DNA of 62,774 bases, the filler included, from Choristocarpus tenellus KU-1152 (Eukaryota > Protista > Phaeophyceae), in the NCBI GenBank assembly GCA_964200185.2. It is 11 parts of 11 records of this genome, joined end to end, with 100 filler letters (N's around TTAATTAATTAA, not from the genome) between each part and the next. Parts side by side here need not be neighbours in the genome. Positions count along the whole stretch, not along the records: positions 55,113 to 58,898 come from CAXNAD020017935.1; 10 more parts are not named here. One strand, 5' to 3'. The position numbers and the translations under genes are program-made. Under the pieces are notes generated by a model, which saw only the letters and a list, made by a program, of their open reading frames with translations, was not told the DNA's origin and made no database searches. Of this stretch, positions 1 through 62,774 are shown in pieces (position 1 is the stretch's first letter; every line of letters starts with the position of its first letter).

Positions 1-63
1 CCTGGGCGGTAGCTTTCCCACCTTGCTAGTTGAAGCTGTTTCCACTCTAGGGCTGCCGTCTGG

Positions 64-985
64 TTGTGTTCGCCCTCCATTTGTGGTCTAATAAGTTCAG
101 AAGAAACGCCTGAGACACATCCACGAATGTTCGCAGAAGATAAATTTAAACCGAAACTGTCATCTGTAGTTCTCCACCCAAATTGCCTCGACCAGACCGT
201 AAAAGCCATGTCAAGGTCGCGTTCTCGAGCAGCCCCGGATTACCATTCTGGGCAAGAAAATCCGTACATTGGGTCCCCAATCTCTCTTCTTGACCATGAT
301 ACCTCTCCAAAGATGACAGGCGTACAAAATGGATTCCCCAATGCAAAGGGCGCATCGGTGGCAGTTGATGCCTTCCTATGTCCTGGCCGTGACGCCAACA
401 TGCCAGCATCGAAGGAAAGAAAAATCGATAGTATATTTCATGTGCATAGTCACGATATGGAGCACTTGGATGAGTGGCTCAAAGAGATGCTAGACCTGGA
501 GTACCACCATCAAGGAGAGGGTGGACGCAAGCGGTACGACTGACGAGACACTCAGAGAGACCAGGCTGTACTACATTAGAACCCTTGAAGGGAATTGTTT
601 CAGTATACACAAACACTGAACCTTGATCGAGGCTATTCAGCTCAAAGTAATCTAGCTGTGATCGTGGATGTCAATTTCTCCGTACAGTGACCCTCACCCT
701 ACAGGGCGCTGAAGGGACTAGCTTCCACTTTATCGCAATGTCTCTTTTTACCTGGTGATGACTCGATTAATACTTGGCAGGATAAAATGCAAGACACCTC
801 CTGGTGGAGAAAGGCTTGCCGAACTGTACCGGGAAAAGGGGATTAGATACGGGATAGTCTTTGACGAGTTGGTGCGTCAGGTGGCCGTGCACTCCAAAGA
901 CCTTGCTCGTTTAGTGGCAAAGGTGACAATGGAAACGTGCGGCATGTGGAGTGCTCAGTATGCAAGAAATTATCGGCATGCTTAA
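64..985 (+). pseudogene. Broken intron-less ORF series of unknown identity, possibly a retroelement gag remnant
   Basis: ORFs 64-543 and 755-985 look protein-like and are separated by stops and frameshifts. No diagnostic motif recognised. Confidence 0.2.
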
Positions 986-3659
986 TGCTGTTTTCTCTAA
1001 GAACACTGACCGAGTGTAGGTTTTGTGGTTTAGGACTGATAACAAGCATCTTTGGTTACGGTGACCCAAACAATGTTATGATGGTAGTCTCACACATAGT
1101 CACCTTCTCCTACAAACTCATGTCCGTTGACTAGCAGGCCTATCATGGTCACCACTGCATGCTGGATCGTCTTGTGCGTATCTATGAAGGGCGAGAGAAG
1201 GAGTTGCAGGATCTAGAGGTGAGCGAACATTTATTTGTACAATGATGCTACAACACACACTGTCTTTGTACTTTGAAGGGAAAAAGAACAATTGAGTCCA
1301 GTGAAAGCCATTGCTAACCTGGCAATAAGATGTATCAGCCAAACGGGAAGGCGAGGTGCTATGGACTTCCCGGTTGCAATGACTAGGAAGTACCTTGTAC
1401 AGTAACAGAGTCTCAAGGTATCTCGGAGGGGGTGGCGGCTCTCCATTTGGGGCCAATTTTTTCATATCACGATTTTTGGGTGATTTGGCTGCCATACGTC
1501 GGATGGATAATCCAAATGCACTTTTCCCGATTTTGGTCCAAATGGACATCCTCGTGTAGACCCCCCCCACCCCCACAGATACTTTGGGTCAGAGTTATTC
1601 ACACGTATGATGTCTTAAGTGCATGCATGTTGACAGGTATTTATGAATGGAGTGGTCTCGTCCTCTGAGCGGAGGCTATATGAGGACGAGGCAACGCAGG
1701 AAGATCGAGCATTTAGGCAGACTATGCTCGAGGCAGAGTTGCGGGAAAGCAAGGCGCAGGAGGAGGCTTTGCGTTCCAAGTTGTTTTACTTTGAGGACGA
1801 GGTCATCAGGCTTAGGTACAGCAAATAAATTTCTTGGTACAATATGCAGGTGCTAAGAATCCATACAGTTACCTATAGAAGACGAGAAGAAACATGGGTG
1901 TTAAGCAATGGTAATGTGTGAAGAACTCACTCCACAATATCCTCATGCTCCGACCTTCGAGGCTTGGTTTGATGTACCTCCTTCCAGGGCTGTGTTAATA
2001 TCTCCTCAGTTCTTCCCTCGGTTCTATGCTGGCAGCAATGTTATTAATCCTCTTGCCCAAAGATCAGGATCACTGAAGGGTACCACCTTTGCACTCCCTA
2101 ATAAAGACTGCATGCACCCTTGAGCTCCTAATATTATGATTGCAGATTTCCAGATATTGTTCTCCCAATTGTGATGCGTGCGTAGCTCAACTATCCAACT
2201 AAACACAGAGTAGCACTGGGATAAAACTGTCCCATGTCAGACCAAGATATAATCTATTGCCATTTTGCCAATGACATCATTGTGTCTGCAATAAGATGAC
2301 GTATAGAGCTCTAGACAAGCACAGCATGATGTTCTCTCACACATGTCATTCCGGCATTGAATTACTCTCTCCTCAAAAGAGAAACAGTGCACGCAGCTGT
2401 CACCGGGGGACACAATCATAATATCCACAACTCACTCACATATGGTGGGCGCTCCAGGAGGATCATGGGGCAGGATGTGCAGGTGAGCAATATTGAGGGA
2501 GGGTGCTTGACAAGAATTTGAAAGAAGAGCGACCTTTGCATTGCCTACGAGTGCATTTTTCTCCTTATGGAAAATAGATGCGTACATATTATTGCAACCT
2601 CAGAAAATACACTATACCTTAACCTCAACCGTATATGTGTATGCAATATTTCCCAGTCCTTCTGGATAGTTGAAAAATCCCAGCAAAGGCATTCTAGACA
2701 TAAGTCATTGCAATTGACACTTACTTCACCATGCCGCTTGATAGATAGCAGCAACTTAATCTCACTGATTTTGCCTCAATCTCTTTTATCGGAAATTTTC
2801 ATGATGCTGTTACCCTTGTCCAAGGACAAGATGATGACCCAGGGAGTTACTGTCTTGGCCTTGTCCACGGAAAAAGTGGATATGCATGCCAAGCATGAAA
2901 GAGAGATGGTTCGAATTCTAACGCAAATTGGTGCGGAGGACAAGTCCCAAGCGGAGGTACGCATTGCTCTACCAAACCATGTCTTTGTAGATCAATACTC
3001 TGTCATACTTCGAAGCAATGAATATGCATTGGTACTACCAATATTTAGCATGCTCTCTGTCTTGTGTGAGGTTTGGCGAACAAATCAATCATTTCGCAGA
3101 GAAGGCACTACAGTGGTATGCAAAAAAAAGTCTAGTGAGATACTGTGGAGGTGAGGGTGGGGGTAGGTGCTTGAATACCTCTTATACGGTCCTGATCTCG
3201 CCAATGACTGACACCTAGGCGCTACAAGCTCATTAAAGCCACTTGATGGCTCAGGATCATGGGTAGGAGTTATGCCAAGACTAATGATAGTAGGAATATA
3301 AGCAGGATTTAGAGGATGGGAGAGGAAGTGGTACCAAAAACAACGAACTATGGATCAGTAAAAAAATCTCCATAGCCTGAAAATAGAGGTCACACTAAGC
3401 CAAAACGGTGTGTGTGCCCTGCACCCTGCTCGAGCCCTTTATTTTTTGTATCAGTCTTAAGGAAGTATTGTTCTGGCCTCAACTCGGTGTTTACCAGTTC
3501 TGTAGTCTCACACTCCAGGGGAGAGCAAGGTGTGGTATCCCAGTCCTTTATCTGCAGCAGTGATGACGGCATTGTGCACTCTTCCTTGATGTAGACTAGC
3601 TAACAGGCATAAACTTGTTGCATGTAAGCAGTTGATTTCCAAATCCTATCCTTGTGACA

Positions 3660-3916
3660 ACCTAAAACGTTCAAGAGGGTAGAGCCACGTCCGCTTGGGG
3701 TCATAAACCCAATGTTATGATATTGATGAATTTTGGCTATCGTTTTTTTTAGCAAGTGTCAATGTCCTTGTCCTGGACATACCTTTTATAGCCGTATACA
3801 TTTTAGGTAACTGTGTTCACACAGAAAACCGAAAAGGGCAAAAAACCCCGTGGGAAGCCAAGCTCCAAACGGACAAAAACAGGGCAAAACTCCTGCCCTC
3901 TTAAATGCTTTGGGTC
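3660..3916 (+). mobile_element. MITE family copy A (diverged)
   Basis: Collinear similarity to 6836-7102 and 55113-55370 (gagggtagagccacgtcc ... gtgtcaat.tccttgt.ctggaca.accttt ... caaacggacaaa ... ccctct). Confidence 0.8.
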
Positions 3917-4089
3917 TGACCCTAACAAAATTAAATGATAAACTTGTCAAAGAGTCAAATAATTATGTGGAAGTCCCACTAGAGCCTGAATAGAGAATTC
4001 AAGGAAGCTAGTTGAGGATGGGGAACTAGTGTACGCTCCGTAAAAAGGACTTGGAGAGTATCCTTTGTGAAGTGAAGGCTAGTCGAATG

Positions 4090-4440
4090 GTTAATATCCT
4101 AGGCATGAAGGTGATTATTGGTTTTGCCTGGAGAATATATATATATATATTACTTGATGGCGATCAGCATATTTCTGCATCTCCTCATCAATATCGAACT
4201 CCAACTAGCAAAAGTTTGCCTATCTTCCAAACAGAGAGTTCAGGAGCTCAGTGACCTTGTGAACCGGACAACATTCCTCAGCTTTTTGAAAGGAATCACC
4301 AGGTGTGGATCACACATTTTCCATTTCTTCCAAATTCGAAATTCGCATCTTCCACATGCAAGGTCTACAACCTTCTATTGCTCCCATCAAGTTGTGTCAT
4401 TTCAATGGTACTATAATAAAAATATCATCGTTATAAATAT
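4090..4440 (-). pseudogene. Probable piggyBac transposase remnant
   Basis: Minus strand reads CPVHKVTELLNSL...EFDIDEEMQKYADRHQ...QAKPI. This resembles the piggyBac DPLxKVRPL...IDExMxxFxGRH...KP block, with stops and frameshifts. Confidence 0.45.
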
Positions 4441-6835
4441 ATGGATGCGTTGAAGGGGGTAACACGGGTTTCAGGATCAATGCACCTGCAGGACACTGCG
4501 CCCTGCAAGTCGAAATATATATGAGGTGAACATACTAGCCTCAGCATGTTCCCCATACCAAACTTCGTAACTGTCCTTCTCTTCATGTAATTGACTAACT
4601 GCCACTGCCATTGTTACCTCCTCAACATTCTGGTACTTTTGGACATGTCACTGTGCATTGTGGTATGACTTTCACCATACCTTCTATCCCGACAATGATA
4701 AAAGAGAAAGTAAAAAATGCAGTGGTATAGCACCCTTCCATTGGTTTCAATTTTAGAATTAGTGCTTTGTACTAAAGATGAGGCTAGGCATATCTGTGGG
4801 TTGGAGTCTGGGATATGACAAAGTCTAGACTTAGCACAGTGTAGTTGCTGATGTATGTTTAAAGTCGTCAGGGGGAGAGAGTGCACAAAAGAACATCGCG
4901 GTCACCCTAGGGACATTGCGATTGCTATGTTTCTCTCATTCTCGTCGGTCACAAGCTTAGTTGTCAATTGTGCATTGCATGCTCCTAACATGTTGACACA
5001 CTGTTCTTCCTTCCCAAGGTGGACAGGGAAACCTCTCTAAGTAAGGACATGTGAAACATTACATTCATCTATGAATGACACTCTCAATGTTGTCAATGTA
5101 CTCATTATTGGGCATACATTGCTGATGGATCAGTCCCATCCATGGATTTTTTTTTGCCAAAGTTCATAGATCTCAATCTAGCCTACAAGGATTACTCCAA
5201 ACCTTGGCCCTAACCCTAACCTATCAACAGTCCAAGAAGTATTGAAACTTCAAGCCTCCTCTTATTCTGCAGCCTGAACTTGACCCATTGGTAAGTACTT
5301 TGTGGAATCTTACGATCACCACCAAGAGGCTTTGCAATAATTTGTTGGACTCCACTGTGGTTGAACCCAGCGAACCATCCCCATATTAAAAAAAAACAAT
5401 ACACTACTTCGGAAACCTGTTCTACCCAACTCACTGCAGGGTGGGTAAGCGCACCCACAAGCGATCTGTGGAAACACAAACTCGGGTAACCGCACCTGCA
5501 GCTGGCCCCCAGCATGGTGAGGGGGGGTGCACTGAAAAGGGCAAGAAACGCCCTCCAAAGAAGACCAAGGTGAGAAAGTTTCATGGCAATCTTGGACTGC
5601 TGTGGAATAGTATCTATAATATCTTGATGCACACGTCTGGAATAAATTGATGTGTTGCTACAAAGTAAGTGATAAGAGGGAAAAGTTGATACCTCATGTT
5701 TTCCTGTTTGTGAGATAATTCGAAAACTCCTAATCCAATCAAAATACTGTACACTGTGACGAAGAGAGGAGGTTAAGAATGTTGTGTCAATGCATGCACT
5801 TTTCATTCTTGAGCATTTGTGTGTCTCAGAAAAAGCGGTAGAGAGAGGGGTTCAAGTGCAGTTAGTCTCTTCCGTGCTCTTTCTTTGACCAAATCTAGTC
5901 CTAGATTTCTTCCCATACATTTCCTGGATGGTTCCTGCGTTGCTTTAGGAGAGTGCATGTCTACTTCTCAATCACTTCTTTCATTGCGTACTTTGATGCT
6001 GCAAAGTATGAAAATGTTCACCACGAGTAACATGTACTCCTGGCTCTTGCACGTCAAGCAAGAGCTTGAAAGTGCCACGAACACTGCATGAAGGAATGCG
6101 AATTCTCATCTCCAGATAGTTTTTGGGAAGTGCAACCTTCATCCAATGACAAAAATCCTAAATGTTGAAGCATTGGTCTCCTGTCTACTGCAGCAATGGG
6201 TTTCGCCAAATATGCCAGCAATCATAGGGCAGGAACTACTCTACAATTTAACCTTTATGAGATTGCTCTGCAACATACTTTGTTGACATGGCTTGTCATT
6301 GCTACAGCGATCTGAATAGTAGACAGCAACAAACAGTGCTAAATATTTGTGCTGATTTATACAGAGGGTGGCACACACTCGTTCAAGGTCAAAAGAGTCC
6401 TGAAGTATGTTGGAGGGCATGATACTTATTAGCATATGCATTAACCCCTCAGGCGCCCTTTTCTTTCCTTGTCGATGACTTGCAGGGCAAGACAGAGCTC
6501 CTTCCCCTTGAGCTCCGGACACGTATGTGTGTGCCATCAGTACCAAAGAAAATTCCCACTCTGGGCTATATGCTAAGGATGGTGAGCCCCCTACCCCCTA
6601 GGTAATATTGATGGGAATTGTTGTCAAGATGCTATGTAAGGGTGGCACTTGTTGCTTGTCAGTTGTTGTCGATCCACTCACTGATACTGATTGCACAGTG
6701 GTGATTCGAAACTGCCTACTTGAGCTGCAGGTGGTCCATAGTAGTGTGGATTGACTTTTGATCAGTAACCGCACATCAACTGGAGAAGAGAATTGTGAGT
6801 TATTTCGGAGTGGCATTGCAATGACAGCTGTGCAT

Positions 6836-7102
6836 GAGTCAGAGTATCTTAGAGGGTACAGTCACGTCCAAATGGAGGCCAAAATCTAATGTTGCGATTT
6901 TGATGTAATTTTCGCTATCATGTTTGTTAGTAAGTGTCAATATCCTTGTTCTGGACACACCTTTTCATAACCTATACATTTTACCTACTCCAAAACATTT
7001 GGAGTAGGAAAATGTCAAGCCAAAAAAAACCCTGGGAAGTCAAGCCCCAAACGGACAAAGAGGGAAAACCTCGTACCCTCTCTTAATAAGATGCTTTCAC
7101 TC
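6836..7102 (+). mobile_element. MITE family copy B (full length)
   Basis: TIRs gagtcagagtatcttagagggtac / gtaccctct..taagatgctttcactc. Internal palindrome at about 6977-7016. Confidence 0.88.
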
Positions 7103-8802
7103 TTCACTCAGTACATAAATTCAGAGGTGAAGTTTGACATTTTTGGGGCATCTACATTGGACAATATACACATCACCCAAGTGAATAGAGTACAGTGATG
7201 TGTCTTGTGTGGTGGTGTAAACCTAGAGACATTTGTTTCAGTGCAGCATGCAAAACTCATGCCTGCCGGGATGTATGCATCCCTCAGATCTCATGTATTG
7301 AAGATGTCAGGCACAATGCCCAGAACCACTGAATGGGGCTTACACAACAATATTTTCCCATCCTAACAAGGTCAGACCTTTGATGTGCTGGTGGAGGCTA
7401 GTCGCTCACTTGAGGTAGTGACACCTTTATGTGACCGGCCTGGAGCAATGACAGAGTTAACAATTAAACATTTTCAGGTACTGTGAGCTCTTCTCCTTTC
7501 CTTTGATAGGAATTGTTACTTGGGATTGTTGATGTTTAGAATCATGGCTAGGTAAATTTCCAGTTGAACGATGGAAGGTATCCACTTAGTAATTACGCAA
7601 GTAGAGGGCATTTTATGCATAATCTCTATCTGCAGGCTAAGTCACACAAAGAACAATGGTTACACATCCCCCTTTCCTCCAGTACAAAGTATCACCACCC
7701 CTAACCCATATTATTGCCATTCTGAAGCACCAGTGAACAGGAAGGGAAATGCATATTCTGGCGCACCTGGTTGTTTGTACATGCACTCTCCTAATTTGTT
7801 TTGGTCAATCTTCGCCGACCATATTTCAAAACCTATCCCCCCGCTCACAACCTACCGCCCTCTACTTCAGCATCTGAAACCGCCTATCTGAGAGAACCCT
7901 AGTTTTACCTTCAACTTGACTCTAAGACTATTTCATAGTTCAAATTTATATCACTAGGCAGTTCAAAACTCTCTCTCACATGTCTCTCTCATCTATTCCT
8001 TGGAAAAACAGCTCAATCATGGCATGGAGAATACAACTAGTGTTATGCTGGCACAGTTTGCAATGGGTCTATGCCACTTCAAACATTATCTGCGGTGTAA
8101 GCTATTGGGAGATATGCTAGGGGTGTGCAACCCGTCCCTGCCTTCACCATTTGACAGTCGGGCCACCCTGTTCATATTGAAGCTCATCCATGAGTTGCGA
8201 CAGGTGGGTCATTGCTAGGGTTATTTTTGGTCCTGGAAAGAGCAAGGTTTATTGAGCCCCACATAAATGTCTAACACTGGTATGTAGACACTGGAAAACA
8301 TAGGTGGTCTACGGCTGCAAGGGCTCTCTCCGTAGTATGCTTGCAGTGAATGTTCTTCAAGAGTGACTCCTCGGGAAATGCACCTAAGGTGGTCAAGATC
8401 AAGAAGCAAGAAGTGTCAGCATACGCTCAACAACACACATATCTCTATAAAATATATATTTTTATATAAAAGGACCTCAATGATTTAGGTTCATGAGCAT
8501 GACCTTTCAATCTACTCAGTATTATTTCCCCATAGGACCTGGCAATATTGACGGCATTAATGATGATCTGTCCCCTATTGGGTGCTATTGTGTTATGCGT
8601 GGGTTTTCCTCTTGACTGTTTTCCTCTTGACTGTCCGTCTGAACTAAATCGATTTTTTCTCTTTCCTCTTCATACTATTTTTTTATTGATCTTTAGGCAT
8701 TATATTTCTTTTTCTCGAGGGTTATGTAACTACTTCTCTAATATCTTCTGGCGATAGAATTGGGATCCCTCAGATTAAAATGAGATGGATATAATAAAAT
8801 AA

Positions 8803-8844
8803 GAGTCAAAGTATCTTAGAGGGTAGGGCCGCGTCCATTTGGGG
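8803..8844 (+). mobile_element. MITE family left end, cut by contig end
   Basis: gagtcaaagtatcttagagggtagggccgcgtccatttg matches the start of the 55113 copy. Confidence 0.85.
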
Positions 8845-9432
8845 NNNNNNNNNNNNNNNNNNNNNNNNNNNNNNNNNNNNNNNNNNNNTTAATTAATTAA
8901 NNNNNNNNNNNNNNNNNNNNNNNNNNNNNNNNNNNNNNNNNNNNGGTACCACGGTATAACGGTATGTGGCATACGAGCAATACGGTATAATAACAGACAA
9001 ACATGCTTTCCACACTATTGAAGATATCTAAAGACCCTCGGAAGTCTTGTTGAGAGAACGGTAAGAATGTGATATCGCTTGAACACCTCGTATATTCCAG
9101 ATCTCCGTCAACCAAAAGTGCTTGTTCTCAGGTATGAAAGCCTTGAAAAATGTTGCTGTCTTCACCACCTTCATGGTTCGACTTTTTTTGATGGGTGTGC
9201 TCCTTTTATGATATTACAGAATCATGTCTCTTTTTTGTCAAACTTTTGTTTTTTATCACCTCTTAGAACTGATTGGAGACGGCGTCACAACAATAGAGGT
9301 TGGGAGTTAGGGGGAGTGGTATATAGCACTTTGAAAGGTATACCTCTTTCGTGACAGTCTACTCCTTACAAATCTTCAATATCACACCCTAACACATATT
9401 GGCAACATTGCCCATTCCATCCAATTCCTGCC

Positions 9433-12223
<2,791 letters not shown>

Positions 12224-12862
12224 CATCAAGGCCCTGAAAAGGTTATAATGGAGAGAGACTCTGGAAGCACCACCAACTAGGGCATTGTGCAGTTCTTTCT
12301 ACAACAGCAACCGTGTATTTTATTGTTCAAGAACAAGTCAACAACTGGTCACATTACAAGAGAAAGTGTGGAGGAGGGAGCATCTATCCAAGCAACCTTG
12401 CAGACCCATCATACCCTTTGATACAAAAATGCAGCTTCATGGTATTACAATTTGCTTTTGTGCGGCCTTATCTGTTAATTCAGGAGGACTAAAGATATTA
12501 TTCACCATTGTCATATTTAGTTGAATACCTTCCACATTTGTTTATGGACAAAATGGCACAGACCGGGGATAATATTTGTGACACACGAAGCTTACTGGTT
12601 TTCTTTGCAATTTTTGATGGAAATTTCTATCCTGTCGAGCATCACATGTACGCTGGACTTTGAATAGAAATGGGTTGTTCGTTGAACAGGCGTATTTGAT
12701 AGACGGAATTTCTATTTAATAAAGGCAAACAGCCCCCATAATGGAAAGTAACAAGGAGAGCAGAGCGAAGTGCTCCTTACGGCACGTGAACAGACATGGT
12801 CTTCTTAGCAAACATCACCATGAACCATATTTTGTGTCAAATCCACTACTTGGTAGATATAT

Positions 12863-13542
12863 TTAACGTGCCACACGCATCGCTGCTCCTCGCGCCGCTT
12901 TTCTCTCCTTTTTCCTAGCTGCCTTTTGTTGTTTTTCATTTTGGATCCGATCCTCTTCTGTTACTCGATCTTGTCCAGCTTGGGCCACAAGTTTCTGGAA
13001 TAGCCAGTAAGTGAACAAAGCAACGTAGTACCCTGGCACCTTTGGGTACAACAGGGAAATAATGTTAAACTAGTGGAGGTTGAAGAGTATTATAACAAGT
13101 TATGTGGCATACCAGAAGATCTCCAGCCTGCACTCACCACGAGATAGATGTACCATCCATATCGGGTGAACATGCTCACCAGCTGTGCCACGATAATGAC
13201 TACCAACACGTCGAAATAAGCCCCCCCCCCGTCTACCCCTATTGCCGCAGCTTCCACCAGGCCTTTGTAGGAAATGTAATATGCGGCAGATGTTCCAACA
13301 AAACCCATGGCGTGCCATAAGTCGAACGTTCGAAAATGATATATTACTGCCGGGCACGAGGGAGGAGAAACAACTGGTTAGCGAGAGGTGGTCATGGTTG
13401 ACTCCTCCTTTTCATTGTTTATGGACACACTCTTACCTCGGTAGAGCACATAGACAACATTGACTGCCACAATAATGGGAAAATATCTTTTTGCAGTTGC
13501 AGCACTGGCCTTGGCAGCCTTCTTCGCGGCATGACCAGCCAT
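12863..13542 (-). CDS. TMEM208: TMEM208/SND2 (DUF788) SRP-independent ER-targeting protein, 3 exons (13542-13437, 13346-13138, 13039-12863), 163 aa
   Basis: N-terminus MAGHAAKKAAKA, TM segments, YFDVLVVIIVAQLVSMFTRYGWYIYLVVPGY, basic C-tail. GT-AG phases are consistent. Confidence 0.88.
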
Positions 13543-13763
13543 CCCACCTTTACAAGTTGAGATACCTGTTCATATTTTGAACAAGAGTTTGGTTGAAAAT
13601 ATGCCAGAAACGCTTCTCCAAGGTGGGGCAATTTTGATTCAACAATTTCCCACAAAACATAAGAGTAGTAGTAAAACTTGGCTGATAAGTGGTACAAAGG
13701 TTGGAAGGGTTGATGCAATTTGCTTTACCTCTAACGCAATCAACAACGACGCGTTAGGGCGCC

Positions 13764-16700
13764 ATGCATAACGACGTTGACATCGACGTCTCCAGCCGTT
13801 TTGGTGCTTTCTCTGCCCTGGTGAGAGATATGGTTTAGCGTAGCCATACTTACAGGAGAATATTCGTATGCGGTAGTAGATAGTCACTTGTTAGTACATT
13901 TGTATACCTTTACTTGTGTTATGCATGGGGTATGATTAAATCAAAACTCCTTGTACGTGCTTCTTGTCTATCTCGACCAGGACATCAATGCCGCAGGAAG
14001 CACTGCCGCGCTGGCCTCCAAGAAAGGCCTGTGTCTACATGACTTGGAAAACCACAAACAGGTCTGCCAATTGCACACCCTTTATTATGGCTGCATTGAT
14101 CTTTGATGTCGTAGTCACTGAGAGCCCTCGAATCTTCAGTGAAACGTTGCGACTCCATTATGCACCTTGGAGAATCCTCACCATCTTACTACCATCTTGT
14201 CGTTTGTCGTCTGTCAGTGATTTGTGAATTTGGACTACTCATTTGAAAGACCGTGCGTCGTATGTGCCGATGGATCCTCCCTAAATTTGCTATGCGCTTA
14301 CAGTTGTAATGACGACGCTTTCACTTCACGATATGACCGTAGACCCCCTGACCTGTCAGCCCGAGGAATATGGACATACAAGCTTTCGGGACGTGGTTGT
14401 GGTGAAATGGAGTCAGCACCGAGCGAACAGGGAGCACCTGGCGATGGCCTCTGACAACAGTCTTATCATTTGGAACAGAGAGGATGGGAAGCGTCCTAAG
14501 GCGAGCGATCCTCAATGTGTCCGCATTCGTTGGAAGCAGTTGGAAGCGGTGTTGAAGTACGGAGTGCGTACTCTTTTTGCCTTGAGCCATCTACAGTGAA
14601 ATGAACGTGAGAATTAGAAATCTTTGTTACGATTTTGTGGGTGCCATGAGAGCTGTAGATTGATATGCATCACATTTTGTTTTACCCTGTATAGTTTGTC
14701 CCCACATATCTACAATCTGCTTTGCTGCAGGAAACGACTCTACGCAAGCATTCGCGTGCTATCACCTACCTTTCATGGTCGCCGTTGGAGGCATCAATGA
14801 TTGCCACTTCAAGTGATGACTGCAACATTAACCTTTGGGATACAAGATCACAGGTGGGCCCAGGCAAAGCAAGGATCACTTCACGATGGACGTGAATTCC
14901 ACTCTGGCTGCTCAACAGCCTGCCATTGGTCTGTTCATATATTTGTATCGTCCCCTCCAACTTATTGTTGTGTAGTCCTTCATGCACAGCATACCATATG
15001 GGGCTCCCATGATTAGAGATGTTGAGGGTTGCAGGGCCCTGGCGATATGATACACCGAACCAATACATTACGTCAGCCTTTGCCGTAAAGATGTCAAAGA
15101 TTACTTTCAAGAGCAAGGGCATGAAAAGTTAAGGTCTATGGCAAGGGCACAGTCAACCTCATGGCAGCAGTTTGTGAATAGGTTTTGCGTGCTGAGAGGT
15201 CTGTCACTTGTCACGTATCATGCCAAATGACAAGAATACTTGTGTAGTTGGATGGAATGAATTGATGGGTATGGCTTCATGATGCTGTGGGTATCATACT
15301 ATGCTTCTAGTCAATTGCTGCCCCAAAGCTTAGCTTCTAGATCTAGGTATATATTTTTTCTTCTCAAGCTGTGCCGTAATCTTTGACTGAGAATCAAGCT
15401 ATTAACCAAATTATACCCCCTCAAAAATGAGGCCTGTTGCCTTGGTCTTGTTCCTACTTAAGACCAACGAAGTACAGTAATGTGTCTTGAATATTCTACA
15501 TATAAACTTGCAGATGGTGTTGGTCCCACATCCACCTACCATGATAACTTGCATTTGTCTTGGGGCATTATTGTCCAATACTGGTATATCAGGGAGTTCC
15601 TTGCCGTGCAATGCAAAAGAACCTGCAATTGAAGGTGACTATCTAAGGTATACATCTTTTTATTTTTTATTTTATGTGGAGGGTAGTTCAAATACTAGAC
15701 TGCACAGGAGCTCTCTGTTGGATGGATTCGAGATATTTATATGGATCACGCGCTCAACTTTGTTAGTACTGATTTGTCAAATGAGAGCATGCAGAGTAAA
15801 TTGGCACGAGGCTAGAATGAAGTGTTTTGTTGAGTGTTTGAAAGTCTCGACTATATCTTTTTGTTGGAAGCCAGGACACTGGTGTTGTTGTTTACAGCAA
15901 TTACATCACTATGGTTTATTTTCGAAGAATAGTCGACATCCAAATCTATGGGTTCGATTTGGTCCAGCTATTTTCTTGCTTTTTGCATACTCTGCATAAA
16001 ATCCTTGCAGTGCCTTACACTGCTTGGTGCTTGACCTGCCTTGCTTATTTTTGTATTGTGCGAGGGGTCAACTTGAATATTTTACACTACATCACAGGAA
16101 AATATTCTACAGTATAGTACTTTGATGTATATTTTAATTTTTAGCCTATTTAATTTATGCTCACCAAACCTCTTGATTGACACCACAAAATGCAAAAACT
16201 ATACAGCCAAATTGATGGTACAGCTGCCTGCATCGGGGAGTACAGATTTTTATTATATATTTTTATATATACTACATGCATATTAAGAATTTGAGTTGGT
16301 GACAGAGTGCTCTATGTAGAGTTAAAAGGGGGAGTTATTGAACCCAGTGAGTTTGTCACAAAGTTAACAAGAGGAACGATGTCCTTTGCATGTGACAGTC
16401 CTATAACCACAGTCTGGACCATACACATTGTTTACATGTATAGCCATCTACTCTTGTGTAGAATTGTGATGTTCTTACATGGGATAGTTGGGTGTGGTGG
16501 CTGATGCATACGTGTAAATACGTCATTGATCATATTGGCTCATACAGTGACTCTCATACTCTCATTCGCCTGTCCTGCCCCTCTATTGTTATTGTTCTGT
16601 CTGCCTTAATAACAACACTAATAATGGAAATAATACAAATAAAACTATAGCAACCAGTGCAGATGTTCAAGGCACCTTATGGAGCCACACAGGTTGAATG

Positions 16701-19700
16701 GAACCGCTGCAACTCTTTTCTTCTGGCATCAGCACACGACAAAGAAGTTAGAATATGGGACACTAGGAAGGTATGTCTCTAAGATTGTGACCATGGTGAT
16801 GCCTCCGTTGTGGTGATCACCTCTTGAGAAGGTGCCAATAAGCATCGATACATATACAGTGCACTATTAATCTACCCCCCTTTCAATGTGATGGGGGACT
16901 GACTCGATGAGGTGTGCAATAGTTGAATTTTTTAAGACATTTTTTTTGGACAGTAGAGCGATTCTGTGAGGGGTGACAACACATGCCCTGCTCACCTTTT
17001 GGAATGAACATTACAACACCGCATAGTTTGCTTGCTAGGTAGAGGCAAGAAGGGTTCAATGCAACTATGCTGCTCTACTTTGTATTGAGGAAGCCACTTA
17101 ATAAAGAGATTCCTTGCCGGTAGATGAGATTTAATCATGGAACATACTCTCATGCCCAGCACATCCTCGTTATGGCAGTAATACATAGAAACATGCTTTT
17201 ATGGCACTTGTTATTACCTGTGTACTGTGTAGGCTGTGTAGTACTCTTTGGCCTTATTTCATTCTGTCTGTCCACACTAATGATTTTGGATGCATTTTCT
17301 TCTATCGCTGTGCTCTTGATCTATTCAGTGTGCTTCTTCACTAGAGGGAAATGTGAGTGCAGGACAGGTGCTCACCTTTCCTGGTCACCTGCTACAAATA
17401 CGAAGCCTGGACTGGAGCCACAACAGGTGAGAATGAGCATGTGTCACAGTTTTTGTTGCCTGTAAATGGTGTTGTTGAAGTGACTGAGGGCGACTCCTTG
17501 GTCTCAAGTTGCTGATATGCTCATGGGATGTCAATGCCACTGGCGCCTTACACTTCATACTTTAAAATACTTTTTCTTTGGATACCTCTGTGTAATGTTG
17601 ACCTTGACCCCTGTCTGCTTTGAACCAAGTGAGTATGAGCTCCTAACTGGTAGTCAGGACAGGACAGCAAAGGTGTGGCGAGTTAATGCATCCATGCCAG
17701 ATGCATTAGGCACTGTGACGACTATGGCACAAGATGACCCCAGGGACCATGTGGGTGTTGGGAACGGAAGCAGTGCCTCATGGGGGATCTTGGCTAGTTG
17801 TGATTTGGAGCATCCAGTTCATAAAGTGCTCTACGCCCCCTTTGGAGAGGTGAGAGAGAGGTTGCAGGGCCATGTCAATTAGGTATGTCTTTCTCTTTCC
17901 GATGTGTTGTTCATTGCCTTTCATTCCCCAATGTGTTGCTATTTAATTCCCAAAATATTTTGTTACATGAAGCTATCTTGCTATTAATTTATATATTTAT
18001 TCTGTACAGCACAGTTAGGGAGACCCTCTTTCATTATCTGGCAACGTGCCTTGCTAAGTTGCTATAGAGGAGAATGGTGGTTTCCCTGGCCCATGCCTGT
18101 TTCAACCCATTCATGTGATTTTTTTAATTTATTGCTGTCAATGGTAGGCGGCGATCACCACATCAAGAGGTGTGGGTGAGAAGATTGATGCACCACAGAC
18201 ACTCCGCTTGTGGTCACTGGGTGATCGGCAGGGGCGTGTCTTTCATCAAGAACAGTCATACAAAGGACCTAAGACACGCATCATGGAGGCTTGCTGGAGG
18301 GTGGTGGATGATCGACATTTCCAACTGGCAAGGTGAACATTAGTTGTAAGAGCCACAGCTAAGGCAAGGTAAACATTGTTTATAAGAGTCACAGCTAAAG
18401 AGGTATGTATCTCACCCAAGAGTAAATACATTTTTTTATGTGAAACTGACCCACCTGATATGGCTGAGAGAATTGTATGCATCAGTCAGTACTGTATGTA
18501 CAGTACAAGTATTTAAAGAAAGCAGGGGTGGATTCTATTGTGGTTTGTGTTGTGTGTGCAGTGTATCTATGGAGGAGTTGTTAGCATGAATGGGGGCATG
18601 TCTCCAACCTTTTTGATCTCAAGCCAAGGTGTTGTGCTTCCTTTCCCCATCCTATTTTGCAGTCTGGATTTTAACCAACACCTACGGCTACACAAGATTC
18701 ATCCTGTACACTTGCATGCCTGTGGTCATGATTCTGGCATGATTGAGTCTGATATGTGGAATGATGTCCCCTCAACGGCAGGTGAGGTCAGCGTTGCTAT
18801 CAATATGATAGTACCTGGTCATTTTTTGAAGGAAATACCCTACCGTTGTACATGCTTGCATTGCTTCTCAATATTAATAATGATAATAATAATAATAATA
18901 ATAATTTGTCATATCATTGCTTTCTGAAGAGAGTGCAATTGATTTTCTACCTCAACACAACAGTGTGTAAGGTCTTGAAACAGCTTGCAAGCATGAATAT
19001 TCACCTACTGATATGCCAGTTACTTTACAGCTTGTCCGATTACATGGTGCTGAATTTGAAGAAATGCAGATTTCAATTTGTTCAATCTACTACTGCATTG
19101 AAGGAGGACTGAGCTTGTTTATAATCATTGCCCCTTTAAGCTTGCCCCTTTATGCAACTGGATGGTGCCATTTTTTGTGTACTATTGCCTGAGGGACTGT
19201 TTTCGTGGTGTTACTATCCTGTATAACCTTGGGAGGGCTTTCTCCACCAAATGTACCCATACTGAACAAGACCAGGTAGTGCTCTGTCATAGACATCTCA
19301 AAGTGATGCTCATGTGTTAACTGTTGACTACAGTTGTGAGTGCCCAGTACAATGGAAATATATATTTGTTGAGAGCTCAGGAGATGTTCAAGTTGCAGTG
19401 CAATCAAGTTCGAAACCACCCACGGGCCCTTCTTCTTGCATGGTACACATATTTTTGACAGGGTCTGACTCCTTCTCTAACTCTAACAAGTTGAGTTTGG
19501 ACTTGATGCGAACTGAGTTACTCCCTGCTGTGAGCATGTTCCACACTAGGTCGGGAGAGTCTGCCAGTGGTGCTGCTGCCATTCCTATCCTTCTCAAGGA
19601 GTTTTTGGAGGTATGTTGAAAAGTGGTGGATTGGTTGAAGCTCAATGTGAAGATGTTTTTATTTGTTTTATTTTATACATTATGCATTTGTAAACTGTTC

Positions 19701-22700
19701 TAACTCTCTCGAGTAGTGTTACACAGCACACTATTACTATCACTATCACTATTACTATCACTATCACTATTACTATCACTATTACTATCACTATTACTAT
19801 CACTATCACTATTACTATCACTATCACTATATCACTATCACTATCACTATCACTATTACTATTACTATCACTATCACTATTACTATCACTATCACTATTA
19901 CTATCACTATCACTATTACTATCACTATTACTATCACTATCACTATTACTATATCAATGGTTGTGTCTGAATAAGATTAGGAATGTGATTGTGGTAAGAT
20001 TTGAAATGGTTTCAGCGTTTTATTGTACATTGCACTGTAAATATAAAATGCTAGGAGATATGTTAATAGGTACCCTTTGCCAACTGCCAAGGAGGGATTT
20101 GAGAAAATGAAAATGTTTGCAAAGTTTGAGGGTACTTGGAATTTTCTTTTCCATCTTGCTTTGACATTGGTGTTGAGAGAGGTCTTTTCACCCTGTGGTA
20201 GGTTCAGTTGGCTCTAACTCCACATTTTGTAGCTTCTATGAAAGATGTGTCATATTGATGACATCTCCAAGGAAGTGGAGGCCTCTGTACCTGTTTTTTG
20301 ATGTTGGTCTGTGCATAAATACACTTGGGTACTTTAAAGGGTACTTTAAAGGGTAGTGTTTTGAATCTGAAGGATGCATTGGAGGCATGATACACCCATG
20401 AAGGCACATCTAGGACGTCTGATTTTATTACTCTACAGAAGCAGAGAGGATGACACCACCCCTTCCTTGCTCACATACATTAGCGACCCTTCCTTTCCCT
20501 GGGGGCCTGCAGATTCACTTAACATAGATGGCATGCAGTAGTTGGCTGATGCAAAAATTTGAATGCATCTTAGCTGTGTGCAATGATGTGCTGTGTGATT
20601 GACAGGTGGAAAAACTTGCACGGAGTGGAAAGCTGGGGGATGTGCGGGATGTGCAAGTGGACTTTGAAAAAAGAATTTTTGTTGTGATTCTTCAAGAGAG
20701 TCTGCAAGGCACTCTGGACCAGAGTCAGGGAGGATTGAATGCACTTCAGATTGGGGAGAAGAGTGGAGCGTTGGAAGGGGAAGGAGTCCAAGGTGTCAGA
20801 GGAGCATCCCTTGATAGCGGGGTGGACGTCAAAAAGGGCGAAGTTGTTGCTAGACTACAAGTGGAGGTCACTTTTTCACCCAGGTGTACAAACTAACCCT
20901 AAAACCATTAACAGTGACAATAACAATAACAATAACAATACCAATAGCAAGGGGGTGGGATGTATTTTGGAGTGCAATTAGGTAATTGATGAATATGTTT
21001 TCAAATAATATGTTTTCAAATTCAAAAGTGGCATATTGTAGCGGCATGTTGAGGTTTAAATGATGCTGGCCATGACTATCTGTAGCTGAATTTTTGACCA
21101 ATTTAATTTCATTCATGTTGTCAGTGGTGGAGTTTAGGAGTGTGGTGGTTGAATGTGTGTGTTTGACCTTGTACACCTCAATTTTTTGTCATAGGTTGGA
21201 CTATTATTTTTTCAAAAGCATGTATCCTAGAATGCAAACCTGGATATGCTTGATTGTTGATCTTTACAATAGTAATAGTGTGTACACTAATGCAACCCAA
21301 GGATGCTGTCTTCCATCCATTGGGGAATGTGAATGTGCTCAAGGTGATCATTGCTATTGATGGGGTGAAAGGATCCTTTTGGTTTAGGGTGGTTGACTTG
21401 GGATGGAAAATGATACCTTACTTCAACTTGAGAGTATTTCTTGTATACTTGTGAGTAACAGTGTTTGAGGTTTGGGTTGGTTATATCACATAAAAATACT
21501 ATTGAGAGTACGTTAACTGAGTGTCCTTCTACTTTGATTTCTTGGTTTTAGTAGTATGAGTGGATTTTGGAGTGCCTAGTCATTACAACAAATTGTGTAT
21601 ATATTTTTTGAAGACCTTGCTTGTTGTGTTGTGATGTGGCTTGCATGTGTGTATTACAACTATTGTATTGCAACTATGGAGTTAAAAAAAAAGATTACTT
21701 TCAAGTACTTGGAAATATATGGTGAAGCAGACTTTATTGCTGTTATTTGAATTTGAGTTGCCCTGTCAATGTGAATGTGAATGTGAATGTGAATGTTATT
21801 ATCAATGTCAATATCAATATCAATATAAATATCAATGTCAATATCAATATCAATATCAATGTCAATGTCAATGTACAATGTCAATGTCGATATCAATATC
21901 AATATCAATATCAATGTCAATATCAATATCAATATCAGTGTCAGTGTCAATGTCAATGTCAATGTCAATGTCAATGTCAATGTCAATGTCACTAGTCTCC
22001 CTTCCCTCTCTCTCCCACAATGCACTGCAGGTACCCCCAGAGTGAACCCCCCACTTTTTTCCTCTCTTCAGTTAATGAGTTGGGTGAGCCTGTACTTGCT
22101 GAAAACTCTAATGATGAGGTAAGGGGATAAGCACTCTCGACTCACACTGTTGACAGCCTGAAATGTGGAATGTGAAATGTGAAATTTGAAAGTTTTATTA
22201 GCAAAGAACCGGTTCCAACTTACTGAGAATGATACATTTAACATCTAACATTTGACAGTTGGCATTTGACTCACCCTCATGCGGAATTACATTAACTACA
22301 GCACAGCTGCGATAGATCATTCCTATCCCAAATTTAATTTTTTGGACTGGGCATGTTGTATGTGAACACCTTTGATGAATCTTTTGCTGCACTGCTGATT
22401 CATTGAATACTTGAAGGAGGCAAAGGGTCTCTTGGATGCAGCAGTGATTGCCCGCTTGAGATCAGCTGTTGAAATTGCTGCAAGGTGGAGACTAAAGCAG
22501 TATCAACATTGCCTAGAAGGGTGCCTCTTCACACTCAAGGAAGGCCTTACCAAGTGTCTTAGGTAATTAATATCATGTCTGTATGTGCTGACAATTGAAT
22601 GCTATTATTTTTGTTGTATTAACAGTTTTCTAGGTGGGTTTGCTACACACTTCATACTTGTGAGTCCACAGACCAATGATAAGGTACTGTTCAATGTAAA

Positions 22701-23635
22701 GACATTCGATTGGACTATACTAACTATAGAATGACAACTATCATGGGCATAGGCTTGGGTCGAACCCACATAGTCCCTTAATCCTTTGTGTCCCATAGTT
22801 TTGATGCATCACCTGAGTAATCTAATGTGGTTCTAAACTCTGCCACTACTTTGTGAAAGGGGAGGCAGCTTGGATCAACCTGGTCTATCTGGTTCAACTG
22901 GGCAAGGTTCTGACAAACTACAGGCAAGTGTCATCTTGACTGGCCTGCCCTGCTGCAACTTAAACTTTTATCCCTGAAGACTACAATGTTTTTGTCAAAA
23001 AGGAACCATACTTCAGTTATTATTGCATAATACAATACTGGTACTAATTCTAATAGCACAGTAGTTATCAACATATTTATAGTTTAATAATTTATGTTTT
23101 GGTGCCATAAAATAGGATAAACATACCATATATTTTTTTGATTGATTGCCCTTGCTGTTATGACTGATAAATCTTCCTTGCATGTACCTTGTATGCACCT
23201 TATATGTACCTTGTACAATGTACACCATGTACTTCTCTATGCTTACTGCAAAAATCCTTGACATAGTAGCCTACTATGGTCTGCATCTGATTTTGTTCTG
23301 CTCTTTTCATGTTTTTGTCTCTTGATGTCAACCCTTGGCCCTTGGTGGAATAGTTCTCTCTTGATGGAGAGGGCGGACAGGGGATCCATTCAGATACTAG
23401 TAAGGATTGGGACTTGCTCAGTGGTGACCCTTTGATTGTATCCACTTCAACTGGAGGATCGTCTCGAGGTAAAACATCACGAGCAGGTCTACCATGCCCA
23501 CCTCTCTTTGGAGCATCTTTTGCTCCCGATGGTACACTGGTGATATTTTCATCCAATGAACAGATTCTACAGGCCTGGACAGAGGGTGTGGTGAGGACTT
23601 TGCCTGGTAGGAGACGGCAATCAAGACTCCAGAAG
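13764..23635 (+). CDS. WDR59: WDR59/Sea3 (GATOR2 subunit, WD40 + RWD), 3'-partial. Exons approx 13764-13820, 13981-14061, 14360-14500, 14731-14853, 16651-16770, 17329-17426, 17630-17849, 18148-18331, 18663-18781, 19462-19610, 20606-20883, 22031-22118, 22417-22562, 22860-22923, 23354-23635
   Basis: WD40 repeats (HSRAITYLSWSP..INLWDTR, GATQVEWNR..LLASAHDKEVRIWDTRK, GHLLQIRSLDWS, LLTGSQDRTAKVW), RWD motif YPQSEPP, HCLEGCL, and PCPPLFGASFAPDGTLVIF, all in WDR59 order. Some exon boundaries are approximate. Confidence 0.85.
19728..19952. repeat. (CACTAT/TACTAT)n hexamer microsatellite in a WDR59 intron
   Basis: Directly visible. Confidence 0.97.
21764..21991. repeat. (GTCAAT/ATCAAT/GTGAAT)n hexamer microsatellite in a WDR59 intron
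   Basis: Directly visible. Confidence 0.97.
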
Positions 23636-23904
23636 GTGAGGGTAAGAAGCAATGACAAGAAGAGGTACCTGTACCTTGCCCTTCCCTTATTTGAACAAGA
23701 GTCGCTTCTACCAAGGTTTTTCACTGAGCTGACAAATGAAAATGGTTCCGTCTGGCTGTTGGACCAGTCCCACAATTGTCTGACATGACCTTGTCTATGT
23801 CCACTAGGTATTGTATGGATACATGTCTGACAGCCAGAATGGGTCTAACATTGTCGAACATGTCTGGACCATGTCGACTAGGTATTGTACTGGTACATGT
23901 TGGC

Positions 23905-23985
23905 TGGACTATGTCTAACATCCTCTAATGTCTGGACTATGTCTAACATCCTCTAATGTCTGGACTATGTCTAACATCCTCTAAT
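23905..23985. repeat. 28-nt minisatellite x3 (tggactatgtctaacatcctctaatgtc)
   Basis: Units start at 23905, 23933 and 23961, with degenerate relatives in the flanks. Confidence 0.93.
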
Positions 23986-25229
23986 ATGTCCAGTTGGCAT
24001 TGTACTGTGGTCCTTGTCTGCTGGCCAGACCGGCCTAACATTGTCTAACATTTGTCTATCATGTGTAGTATGGTTGTATGTGTTGTATGTGTTGTATATG
24101 TTGTATCAGTACAGTTTACGGGTCAAATAGGTCTGTCTACTCCTGAACCAGTCTGACTCATACATACAGACCTGTCCGATTTGTTTGGCTACTTCATGTG
24201 AAGAGTGTTGAAATTGAAAGGAACCTAGTAGGAATCATAGCACCGATTATAGTAAAAACCTCTTCAAAAATTCTTCAACTCAATGATTTTGAGGTAAAAT
24301 AAATATTAACACCGACCAGATAGTGAGAAATAAATAGACATCGTGAGGTATGCCATACAAATATACAAATATGTAAATTAATAAATGCGTAGACATAAGC
24401 AGACAATGGTATATATTCAGTACTCCATCCTGCCATTATTATTATTTTATTTTATTAACACAGTCATACCGTTCTGCTGACCCTAACATTAATTATGCCC
24501 TACGACATTTTATGGATGTATCAGGGGAAAGAAGTATGTATCTTGTACTGTACTAGGTATGTTATAAACGAACTTTTTTGTTAAAATAAAAAGCTTTTTA
24601 TATTTTACTCTCAACTTTTTCCTTTTCGCAACATGTTTTTTTGGTTCTATTATGACACCATTGTAGTAACAAATGTAGTAGACATTCAACAGTCTGTTGA
24701 TTTCTAGGAAATGTGATGTTATAAATCTTGTTTGTGTGGATCTTTTTCAGTTGGGAATGGTTGGACAAGTTGAAGTTTGCAACAAATATCGTCCGTCATT
24801 GGTCAATTTTGCTATATGGTTGGGAGGATAAATATTTCTACAAAGGAATATTGAAACATATGTAAGATGATTTATCTCTCTATATATTGGCTTTTCCAGT
24901 GTTGGTGTAACAAAAGCAGAAAAGGGAGGGTATTCTGAAAAGTTGATTTTTGTCAGAAAATTATATTATTAGTTGCGAAATTATCAGAAAAGCAATTTTT
25001 GAATAAAAATACATTAGAACTGAAAAAGACAGTTTTTAAAGTCCCTACACTTATGATATTACTTCCGCCTTTCAGAATTAAATGGAACATAACGTTTACA
25101 GTCACAATGAAGGTAAATAGTCTTTTCACATGTTCATATTTCATGGGTGTATTGTACAGACACTAAAAGGTTGCCCACAAAAATCTCAACCAAAATTGAG
25201 CAGACTACACCTATCTCTTTGCCCCTGAA

Positions 25230-26075
25230 GACATCCATAACTCCATTACAGCACAGTATCTCACCACATCCCATGGGGTATTCGCGGGGAGGTTGCTCGC
25301 CTTCTCAGCCTTTACCTTGCTAAGATGGAGATTTTTGAAGATGTCAACCTTGGACCCCAGTACTTCACTGTGCACTGTGAAGAGACTCTACCAGATGCAT
25401 TCTATTGTCTCCCAGGGGTAGACATCAAATACCTCCATTGTGGCCTCCACCAGCTCCTCCATGTTGATCACTCCCACATTTTCCTTAAGTTGCTGGATGG
25501 AATGAAAGAATATCAGGTTGTTGATGTTGAGGTCAGGTTAGTTGTCTGGCTGTCTCTATGACAATGTTGTCCCCTGTTGCCTCCACGATTGTCTCCATGA
25601 TACCCCCCTTGGTATGTGTCGCTTTGCCCTGTGTTGCTGCATGAAGATGGTGTCCTTCCAGCCTAGGCATGCGGACCTTGATTGCTGGGGTAATAACATC
25701 CTTGATCATGAACTTCTTATACCTCTCCCTGTCCACCGTGGCTGATACAAGCACCTTGGTGCCCTTGGGGAGGTGTTTGCTGGTGCACTGAGCAGCCTTA
25801 GTGTCCACGGTTGACAAGATTCCAACTTTCCCATCAAACCACACCTTGTTGGAGAGCATCGTAGGGCAGGCCACGGCTGCAAGGTACATCACCTTCGTAT
25901 TTTAACAATTATTCTCTGCCTGTGGTGGGTTGGGGGAGTCCTCAGTGGGGTGTATATACACCTTGCCCATCTTTGAGGATGTAAAACCACTTCTCATCTA
26001 CATACACCCAGTCATATAGATCATCCAGTAATACCCCACTTACCCCCCTCCTGTGCGTGTGACTGATGACAAAAC
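25230..26075 (-). mobile_element. Decayed Tc1/mariner (plant/oomycete DD39D-like) transposase
   Basis: VYVDEKWFY, KVMYLAAVACP, WFDGKVGI, PKGT, PAIK, QPDN*PDLNI. Multiple stops and frameshifts, cut at the contig end. Confidence 0.9.
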
Positions 26076-26556
26076 NNNNNNNNNNNNNNNNNNNNNNNNN
26101 NNNNNNNNNNNNNNNNNNNTTAATTAATTAANNNNNNNNNNNNNNNNNNNNNNNNNNNNNNNNNNNNNNNNNNNNGTTTAAAAAAGGAAAGATCGGAAAA
26201 AAAAAAAAAAAAAAAAAAAATAGCAGGAAGAGGTTGAAGTGGTGGGGGGGGGGGGGGGGGGGGGGGGCAACTTCAAGGCAAAATGGAAGTGAACACTACA
26301 TTACAGTTAGAAGACATGAGGGATGCAGTAGGGGGGAATATTCGAGGTGGAGGGGGACACTGCATTTTTTGTTCTTTTTTTTTTTTTTTTTAACACACAC
26401 ATCTGGTCTCAGGTATTGAAAAACGAAACAAAAAGGGTATTTTAAGAATAAAAAAGATATCTACTACTACTGTGACAGGAAAGAGGAACAGACATGGTAC
26501 GGTGGGATTTTTCCTCCTTTTTTTTGCATTAAAAAAATATGTAATACTTCATGAAG

Positions 26557-28090
<1,534 letters not shown>

Positions 28091-28904
28091 CTGCAAATTC
28101 ATCATTCACCGTCACACATGTCCCATGTCACATTAAAAAAAAAGAAAAAGCATCACCCACCCCGGGAAATAGAGAGAGGAGTCAAAAGGAAGTGATAGGG
28201 AGGTACATACATACATAGCAGGGTTGCGTTTCAACTTTTGATTTCAAGGATGCTGAAAAATGTATGTGCAAAATTGAACTCTTTTTTTTTCTTACTTACA
28301 CACACGTGTGCGTGTATAGGATAAATATATATATATATATATATATTTGGAATTGTTGTCGGAAAAGATAAAAAGAATGAAGAAACAATAATAATAATAA
28401 TAATAAGAAGAAGAAGAAGAAGAAGAATAGCTCTCGAGTCACTAACTTTACAACTTCGTCCATAGAAAAACGTGGGTGAATTGCAACACATCGAAAAAGA
28501 AAAAAAAGAGAGAGGCCAAAACTGGCCAAATCCCACAGTTGATCAGAAAATCTGGGGCACTTCTTGATTACCTCGGCTCAGAGCAAACTACTACAGTTGA
28601 TAAACGTATCCTGCTTCTTGCAATTAGTTTCACGTGTTAAAATATATACATACATATAAATAGAGAGAGAGAGTGCCGTGTCTCATACCAAGTAGTGCAG
28701 AGTAAAACTCTTTGATTGGATTAATATAACCTGCTCTCTTCGAATAGTACACATGAGAAAAAGAAATGGATGTATAAATGTGCACAGGGTCAAAGTATCT
28801 GGGGNNNNNNNNNNNNNNNNNNNNNNNNNNNNNNNNNNNNNNNNNNNNTTAATTAATTAANNNNNNNNNNNNNNNNNNNNNNNNNNNNNNNNNNNNNNNN
28901 NNNN

Positions 28905-31900
28905 GGTGGAGACTTTGTCTGGGACAGGGGGAGGGGTGGGTCCTGGGGCTGTGGGTGGGGTGTCTGAGGACTGCACAGAGCTTGTGCTTTGTGCCCTCAG
29001 GTTCTCAGTAACTGTTCTGTCCAATTGTGTGAACAAACATGTCTTCAACTCCTCTGAGGTGAGTGGCTACAATACGACTCAATTTTTTTTTTCTCTCTAT
29101 TTGGGATTCATAAATTGATTTGGAGGGGGATGTTAGAGCATGCAGCGAGTGCTTTGGATTGTAGACATCTCACCAAGATGCTGTAGTTTGTGCAGATCCT
29201 AATCTCTGATACGTTCTTGCCATGTGACACTCTTTTGATCCCTGCACTTGGTTTTCTGTCAGCAAAGAAAACATAGAATTCTCTTGTTAAAAGCATGGGC
29301 AAAAAATACTAATTCTTTTCTTTTTTCTCTGCAATATCCCTGTTTTATTTTACCAATATATTTTTTCTGTGTTCAGTTCATTCCTAAATCACAGGTGTCG
29401 CCAGTTGCTCCCTTTCTTCTCAAGGAATGTTTTGGTTTGTACTGATATGTGGCATCTGCACAATTCTTGTATGGTAGCCTTTTGTCCTTCATACCTTGCA
29501 CATTATTAACCACTTTTGTCCAGCTGACAATCAACCTCGAAGCATGTGAGTAACACTGGATTGTGCTCCCCCAGTAAGTTACATAGAGGAAACATGTTTT
29601 TCTCATCTTCACCCCCCCCCCTGGTCTGATATAGACCCTTCTCCTTACCCCTAACTGTGTTGCCTTTGTCTCAACCTCTGCAATATCAGCATGTTCTTGC
29701 TTTGCTTGCTGCACGAGATGACGATGTGGCAGAGGCTGCACTACGCTGCCTGACACTGCTGTCTATGCCACCTCAGCTCCACCGATTACAGCAGGTGCCA
29801 AGTGATAAGAAGAATATGGGGTGTGGGAAAATACGTTGCAGGGTGAATGGATACTATGGGTTCAATATTACAACTATACTCTCCTGTTGGTATATTCAGT
29901 AGTATTTATGCTACTCTCAGGAAAAGTGACATAAGAAATTGTTTTCACTTTCCTATTTCCCACTGTGAGCACTGACATCTGTTAGAGGGTGTAGGTAATT
30001 TGTAAATGTTGTTGTATCGTGATCCTTATTGTTGGGGAGAGAGAGACACACTCTGGATAGCTAAACTTACAGTTGCTCTTAGATGTACCACCAATGTCGG
30101 AATTTAGTCTATGATAGGTTGTCCTCTAATCAGCTTGCTTTGCTCCACAGTACAATACCATTGTGTTAAGTTATGTTTGTCTAGAGACCTTGACATTTAC
30201 TGATACTAATGTCGGAATTTAGTCTATGATAGGTTGTCCTCTAATCAGCTTGCTTTGCTCCAAAGTACAATACCATTGTGTTAAGTTATGTTTGTCTAGA
30301 GACCTTGACTTTACTGATACTGTGTAGCATCTTGTAACAGCAGTGGCTGCTTCTATGTTCACTGTCACGCTACTGCTTCCATACCATAGAATGTTGTCAA
30401 AATGCCACCCTCCACGAAGGTGAATGGTAACTCCTGACATTTCGCCTTGACAAGAACATTTTAGAAACACTTCAAATAGGTCAGTGTATGTCTATGATCT
30501 CCAACATCCTTTGTTCAGACCACGATCTGCATTGTGTAGTTCCTTGAAGGGTTGTTATCCTACAAACTTTTGGGTACGTGCACCAGTTGAGTCTTAATCC
30601 CTGTACTCCGGTGTAAGTTCAGAGATAGTACCTTTGATCTAAGTTTTGAAAAATTCTCACCAAGTATGTGAATCTACTTATTTTAGGGATAACTCTGGCG
30701 AAGATGTCTTTTATGGTCTTGCTCTCATCCATACGCATTTCTGAGAGTTGGTTCGTTAGCTCCATTGTAAGTGTATGTAATCTGCAATTATCCTGGAGAG
30801 CCTCGACTGCTCCCATGGTGTTTACATGTTACGTCTGCGTGTGATGAATTTTTCTCAGCGAGATGGACCCCCCCCCCACTCAGTTGATAGTGAGAGTTGA
30901 ATTGTTTCTTGTTGGGTGTGTCCCACTCCAGTTGGTGTTCACCTATGCCCTTGGCTTGCTACGGTTTAGGGCGAACATTTCCAGTCATTTCCAGTCCCTT
31001 GGACATAAGAACAAGATCAAATTTCTTGTGAAGTCTGGCATAGTTTGCTTTTATCTAGGTGTCTCTTGTATCGCCCGTGATGACACTGGTGACTTTTACC
31101 ATATACCCTCATGATGTGTACCTTCTTGGGGTGGGGTATAACCCTTTATGGTCCTCTTATTTTTTTTTAGTTCACTTTCTCCGCATTCACCCAAATCTTC
31201 TTGTAGTAAACTAAAGATGTGTGTAATGTTGATTGGTGTGTTTCTTGCTGGTGGTGCTCAGGAGAGTGGTCCATTTCAGAAAAATTAACACTAAGACCAG
31301 CACTGACCCATGTTTGAGGTTACATATAATTTGTAAGAGCTTGCTACATCTTTGTCTGCATTGTGCTGATAAAGAGAGAGAGAGAGAGAGTGCACATTGG
31401 ATAGCTGTTACAAAAAGTGCATTTACTTACAGATGCGCTGTCAGCATAGGCAACAAGTCCATGAGAGGTTACTGTCATCCAATGAGCTTACTCTACGCCA
31501 TAGTACAATACTATTGTGTCAAGTTACATTAGTCGAGAGAACTTGTAGTATACTCATACTCTTTGTAGTACTTTAGAACTACAGTGGCTGTCCCTGTGTT
31601 CACTCGTACTTTGAACATTTGAATAGTTTTGACAACTACATCCCCTGTGCTTTGACTCTTGTAAATGAGGATCTTTTTTTGTTCAAAATGCTTCAAATTT
31701 CTTCTGGGTAATCGAAATCGTCAACATGAACCATGATTGAGGGAGTAGTGATGGTCCCTTAGCCCGCTAATGCTGCCTATATATATGTATATTGGGTTTT
31801 GGTATGACTCTCCCCACTCCCCAAGTCCCCACAAGGTATATTGAATAAATCCCTTCTGTTCCATTAGGACATTTTGATGTAACATGCTGGGATCTTTGAG

Positions 31901-33054
31901 TTGCTGTCAGTGTTCTTAGCAGTGTTCTTAGCAGTGTTCTCAGATAATGTGGTGTGGTGCCCTTGCAAGAAGTCCCTCCCTCGTGCGGAGTAGATGCGCT
32001 TTTATTGCTGAGAAGGTGTCTTGTTCTTTCCTTCTGTAGCATTATTAGTCTGTGGCAGACCCACCCTCTTTTTCAGTGCTTGATGACTAGATATGAGTTT
32101 GGCTCAGCTATGTGAAGTGGTTGTTGTGCTCTGATGCTGCTGGTAGTTTGTTTTGGGGTGGAGGTTCAGGTGAAAGGACAAAGGAGTCAGTGTGGTGAAT
32201 TTTTTTGCTCTGTACAGGTAGCATTGATGTGTTTCACTGTGTCGACCTTGAAAACCACACATCAAGTTCGAGGATTGTTTCCTACTCAGAGGGTATTGTG
32301 GGAGAAGGGGAAGGTTATACTGTACAGCGGTACAGCGTTGGAGACATTGTGGAGTAGACTTCAGGTGCCATGATAAGCTAATGTTTTGACTTTTGGTGAT
32401 GCTATTTTTTTCTTGACTTATGATCCTTGCGACATGTGTGATTTTGATTGTATTCTGTTCATGTGATATTCTTTGTTATCACTTTTTCCTCCCTTGAATA
32501 CCATATCATGATGAGTGATGACTTCCACGAAGAATTTCATGAATGCTATAAAATTTCATAGATGTCATTTATTTGATATTGTGGGAAGATAATGCAGAAG
32601 ATATACATGTGTGGTTTGCTTTGAAAGTCTACTGCAAAAAGGTTTTATCTGAAAAACCTTTTGCAGTATGTACGCCCTTCAATGTGGTTATCATACAGTT
32701 GGGATGATGCATAAAAGGAGCTATCCTGTTTTGTAGGACTTGGACCTTGACTTACCATTCAACCAACTCAGCCCCTTGATATTGTGTGGGAATCTTCATT
32801 TGGTTTTTATACTCCTACATTACCGACTGCAGTGCCACATTATTTCTGAAGTGTAGTATGTGTTCACTTACCCCCCCCTTCTCCCTTCCCCATTGATATG
32901 CACCCCACAGCCGGAGGTTCACAGCATGTGTACTGTGCATAATGATCGTGCTGTTGCTGCCAAGCTGATGGCTTTGTCTGGGGGCTGGGGCGGCAGGGGT
33001 CAGGGACTAGGGCTGCTGGCATGTGTTATGGGTACTGTAGAGGGAGAAGAGGAG
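28905..33054 (+). CDS. HUWE1/TOM1/UPL1-like HECT E3 ligase, N-terminal (DUF908) fragment. Exons <28905-29058, 29690-29794, 32911-33054
   Basis: LCALRFSVTVLSNCVNKHVFNSSE | HVLALLAARDDDVAEAALRCL | KLMALSGGWGGRGQGLGLLAC. Phase-0 GT-AG introns. Confidence 0.82.
30093..30321. repeat. Tandem duplication of a 115-bp unit inside an intron
   Basis: 30093-30207 and 30208-30321 differ by one substitution and one indel. Confidence 0.95.
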
Positions 33055-34157
33055 GTGAGGCATTGTGGACATGAACGTGGGGGGTGGAGGCATGTTACGT
33101 ACAAGTAGAATATATTTATAAAGAAATGGATTGCCAACCATCGGAGTGTTCTGCAAATAGTTGAGTCAAAACATCTCCTCCAGGCTGTGCTATGATAGAA
33201 GTCATGTTCAAGTAACCTTACACAAGAATTGTTGTTGCATACTTGGATAATATTATATTCTGGGCAGTATTTTTGGGCTTTGATAAATGCAAATGTTTTG
33301 ATGATAAAAGTAAAAAAATAACCTTGTGCGTACTGTTTTTTAAATGAAAGTATTGTTATAGGGCTACAGCAAACACAATGGATTGTTTCTTTTTCCTGGT
33401 GTGTTTCATCATTATTTTGTGTACGTGTACTCTATAATAATATGTAAATAACTTGGATGCCATGCCAAAATCTTGCTTGTGGCACTAGTTTGGAAAATAT
33501 TTGTAGTAGGAAAGCTAGACTTCTCACTACACTTTGAAACCCTCGCCCTCCACCCCCCCCCATGCCCCTATAGGGAGCTGGAACCTCAGTAGAAAGAGNN
33601 NNNNNNNNNNNNNNNNNNNNNNNNNNNNNNNNNNNNNNNNNNTTAATTAATTAANNNNNNNNNNNNNNNNNNNNNNNNNNNNNNNNNNNNNNNNNNNNAC
33701 AGAAGGCGTCTGTAGTGGGAGTTGGAGTTTTTTTTTTTTGTGGAAGAGTGATGGGGAAGGACGTGGTTCCTCTCCTCTTTGCTGTGGAGTTGTTAACGAC
33801 ATTGATTGAATAGGATGTTGTTGAAGTTAGTTTGGTGGTTGGAATGCTCTTGTGACTGCTGCTGCTGCTGTGTTGGGTTGTAGAGTGCTGCCTATGCTTA
33901 CTCATCATGTATATATATATATATATATATATATATTTTTTTGTAAAAAGATACGAGGAGTGTGTTTTTGGAAAATATTTTTGTTTTTTTGCTCTTTTGT
34001 TAATTCACCAGTTACATATTGATACTTCCACATATGATACAGTCAAGCACACACACGTGCATATATATATACATACATACATACACATAAACACACAATA
34101 TATATATACACAAACATACATACATACACATACATACTTAAATACACACACACACAC

Positions 34158-34202
<45 letters not shown>

Positions 34203-34280
34203 TACATACATACATACATACATACATACATACATACATACATACATACATACATACACATACATACACCTTTCTGGCAG

Positions 34281-37199
34281 GAGACAAAGCTGTCCTCTGA
34301 CCAGATCAAGTACCTGTGTGAAGAGGCTACAAGGGCACAGACGCAGGGGCAGAGGGCAGAAATCTTTGCTTGCGAAGTGGCACGTGCATCAGCAGGTGGT
34401 GGTGGTTGGTGGTTGTATTTGTTGGTGTTGGTGGTGTTGTATTTGTTGGTGGTTGGTGGGGAAGTAATTTGAGGGGGTTGTATAAATAGTGGGAAGGCAG
34501 AGGATTTATTTTATTTCTCTTCCGTCTCCTCTTTTTTCTTCAATATATATATATTTATTTATTTCTGTGTTGGAACTGCTCTGATGTTGTATTGAAATAG
34601 AATACAGTTAACACTGAGGTACGATTCGCACAAGTGCTCCTTGGCTGTTCCAATTCAGTTGATAATTGTCCCAGAGCACTACAGAGCCTCAATGGAGATG
34701 GTGTTCATAGCCCGCTGCTCCGGTTGCATGGATTGTCCATTCTCCTGTCCTCACCTTCCCCCCCCCCCCATGTCCTAGTCTCACCTTTTTCATTCAATGC
34801 CCATTTTGCTGACCTCCCACCACACACCCATTCCCCGCCCCCTCCAACACAAATGGACTAAAAAATGTGTTAATGTGTTAATGTGTGAATTGTATTACCC
34901 CTCTCTGCGTATGTACTATCAAAGCACTTGAGGATCGCCGCGTCACTGCAGACGATCTCAAATTGGCTGTCAAGCTGGCCATCGCACCAAGGGGCATCTT
35001 TATGCAGATGCCAGATGATGAGCAGATGGAGGTAAAGGTCCCCACCCTCCACCTGGTATTCCTGTGTGTGTGTGTGTGTGTATTTATGTGCATGTGTGTG
35101 TTTATGTTTTTCTGACACTGAGAGTCGCTTGTTGATAGAAGGCGTGCTTTTTCTGTAATTTGTTTGCTAACATTGGGATTTATATGTCATGTTTTTTTGT
35201 TTTTGCTGGTGTGTTTTATTTTTATTTTTAGGGGGTGATATTGCTCTTTTTTTCGTTTTTTGGGTTCGATTGGAGTGGAAAGAGCTCTTGTTTTTATTTT
35301 TTATTTTTTATAGCCTGGAACAGCTGCCTGCCCGCCTGCCAGCCTGCCTACCTGTGAGAGGACTATTTGGTATTTTTGTTCATGCTGTGGGAATTGGAAC
35401 TGAAACCTGAGTCTTCCCTTTCCTTTTTCCTGAGTTCATATCCCTGCCCCCTCAAAGTCTTTTATTTGTTTATATAGCACCCCAGTATTAGTAGAGTTAC
35501 AAACAAGTCATTTTACAGCACCCCACCTCACTCCATTATTTTTTTTGCAGATGCCGCCTCCGCCACCGCCTCCACCACCACAAAACCAACAGCAGGATGA
35601 TGATGACAAGGACACAGAGGTGACCAATTGATTGACTTGAGATACTTTGGTGATATTCACTAGTGTTGGAGATATTTTTAGCGTCCTTGGGGGGGGGGGG
35701 GGGGGGGGGTTTGGATTGAGGGGAGAATATTCCTAGGTGGTTTCTTGGTTAACTATAATGTTGTAGTTGTTACTCTATACACTTTTTAATATGAATATCT
35801 CATAAGAAAAGGTGTACCATACCGTGAAGAAATCTGTGGACTACAAAGTTTTTGATCTCCTCTGGCTGCTTTTGCTTTGCACAGGGTGGGTGGATGGATA
35901 ACAGTTTTTTTCTTAACGTTTTTTCATTGCTGATGGCCTGTCTGTTTTTATTTTAATTTTATTGGTATATTGAATTTATATGGGCAATGATGTACTCGCA
36001 GGAGGATAAGGATGATGAGCCTGAGGAGGAAGAAACACCGGAGGAGGAAGAGGATAAGGATGAGGAGGAGGCCGACAATGATGAGAGTCCTGCAGTTCCG
36101 CAGGTAGGGGATTACATCTGAGACAGTAGCTTGGCTGTCCCAGTTGGTGTGTTGTGATGGTACATTGTGTGTACCCATGGTGCTGGGGCGGTGCTACAGG
36201 GCTACAGGGCATTACTTTTACTGTTGTTGTAGTGTGTTTGCAGGTCCTATGATGATGTGCTGGGGCAAGTGTGTGTGTGTGTGCTATGAAGAATTTTGAG
36301 GGTGGGTAGCAATGTGATTGGCTTGTTGGTAGTGTGGTAGTTCAGTCGCTATTGTATGCGGCTGACCTTGACAGAAATAACACTGGTGCTAGATGAGTGC
36401 AGGAGGGGTGAGGTTGGGGAGGGGGGGTGGGTGAGAGGGAAGGCATCAAGTTGTGATAAATCCACTTTGCTTATAAGAAAATGTAGCATACTAGTCGAGT
36501 ATTGAACTCCATCAATAGGAGGTACCTGAGCTTGCCAGTGTATTTGTAGTAGATATTTGTGGTAGATATTTGTACCAGAGTGCTATATTTATAGTAGATA
36601 TTTGTAGTAGATATTTGTACCAGAGTGCTAGATGTGCGTATCTTTTTTTGTTCTATCTTGCTGCCTTATTTTTCCCCCTTTGGTTCCATGCATTCCCCTG
36701 CTCACGGCCTTTCGGTCTGTACCTACGAGGCAATTTTCCCTTTGGTGCTCCAGAGCTCTCCTTTGTTCTCTGGAGCAGCTCTGTCCCTAACATACCCCTC
36801 GCCCCTGCCCCCCCCCCCGCCCCACCTGGACTTTGGACATATACGATAGATAGGATGAAAGCGTAACAAAATTACTGTTCCCAACATAATAATAATAATA
36901 ATAATAATAGCAATAACAATAACAATAACAATATATATTTGATCCTAGCCCTAATTCCTCCTCTTGCTGTGTGTATGTTTTTTCACCATGGTGGGACATG
37001 GTCTGCATCAAACAAATCGAACATCAAAACATCAAAACATCAAATGAAGGAGTTCATGTTCGACATCGATGCCACCCCCATAGACCCAGACCTCCTTGAC
37101 TTCACTGGAAGGAACAACTTGGGCAAGTCCGGCGGGCGCGGCCTCATCTTCTCACAGGAGCGAGGGCGTTACATCAAGCCAATGATTCCTCGGGGAAAG
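34281..37199 (+). CDS. chlD: Magnesium chelatase subunit D, internal fragment. Exons 34281-34395, 34925-35031, 35551-35619, 36002-36103, 37050-37199
   Basis: QIKYLCEEATRAQTQGQRAEIFACEVARASAALE..DDLKLAVKLAIAPR, polyproline plus acidic linker, VPQEFMFDID, GRGLIFSQERGRYIKPMIPRGK. Confidence 0.96.
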
Positions 37200-37659
37200 G
37201 TGAGGGGGGGGGGGGGGGGGGGAGGGGGGGGGGGGTGGGGGGGGACCGGCGCGGTGGGTTTTTTTTTTTTTTTTNNNNNNNNNNNNNNNNNNNNNNNNNN
37301 NNNNNNNNNNNNNNNNNNTTAATTAATTAANNNNNNNNNNNNNNNNNNNNNNNNNNNNNNNNNNNNNNNNNNNNGGGGAATGCAGTAATTAAAAAAAATA
37401 AATACAAGTGGATAGTGGAGGGTAGTGTATGTGTGTATGTATGTATGTGTGTGTGTTGGAAGATACTTCGACCAGTAAGGGTTTCCTCTTTGGAAACAAA
37501 CGGCCAGAACTGATAAACTGTAATTATTTTATTTTTATACAGTTCTTGATAACATTTTGAAGAGAGCTATCAACTCATACACACTCTGAACCCACCCAAC
37601 TGCTATCAAGACTGACAAAGGGAGATCTGAAAATTTGCGTGTTTGCGCTTACAGCAGAG

Positions 37660-39381
37660 TTAGGGTTAGAGTTAGGAGCAGTAGGGTTAGGGTTAGGGTT
37701 AGGAACAGACGCCTTGAGAAAATGTCGTGTTCAACCGGGAAGTGCGACCAAGTCATGCGGTTGGAAGGTGTGTGGGGTGCGGTTAACGCCATACCAAAAC
37801 AGGCAAAACAGGCAAAACCCTAACCCTAACCCTACCAAAACAGGCAACAAGAACTAATTCATAACCCTAACCCTAAGATTGGGACACTGGCCTTATATCC
37901 AGGCTATCAAACCTTAAAATGAATTTCACCTACCCCTTCCTCTCATGAAACCCACCACTCAAAAAAAAGAGAGTAAACTTCAGTCAAAGTGTCAAAGCAA
38001 TCGTATCAAGAGGCAACGATTGCCCTTCGCTCACCATAGTAAAGTATAAAAAATGTAAAATACGCCCAGAAGGTTAACTTGATTCTTGGGCAAAATTAAA
38101 AATTAAAAAATAACAAGGAGAGCAAAATGCCTCTTGATGTCCCTTCCCAGTACACTACACCTGACAAAAAATAGTGCAGTTTCAGGACAATCAAAAATAT
38201 GAAACCATTACTGCAGTACCTAACCCTAACCCTAACCCTTTTTTTGCTGGGTACATAAGACTTGGACAAAATCTAACCCTAATCCTAATCCGGAGCACCT
38301 ACCCTAACCCTAACCCTAAACCCAACGGTGCAGTAAAAATACCATGAAGATAAGGCACTTTATACAATGACAGAAAGGACCCTAACCCTATCCCTAACCC
38401 TAACCCACTTGTGAAGGAAATGCCAACCACGGACAAGCCAAGAAACTATCTTAATACAACCCAATCACTATCTTAATACAAGCCAAGAAACTATCTTAAT
38501 ACAACCCAATCGCTATCTTAATACAAGCCAAGACACTATCTTAATACAACCCAATCTGTCGCACCTGGGCATCTCCTCTCAGCTTTAGCTTATGAGTGGC
38601 ATTGGTAAGAAATTTCTTCTGCAATCCATCCAGTTCACTTAGGGTTAACCACAGCAAAGGAGCACAGAATAGAATGACCACAACAAACAAGCCGAGTGAT
38701 CCCCATGAAGCATCCACTTCACAAGGAGTTTTTGTGCTTGACATGATGAGTACATAGTGGATGAAGGAGGGAATACCTAGGGAGGAAGACCCAGCCCAAA
38801 CTTATCCCAATTGAGGTCGTTCTTCTTGTGCACACACTGCACTATCTACACACTATCTACATAACATCTAGAAACTGTTTTGACATGATAAGGTTATTTT
38901 GTGGGTGAGTTACCTAACCCTGATGGCAAGTATTCAACCACAAAGAACTACGAAGAACTACCTTAACCCTAAATACCATCAAAGAAACTTCAACAGCATT
39001 GCTCAATCATGAGCTTGAAATATACTGGTAGCACTGTGGGTAAGGAATGAGATACTCGCAATCAAGAGGCAACCCCCCCCCAAAATTTTTTTTAACTATT
39101 GCAGGCTGTGTGCAAAGGTACCCTCTGTTCCTATCGGACAGGAGAACAAAGTCAACAGACCGTGAGATTCAAATATATCAAATAATCGCTGTCAAAACTA
39201 TTGAGTACCACTGAGAACTTGTTAGAAATACACAACTCAAACATTGAAGGAAGGCTCTCGATGAACAGCTACGTATGTGTTGATAGTCAAGACAGCCAAT
39301 GGCAATGTGTGTGTAATGGTCTCCTCACACAGGTTGAGGAGAAAACAAAAAATGCTACGAACTTTGACCCTAACCCTAACC
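37660..39381. repeat. Cluster of short interstitial telomere-type repeats, (TTAGGG)/(CCCTAA) x2-4
   Basis: TTAGGG at about 37660-37703. CCCTAA at about 37818, 37865, 38219, 38276-38322, 38380-38406 and 39368. Confidence 0.85.
38434..38556. repeat. Alternating 23/22-nt minisatellite with core ctatcttaatacaa x5
   Basis: ABABA pattern of caagccaagaaactatcttaata / caacccaatcactatcttaata. Confidence 0.92.
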
Positions 39382-41771
39382 ACTTTCTTGCTTAAGGAAC
39401 ACTACTACTTCATGCCAACTGAAAGAGTTGCAAATACAAAAAATACAAATCGTCAAACTCTTGGAGTGAAACCTTGACAATGAAAGCACCTTGGGAGTCT
39501 TTCCTCAGCAGCATATATTACAATACACTTGGAAAATACTTGGAAAAGATACACTCGACACCAAAATACATAACCTGCTCCGATGTTGCCTTTGCCTATA
39601 GACTATATAGACTAATTCCACAAGCAATGCTCCCACTCCCATCAACTGAACATATTCAAATTTATTTCAAATTGAATCCTGGGCTACAGACGACCGATGT
39701 TATCTATGCTCCTCCTATCACAAGACAACAATCCTCCAACTGTATTGCAACTCACATCATGATGCTCTGAGCTGACTTGTCAAGGGTTCGCATTAATATG
39801 TAGTTCCTCTTGACTTCATTTGGAATGTTTGATACAGACTCGAGGAAGTCCTAGGTATACGGGGCGCATGTCCCGAAGGTACGGTGTTAGGGGAATTGGA
39901 GATCAGTATGCCAAAAGGTTGTGATAAAATATCTCTCCACTTATTGCCTTGTTTGTAGGGAATTCCATGGCTGTAAATGTTGCGTGCAAGGTGGGTTAGA
40001 GGAGGTGAGACTTCACCAAGTCGTGTCCAGACCAAGTAACCCACACGTTCAACAATATTAGGGAGAGGGTCGTTCACGTGCGATGATGTGCGCAAGGATC
40101 CGGTTGGTTGATCGTGTGATTGGCCAGAAAGGGCTGCATTAGCCAGGGGGCATCGTTTGAAAGAGGATGTAAATGAAAGTGAGAAAACATCAACTTCATT
40201 GTCCCACATCAAACCATTGGAATGGCAACCCCTTACATCAAAAGAGGCGACCTTGCATTCAGAGACCATTTTTCGAGCATTAGAAGCTGGTAGACCAAGT
40301 AGCTAACTATAGGAGGTGTGAAATAGCACTATAGAAGGAACGAAAACCGAGGACATTGTAGAAGAGGTGACGAACACGACTAAATCTCGTAAGGTGAGGT
40401 CATTATCTCACAATGCAGACTCCTGAAGCTTACCATTCTTGCACACCAAGTCTAGATGCTCCGATATTCAAGAGGCATGATCATTCACATGATAAATGCG
40501 GTAGTGTTACTATGGAAACTTCCTTGAAGGCGTGCAGTGGCATTGAAACATATCGTACCAACAACAGATTAAACATGCAACAGGGCGTCTCGATTTAAAC
40601 TCTGCACCGTCCCCCCGCTTTCTCCCCCACATTCTACATATCCCGGAACCCAAGAAAATGTATGCCAAAAATATGCCACGTGAACGATGCGTATAACCTA
40701 ATTACTCGTTTAGAAAATGCCGCCCGACGAAAACGAAGGCTCAATTCGCTGCAACTCCTCCAAATAACATAGGTATCTAGTATCTAAACCAAGGTCCTCG
40801 CACATCTAACAGACCCGCCAGTCCTCCTCATCTCACGATTTAGACCTCTAATTCTCACATCAACATAGGTGGGATCCTCTTGCGTTTGTGAGCTAGGTCC
40901 ACGGTAAGCCATCCCTCTCCAGGACGAGTCAATCTCCTTTTGGAAAACAGGAAACTGGGGATAGAGGATATATTAATATTATTATTTATTGTAATAGAAG
41001 GAGTATCTCCAAAATTGAACAGAACACTCGCCATAAATATTACTTCCCCCGTTCGGAATTAAATATAATATAAACTTTCCAAAGCTTTTAAGTCCATTGT
41101 GTTTACGTTAGAAAGCTATATTTATGCCCCTTAACACTTTGCGGAAGTGTCAAGGGAAAAACCCAACCAAGGTCAAAAGCACCCCTCTGAAAGACCCCTC
41201 GTTACAGTACCTACCCCGATTTTATACCAAATATTATGTACCAAACCCATTTCTGTACCGCTTTTTTTCGACATACTAAAAAAAAGAGGCTTTTGTACCG
41301 GAATTTTCGTATTCGGGCGACTTGGTACAAACTCGGGGAGATATTCACGCGAATTTGGCGCGCGCGTAAACATTTCTCGCGAAAAGTGCCTTTCTTCCTG
41401 AGTCATGCTACCANNNNNNNNNNNNNNNNNNNNNNNNNNNNNNNNNNNNNNNNNNNNTTAATTAATTAANNNNNNNNNNNNNNNNNNNNNNNNNNNNNNN
41501 NNNNNNNNNNNNNGCACTTGCGTATTAAATTTTTTTTTCTCCCCCCCCCCCCTCCCCCCCTGTTTGTATTTTGTCTGTGTATCCTCTACTTGCTTGTGAG
41601 CAGGAGCTGCAAGACCTTTTGGCCCCAAGTGACATTTCAGTGAAGAATAAGGTGGTCTTGAGGGAGGACACCAAGAGAGGTGCGAGCAAGTGTATGTACA
41701 CGATCATACTATGTGCCAGGCACAACCTTTGACTGCGAAGTGGGGCAGAAGCGTTTGTTGTTGGTAGACAG

Positions 41772-41803
<32 letters not shown>

Positions 41804-42235
41804 GAATAATAATGACAATATTAATAGTGACAATAATAATAATGCTTTTGTTGGGGGTGTGTGTGAGGACTCTGAGTTTTTGCTGGCACTTGGAGGGCGT
41901 CTATTGTGTGTGGGTGGGTCGCACTCCCACCTCAGCCCCTCCGGTTGTGTTGATAAGAGTGTGGATCCTGCACAATCCATTGGGCAACGTTTGCCAGGTG
42001 TTGTTGGAAGGTTTGATGAAGGGGTGTCCTTCTCCTGCCTGGCAGACATGGAACCTTCAACGACGCTATTGAATTGTCCAATTCCGAGTGGAGGAAGTTG
42101 GTTACAGATGTAGGTTTTTGTTGTGATGGTTGCCAATGATTCTCACTTTCTGGCACCTTGATAGGGGGGGTTGATAGCGATGGGGACGGCAGGGGTGATC
42201 AGAGGGGGCAAGAGTTGTTTACTTTGGACAGCACG

Positions 42236-42419
42236 ACACTCGATAGTGCTATGTTATGTGTGTAACACTCGATAGTGTTATGTTATGTGTGTAACACTCG
42301 ATAGTGTTATGTTATGTGTGTAACACTCGATAGTGTTATGTTATGTGTGTAACACTCGATAGTGTTATGTTATGTGTGTAACACTCGATAGTGCTATGTT
42401 ATGTGTGTAACACTCGATA
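42236..42419. repeat. 29-nt tandem array (6.3 copies) with an internal hairpin
   Basis: Unit acactcgatagtg(t/c)tatgttatgtgtgta at 42236, 42265, 42294, 42323, 42352, 42381 and partial 42410. Confidence 0.97.
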
Positions 42420-43539
42420 TGAAGGCGTAACACTCGGGATGAAGGCATACGTCGCACGATAGCGTAGTGTCCGTACTAACCTAGTCCAAAGTGTATACAT
42501 CAATGTTGCGTAGTGCTCTGTAGCGCTCCGGGCAAAAACACACGTGCGTAACATTTAGTGTTATAATAGAGTGTTGTGGTAGTGTTGTGGGATACAAAGT
42601 GTTATCACAGTGTTACGAAAGTGTTGTTTTTTCCAAGGCGTGAAAACTTGTCAGACTGCTAATGATCATCATTGGTTGCTGATGGTGCAGGGTGCTAACC
42701 AAACCGGGTATCCCTGAATGTGGCATTGGGTTTTGAGGATCAAGGAAAGGCGTGTATGCCCAAACGGTGTCCCCGGGTACCATTCTGAAAGAGTGGAGAG
42801 ATCCTGCAGGTTGCAGTCGTGTGTGTGATTGAGGGGATCGACAATTATATTGTCCACATAGGCAGGAACTTATCAAGCATGAAATATATATTTTTAAATT
42901 GTGCACATCTAGACAGAGGGTGGAATGAATGGCGCAAATGGGAATTTATTCAAAACCAAAAAGGCGTTTTTTGTGTGCTTTTTGATGGTTTTGTTCTGCT
43001 CTGCAGAAATAGAAATAGGTGTGTACACAATCTCTGAGTAGGTTTGACTTTTTATTTTATTTTATTATTTTTTTTTATTTTTTTTTATTTTTTTACTGTA
43101 GTACACGCTTCACCTATTTTTGCTTTAATATTCTGGGAAAAGGTTCATAGCCATCTCAAAGAGGCGCTGATTTGGATTCGAATTGAATTGGTGCGGCGGA
43201 GGTAGGTTAATGCGTTGATGTGAGATCTCCTGCTTGGTCAATTGCTACTGTTGGTTGATCTTTATCCTCTGTTTGAGGGGGAAGGGTTTGTGTAAGGTGC
43301 ATGTAGTGGAGTCAGTAGAGGCAGAGACAGGAAAGTGGCAGCGATTACAAGTACATATGGGTATTGTTAAACTGTCCACTGGTGGTGTGCTTGGCATGTA
43401 TGATTTTAAATTGGACCCTTAGCAAACCGATGCACACTAGTAGTAGCTAATAAACAAGAAGCTATTCCTCTTGTTGCTGTTTAAGTAGTGCATTAAGTAG
43501 TGCATTGATTGCTCGAGGAGCCTCGGGAGACAACACTTA

Positions 43540-44031
43540 CAGTGAGTACCCGCCTCATCACATCAGTCACAGTAGCCTCACAGTTCCACCCTCTCCGGCT
43601 GTTCAGTTTTGGATTGTTGATTCTCAGCGCTTGGGCAGCATACAGGAGGACATTTGATGAAGAAATGGGAAGTTTGTAAACATAGAATGTTCATCAGCCT
43701 TTGCACTACCATAAGGACCAGGCGTTCAGAGGTTCGACCACAACCTGGTCCGGCTACAACCAAATGTTCCCAAGTTGTGGTTGGACCAGGTTCTGGTTGG
43801 ACCAGGTTCTGGTTGGGGCAGTTTCTGGTTGCGTCTCCGAGTTTTTGGTCGATTTTGGAGTGCACAGGCTGCCGATCATTGGGGGAGGTGTATAGTACCA
43901 TTTTTTTCCTGACATGTTCTCCTGTTCGGTATCCAGGCGCTGAGAAACAGCGGTCCAATAGAATTGACCAGGAGGAGAGTCTCGAACTGGGAGGTCACTG
44001 TGATTGATGTGATTAGGCAGGGTACTCATTG
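43540..44031. mobile_element. Probable ~490-bp non-autonomous TIR element
   Basis: Imperfect ~35-bp inverted repeats at 43540-43573 and 43997-44031, starting TA|CAGTG on the left. Internal ggaccaggttctggtt repeats. No right-hand TA TSD. Confidence 0.6.
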
Positions 44032-44268
44032 AGACATTCATTGTCTTCCTTGGCTCCACGATGACAATCTCGGAGGATGGAGTGCAGCCTCCAAATATAA
44101 GAACCTGTTTGCTTCACCACACTCCATTAAAAAGAAAAAAACAGCGTACTGATCGTGGAGCCAAGGAAGATAATGAATGCTGTTTTTTTCTTTTTAATGG
44201 ATTGTGGTGAGGCGAACAGGTTCTTATATTTGGAGGCTGCACTCCATCCTCCGAGATTGTCATCCCTG

Positions 44269-44312
<44 letters not shown>

Positions 44313-45177
44313 ATGGGGGGTGGTCAGCGCCCCACCGAGCACTAAAAAAAAAAAAAAAACCAGAAAAAAAATTTTGTAAAAAAAAANNNNNNNNNNNNNN
44401 NNNNNNNNNNNNNNNNNNNNNNNNNNNNNNTTAATTAATTAANNNNNNNNNNNNNNNNNNNNNNNNNNNNNNNNNNNNNNNNNNNNCAAATAACCCAAAA
44501 TCGCGACATGAAAAAATTGACCCCAAATGGACATCCGCTACCCCCTCCCAGATACTTTGGGTCCAACCAGAGTGAGGGATTATAGGCACTGGTAGTTTTT
44601 GATCTTGAGGTCTACTGTTACAGGTGAATAGCACGAGCATCTCTTCTTGTGTTCTAACAAAGTGCTAGAATTTGTTACGCGAATAGCGTGAGCATTTGTT
44701 CTCATGTTATAGCAAACACGAACATTTGTGACAGACGTATAGTGCGAGGATTGTTTCTCGCGTTCTAACAAGTGCAAACAATATACGATATTAGTAACAC
44801 ATAGGTAGCCTTACAGAATAAATGCTGATTTCGTAGAAGATACGGAGTAAGATTCGGAATGCATACGTAACATTACAGAAGAAAATATCAAGTCCCTCAG
44901 AAGTTACAGAATAAAGGTTTATGAGTGGAGTACGTGTAAACCAGTTACATAGAAGACCAAAGAAATGAGTATAATGATGAAAATAATAAGAGGGCTTTTG
45001 GTCAAAACCATCACCCTTCTTACCTTCAGTCATTTCTTGATCTTGAACGAAACTTTGAGTGGAGCTTTGAGCTAAGCCCTGAGTGGAATATCAAGAGAGA
45101 AGGATACCTAACACCCTACAAACTGTTATCAAGGGCAACGTTCCCATAACGTCGTTTTAGGGTCGTTGGGTTTGAGT

Positions 45178-47349
45178 TTAATATCCTGTGGAGGTGAATT
45201 TTGGGGGGCACGCTTGAACACTACTGAGTGGTAGCCAACCTCCAACGCCTAAGTTGTGACTATCAGGTTCCATGTGGCAATTTTGTAATGCTGACAGTAT
45301 TCCCGAGAATGTGGTATCAACTGTTCCCTGAAGTAACATGTGTGCTACCCCTAGACTCGGTTCCTCATTTGAGAGAGAAGTACATTCTAGTTCTGAATGT
45401 ACCCATGCACAAAGAGAGCAAGGGGACATTGTGGGGTGACCTGGGTTTAGATCTGATGCACCTAAATCCTGCAAACAGACACCATCTAAGACAGGTCCTC
45501 TTGGTCCAGTGTAGCTCTTGCTACAATCTACTGACGGATCGTCAGGAAAAAAATCGTCGTCGATATCCAAACTTGATGCCGTTGGTAGAGGGAGTCGTGA
45601 TAGTCGGTCTGGTAGTTGGTGCTTTGAGCCTGCTCGCCACTTTAGTTCCATGTCATGGTCCATGAGGCGGAGGGTCCACCTGTGGACCTTGGGGCTAAGT
45701 TCACGACTCTTAAAGAGCCAGGTCAGCGCTGAGCAGTCAGTGATTGGAGTGAATTTCCTACCCCAGATGTAGGAACGGAAGTGTTTTACAGCCCACAAGT
45801 AGCAATGCATTCTCTTTCAGTGGGTGCTCTTCTGCTGTCTGTTTTAGACCATCTATGGCTAGTATATGCTATGACGCGTTCTAGGTCATCATTCTGCACC
45901 TGGGTCAGCGTTGCCCCAGTCCCTTCTTCACTCGCATCTGTATGGATAAGGAACGACTTATCCCAATCAGGAAAGACTAGGATTGGTGGAGAAACCAAAC
46001 GCACCTTGAGTTCTTCAAAGGCCTTCTGCTCTTCTGATCCCCAAGGGATACTCTTCTTCCTGCCTCTTTTGGAAGCATACCCTTTTTTTCGTAGGATGTT
46101 AGTCAGTGATGCAGCTACTTGACCATAGTTCGGAACAAACTATGGCATGTACCCTGTCATGCCTAGGGAACTTCTCAGCTGTTCTACTGTGGATGGGGGA
46201 TCAAGTTTTGCTACTGCTATCATTTTGGATGGAGCAGGGCTCAAGCCATCTCTACCCACCTTAACTCCTACAAATTCCTGTGAGGGCACGCACCACAGGC
46301 ACTTAGGAAAATTCACAGACAACCGTATTGCTTGAGTCTGGTCAGGAGGAGGTGAAGTTTGGTCATGTGCTCATCGAATGATGAACTATAGCAAAAAATA
46401 TCTTCTAACCAGTTTTCTAAACAATTTCCTTTGAGATCTCCCAAGGGCTCTCTCATGTAACTAGAGAATACTGCAGGTAGGATTTTCAACCCAAAGCCAC
46501 GCCTGTTATACTCCCAAAGTTGTCCATGAGCGTCGTGGAAGGCTGTCTTATGTTTGTCTACCTCTGCGATCTCTAGCTGAAAGAATCCCGACGCTAGATC
46601 TATTGCCGTAAAATAGCTAGGACCCTTAAGTTTGTCGAAAATGCCGGTAATGTTCCCGAGACCTCCACTATCATTACGTGAGAGATCATTGAGCATCCTA
46701 TAGTCTGTGCACAAACTCAAGGTCCCATCTTTCTTACGTACTGCTACCACTGCTGCTGCCCATGCTGAGGTGGAGGGTCTAATGATACCATGTTCCTGCA
46801 ACTGTTTAACCTCCGCTTTAATCATCTGCGTTTCTTCTGGGGAAAAGCGTCTCTGTGTCGCTGCGTAAGGAGTGCAGTTTTCATTTATGAGTGGTATATG
46901 TAGTATTCCTCTAGAGCATGGGGGAACTCGCTTAGGATTTTGGGGAATACTCCTAGATACCTAAATTCCTCTAGCATTCTTACCAACCGTTCTTTCTGAC
47001 CTGGTGTCAGCTGTCCCTTATTGGCATCGTTAAGGCTCACCGCTTGATGCTGGATCCCCATCGCTTCTTCTGACGGAGTGTCGCTTCTCTCTTCCACGGA
47101 ACAGTTACTGGTATCATCTGGTTCAGAGGTACGACTGGATTGGGACCTAGCAGTAGCAGGCTGGACCTGTACTCTTGGGGATTCTTTGGGGGGTGTGGTT
47201 AGTGTTTTGAAGAGTGCAATCGTCCTTTCTGTATCTTGAGTATTTAGAGCGATTGCCTTGGCAACTGGCAGCCCTGCTTGGACACTACTGGGTTTGCTGC
47301 ACATGTGTTTACCATTTTGCAATATATGGGGGTTCCTGGGTTCCACCAT
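45178..47349 (-). mobile_element. Decayed Ty3/gypsy LTR retrotransposon pol (RT + RNase H)
   Basis: IIRPSTSAWAAAVVAVRKKDGTL.LCTDYR.LN, IDLASGFFQ, KTAF, IHTDAS, RVIAYTS, TERECIA, WAVKHFRSYIWGRKF..ITDCSALTWL. Frameshifted, with no integrase or LTR seen. Confidence 0.95.
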
Positions 47350-47706
47350 CGTACACCTCTGGCAATTCCGACAGCATATCCAAGTTCCAAGTTATACTCA
47401 GATAAGGGCTCAATCACCACTAGTTGTTCGGACTGTGGTTGTGCCCCCTTAAAGAATCCTTTGCAAATCTTGCTGACAAACCCTTCTATAATTTATACTT
47501 CTGATAGACGTAGTTCCCACTGTAGAGTCCCATCTGTTAAGAATATGCTTTTTATTCATGTGTAAAAGAAGATTCTGTAGAAGAAATAATTTATGAATGA
47601 AGAGACNNNNNNNNNNNNNNNNNNNNNNNNNNNNNNNNNNNNNNNNNNNNTTAATTAATTAANNNNNNNNNNNNNNNNNNNNNNNNNNNNNNNNNNNNNN
47701 NNNNNN

Positions 47707-47740
47707 GGACGCGGCTCTACCCTCTAAGATACTTTGGCTC
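47707..47740 (-). mobile_element. MITE family left end (reverse orientation) at contig start
   Basis: ggacgcggctctaccctctaagatactttggctc is the reverse complement of the family left TIR. Confidence 0.85.
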
Positions 47741-47873
47741 ATAGTGGACTCCTCTTCGAGGACACACTGAGCGCAAAGCTCCCCACATCCACTATGCACA
47801 CCTGCTTTACATATTACAAGTTCAGCATACACAATGCTCATACACATGCACGGTATAGTTGTACACGACCCAC

Positions 47874-50800
47874 CTGCTCAAAGACAGGCTCCACTGCCCC
47901 AGCACCCTCCATAGCAGCCTTCACTGCCTCCTCAGTGAGTCTCTCCGAAACATGCACCTCCCGCTCATCCACAAACACCTTTGAGAACGGGGAGGAGGAT
48001 TGCTTCAGCACTAAGAATTGGATGTTTCCACCTTTCTGGGCATATCTTGTGCTCCTGCTTTAAGCAGGTAAGTGATTAGAGACTATGTTCGCCTTACACC
48101 CGGCTGTTTAAATCGAAAATTGAGCAACTCTGTTTTGGTTGTGACATAGGAGAACAAATTGTCAAGGTGTCTATGACCAACATGACATCGGCTTGGTATA
48201 CACAGCGACTTTAGCAATGTCACTTATTGATACATGTAGTGAGCGGCAAAGTAACCCTGAGGAGCTTGAAGCACTCTATACCAACCATACTTGAAGACAA
48301 TGCTAAGGATTAGCATGTACCAAGCCACACAACCAGGTAAGGGAACGAGGCACTTGAAGTGGATCAACGCAGAAAAGATCAAAGTCATGCGTTGCGGACT
48401 CGCTAGAGGACAAGCCACGGACTCTCCGATCACATTCGGATACCATCTCAGGCATACATTTGAAAATTGCCATCAAGAAGTTGTAACGAATCCTTGACTT
48501 TGAATGATATGCAACAACACTTCTCATCCAAAATACTAACAAAACAAAAAAAATCATTTCGACCAGTAGGCTGTTTGCGGCTGAGAAGACAGGAAATGAC
48601 AACTTCGTCCCATTCTCGTGTAGTGAAGCTAAGGGTTAAGGTTAGGGCAGCATTAATTAAATCCATCAGCAACACACGCAGTACCGACACCCCCAATGAG
48701 GCCAAACTCAACCAACACGGAATTGTACGAGGGACAGTGTAGGTAGGAAAAGGCACTTGGACAGGATGTGAACCAGTCAAAGCGGGGGCTCAACTAAACC
48801 TAGGGGGTTGAAAAAGTGGGAGTAGTAGAATAAGAGGTATGAAAGCACAGGGTCTGAGGGAAGATGGTGAGTGAAGGGCAACGACAGTAGTGCGATAGGG
48901 TTAGCAACAGTGAGCATCAAGAGGATTGGGGAGAAGGGAGGCACTGCTGACACCCAATGCAACTACATGCTCCTTCCTACACAAAACACATCCCGTAGGA
49001 CATGCAGCATAGCCCACTTCCATGCCATCCCAAGGGGAAGGGTAGAGATTTGCCGATGAAGATCAAGGCGAGGGTTTGCAAAGGGCTCACACCTGGCAGA
49101 GCGTGAAACCATTAGTGGCTCGCAATATCCCAACATAGGGCTTGGAATCACGGAAGCCAACATCATCTGTCCGCAAGCAAGCCTCGTGGAGATAGTTAGG
49201 TCTACCCGGGGATGCCACCTGAATATGATAGCAAGAAGGTTGAAGTAGATATAAGAAACTGCTTTGAATGTATGCACAAAAAAAAAAAACGGAGCAAGGG
49301 GGACGAGAGTTCAGAGCGCAATGATCTGTGTTGGAGTAGGGGGTTGGAGGGCACTACACAAGAGAGTGTGGGGTTTGTTGTTGGAGGCATGAAATAGAAG
49401 AGCAAAACAGGACTCGATCAATCCCACTAATGAAGACAAGCATGAATAAAAACCAAAGTACATGCTTGAGAGCTGCTCTATCCTTGCTGCACTGCACCCA
49501 GACTAACTTATCTATGTTCAATGTGCAGAAGCAGCTTGTCCATTGCCTCTCACCACTCACTACCCCCTCCCCCCAACATAAAGTGACTTCCATGATGACC
49601 TTAGCAAGAATCAGCAGCCCCGTGAAGCTCAGTCCCCCTGTTCTAGTGAACAAACAAAAAAAAACTTCCAGTCACACCTCCCAATTGATGCCATAGATCC
49701 CTTCATGAATGACTTGCCGTAACGCCATCCTCAACATCAAGACTTAACCACTTAGCAACCCTACCATGCAGGTAAAATTCCACCCGTAAGTCCATGGACC
49801 CAAACACCAACGACACAAAACCAGATAAATATGGACATCGTCCCAATTGCAGCATTGGTCTTGCCTTCTTCCCCTGACCTGACCTCCTCCCTCCAACCAA
49901 CCTCACCACTCCTGCTACCCTTGCGCTGCTCTACTTGTCACAGTCACAGTCACAGTCACAGTCACAACACCACAATAAAGACCAGAAAACACCAACTTCA
50001 GTCAGTACCACCTCTTGCCCTAGCCCTCTTCTTCATTCTGCATTTGATGCTCCCACAACTGACCCCATTCGATGTCTCTCCTTAGCCTCAACTGAGACTG
50101 ACCCATTCGACGACTCCCCGAACCTGCTCTCTTACACTTGATCTTCTTCAGCCTAGAGTTCAATCCCCACAGAGCCCCTCACGCTATACCTCAAAGGCGA
50201 TTGCACATCATCTCCCCACAAACCTACTGAAAAAGCTGTGTCCATATCTCTCAGCACACACGTCAACTGCAGCAAACTCTTGGTGGGCATGTTCTCAAGC
50301 TTGCCTGTAATTGTAGTGGAGCAACAATGTCTTCTTGCTCTCTGAGAGTAGTCACCTTCCAATCCAAACTCAAGAAAACAAAAACACCCCTGACATTTCC
50401 CATGGCCTATCAGTACACTCCCGTGCCTATCACATACTATTTTAAGCTCAGTAGCCCTCTCGACCTTGTCCCTGACCCCTCACCTGAGCCAGCACCCTGC
50501 CCTTGATACCACCCTTCTTGCTGGGTCCTCGCTGGGCATCAACATCATTCATCTGAAAAAATATATATAGATACACATCAGAATACATCAAAATACGGCA
50601 AGATAAGTACATCCATGGCAGGAGGCTAGAAGAGCAAAACAAAGAGGAAAAAAATAACTGAAATAAAAATGAAAAAAAAGTCGTAAGACAACAAAAACAC
50701 AACTCTACATTGAAAAGTCCTCACTTAGGGACCAGTTCTTGTAGTGACAAGCTGGATTTCACCCATGTTCTAGGGTGACCTCACAGTGAGTTTTTGCAAG

Positions 50801-53800
50801 ACCCTCACAAGAAATGATGAAAAACCTAGTATCATCTTGTGAATTAATAGCCTGACCCACATACCGTTCCAACGGATATTGAACTCGGGAATTAATACAA
50901 CAGGTAGAAAGCAGCTCTAGCATCAAGCCACAGCAAAATAGAGAGATAATCCAGAAGGCAAAAGAGGGCAAACAAGACGGTGTTTTTTGAAATATTGAAA
51001 ACGAAAACTCCCAACCACCGACAGGAACTAACAAGCACACACCAGAGTATGTGCATGTATGTCTACTATTGACACTCACAATAGCTCTACCACCGTGCGT
51101 TCTTCTGCTACAATACTTTAACACAGAAGGAGGAGTGATGATATTCACTCTGAGCTCCACAAGTACTAATTTTGCTTATGCACCTGTTTGCATGATCATA
51201 ACGCCTCCCAAAGTACATTGAAAACATCAATATAAACAAACCACACAGCCTCACACGAAAATATTGATGACAAATCAAAAAAGCGAAAACAGACACACAC
51301 ACATCTACATACATACATACATACATACACACACATATATACATACATACATAATACATACATACATACATAAAGGCGCTTACACAGAGACATAAACGAT
51401 ACATACACACTAGGGAGTACGTTGCGCTGCCACCCTCTACTCAATCCCTCCTACCCTGAAGTATTCTAATAGTCCCTTCAACCATCACACGCACAACCAA
51501 GCTTCTCACCTCCTCAAAAATGGCCACTGTTAACCCTGCCCCAGTGAGTCCATCCAGAGTCTGCTGAATGTTTCTCCTCGGGCACCCTGCCCTGACTTCC
51601 CGTCCCATCCGGTTCAAGCCAGCATGTTGCATCATCATCACAGCATCCACGCCATAAGTTTCGTAGAACTCCCCCACACGAATCAGAAGCACCTGCATGA
51701 TCAGGACATACATTTACAGTAGAATAGCATCTGCCCACAAGCACTACCACTAATACTTCGCGTCCCTTTCCTCCCTCCCAGGGCACAGAGACAACTAATA
51801 ACCAAGAACACAAGGTATGGACTTTTCAATGAGGCTATACGTGGTCGATTTTTAAAAACAGTCGACAGGTGCTCAGTCCACCACATGCACTGCTTCAAAG
51901 CGCCTGCAAATAGTAAAAAGTACTTCATACTTCAAAGCAATACCAGGCAATACTAACAGTATATAATCACCAAACACTATCCCCAAGACTGCAATAGGAT
52001 TGTCTGTACAGTAAAAAAACACCACAGCAACACAATAGAAACAAAAAAGATAAAAAAATATAACCACAAGTTATTTGATCGTTTGTTCCAGGAAGGGGAG
52101 CATTATTACCACCGGTGTTGGCAGTTCAGTAGCCCAGTCTATAGAAAACAAAAAAACATCAGCCCAGTAACAAATATGCAAGTATATCAATGAATTCACT
52201 GCAAATAAGACCATTGAAAGTTCATGCTCTGGTTTGAAATAACCCTCTAATACATACCAGTGCAACAGTAGTGCCTACTTCCCTTTTTAAAAAATAACAC
52301 ATGCTATCATTTTGAACACGCCTTGGATGAAAAGAAAATGCTCCCATTACCTCATTCTCCCTTGCCCCACCCCTGCCGCAGACTCTTGCTAACTCATCCA
52401 CCCCGCACCCACCAGTAACACCAACATCACCACTAACAATAGTACTTACTAGAGTATCAGAACACTCAATCCATTATTTACACCAAGAAATACCCCACCC
52501 GTAAGCAGTCTTGAACAAACAAACAAAACAATCACATTTCTTCACAAACACCAACACACACACTCACACAAAATAAATAAAGCACACTACATTACCCCCA
52601 CAACATCATATTATTCCACCATACCTTGGTGGGGTGCAACTCCTTCTGCTTCAATGCAAACTCCAACAACGACCCTTTAGAAGGTGTCGATGGGGGAGGG
52701 GGAACAATATCTGCAGCTGCAGCTACAGCTGATGCACGGGCCCGTGCTCCCCTGGCACTGGAGGGCTCATATCCCAGTCGATTATCAAAGGCTAGCTCCA
52801 ACACCATTGCCCTGGCCTCTGGCTTCTGTAAATTGCGCAGTGGTTCTGCCCAGTAAGGATCTAGGCCCTGGTGGCTATTGAAAGTTTCACAGGGCAGGTG
52901 AAGTCAGTCGCCATTTTTCGCCACCCACAAAACAATTGTGGTAAGAGGGGAGTTGAGAGGTGGTTAGAGAGGAAAGGTAGAGGAGAGGGGAGGCATAACA
53001 CAGAACAAAAGAGTGATTGCTCCCCGGTAGAGTAAATGATGAATTTTGGTATTTTGCTGTGCCACTTGGGGGACTGGCAATGTGCCATCAGTGATTTAAA
53101 GATGGAGAAACTGTCATAGGTAGGGTGTACTAGTAGTTTTATAGGGGGAGTATCTAGTCTCTGCCATACTAGTGCTGTCAACACAACAATGTGGTTGTGC
53201 TTCTCATTTGCTAGGTAGTCCCAACAGCAATGTACACATCATAGTGAAGAAGTCAGTGGGAAAGGACTATTTGCTGCCATATATATATATATATCAACAG
53301 TCATGTGTAAGTCAAGTAGTCTTACCAACTCATAACCAACAAGGCTTGGGTTGGATGATATCAGCTCATAGAGTTCTATCCATTGTTGGGATGAATTATG
53401 CGCACAAGTTATTCAATTGCAATTGATGATGCCAAGCAAGACTTGAACCGGAGTTGATATTATTGAAGAGGTCAGTTCTTCTATTTCACCTTTTCTGTAT
53501 GTCGGTCTTCTGCAAGATGGGACTTTTTTTGTGTTTTTGAGTGTGTCAATGTTGATGTCAAGTTCTTATCATGATCAACTTGAGGTAAACCAATCCAAGT
53601 GAGGAGGCACCCTCTTACAAAACATAGTGGCAAAGCCATTAAGTTCAACTCAAGTAACAACATTGAGCTATGAGACCAAAGTATGGAATAAATTACAGCC
53701 TATAGTGCTTAGTATATTAAACCTTGATACGCCAAGACTTGAGGCACTACAGTGCAATGGCAAGTTCATGGGACACACAACAGGGAGCAAGTAATCATGC

Positions 53801-54913
53801 TATGTAGGCTTGCTTCTTGCCAAAAAAGTTCTTACAGCACAGAAGGTGTAAAGCACAGAGTAGATATTAATTTGCATTCTCCCTGAGGACCGCAGTAACA
53901 CTACCTCTCCTAACCCACGAACGGTACAACCGGTATCACTGACTCTGCCGTGGTCAACAAGCCCTACACCGCCACAAGTTGAGGTATGAGGGAGAGATTG
54001 AGATCATTGTCTGGAAAACGGTCTGAGACTACTTCATATCGTTTGTCCTATCCTAGTATCGTCTTCTACGCCAGAAGAGTAGAGGGGAGAATATTAGATA
54101 TTAAAAATCCAGGTGGTATTCCAGAGCTAACACGTTCTGCGTAGCACTCTACTCAAATTACATGACACCATCTACATTCTCCCACCTGCCCGTGGTGAGT
54201 TCTGCAAGCCTCTCCTCATAGGGATCGCCAGCAAAGGGCTCATCTCCTTCCATCCGTTGCCCATACCCTTGCTCTGTTCCATCTGACCCTTCCTGACCCA
54301 CCCCCGTCCCGTTGCTGCCACTCGGCAAAGATGGCTCGACCAGACCTCCTTGTCGTTGCTGTCCTTTGCCTCGAGTTACCATGGGCGGTACCAGTGTAGA
54401 CAATGCTGATGTCGCCTCTGGTGGTGCTTCCTTCGATGACAACACCTCGAAAGTCCTCAAATCCTCTTCACCCTGGCCTAGATCAACCCTCTTGTCCACC
54501 TTCAGGTTTCCGTCGCCTTCAACCCGTGCCGAGGTCCACTCACGCTTGGGCGAAACAACTAAGTGATTGGCCGTTGCCAGTGGATCTGGTGTGGTCAAGT
54601 CATCTACGTGTCCCTTTTTCTCTCCAGGACTCGGTGGCATTTCCTCCAGGTCACGAAAGGTTAAACCCTCACCCTTCTCCGACCTCGACCTGGCCGACAG
54701 AGGCGCAATAAGCTTCAAAACTCCGAACTGCGGTGGAGACCTCCTAGGCCTCCAGTCGCCGATCACTCCAACCCGTACCGCTTCATCATTTTCAAGCACC
54801 TTTCCCAGGGTATAAGCAAGTCGTGGTCGAAATATCGCCCTCCTAGGTAGCAAACCAAAGCCCTCTGTCGGATGCGTGCCTATACAGGCCAGCATTCGCA
54901 GCGTGGTCCTCAT
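47874..54913 (-). CDS. MSH1: Plant-type organellar MutS homolog MSH1, 3'-partial. Exons 54913-54186, 52874-52625, 51692-51510, 50552-50484, 49218-49093, 47978-47874
   Basis: YWAEPLRNLQKPEARAMVLELAFDNRLG, KELHPTK|VLLIRVGEFYETYGVDA..HAGLNRMG..RAGCPRRNIQQTLDGLT.AGLTVAIFEE, KGRVLAQVASPGRP, PYVGI, ERLTEEAV, in MSH1 order. GT-AG phases are consistent. Confidence 0.92.
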
Positions 54914-55112
54914 GAGGCCCTTCTTTATTGCAGCTACGAAGGGCGAGCGTGAAGAGCAAGACAACCACAGTTATTCATTCGACCCATGCAAGCACTCTCC
55001 GGTGTGGGCGACNNNNNNNNNNNNNNNNNNNNNNNNNNNNNNNNNNNNNNNNNNNNTTAATTAATTAANNNNNNNNNNNNNNNNNNNNNNNNNNNNNNNN
55101 NNNNNNNNNNNN

Positions 55113-55370
55113 AGTCAAAGTATCTTGGAGGGTAGAGTCGCGTCCATTTGTGGATCAAAATTCAATGTTGCGATTTTGATGTAATTTTGGTTGTCCTGTA
55201 TGTTAGGAAGTGTCAATATCTATGTTTCGGACACACCTTTTCATAATGTGTACATTTTACCTACTCCTAAACATTTTGCAGTAGTAAAATGTCATAAAAA
55301 AAAACCATTGGATCCAGGCCCCTAATGGACAAATAGGGCAAAACTCGTACCCTCTAAGATACTTTCACTC
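55113..55370 (+). mobile_element. MITE family copy F (near full length, used as reference)
   Basis: TIRs agtcaaagtatcttggagggta / taccctctaagatactttcact. Confidence 0.9.
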
Positions 55371-56543
55371 ATATCGACATATCGACAGTCATTTAAAAAA
55401 AAAAAAACATATCGACACTTTATCCCAGTCAATCTTGGGTCAAGCCCATCCTCAATGAAAAGCTCCATCCTCAATTTTTTTTTAAATCGGCTGTTCTGGC
55501 ATGTGTCCAGTCATCAATGGTCAAATCCTTTTTATCTCAAGGACCACCATACTCCAACATCGGTGTTGGCTACCTTCTTTCCCTATAGTATCCTGACACG
55601 TCCGTCTCTTGATCCCACTACTCTGCTCTTGCTACCTCTGAACTCTCTCTCCCACTAGTTTGCCCAACCAATCCTGTCCAGGTGCCAAAGGAAAAAAATC
55701 TACCCAGTGTAGCCAGGAGTATTCCAATCACTACTCACACATCTCTACAGAACCTACACAGACAGGTAATAGCCCCTGCCCCCAAACAGAACATCAGTGA
55801 CTGATGAAGGTATAATACAGTTAGAGTATCCTGTGCACTCGATATCAGGTTCCACCACCCCGTGCTTTGCCTCCATACAGTAAATTTTCATCTCCAAAGT
55901 CTCCAACTACACACACCTTCAGTGTATACCCAAACCTTGACGACTCCATTATTAGAGTCTTAAGGTATCTTCAAGGATTCGACACATCCCACGTGCGCCT
56001 CTTACCCATGATACTTCCCGCATCAGTAACTACTTCCGCAGTCCAGATACTCCGTACGACATGAGTTAGAACCAAAGTACTACATGGCAGTTCGGGGGGT
56101 CAGGGGTGGTTTGGCTAATAGTATCAGTATTCTCACTTTGGACCTGCACTATCATTCTGGCATGAGGGGTCATGAATTCTTCCTGAACACCACAAACTGG
56201 CCACCACCTTCATCCTGGTATCTTGTGTCCTGTACAGTTGGAGGAGGCCAATACCCTACCTTGTGACATGTCCATTACTACCTACCACACTTGCACCCTT
56301 TCCACTACTTTCCTAGTGAAGCACCACTGTGTTTCCCATACCCCAACCTACTTCCCTCTCCCTCCCCTACATTTTCTTTGTACTCCTTTTTGGATCCAAA
56401 GCCTCAGAACACCCACCTGTGATCAAAATCTGAATTATGTTCCAATCGAAAAAGCTAGGACTCCATTGTGTCCCAGAGCACACTACATCCTGCATGCCAC
56501 TCCCCCCATTTGCTCAGAGGTCTTCCCTACCCATGCCACCTCT

Positions 56544-56582
<39 letters not shown>

Positions 56583-56676
56583 ACCGCCCCCCCCNNNNNN
56601 NNNNAACTCCCCTCCGCCTGTGTCCACCCCACACCCCACCCCCGCCGCCCCCCCCCCCCCTTTGCCCCCGGTTCTC

Positions 56677-56718
<42 letters not shown>

Positions 56719-57905
56719 TCTTAACTGCCCTACTTTACCACCTACAGATCTCCTGCCCTCACATCAACTTCACATGGCAAAGAGGGATTGAATAGTTGAT
56801 GACTTGTTCAAAGCGGTAATTCAGATGAGGTCCTCGGCCGTGTCACACACTCACTCTGTCCCAGTGGGGTGAATCGAAAGCACCTACTAGTGTAAGTTCA
56901 GTCGGAAGAAAATGTCCTAACGTAATCGATCACAATCAAAACGTAGACACAGCGCACAAATGGAAAGGTCCGAATCGTTGAGTTCAACGGTCAAATATAC
57001 ATATTCGCAAGAAAATATTCAATCTAACATTCCCTTCAATTTTCAGTTTCGGTTCTCACAAATTAATCGATACCATTGCTCAATTCAATATTTACAACTC
57101 ACAAGAATATATTTTTTTAAATCAATTTATATTTTTTAATACTATCACGGTACGCCACTCCCTTTCAGTCACACGCTGTTTCTTCCCCACCCTGACCTTT
57201 TCTTCCTTTGCATTGGATCCATGGTTGATCTATTTTTCACCTAGAATTGTTACTTGGTCGACTTCTGGACTGTTGTGCACCTCATTCCTTTATATTGGTG
57301 TGTTTGGCCATTTATGCGTAGCCTCAGACCCTCTCCAACGGTAGCAGGATAGCATTGCCCGTACTGGTGATCCTCCATAGAGTATTATGCAGACACAGAT
57401 TGTTGTGTTCTAAACAGATATCCACATTCACGATTCACAAACTCCCTTCCATACAGACCTCTGGCGAGTGATACCTGTCCTTGATCAACAGATACCAGAG
57501 AAGCAGATTGCACTGATTCTTTAACACCCCCTGCTACCACTACTATTCAACCCCCTTCTCATGCTAAATAGGACTGATTCACCACAATCCAGGCACCAAA
57601 AGAAAGGCAAGATCGAGTTCAGCTCATCTATTTATCTACTAGCACATGAGCAAGCAAGCAGCAATTGACGAGTGAAAGTATATTAGGGTTAGGGTACGAG
57701 GCTTCCCCTGTTTGTCCATTTTGGGGCTTGGCCTCCCACGGGCTTTTAATGACATGTTACCTTCTTCAAAATATTTCGGGTTAGGTAAAATGTATACGTT
57801 ATGAAAAGGAGTGTCCGGAACAAGGATATTGACATCTCCTAACCAACACGATAGCCAAAATTACATCAAAATCACAACACCGGATTTTGGCCTGCAATTG
57901 GACGT

Positions 57906-58149
57906 TGCTGTAATCTTATATTCTTTATCTAGTTTTCTAATAACATATGCGGAACTACCAATTTTATGGATTAATATCTGCCCCCCAGTTTGCTGGTTCT
58001 ATGTTAAATTTGCGTGGGTAGTAATCTGTTGGTCTTAACTCAAGAGGTTTACCCATTTCAAATCTTGTTAGATATTTCTCCCATGTTAAATTTCTATATT
58101 CCAATAGATATTTTTTTAATTTGCGTAATATTAAATTATTTTTATTCAT
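57906..58149 (-). pseudogene. 5' fragment of an unidentified bacterial-style gene
   Basis: AT-rich, with purine-rich SD-like aaaaaggt upstream of the ATG at 58149. MNKNNLILRKLKKYLLEY... continues after a frameshift as HKIGSSAYVIRKLDKEYKITA to the insert edge. Confidence 0.5.
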
Positions 58150-58212
58150 TTTCTATTTACCTTTTTCAAGTAGAGGTTTTGAATTATTTAGTTGAATTTT
58201 CCCCGAGTTAAG

Positions 58213-58440
58213 AGATGCAAACTTGAAAGCGTTAGAGTAACTGGACGTAGTACAAGCGGAGTTATTTAATTTAAAACAGAAAAAAATGAGCAAGTTGTTT
58301 CTGCTTCATTAATTGCAGAATCAGACGGCGAAGATGAAGAAGATGGCGAAAATATTGAACAAGATACTGTAGACGCTAAAAACTCTGAAACAATTTCTGG
58401 GGATGATCAAGAGAATTCAAATAGCGGTACTGAAAATTAA
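58213..58440 (+). pseudogene. gyrA: DNA gyrase subunit A C-terminal fragment, Rickettsiaceae-like, with premature stop
   Basis: RCKLESVRVTGRSTSGVI*FKTEKNEQVVSASLIAESDGEDEED...TEN* is the last beta-pinwheel blade (GRxTxGV) plus an acidic tail. TAA at 58267-58269 sits where Leu (TTA) is expected. Confidence 0.88.
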
Positions 58441-58676
58441 TTTTCATCTAATATCATGTCTGCCAGTGCAAGCATTTCTCCTCCTTTTTGCGCTTTATTA
58501 ATTCCTTCATCAAACATTTTTTGTAACTTTTCTGCGCTTTCCCTGATACTAAGTTTTTTGGCAGTATAGTGCAATGCAACTTTTATAAATTCTATGCTAT
58601 TTTGAGCAAAATTATCTAATTTTTGGTTTGCCGTTTCCCAAAATGGCAAAAGATCATGCTTTCCAATATATTTCAT
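58437..58676 (-). pseudogene. 3' fragment of a bacterial gene convergent on gyrA, probably Rpn/YhgA-like (transposase_31)
   Basis: MKYIGKHDLLPFWE...IEFIKVALHYT...KGGEMLALAD resembles the Rickettsiales Rpn pattern MKHIxxRDLLxxW..I...LxYT..GExxMxxLA. Its stop overlaps the gyrA stop. Confidence 0.5.
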
Positions 58677-58998
58677 AGGCTCTACCCTAACCCTAAGATA
58701 CTCTGACTCTGAAGTAGTCAGAAAGTCCCCTTTACAACATCGTCGAGGCCGCATCAAGCACAAGGTCCTCTTTATATCGGATGCCCCTTGTGGGAGATTA
58801 CGTTCTTTGCCGCCACTCTGAAGTCAACCCCACAAGACGCCTACAGAATATTAATTGAGCGGGTCAGGGTTCCGTACAAAACTCGCGGGGGAGGGGGGNN
58901 NNNNNNNNNNNNNNNNNNNNNNNNNNNNNNNNNNNNNNNNNNTTAATTAATTAANNNNNNNNNNNNNNNNNNNNNNNNNNNNNNNNNNNNNNNNNNNN

Positions 58999-60253
58999 CC
59001 CCTCCACCTCCAGAGGACCCTGTTTCATCACACAGGGTGGGGGGACAAGGATTTTTTTTCGGAGCGGTGGATTTAGAGTATCCCAGGCACGAAGGGAGCA
59101 CAGGTTATTGGCAAGTTGAAAGTGCAGCGATGATTCTTTTTTGTATCAGCTATATATAGTGATACTATATTCTGTGCCTATGGAGAATTTTCAGCCCTTG
59201 GTATCAACAACCAGATCCCTCTGCTCACAACACCTCGATAAAAATGGCATGCGCAGGTCCTGTTTTACGAGGGTAGGTAAGGCACGGGTTGCCACACGAG
59301 ATCAATATCAAAGCTAATATATCTTTGACAAGAGAGGAATCAAAATGAGCCAGCGAATAACAGATAGCGAGCGAGGGTGGGGTTGTGTCATCCTACTACG
59401 GTTGATTCGGGCAAAGGTGTCGTCAAGATGGTATAGAGAGGAAGTTCGATCACCTTTAGGCTTCGAGGGGAGCGGCGGCACGGAGCTGTAGGCTGCTGGA
59501 GCCGCAGGACGGTCCCATGTGGTCTCATTGGTGGTGGCATTGTGGAAATACTCCTGAAATTGTTGAGGCGTTTGGAGAATAATCGGAGGGGGGTGAGATT
59601 TGGCGCTATGCATGTAACCAAGAAAACAAAATAATCAAAAAGGACGAACATTGAAAAGGGTGAGGACCTCATCTCATGAATTCCTACACTTGATGTATCA
59701 TAGAAATATTGCCGGGGTCTTTAGGGGAAGCACAAGCAGGTTAGCGCAGACTGCCACACAACTCCAATCCAGTAAGCGCGTTGTCAGCAGCACTATACCA
59801 AGATCCATTATCCACGTCGAGACAATTAGGCGTTTGCAACGCTACCATAATAAAATTCAATAGTCTCTGGTGGAGTAGAATCAAACATTGACAAGGAACA
59901 CAGCATCATGTGGGTTTTCAGAGTATATGGAACGGAAATTCACCATATTCATCGGTCTCACAGGGTGTTAGACAACCTAGGTCATATTACACTTTACAAA
60001 ACTATAAACCCAACCATGCATCTTAGCACACATCTCTAGAGATACAAGCGCACTGCTGAAATCACATAGAAGCAAGCCGAGGGCTATAACAAGTCTTCAA
60101 GACCGACACCTTCCCTTTTAGGACTTTTCGGTGAAATACCAATGTGACCTTCTCGCAATCTCAGCAGCCCAAGCGGTCATATTTCTAATTCATATCCTCC
60201 CTTACCTTCCCATCTGCCGCCTTGTACACAGCCCAACCAGCTGGGAGCGACAT
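58999..60253 (-). CDS. WW-domain protein, 3'-partial. Exons 60253-60206, 59553-59454, 59019->58999
   Basis: MSLPAGWAVYKAADGK|EYFHNATTNETTWDRP followed by a Pro/Gly-rich tract. GT-AG introns. Confidence 0.88.
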
Positions 60254-60690
60254 GCCCGAAGGAATTATTCCACTTCCCAACTCCAATGCACCACCTAAAG
60301 TAGAATAAACCAATCAATCCCCCACTTCACCGAAACCCAAGCGCAAGAACGCACTCAGAATGAGAAACACCAAGGCCAACACTAGCCCTACGAGGCAAGA
60401 TCACTGTGTGGTCGTTGGTCCAGTGACTCTTGCTTTCTTTAGTGCGTCCTTGAGTTCAGAGTGAGACAGAAGTGGTAAAGAGTAACTCTATCTTTTGGAT
60501 ATTTTATTATTTCCAACAATGTTTGTTACATATACATGCCTTCAACACTACTACTATTTCTACATATCATTATCATTATATTGTTGTGTCTAAACTCCAT
60601 TTTAGGGTTAAGGCAGATGAAGAAACCCAAAGACCTTTCAACTGAAGTGAAGGGAGGGGTGAGATTAATCATTGACAACATCCCAGTACT

Positions 60691-62464
60691 ATGTCCGACG
60701 ACAAGAGCAAAGAGAAAGTTCCTGTGACCGAGGTGCTTGAGGAGGATGACGAGTTTGAGGTGGGTCTGGACAAAGTTCTCTTGTGTCAAACCAAGTGGCC
60801 GACCCTACCCCTTTTCTTAGTTCACATCTTTGTGTATCCGAGTAGGCACAGTCAATATGCTGTTTCTTATTAAACAAAATTGCCGTCTTGGGCACCTCCG
60901 GAAAGGTCGATGTTTACCTGATCCTGGTTGTGAAGGAATCATGGAAGAGTACACGATATTGGTTGGCTGTGTACAGAACAGATATTGCTAGATCCTTTGG
61001 TCTGAAACTAGTACCTTACCATGACAGGGATGCATCTCTGAGACATGACATCTGCCAAAAATGTGAAGCAATCCTCTTCTTAAGTAGCTGTGAGTGCTTG
61101 AATACCACCCGTGGAAATGCAAAATCATGAGTTTTGGGGAACTCTCGGCATCGAACTGCCCTCCTGATAAAGGAGGACAGAACTATAACGCTGACGGGTT
61201 AAACACAATACTCAACCTCAGTACCCTAAAAAAATGTCTTAACCCTTTTTTTCATGGCTAAGCTTCGTGCCACAGGCTATGTTGTAATCCATATGTGATA
61301 TATGTTGTCTTCTAGCTTGACCACCTCGCCTCCGAGATCAATGCATTCTTTGCTAAGAAAGCCTGCACCGAGACTCAATCCCTTACGTGAACGCTCTCAA
61401 ACTAATACATGTTGCGCAACAAGAAGCTTGTCTACCGCAAGTCTCCTTGTATAGTACTGCAATTGCTTTCTCTCTCTCCCTTGCATCTGATTCTAACCAT
61501 TGCCAATATCGATGTCTCCTGTTGTTTTGACAGGAGTTTGCAGAGGCAAACTGGGATGCGACTGCGGAGGATTTTGATGATCTTCAGCAGTGGCAGGTTT
61601 GCACCAGGGGTTAGGACGACTTTGTTCAAATATCCGGTATTTGCTAATATCATGGGCAGATGCTACAGGTCAACAGGAAATGGGATGAAATATCGGTTGG
61701 GGCCTTGTTCGAACCACAGGCCAAGAGTCCAGACCCTTACCATGATTGTCCGCATGTCTCTGAAATATATATATGCGGCTAATATGAGGAGGAAATTCTC
61801 CTGAACTGTTCCTTGTGCAACAGTAGGAAGGTGTAGTGTGGCTAGAAAGAGCTTGACACTGCAGTGCACTCTAAAATCCCTTGTATTGCTCCTCTTAAAC
61901 CGTCTGTAACTTGAATTTTGATCAGGATTAGATTATAGATCTATGCATGTTTCATGACTACTTATGGTGGCATAATCATGTGGCAGCACCCGCCTCTGTT
62001 GATGCAAGCGGAGAGCAAAGTGAGATTGTTCCTCAAAATAAAAACTTGGCGGAACATGTAGTTCTTCAGGCAGGTAGATCTATTATACGCAGCAATGCAG
62101 GGCCTTGACTTGACCCATAAGCCAAGTCATGAGGTGGTTGGTGTGCTTGTGTGAGTCCGAGGTTTTATATATTATATATTTATGTATATGCACATTAGTG
62201 TCCTCCTGTTTCTGTAGTGAGACACGGCATTCGTTGTGAGAGAGCAACATGCTGTTGTATGTGGCCATTGTGTGTTGAATGCTATATGATACCGCTGCAG
62301 TGATAACGTCACCACACTTCTGCATGTATGTGTGTGCCTTAAAACCACAGGATGATTGGGATGATGATGACCTCGATGACGACTTCTGTAACCAGTTGAG
62401 AGCTGAACTGGCAAAGACAGGCAATGATGTGGGCGCGGGGGGAAAGGCGACAGCCAAAGCGTGA
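60691..62464 (+). CDS. SEM1: SEM1/DSS1 proteasome subunit, 3 exons (60691-60759, 61534-61596, 62351-62464), 81 aa
   Basis: LEEDDEFE|EF...W...QQWQ|DDWDDDDLDDDFCNQLRAEL. Confidence 0.96.
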
Positions 62465-62774
62465 CACCATAGAACCGGGTTAGTTATCAAAGGATATTTG
62501 GCCCTATGGATATATGGGGGGATGGGTGGGGGGAATGCTTCAGACGAGCTGACAGGAGGACAGAGGTAATACAACTGCAAGTTCAATTGGGGGGGGGGGG
62601 CAGATCTTTGCATGGGATGGCAGGAGGGTGGATGGCGGCTGAGTGGATGTATTGCTGCAGTTTAGGTGTCCTCTCATGTCAAGGGAGGAGGGGGGGGGGG
62701 GGGGGGGGGAAGATGGGCGGCCAACGAGGTGTTTTTTTTTTCCCCCCGAGGCATTGGGGTGGGACCCGGTGGAA

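Follow-up and report, generated by a model that had tools for sequence, protein, structure and literature searches.

A 772-bp block of Rickettsiaceae-like gene fragments inside a MITE-like repeat copy of the brown alga Choristocarpus tenellus

Results

A MITE-like repeat copy is split by an AT-rich block

The locus described here lies in one piece (positions 55113-58898) of the window, i.e., the whole 62,774-nucleotide stretch of Choristocarpus tenellus KU-1152 DNA that was analysed. The piece contains two copies, A and B, of a repeat family of about 260 bp (258-268 bp) with terminal inverted repeats (TIRs); their positions and those of all other features are compiled in Table 1. The family displays the features of a MITE, being short and non-coding, without an ORF of note, bounded by TIRs and present in high copy number. 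Specifically, the summed depth of the Logan contigs matching the repeat is ~1.2 million, compared with ~22 for the unique flank, i.e., ~5x10^4 times the flank, which corresponds to tens of thousands of copies and thus places the repeat in the dominant genome of these sequencing runs. The two copies share an inverted match of 144 nt (81%), and the TIR arms of copy B comprise 27 nt (89%). The left end of copy A coincides with the edge of the piece. No target-site duplication is apparent in the sequences bordering copy B (..ATTGAC / TGAAGT..); two copies were examined, and the left flank of copy A lies beyond the edge. Both TIRs of copy B contain telomere-like TTAGGG/CCCTAA doublets (57686-57697 and 58686-58697), which copy A lacks. 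Elsewhere in the piece, long C runs (56545-56602 and 56640-56715) flank a 10-N gap and a G run (58886-58898) closes the sequence; these runs resemble sequencing artefacts of homopolymers, as arise where contigs end, more than genuine genome sequence.

Table 1. Positions of the repeat copies, the insert and its segments in the window
Feature	Position	Strand	Remarks
Copy A, uninterrupted sister repeat	55113..55370	opposite to copy B	TIR arms 22 nt, 91% complementary
Copy B, left part, 236 bp, MITE-like	57670..57905		left TIR 57670-57696; aligned with copy A
Bacterial insert, 772 bp, assigned to Rickettsiaceae, Megaira group	57906..58677		GC 0.316, bacterial homology, contigs of three runs
Segment A, first ~80 codons of a hypothetical gene	57906..58149	-	homology to P0003 and L029/L030/L040; cut by left junction
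Region upstream of segment A and A/B joint	58150..58212		L029 homology fades at ~58180-58200; joint at ~58200-58212
Segment B, last 75 codons of gyrA plus stop	58213..58440	+	last C-terminal beta-pinwheel blade and acidic tail
Segment C, 79 terminal codons of a probable Rpn/YhgA-type (Transposase_31) gene for a putative transposase	58437..58677	-	cut by right junction
Copy B, right part, 32 bp	58678..58709		right TIR 58683-58709; aligned with copy A

Copy B is split into two parts by an AT-rich block of 772 bp. In an alignment of the two copies, copy A runs without interruption from GGACGC into GACTCTACCCT, whereas copy B reads GGACGT, then the 772 bp, then GGCTCTACCCT. The consensus of the other family copies in public reads at this site is GGACGCGGCTCTACCCT, and copy B resumes the family consensus with GGCTCTACCCT at the base directly after the insert (58678). 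The agreement of copy A, copy B and the family consensus implies that no host base was deleted and no target duplication was created at the insert, so that the exact interruption of a MITE reported in the initial annotation holds to the base. The boundary is ambiguous by at most 1 nt (T at position 57905, compared with C in the family consensus). The GC content is 0.316 in the insert and 0.42 in the flank and the repeat. Bacterial homology has its left limit exactly at 57906 (relative to the contigs L029, L030 and L040) and its right limit exactly at 58677 (relative to the contig L001), and outside these positions no match to any of the 45 bacterial loci compared was found.

The insert consists of three truncated gene fragments

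The block comprises three gene fragments, segments A, B and C, all of which are truncated, and holds no complete gene. Its DNA as a whole matched none of the PLSDB plasmids or GenBank phages. Small ORFs yielded only sub-threshold matches (Csm2, SASP, tail needle knob) in Pfam, NCBIfam and PHROGs, which were treated as noise, and a search of the piece with Rfam returned no RNA family.

Segment B aligns to the C terminus of GyrA proteins of 900 to 930 residues and was assigned to the GyrA C-terminal domain. Its best PDB matches, which are weak, correspond to the last GyrA blade. The Pfam family DNA_gyraseA_C (PF03989) was matched with an E value of 3.3e-5 and 23.7 bits; this score misses the 27-bit cut-off, as the 22 residues preceding an in-frame stop codon were the only ones scored. 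This stop (TAA, 58267-58269) occupies a position at which all five aligned relatives have a leucine codon (TTA, CTC or TTG), in agreement with the single nonsense change noted in the initial annotation. Apart from this stop, 37 conserved residues are identical to the C terminus of GyrA from the Rickettsiaceae metagenome-assembled genome (MAG) contig JALZUG010000008.1 (L007). At the nucleotide level, segment B is 91% identical to L007, 82% to L017 and L011, and 78% to L020; the identity to the Ca. Megaira endosymbiont of Nemacystus is 81% over 107 nt.

Segment C ends with a stop codon that overlaps the gyrA stop, and the gyrA and Rpn-like homologies overlap by 6 nt (58441-58446). It is 92% identical at the nucleotide level to positions 799-1036 of L001 (ENA contig ERZ17293944 NODE_47202), and its homology to L001 ends 14 codons short of the stop in L001, at the gyrA end. 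The longer frame of L001 matched only Rickettsia plasmids (E value of 4e-5) among the 72,556 plasmid records of PLSDB, and the genes concerned are annotated as 'Rpn family recombination-promoting nuclease/putative transposase'. The 79 residues of segment C itself retrieved the same Rickettsia Rpn targets with a weak E value of 0.03. The match of P0001 to PF04754 (E value of 0.003) is below the cut-off and covers the C-terminal part only, the nuclease domain being absent. The ATG next to the right junction represents an internal methionine of the Rpn-like family and not a start codon. L001 as such (positions 1-1246, 40x coverage) is a patchwork of IS630 HTH, frameshifted Rpn-like and IS200-like fragments.

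For segment A, a word-indexed protein search with its 61-codon ORF returned nothing; an exhaustive HMMER search matched this ORF to P0003 with 69% amino acid identity and an E value of 1.4e-17. Three further HMMER hits of the ORF were discarded as repeat or low-complexity matches. P0003 is encoded on two Logan contigs and one 15-kb JGI contig (L029, L030, and L040; GC 0.29-0.34), to which the DNA is 75% identical over positions 57906-58179. A deletion of 2 nt near 57969/57970 causes a frameshift, leading to a stop at 57964-57966. The relative in L040 has its full length of 278 residues and is 93% identical to P0003 over 95 residues; it also shows a weak Imm11 match (E value of 0.0014). No match to plasmids was obtained for P0003 or for this 278-residue relative, and the 827-residue protein encoded next to the latter in L040 had a plasmid of Ca. 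Megaira polyxenophila as its sole match in the plasmid database. A relative of the gene upstream of the segment A homologue is located on an alphaproteobacterial contig together with GapR and an autotransporter. The link of segment A to the Rickettsiaceae is thinner than those of segments B and C. Relatives of this upstream gene follow very large genes of the filamentous-haemagglutinin type (2164 aa, PF13332; L044, 996-8070; L040, 1-2757). Judged by homology, segment A may derive from a locus of the polymorphic toxin/immunity type.

No known bacterial locus is colinear with the three segments. The gyrA homology is cut in the middle of the gene at ~58212 and adjoins sequence from upstream of segment A that is unrelated to it; ~12 bases between the two are unmatched by any relative. 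Upstream of this point the relatives carry on in gyrA codons, encoding NDELMLITNNGKLI directly before position 58213, whereas the window does not. The differences between the insert and its relatives fall mainly on third codon positions, with counts for the first, second and third positions of 5/0/14 in segment C, 14/15/30 in segment A and 0/1/2 in the conserved part of segment B, and the indels of the gyrA tail are in frame.

The GyrA fragment groups with the Megaira-containing clade

The 14-residue GyrA tail motif was scanned as the degenerate pattern ESVRxTGRxTSGVI in one genome per species of 185,579 prokaryotic species. This search yielded 27 loci, about 24 of which are titled Rickettsia, Ca. 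Tisiphia, Ca. Megaira or Rickettsiaceae; the remainder include two loosely named proteobacterial MAGs and one contig binned as Janthinobacterium. Since the loci belong almost exclusively to the Rickettsiaceae, the tail signature can be regarded as diagnostic of this family, as had been supposed from its residues at the outset. The Janthinobacterium lividum MAG contig (L026; JBPBQH010000019.1, positions 3282-3323) carries a Rickettsiaceae-type GyrA that groups with the Rickettsiaceae MAG L012, and it is probably mis-binned.

IQ-TREE was used to calculate a tree of 30 relatives and the fragment, based on the C-terminal 500 residues of GyrA and with X at the position of the fragment's stop. The fragment was placed as sister to L007 with support of 99/89, a placement in which it fills 11% of the columns (75 residues) and all rows had been preselected by the motif. 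Both lie inside a 99/96 clade that includes the sole named Ca. Megaira row (L021) and sequences from aquatic metagenomes and that is separate from Rickettsia and Tisiphia (96/95). The nesting within the Rickettsiaceae was the outcome anticipated in the initial annotation. Note that the nearest relatives of this motif-selected 75-residue fragment (L007, L017, L011, and L020) are Rickettsiaceae MAGs, none of which is titled Megaira. The matches of segment C point to the Rickettsiaceae independently of gyrA. In JGI metagenomes, an exact or near-exact nucleotide pattern of the L007-type gyrA tail was not found; a looser codon pattern retrieved nine Megaira-like gyrA genes with 70-79% nucleotide identity, none of which is adjoined by segment A or C. 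On the basis of these homologies, we assign the insert to the Rickettsiaceae, and the donor was probably a bacterium of the Megaira group.

Contigs from separate runs connect the insert to the host repeat

Logan contigs, which are assembled per run, from three public runs of one study (X1, X2, and X3) were placed on positions 56750-58898. These runs are possibly the assembly's own data, so that they serve to exclude a mis-join by the assembler and do not represent an independent sample of the population. In X1, a contig of 1043 nt (record 1) connects the unique flank with the repeat (56750-57735) at a depth of 21.7, and a contig of 792 nt (record 8) covers 57916-58707 with no differences at a depth of 23.9. 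The latter crosses the right junction (58677/58678) with 30 nt on the repeat side, one below the 31-nt rule. The left junction (57905/57906) is crossed by a 96-nt contig of X2 (record 13; 57853-57945), again with no differences and with 53 and 40 nt on its two sides. X3 provides a contig over the insert from 57916 to 58227.

The depth of the insert is close to that of the unique flank in X1 (23.9 versus 21.7) and X3 (3.5 versus 2.5), whereas in X2 the insert contigs (7.9, 4.4, and 3.5) are shallower than the flank (14.1). All other repeat copies seen in the reads join the region 578xx directly to 58678-58685 without an insert. This depth, together with the absence of the insert from the other copies, indicates that the cargo-bearing copy is present as a single copy. 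The contigs over the insert break at 57916, 10 nt inside it, in all three runs. The junction contig of X2 ends at 57945, and the 30-nt overlap from 57916 to 57945 constitutes a branch of the assembly graph; this branch may stem from another allele, from an additional copy or from a form with a deletion. The insert is physically joined to host sequence and is best read as part of the nuclear genome, not as contamination or a chimera, which is what the initial annotation had argued from its pseudogenisation and from the halves of the repeat on either side.

Discussion

In our view, it is very probable that DNA of the Megaira group was caught by end-joining repair inside one MITE-like copy as a patchwork of donor pieces and now persists as a non-functional single-copy relic. 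A double-strand break would have fallen within one copy of this very abundant repeat, and DNA of a Megaira-group intracellular bacterium would have been captured in the host nucleus in the course of end-joining repair. Two or three donor pieces of ~230-300 bp each, covering the 5' end of the hypothetical gene and the 3' ends of gyrA and the Rpn-like gene, would have been ligated bluntly or via a few bases of microhomology, with neither a target duplication nor loss of a host base, and the insert would subsequently have decayed neutrally. Blunt insertion without duplication or deletion is a product of end joining, as is established for organelle DNA insertions. The lack of colinearity with any relative speaks for the joining of two or three donor fragments at integration.

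Signs of neutral decay are the change from TTA to TAA at 58267-58269, the 2-nt deletion near 57969/57970 and the truncation of the three genes. Pseudogenisation had been recognised before from the nonsense codon; the frameshifting deletion, the truncation of all three genes and the lack of colinearity with a bacterial locus are additions of the present analysis. As no gene is complete and two of the pieces carry disabling lesions, the block does nothing. The bias towards third codon positions and the in-frame indels imply that most of the divergence of 8 to 25% from the relatives arose in bacteria under selection. Decay subsequent to the transfer is suggested only by the TAA codon and the 2-nt deletion, and the insertion is therefore probably not old.

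An assembly chimera or contamination, in which reads of a free symbiont were misjoined to a host repeat, might be suspected because the block is bacterial and AT-rich, because the scaffold is short, is interrupted by a stretch of N and has homopolymer runs where contigs end, and because the depth in X2 is lower over the insert than over the flank. However, both halves of one repeat copy are intact, which a random mis-join would not produce, and contigs assembled per run by a different assembler cross each junction without differences in different samples. Moreover, the insert in X1 has the depth of the host flank, and the X1 contig is unbranched over 57916-58707, which leaves no sign of a closely related free bacterial copy in this run. 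The restoration of the repeat copy to the base and the recurrence in separately assembled samples thus render a chimera very unlikely. Alternatively, the source could have been ingested or environmental bacteria or a transient infection rather than a stable heritable symbiont. Relatives of the Megaira group are common in aquatic metagenomes, and the Logan contigs show no obvious symbiont sequence alongside the insert. Against this, Rickettsiaceae are obligately intracellular, and access to the nucleus is most simply explained by residence in a germline or clonal cell; we regard such a source as rather improbable, and it differs from the capture of symbiont DNA by end joining only in the duration of the association.

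The block could also have been copied colinearly from a donor locus in which rearrangement and partial pseudogenisation had taken place beforehand, or from an older and larger nuclear tract, in which case the mosaic and some of the lesions would predate the insertion. In a donor genome rich in repeats, even both lesions could have been present before the transfer. Rickettsiaceae relatives do carry patchworks of truncated mobile elements, such as the IS630, frameshifted Rpn-like and IS200-like sequences of L001. Furthermore, the L007 contig ends 1 nt past the gyrA match, 6-7 nt after the gyrA stop; it stops where the Rpn-like segment of the window begins, as contigs do at a repeated element, and the adjacency of gyrA and the Rpn-like gene may consequently be native. 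Yet gyrA is an essential gene that every relative has in intact form, none of 36 related loci shows a stub of 75 gyrA codons next to an unrelated promoter region, and the Rpn-like gene is likewise cut relative to L001. Patchworks formed by end joining are known from organelle DNA insertions, and the piece sizes seen here (230-300 bp), with a few bases added or shared at the joints, fit this pattern. A rearranged donor locus or older tract is therefore unlikely, though it carries appreciable weight. Far less credible is that the repeat captured the bacterial DNA as a Pack-MITE and moves it around. Of the mobilisation envisaged in the initial annotation, the structural premise stands, since both TIRs (27 nt, 89%) are present with the cargo between them; mobility itself finds no such backing, as the insert has the depth of the single-copy flank and the other repeat copies in the reads are without cargo. 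In addition, a target-site duplication is not recognisable at the ends of copy B, and the cargo sits at a random internal point, unlike the form predicted for transposase-mediated capture. That the cargo-bearing copy is still mobile and spreads bacterial DNA in the manner of a Pack-MITE, as might be read from the graph branch at 57916/57945, the intact TIRs and the huge repeat family, is likewise very doubtful.

With capture by end joining as the preferred reading, the locus offers a base-resolved case of bacterial DNA entry: the host sequence is intact to the left and right of the insert, and the donor can be assigned to the Megaira group. The host lineage would accordingly have housed, or would still house, a Megaira-type bacterium. 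For annotation and decontamination pipelines, the AT-rich block belongs to the host scaffold. The insert provides the host with no function and leaves the knowledge of lateral transfer from Rickettsiales unchanged.

Several known systems share features with this insert. Nuclear insertions of organelle DNA (NUMTs and NUPTs) arise by non-homologous end joining and exhibit blunt or microhomology junctions, no target duplication or host loss, and mosaics of non-adjacent fragments. The junction type and the mosaic structure found here are alike, whereas the donor is bacterial and not organellar. Pack-MITEs and Pack-MULEs carry fragments of host genes between their TIRs and form transposed copies with target duplications. 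The insert resembles them in being foreign sequence between the TIRs of a non-autonomous element; it differs in that its cargo is bacterial and single copy and that a target duplication was not found. Wolbachia insertions are mostly non-functional and decaying, are often located in or near repeats, have been validated by junction-spanning reads, and reach the size of whole genomes. Such nuclear insertions in arthropods and nematodes were reportedly described by Dunning Hotopp et al. in 2007. As in these cases, an intracellular bacterium of the order Rickettsiales has left DNA in a host chromosome, where it is non-functional and decaying; the C. tenellus insert originates, by its homologies, from another bacterial family and is a mosaic of less than 1 kb.

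The nuclear genome of Volvox carteri contains a tract of ~9 kb with four genes of Rickettsiaceae (Megaira-related) origin, which was deduced from phylogeny and synteny, and the host may no longer carry the bacterium (2015, PMC4324946). Both loci comprise DNA of a Rickettsiaceae (Megaira-related) endosymbiont in the nuclear genome of a eukaryote that may since have lost the bacterium. Unlike the tract in V. carteri, with its four genes in bacterial order, the insert of C. tenellus spans 772 bp and consists of three truncated, non-colinear fragments in a transposon copy. Transfer from Rickettsiales to the nucleus is already known, and what is new here is a small mosaic example inside a transposon copy.
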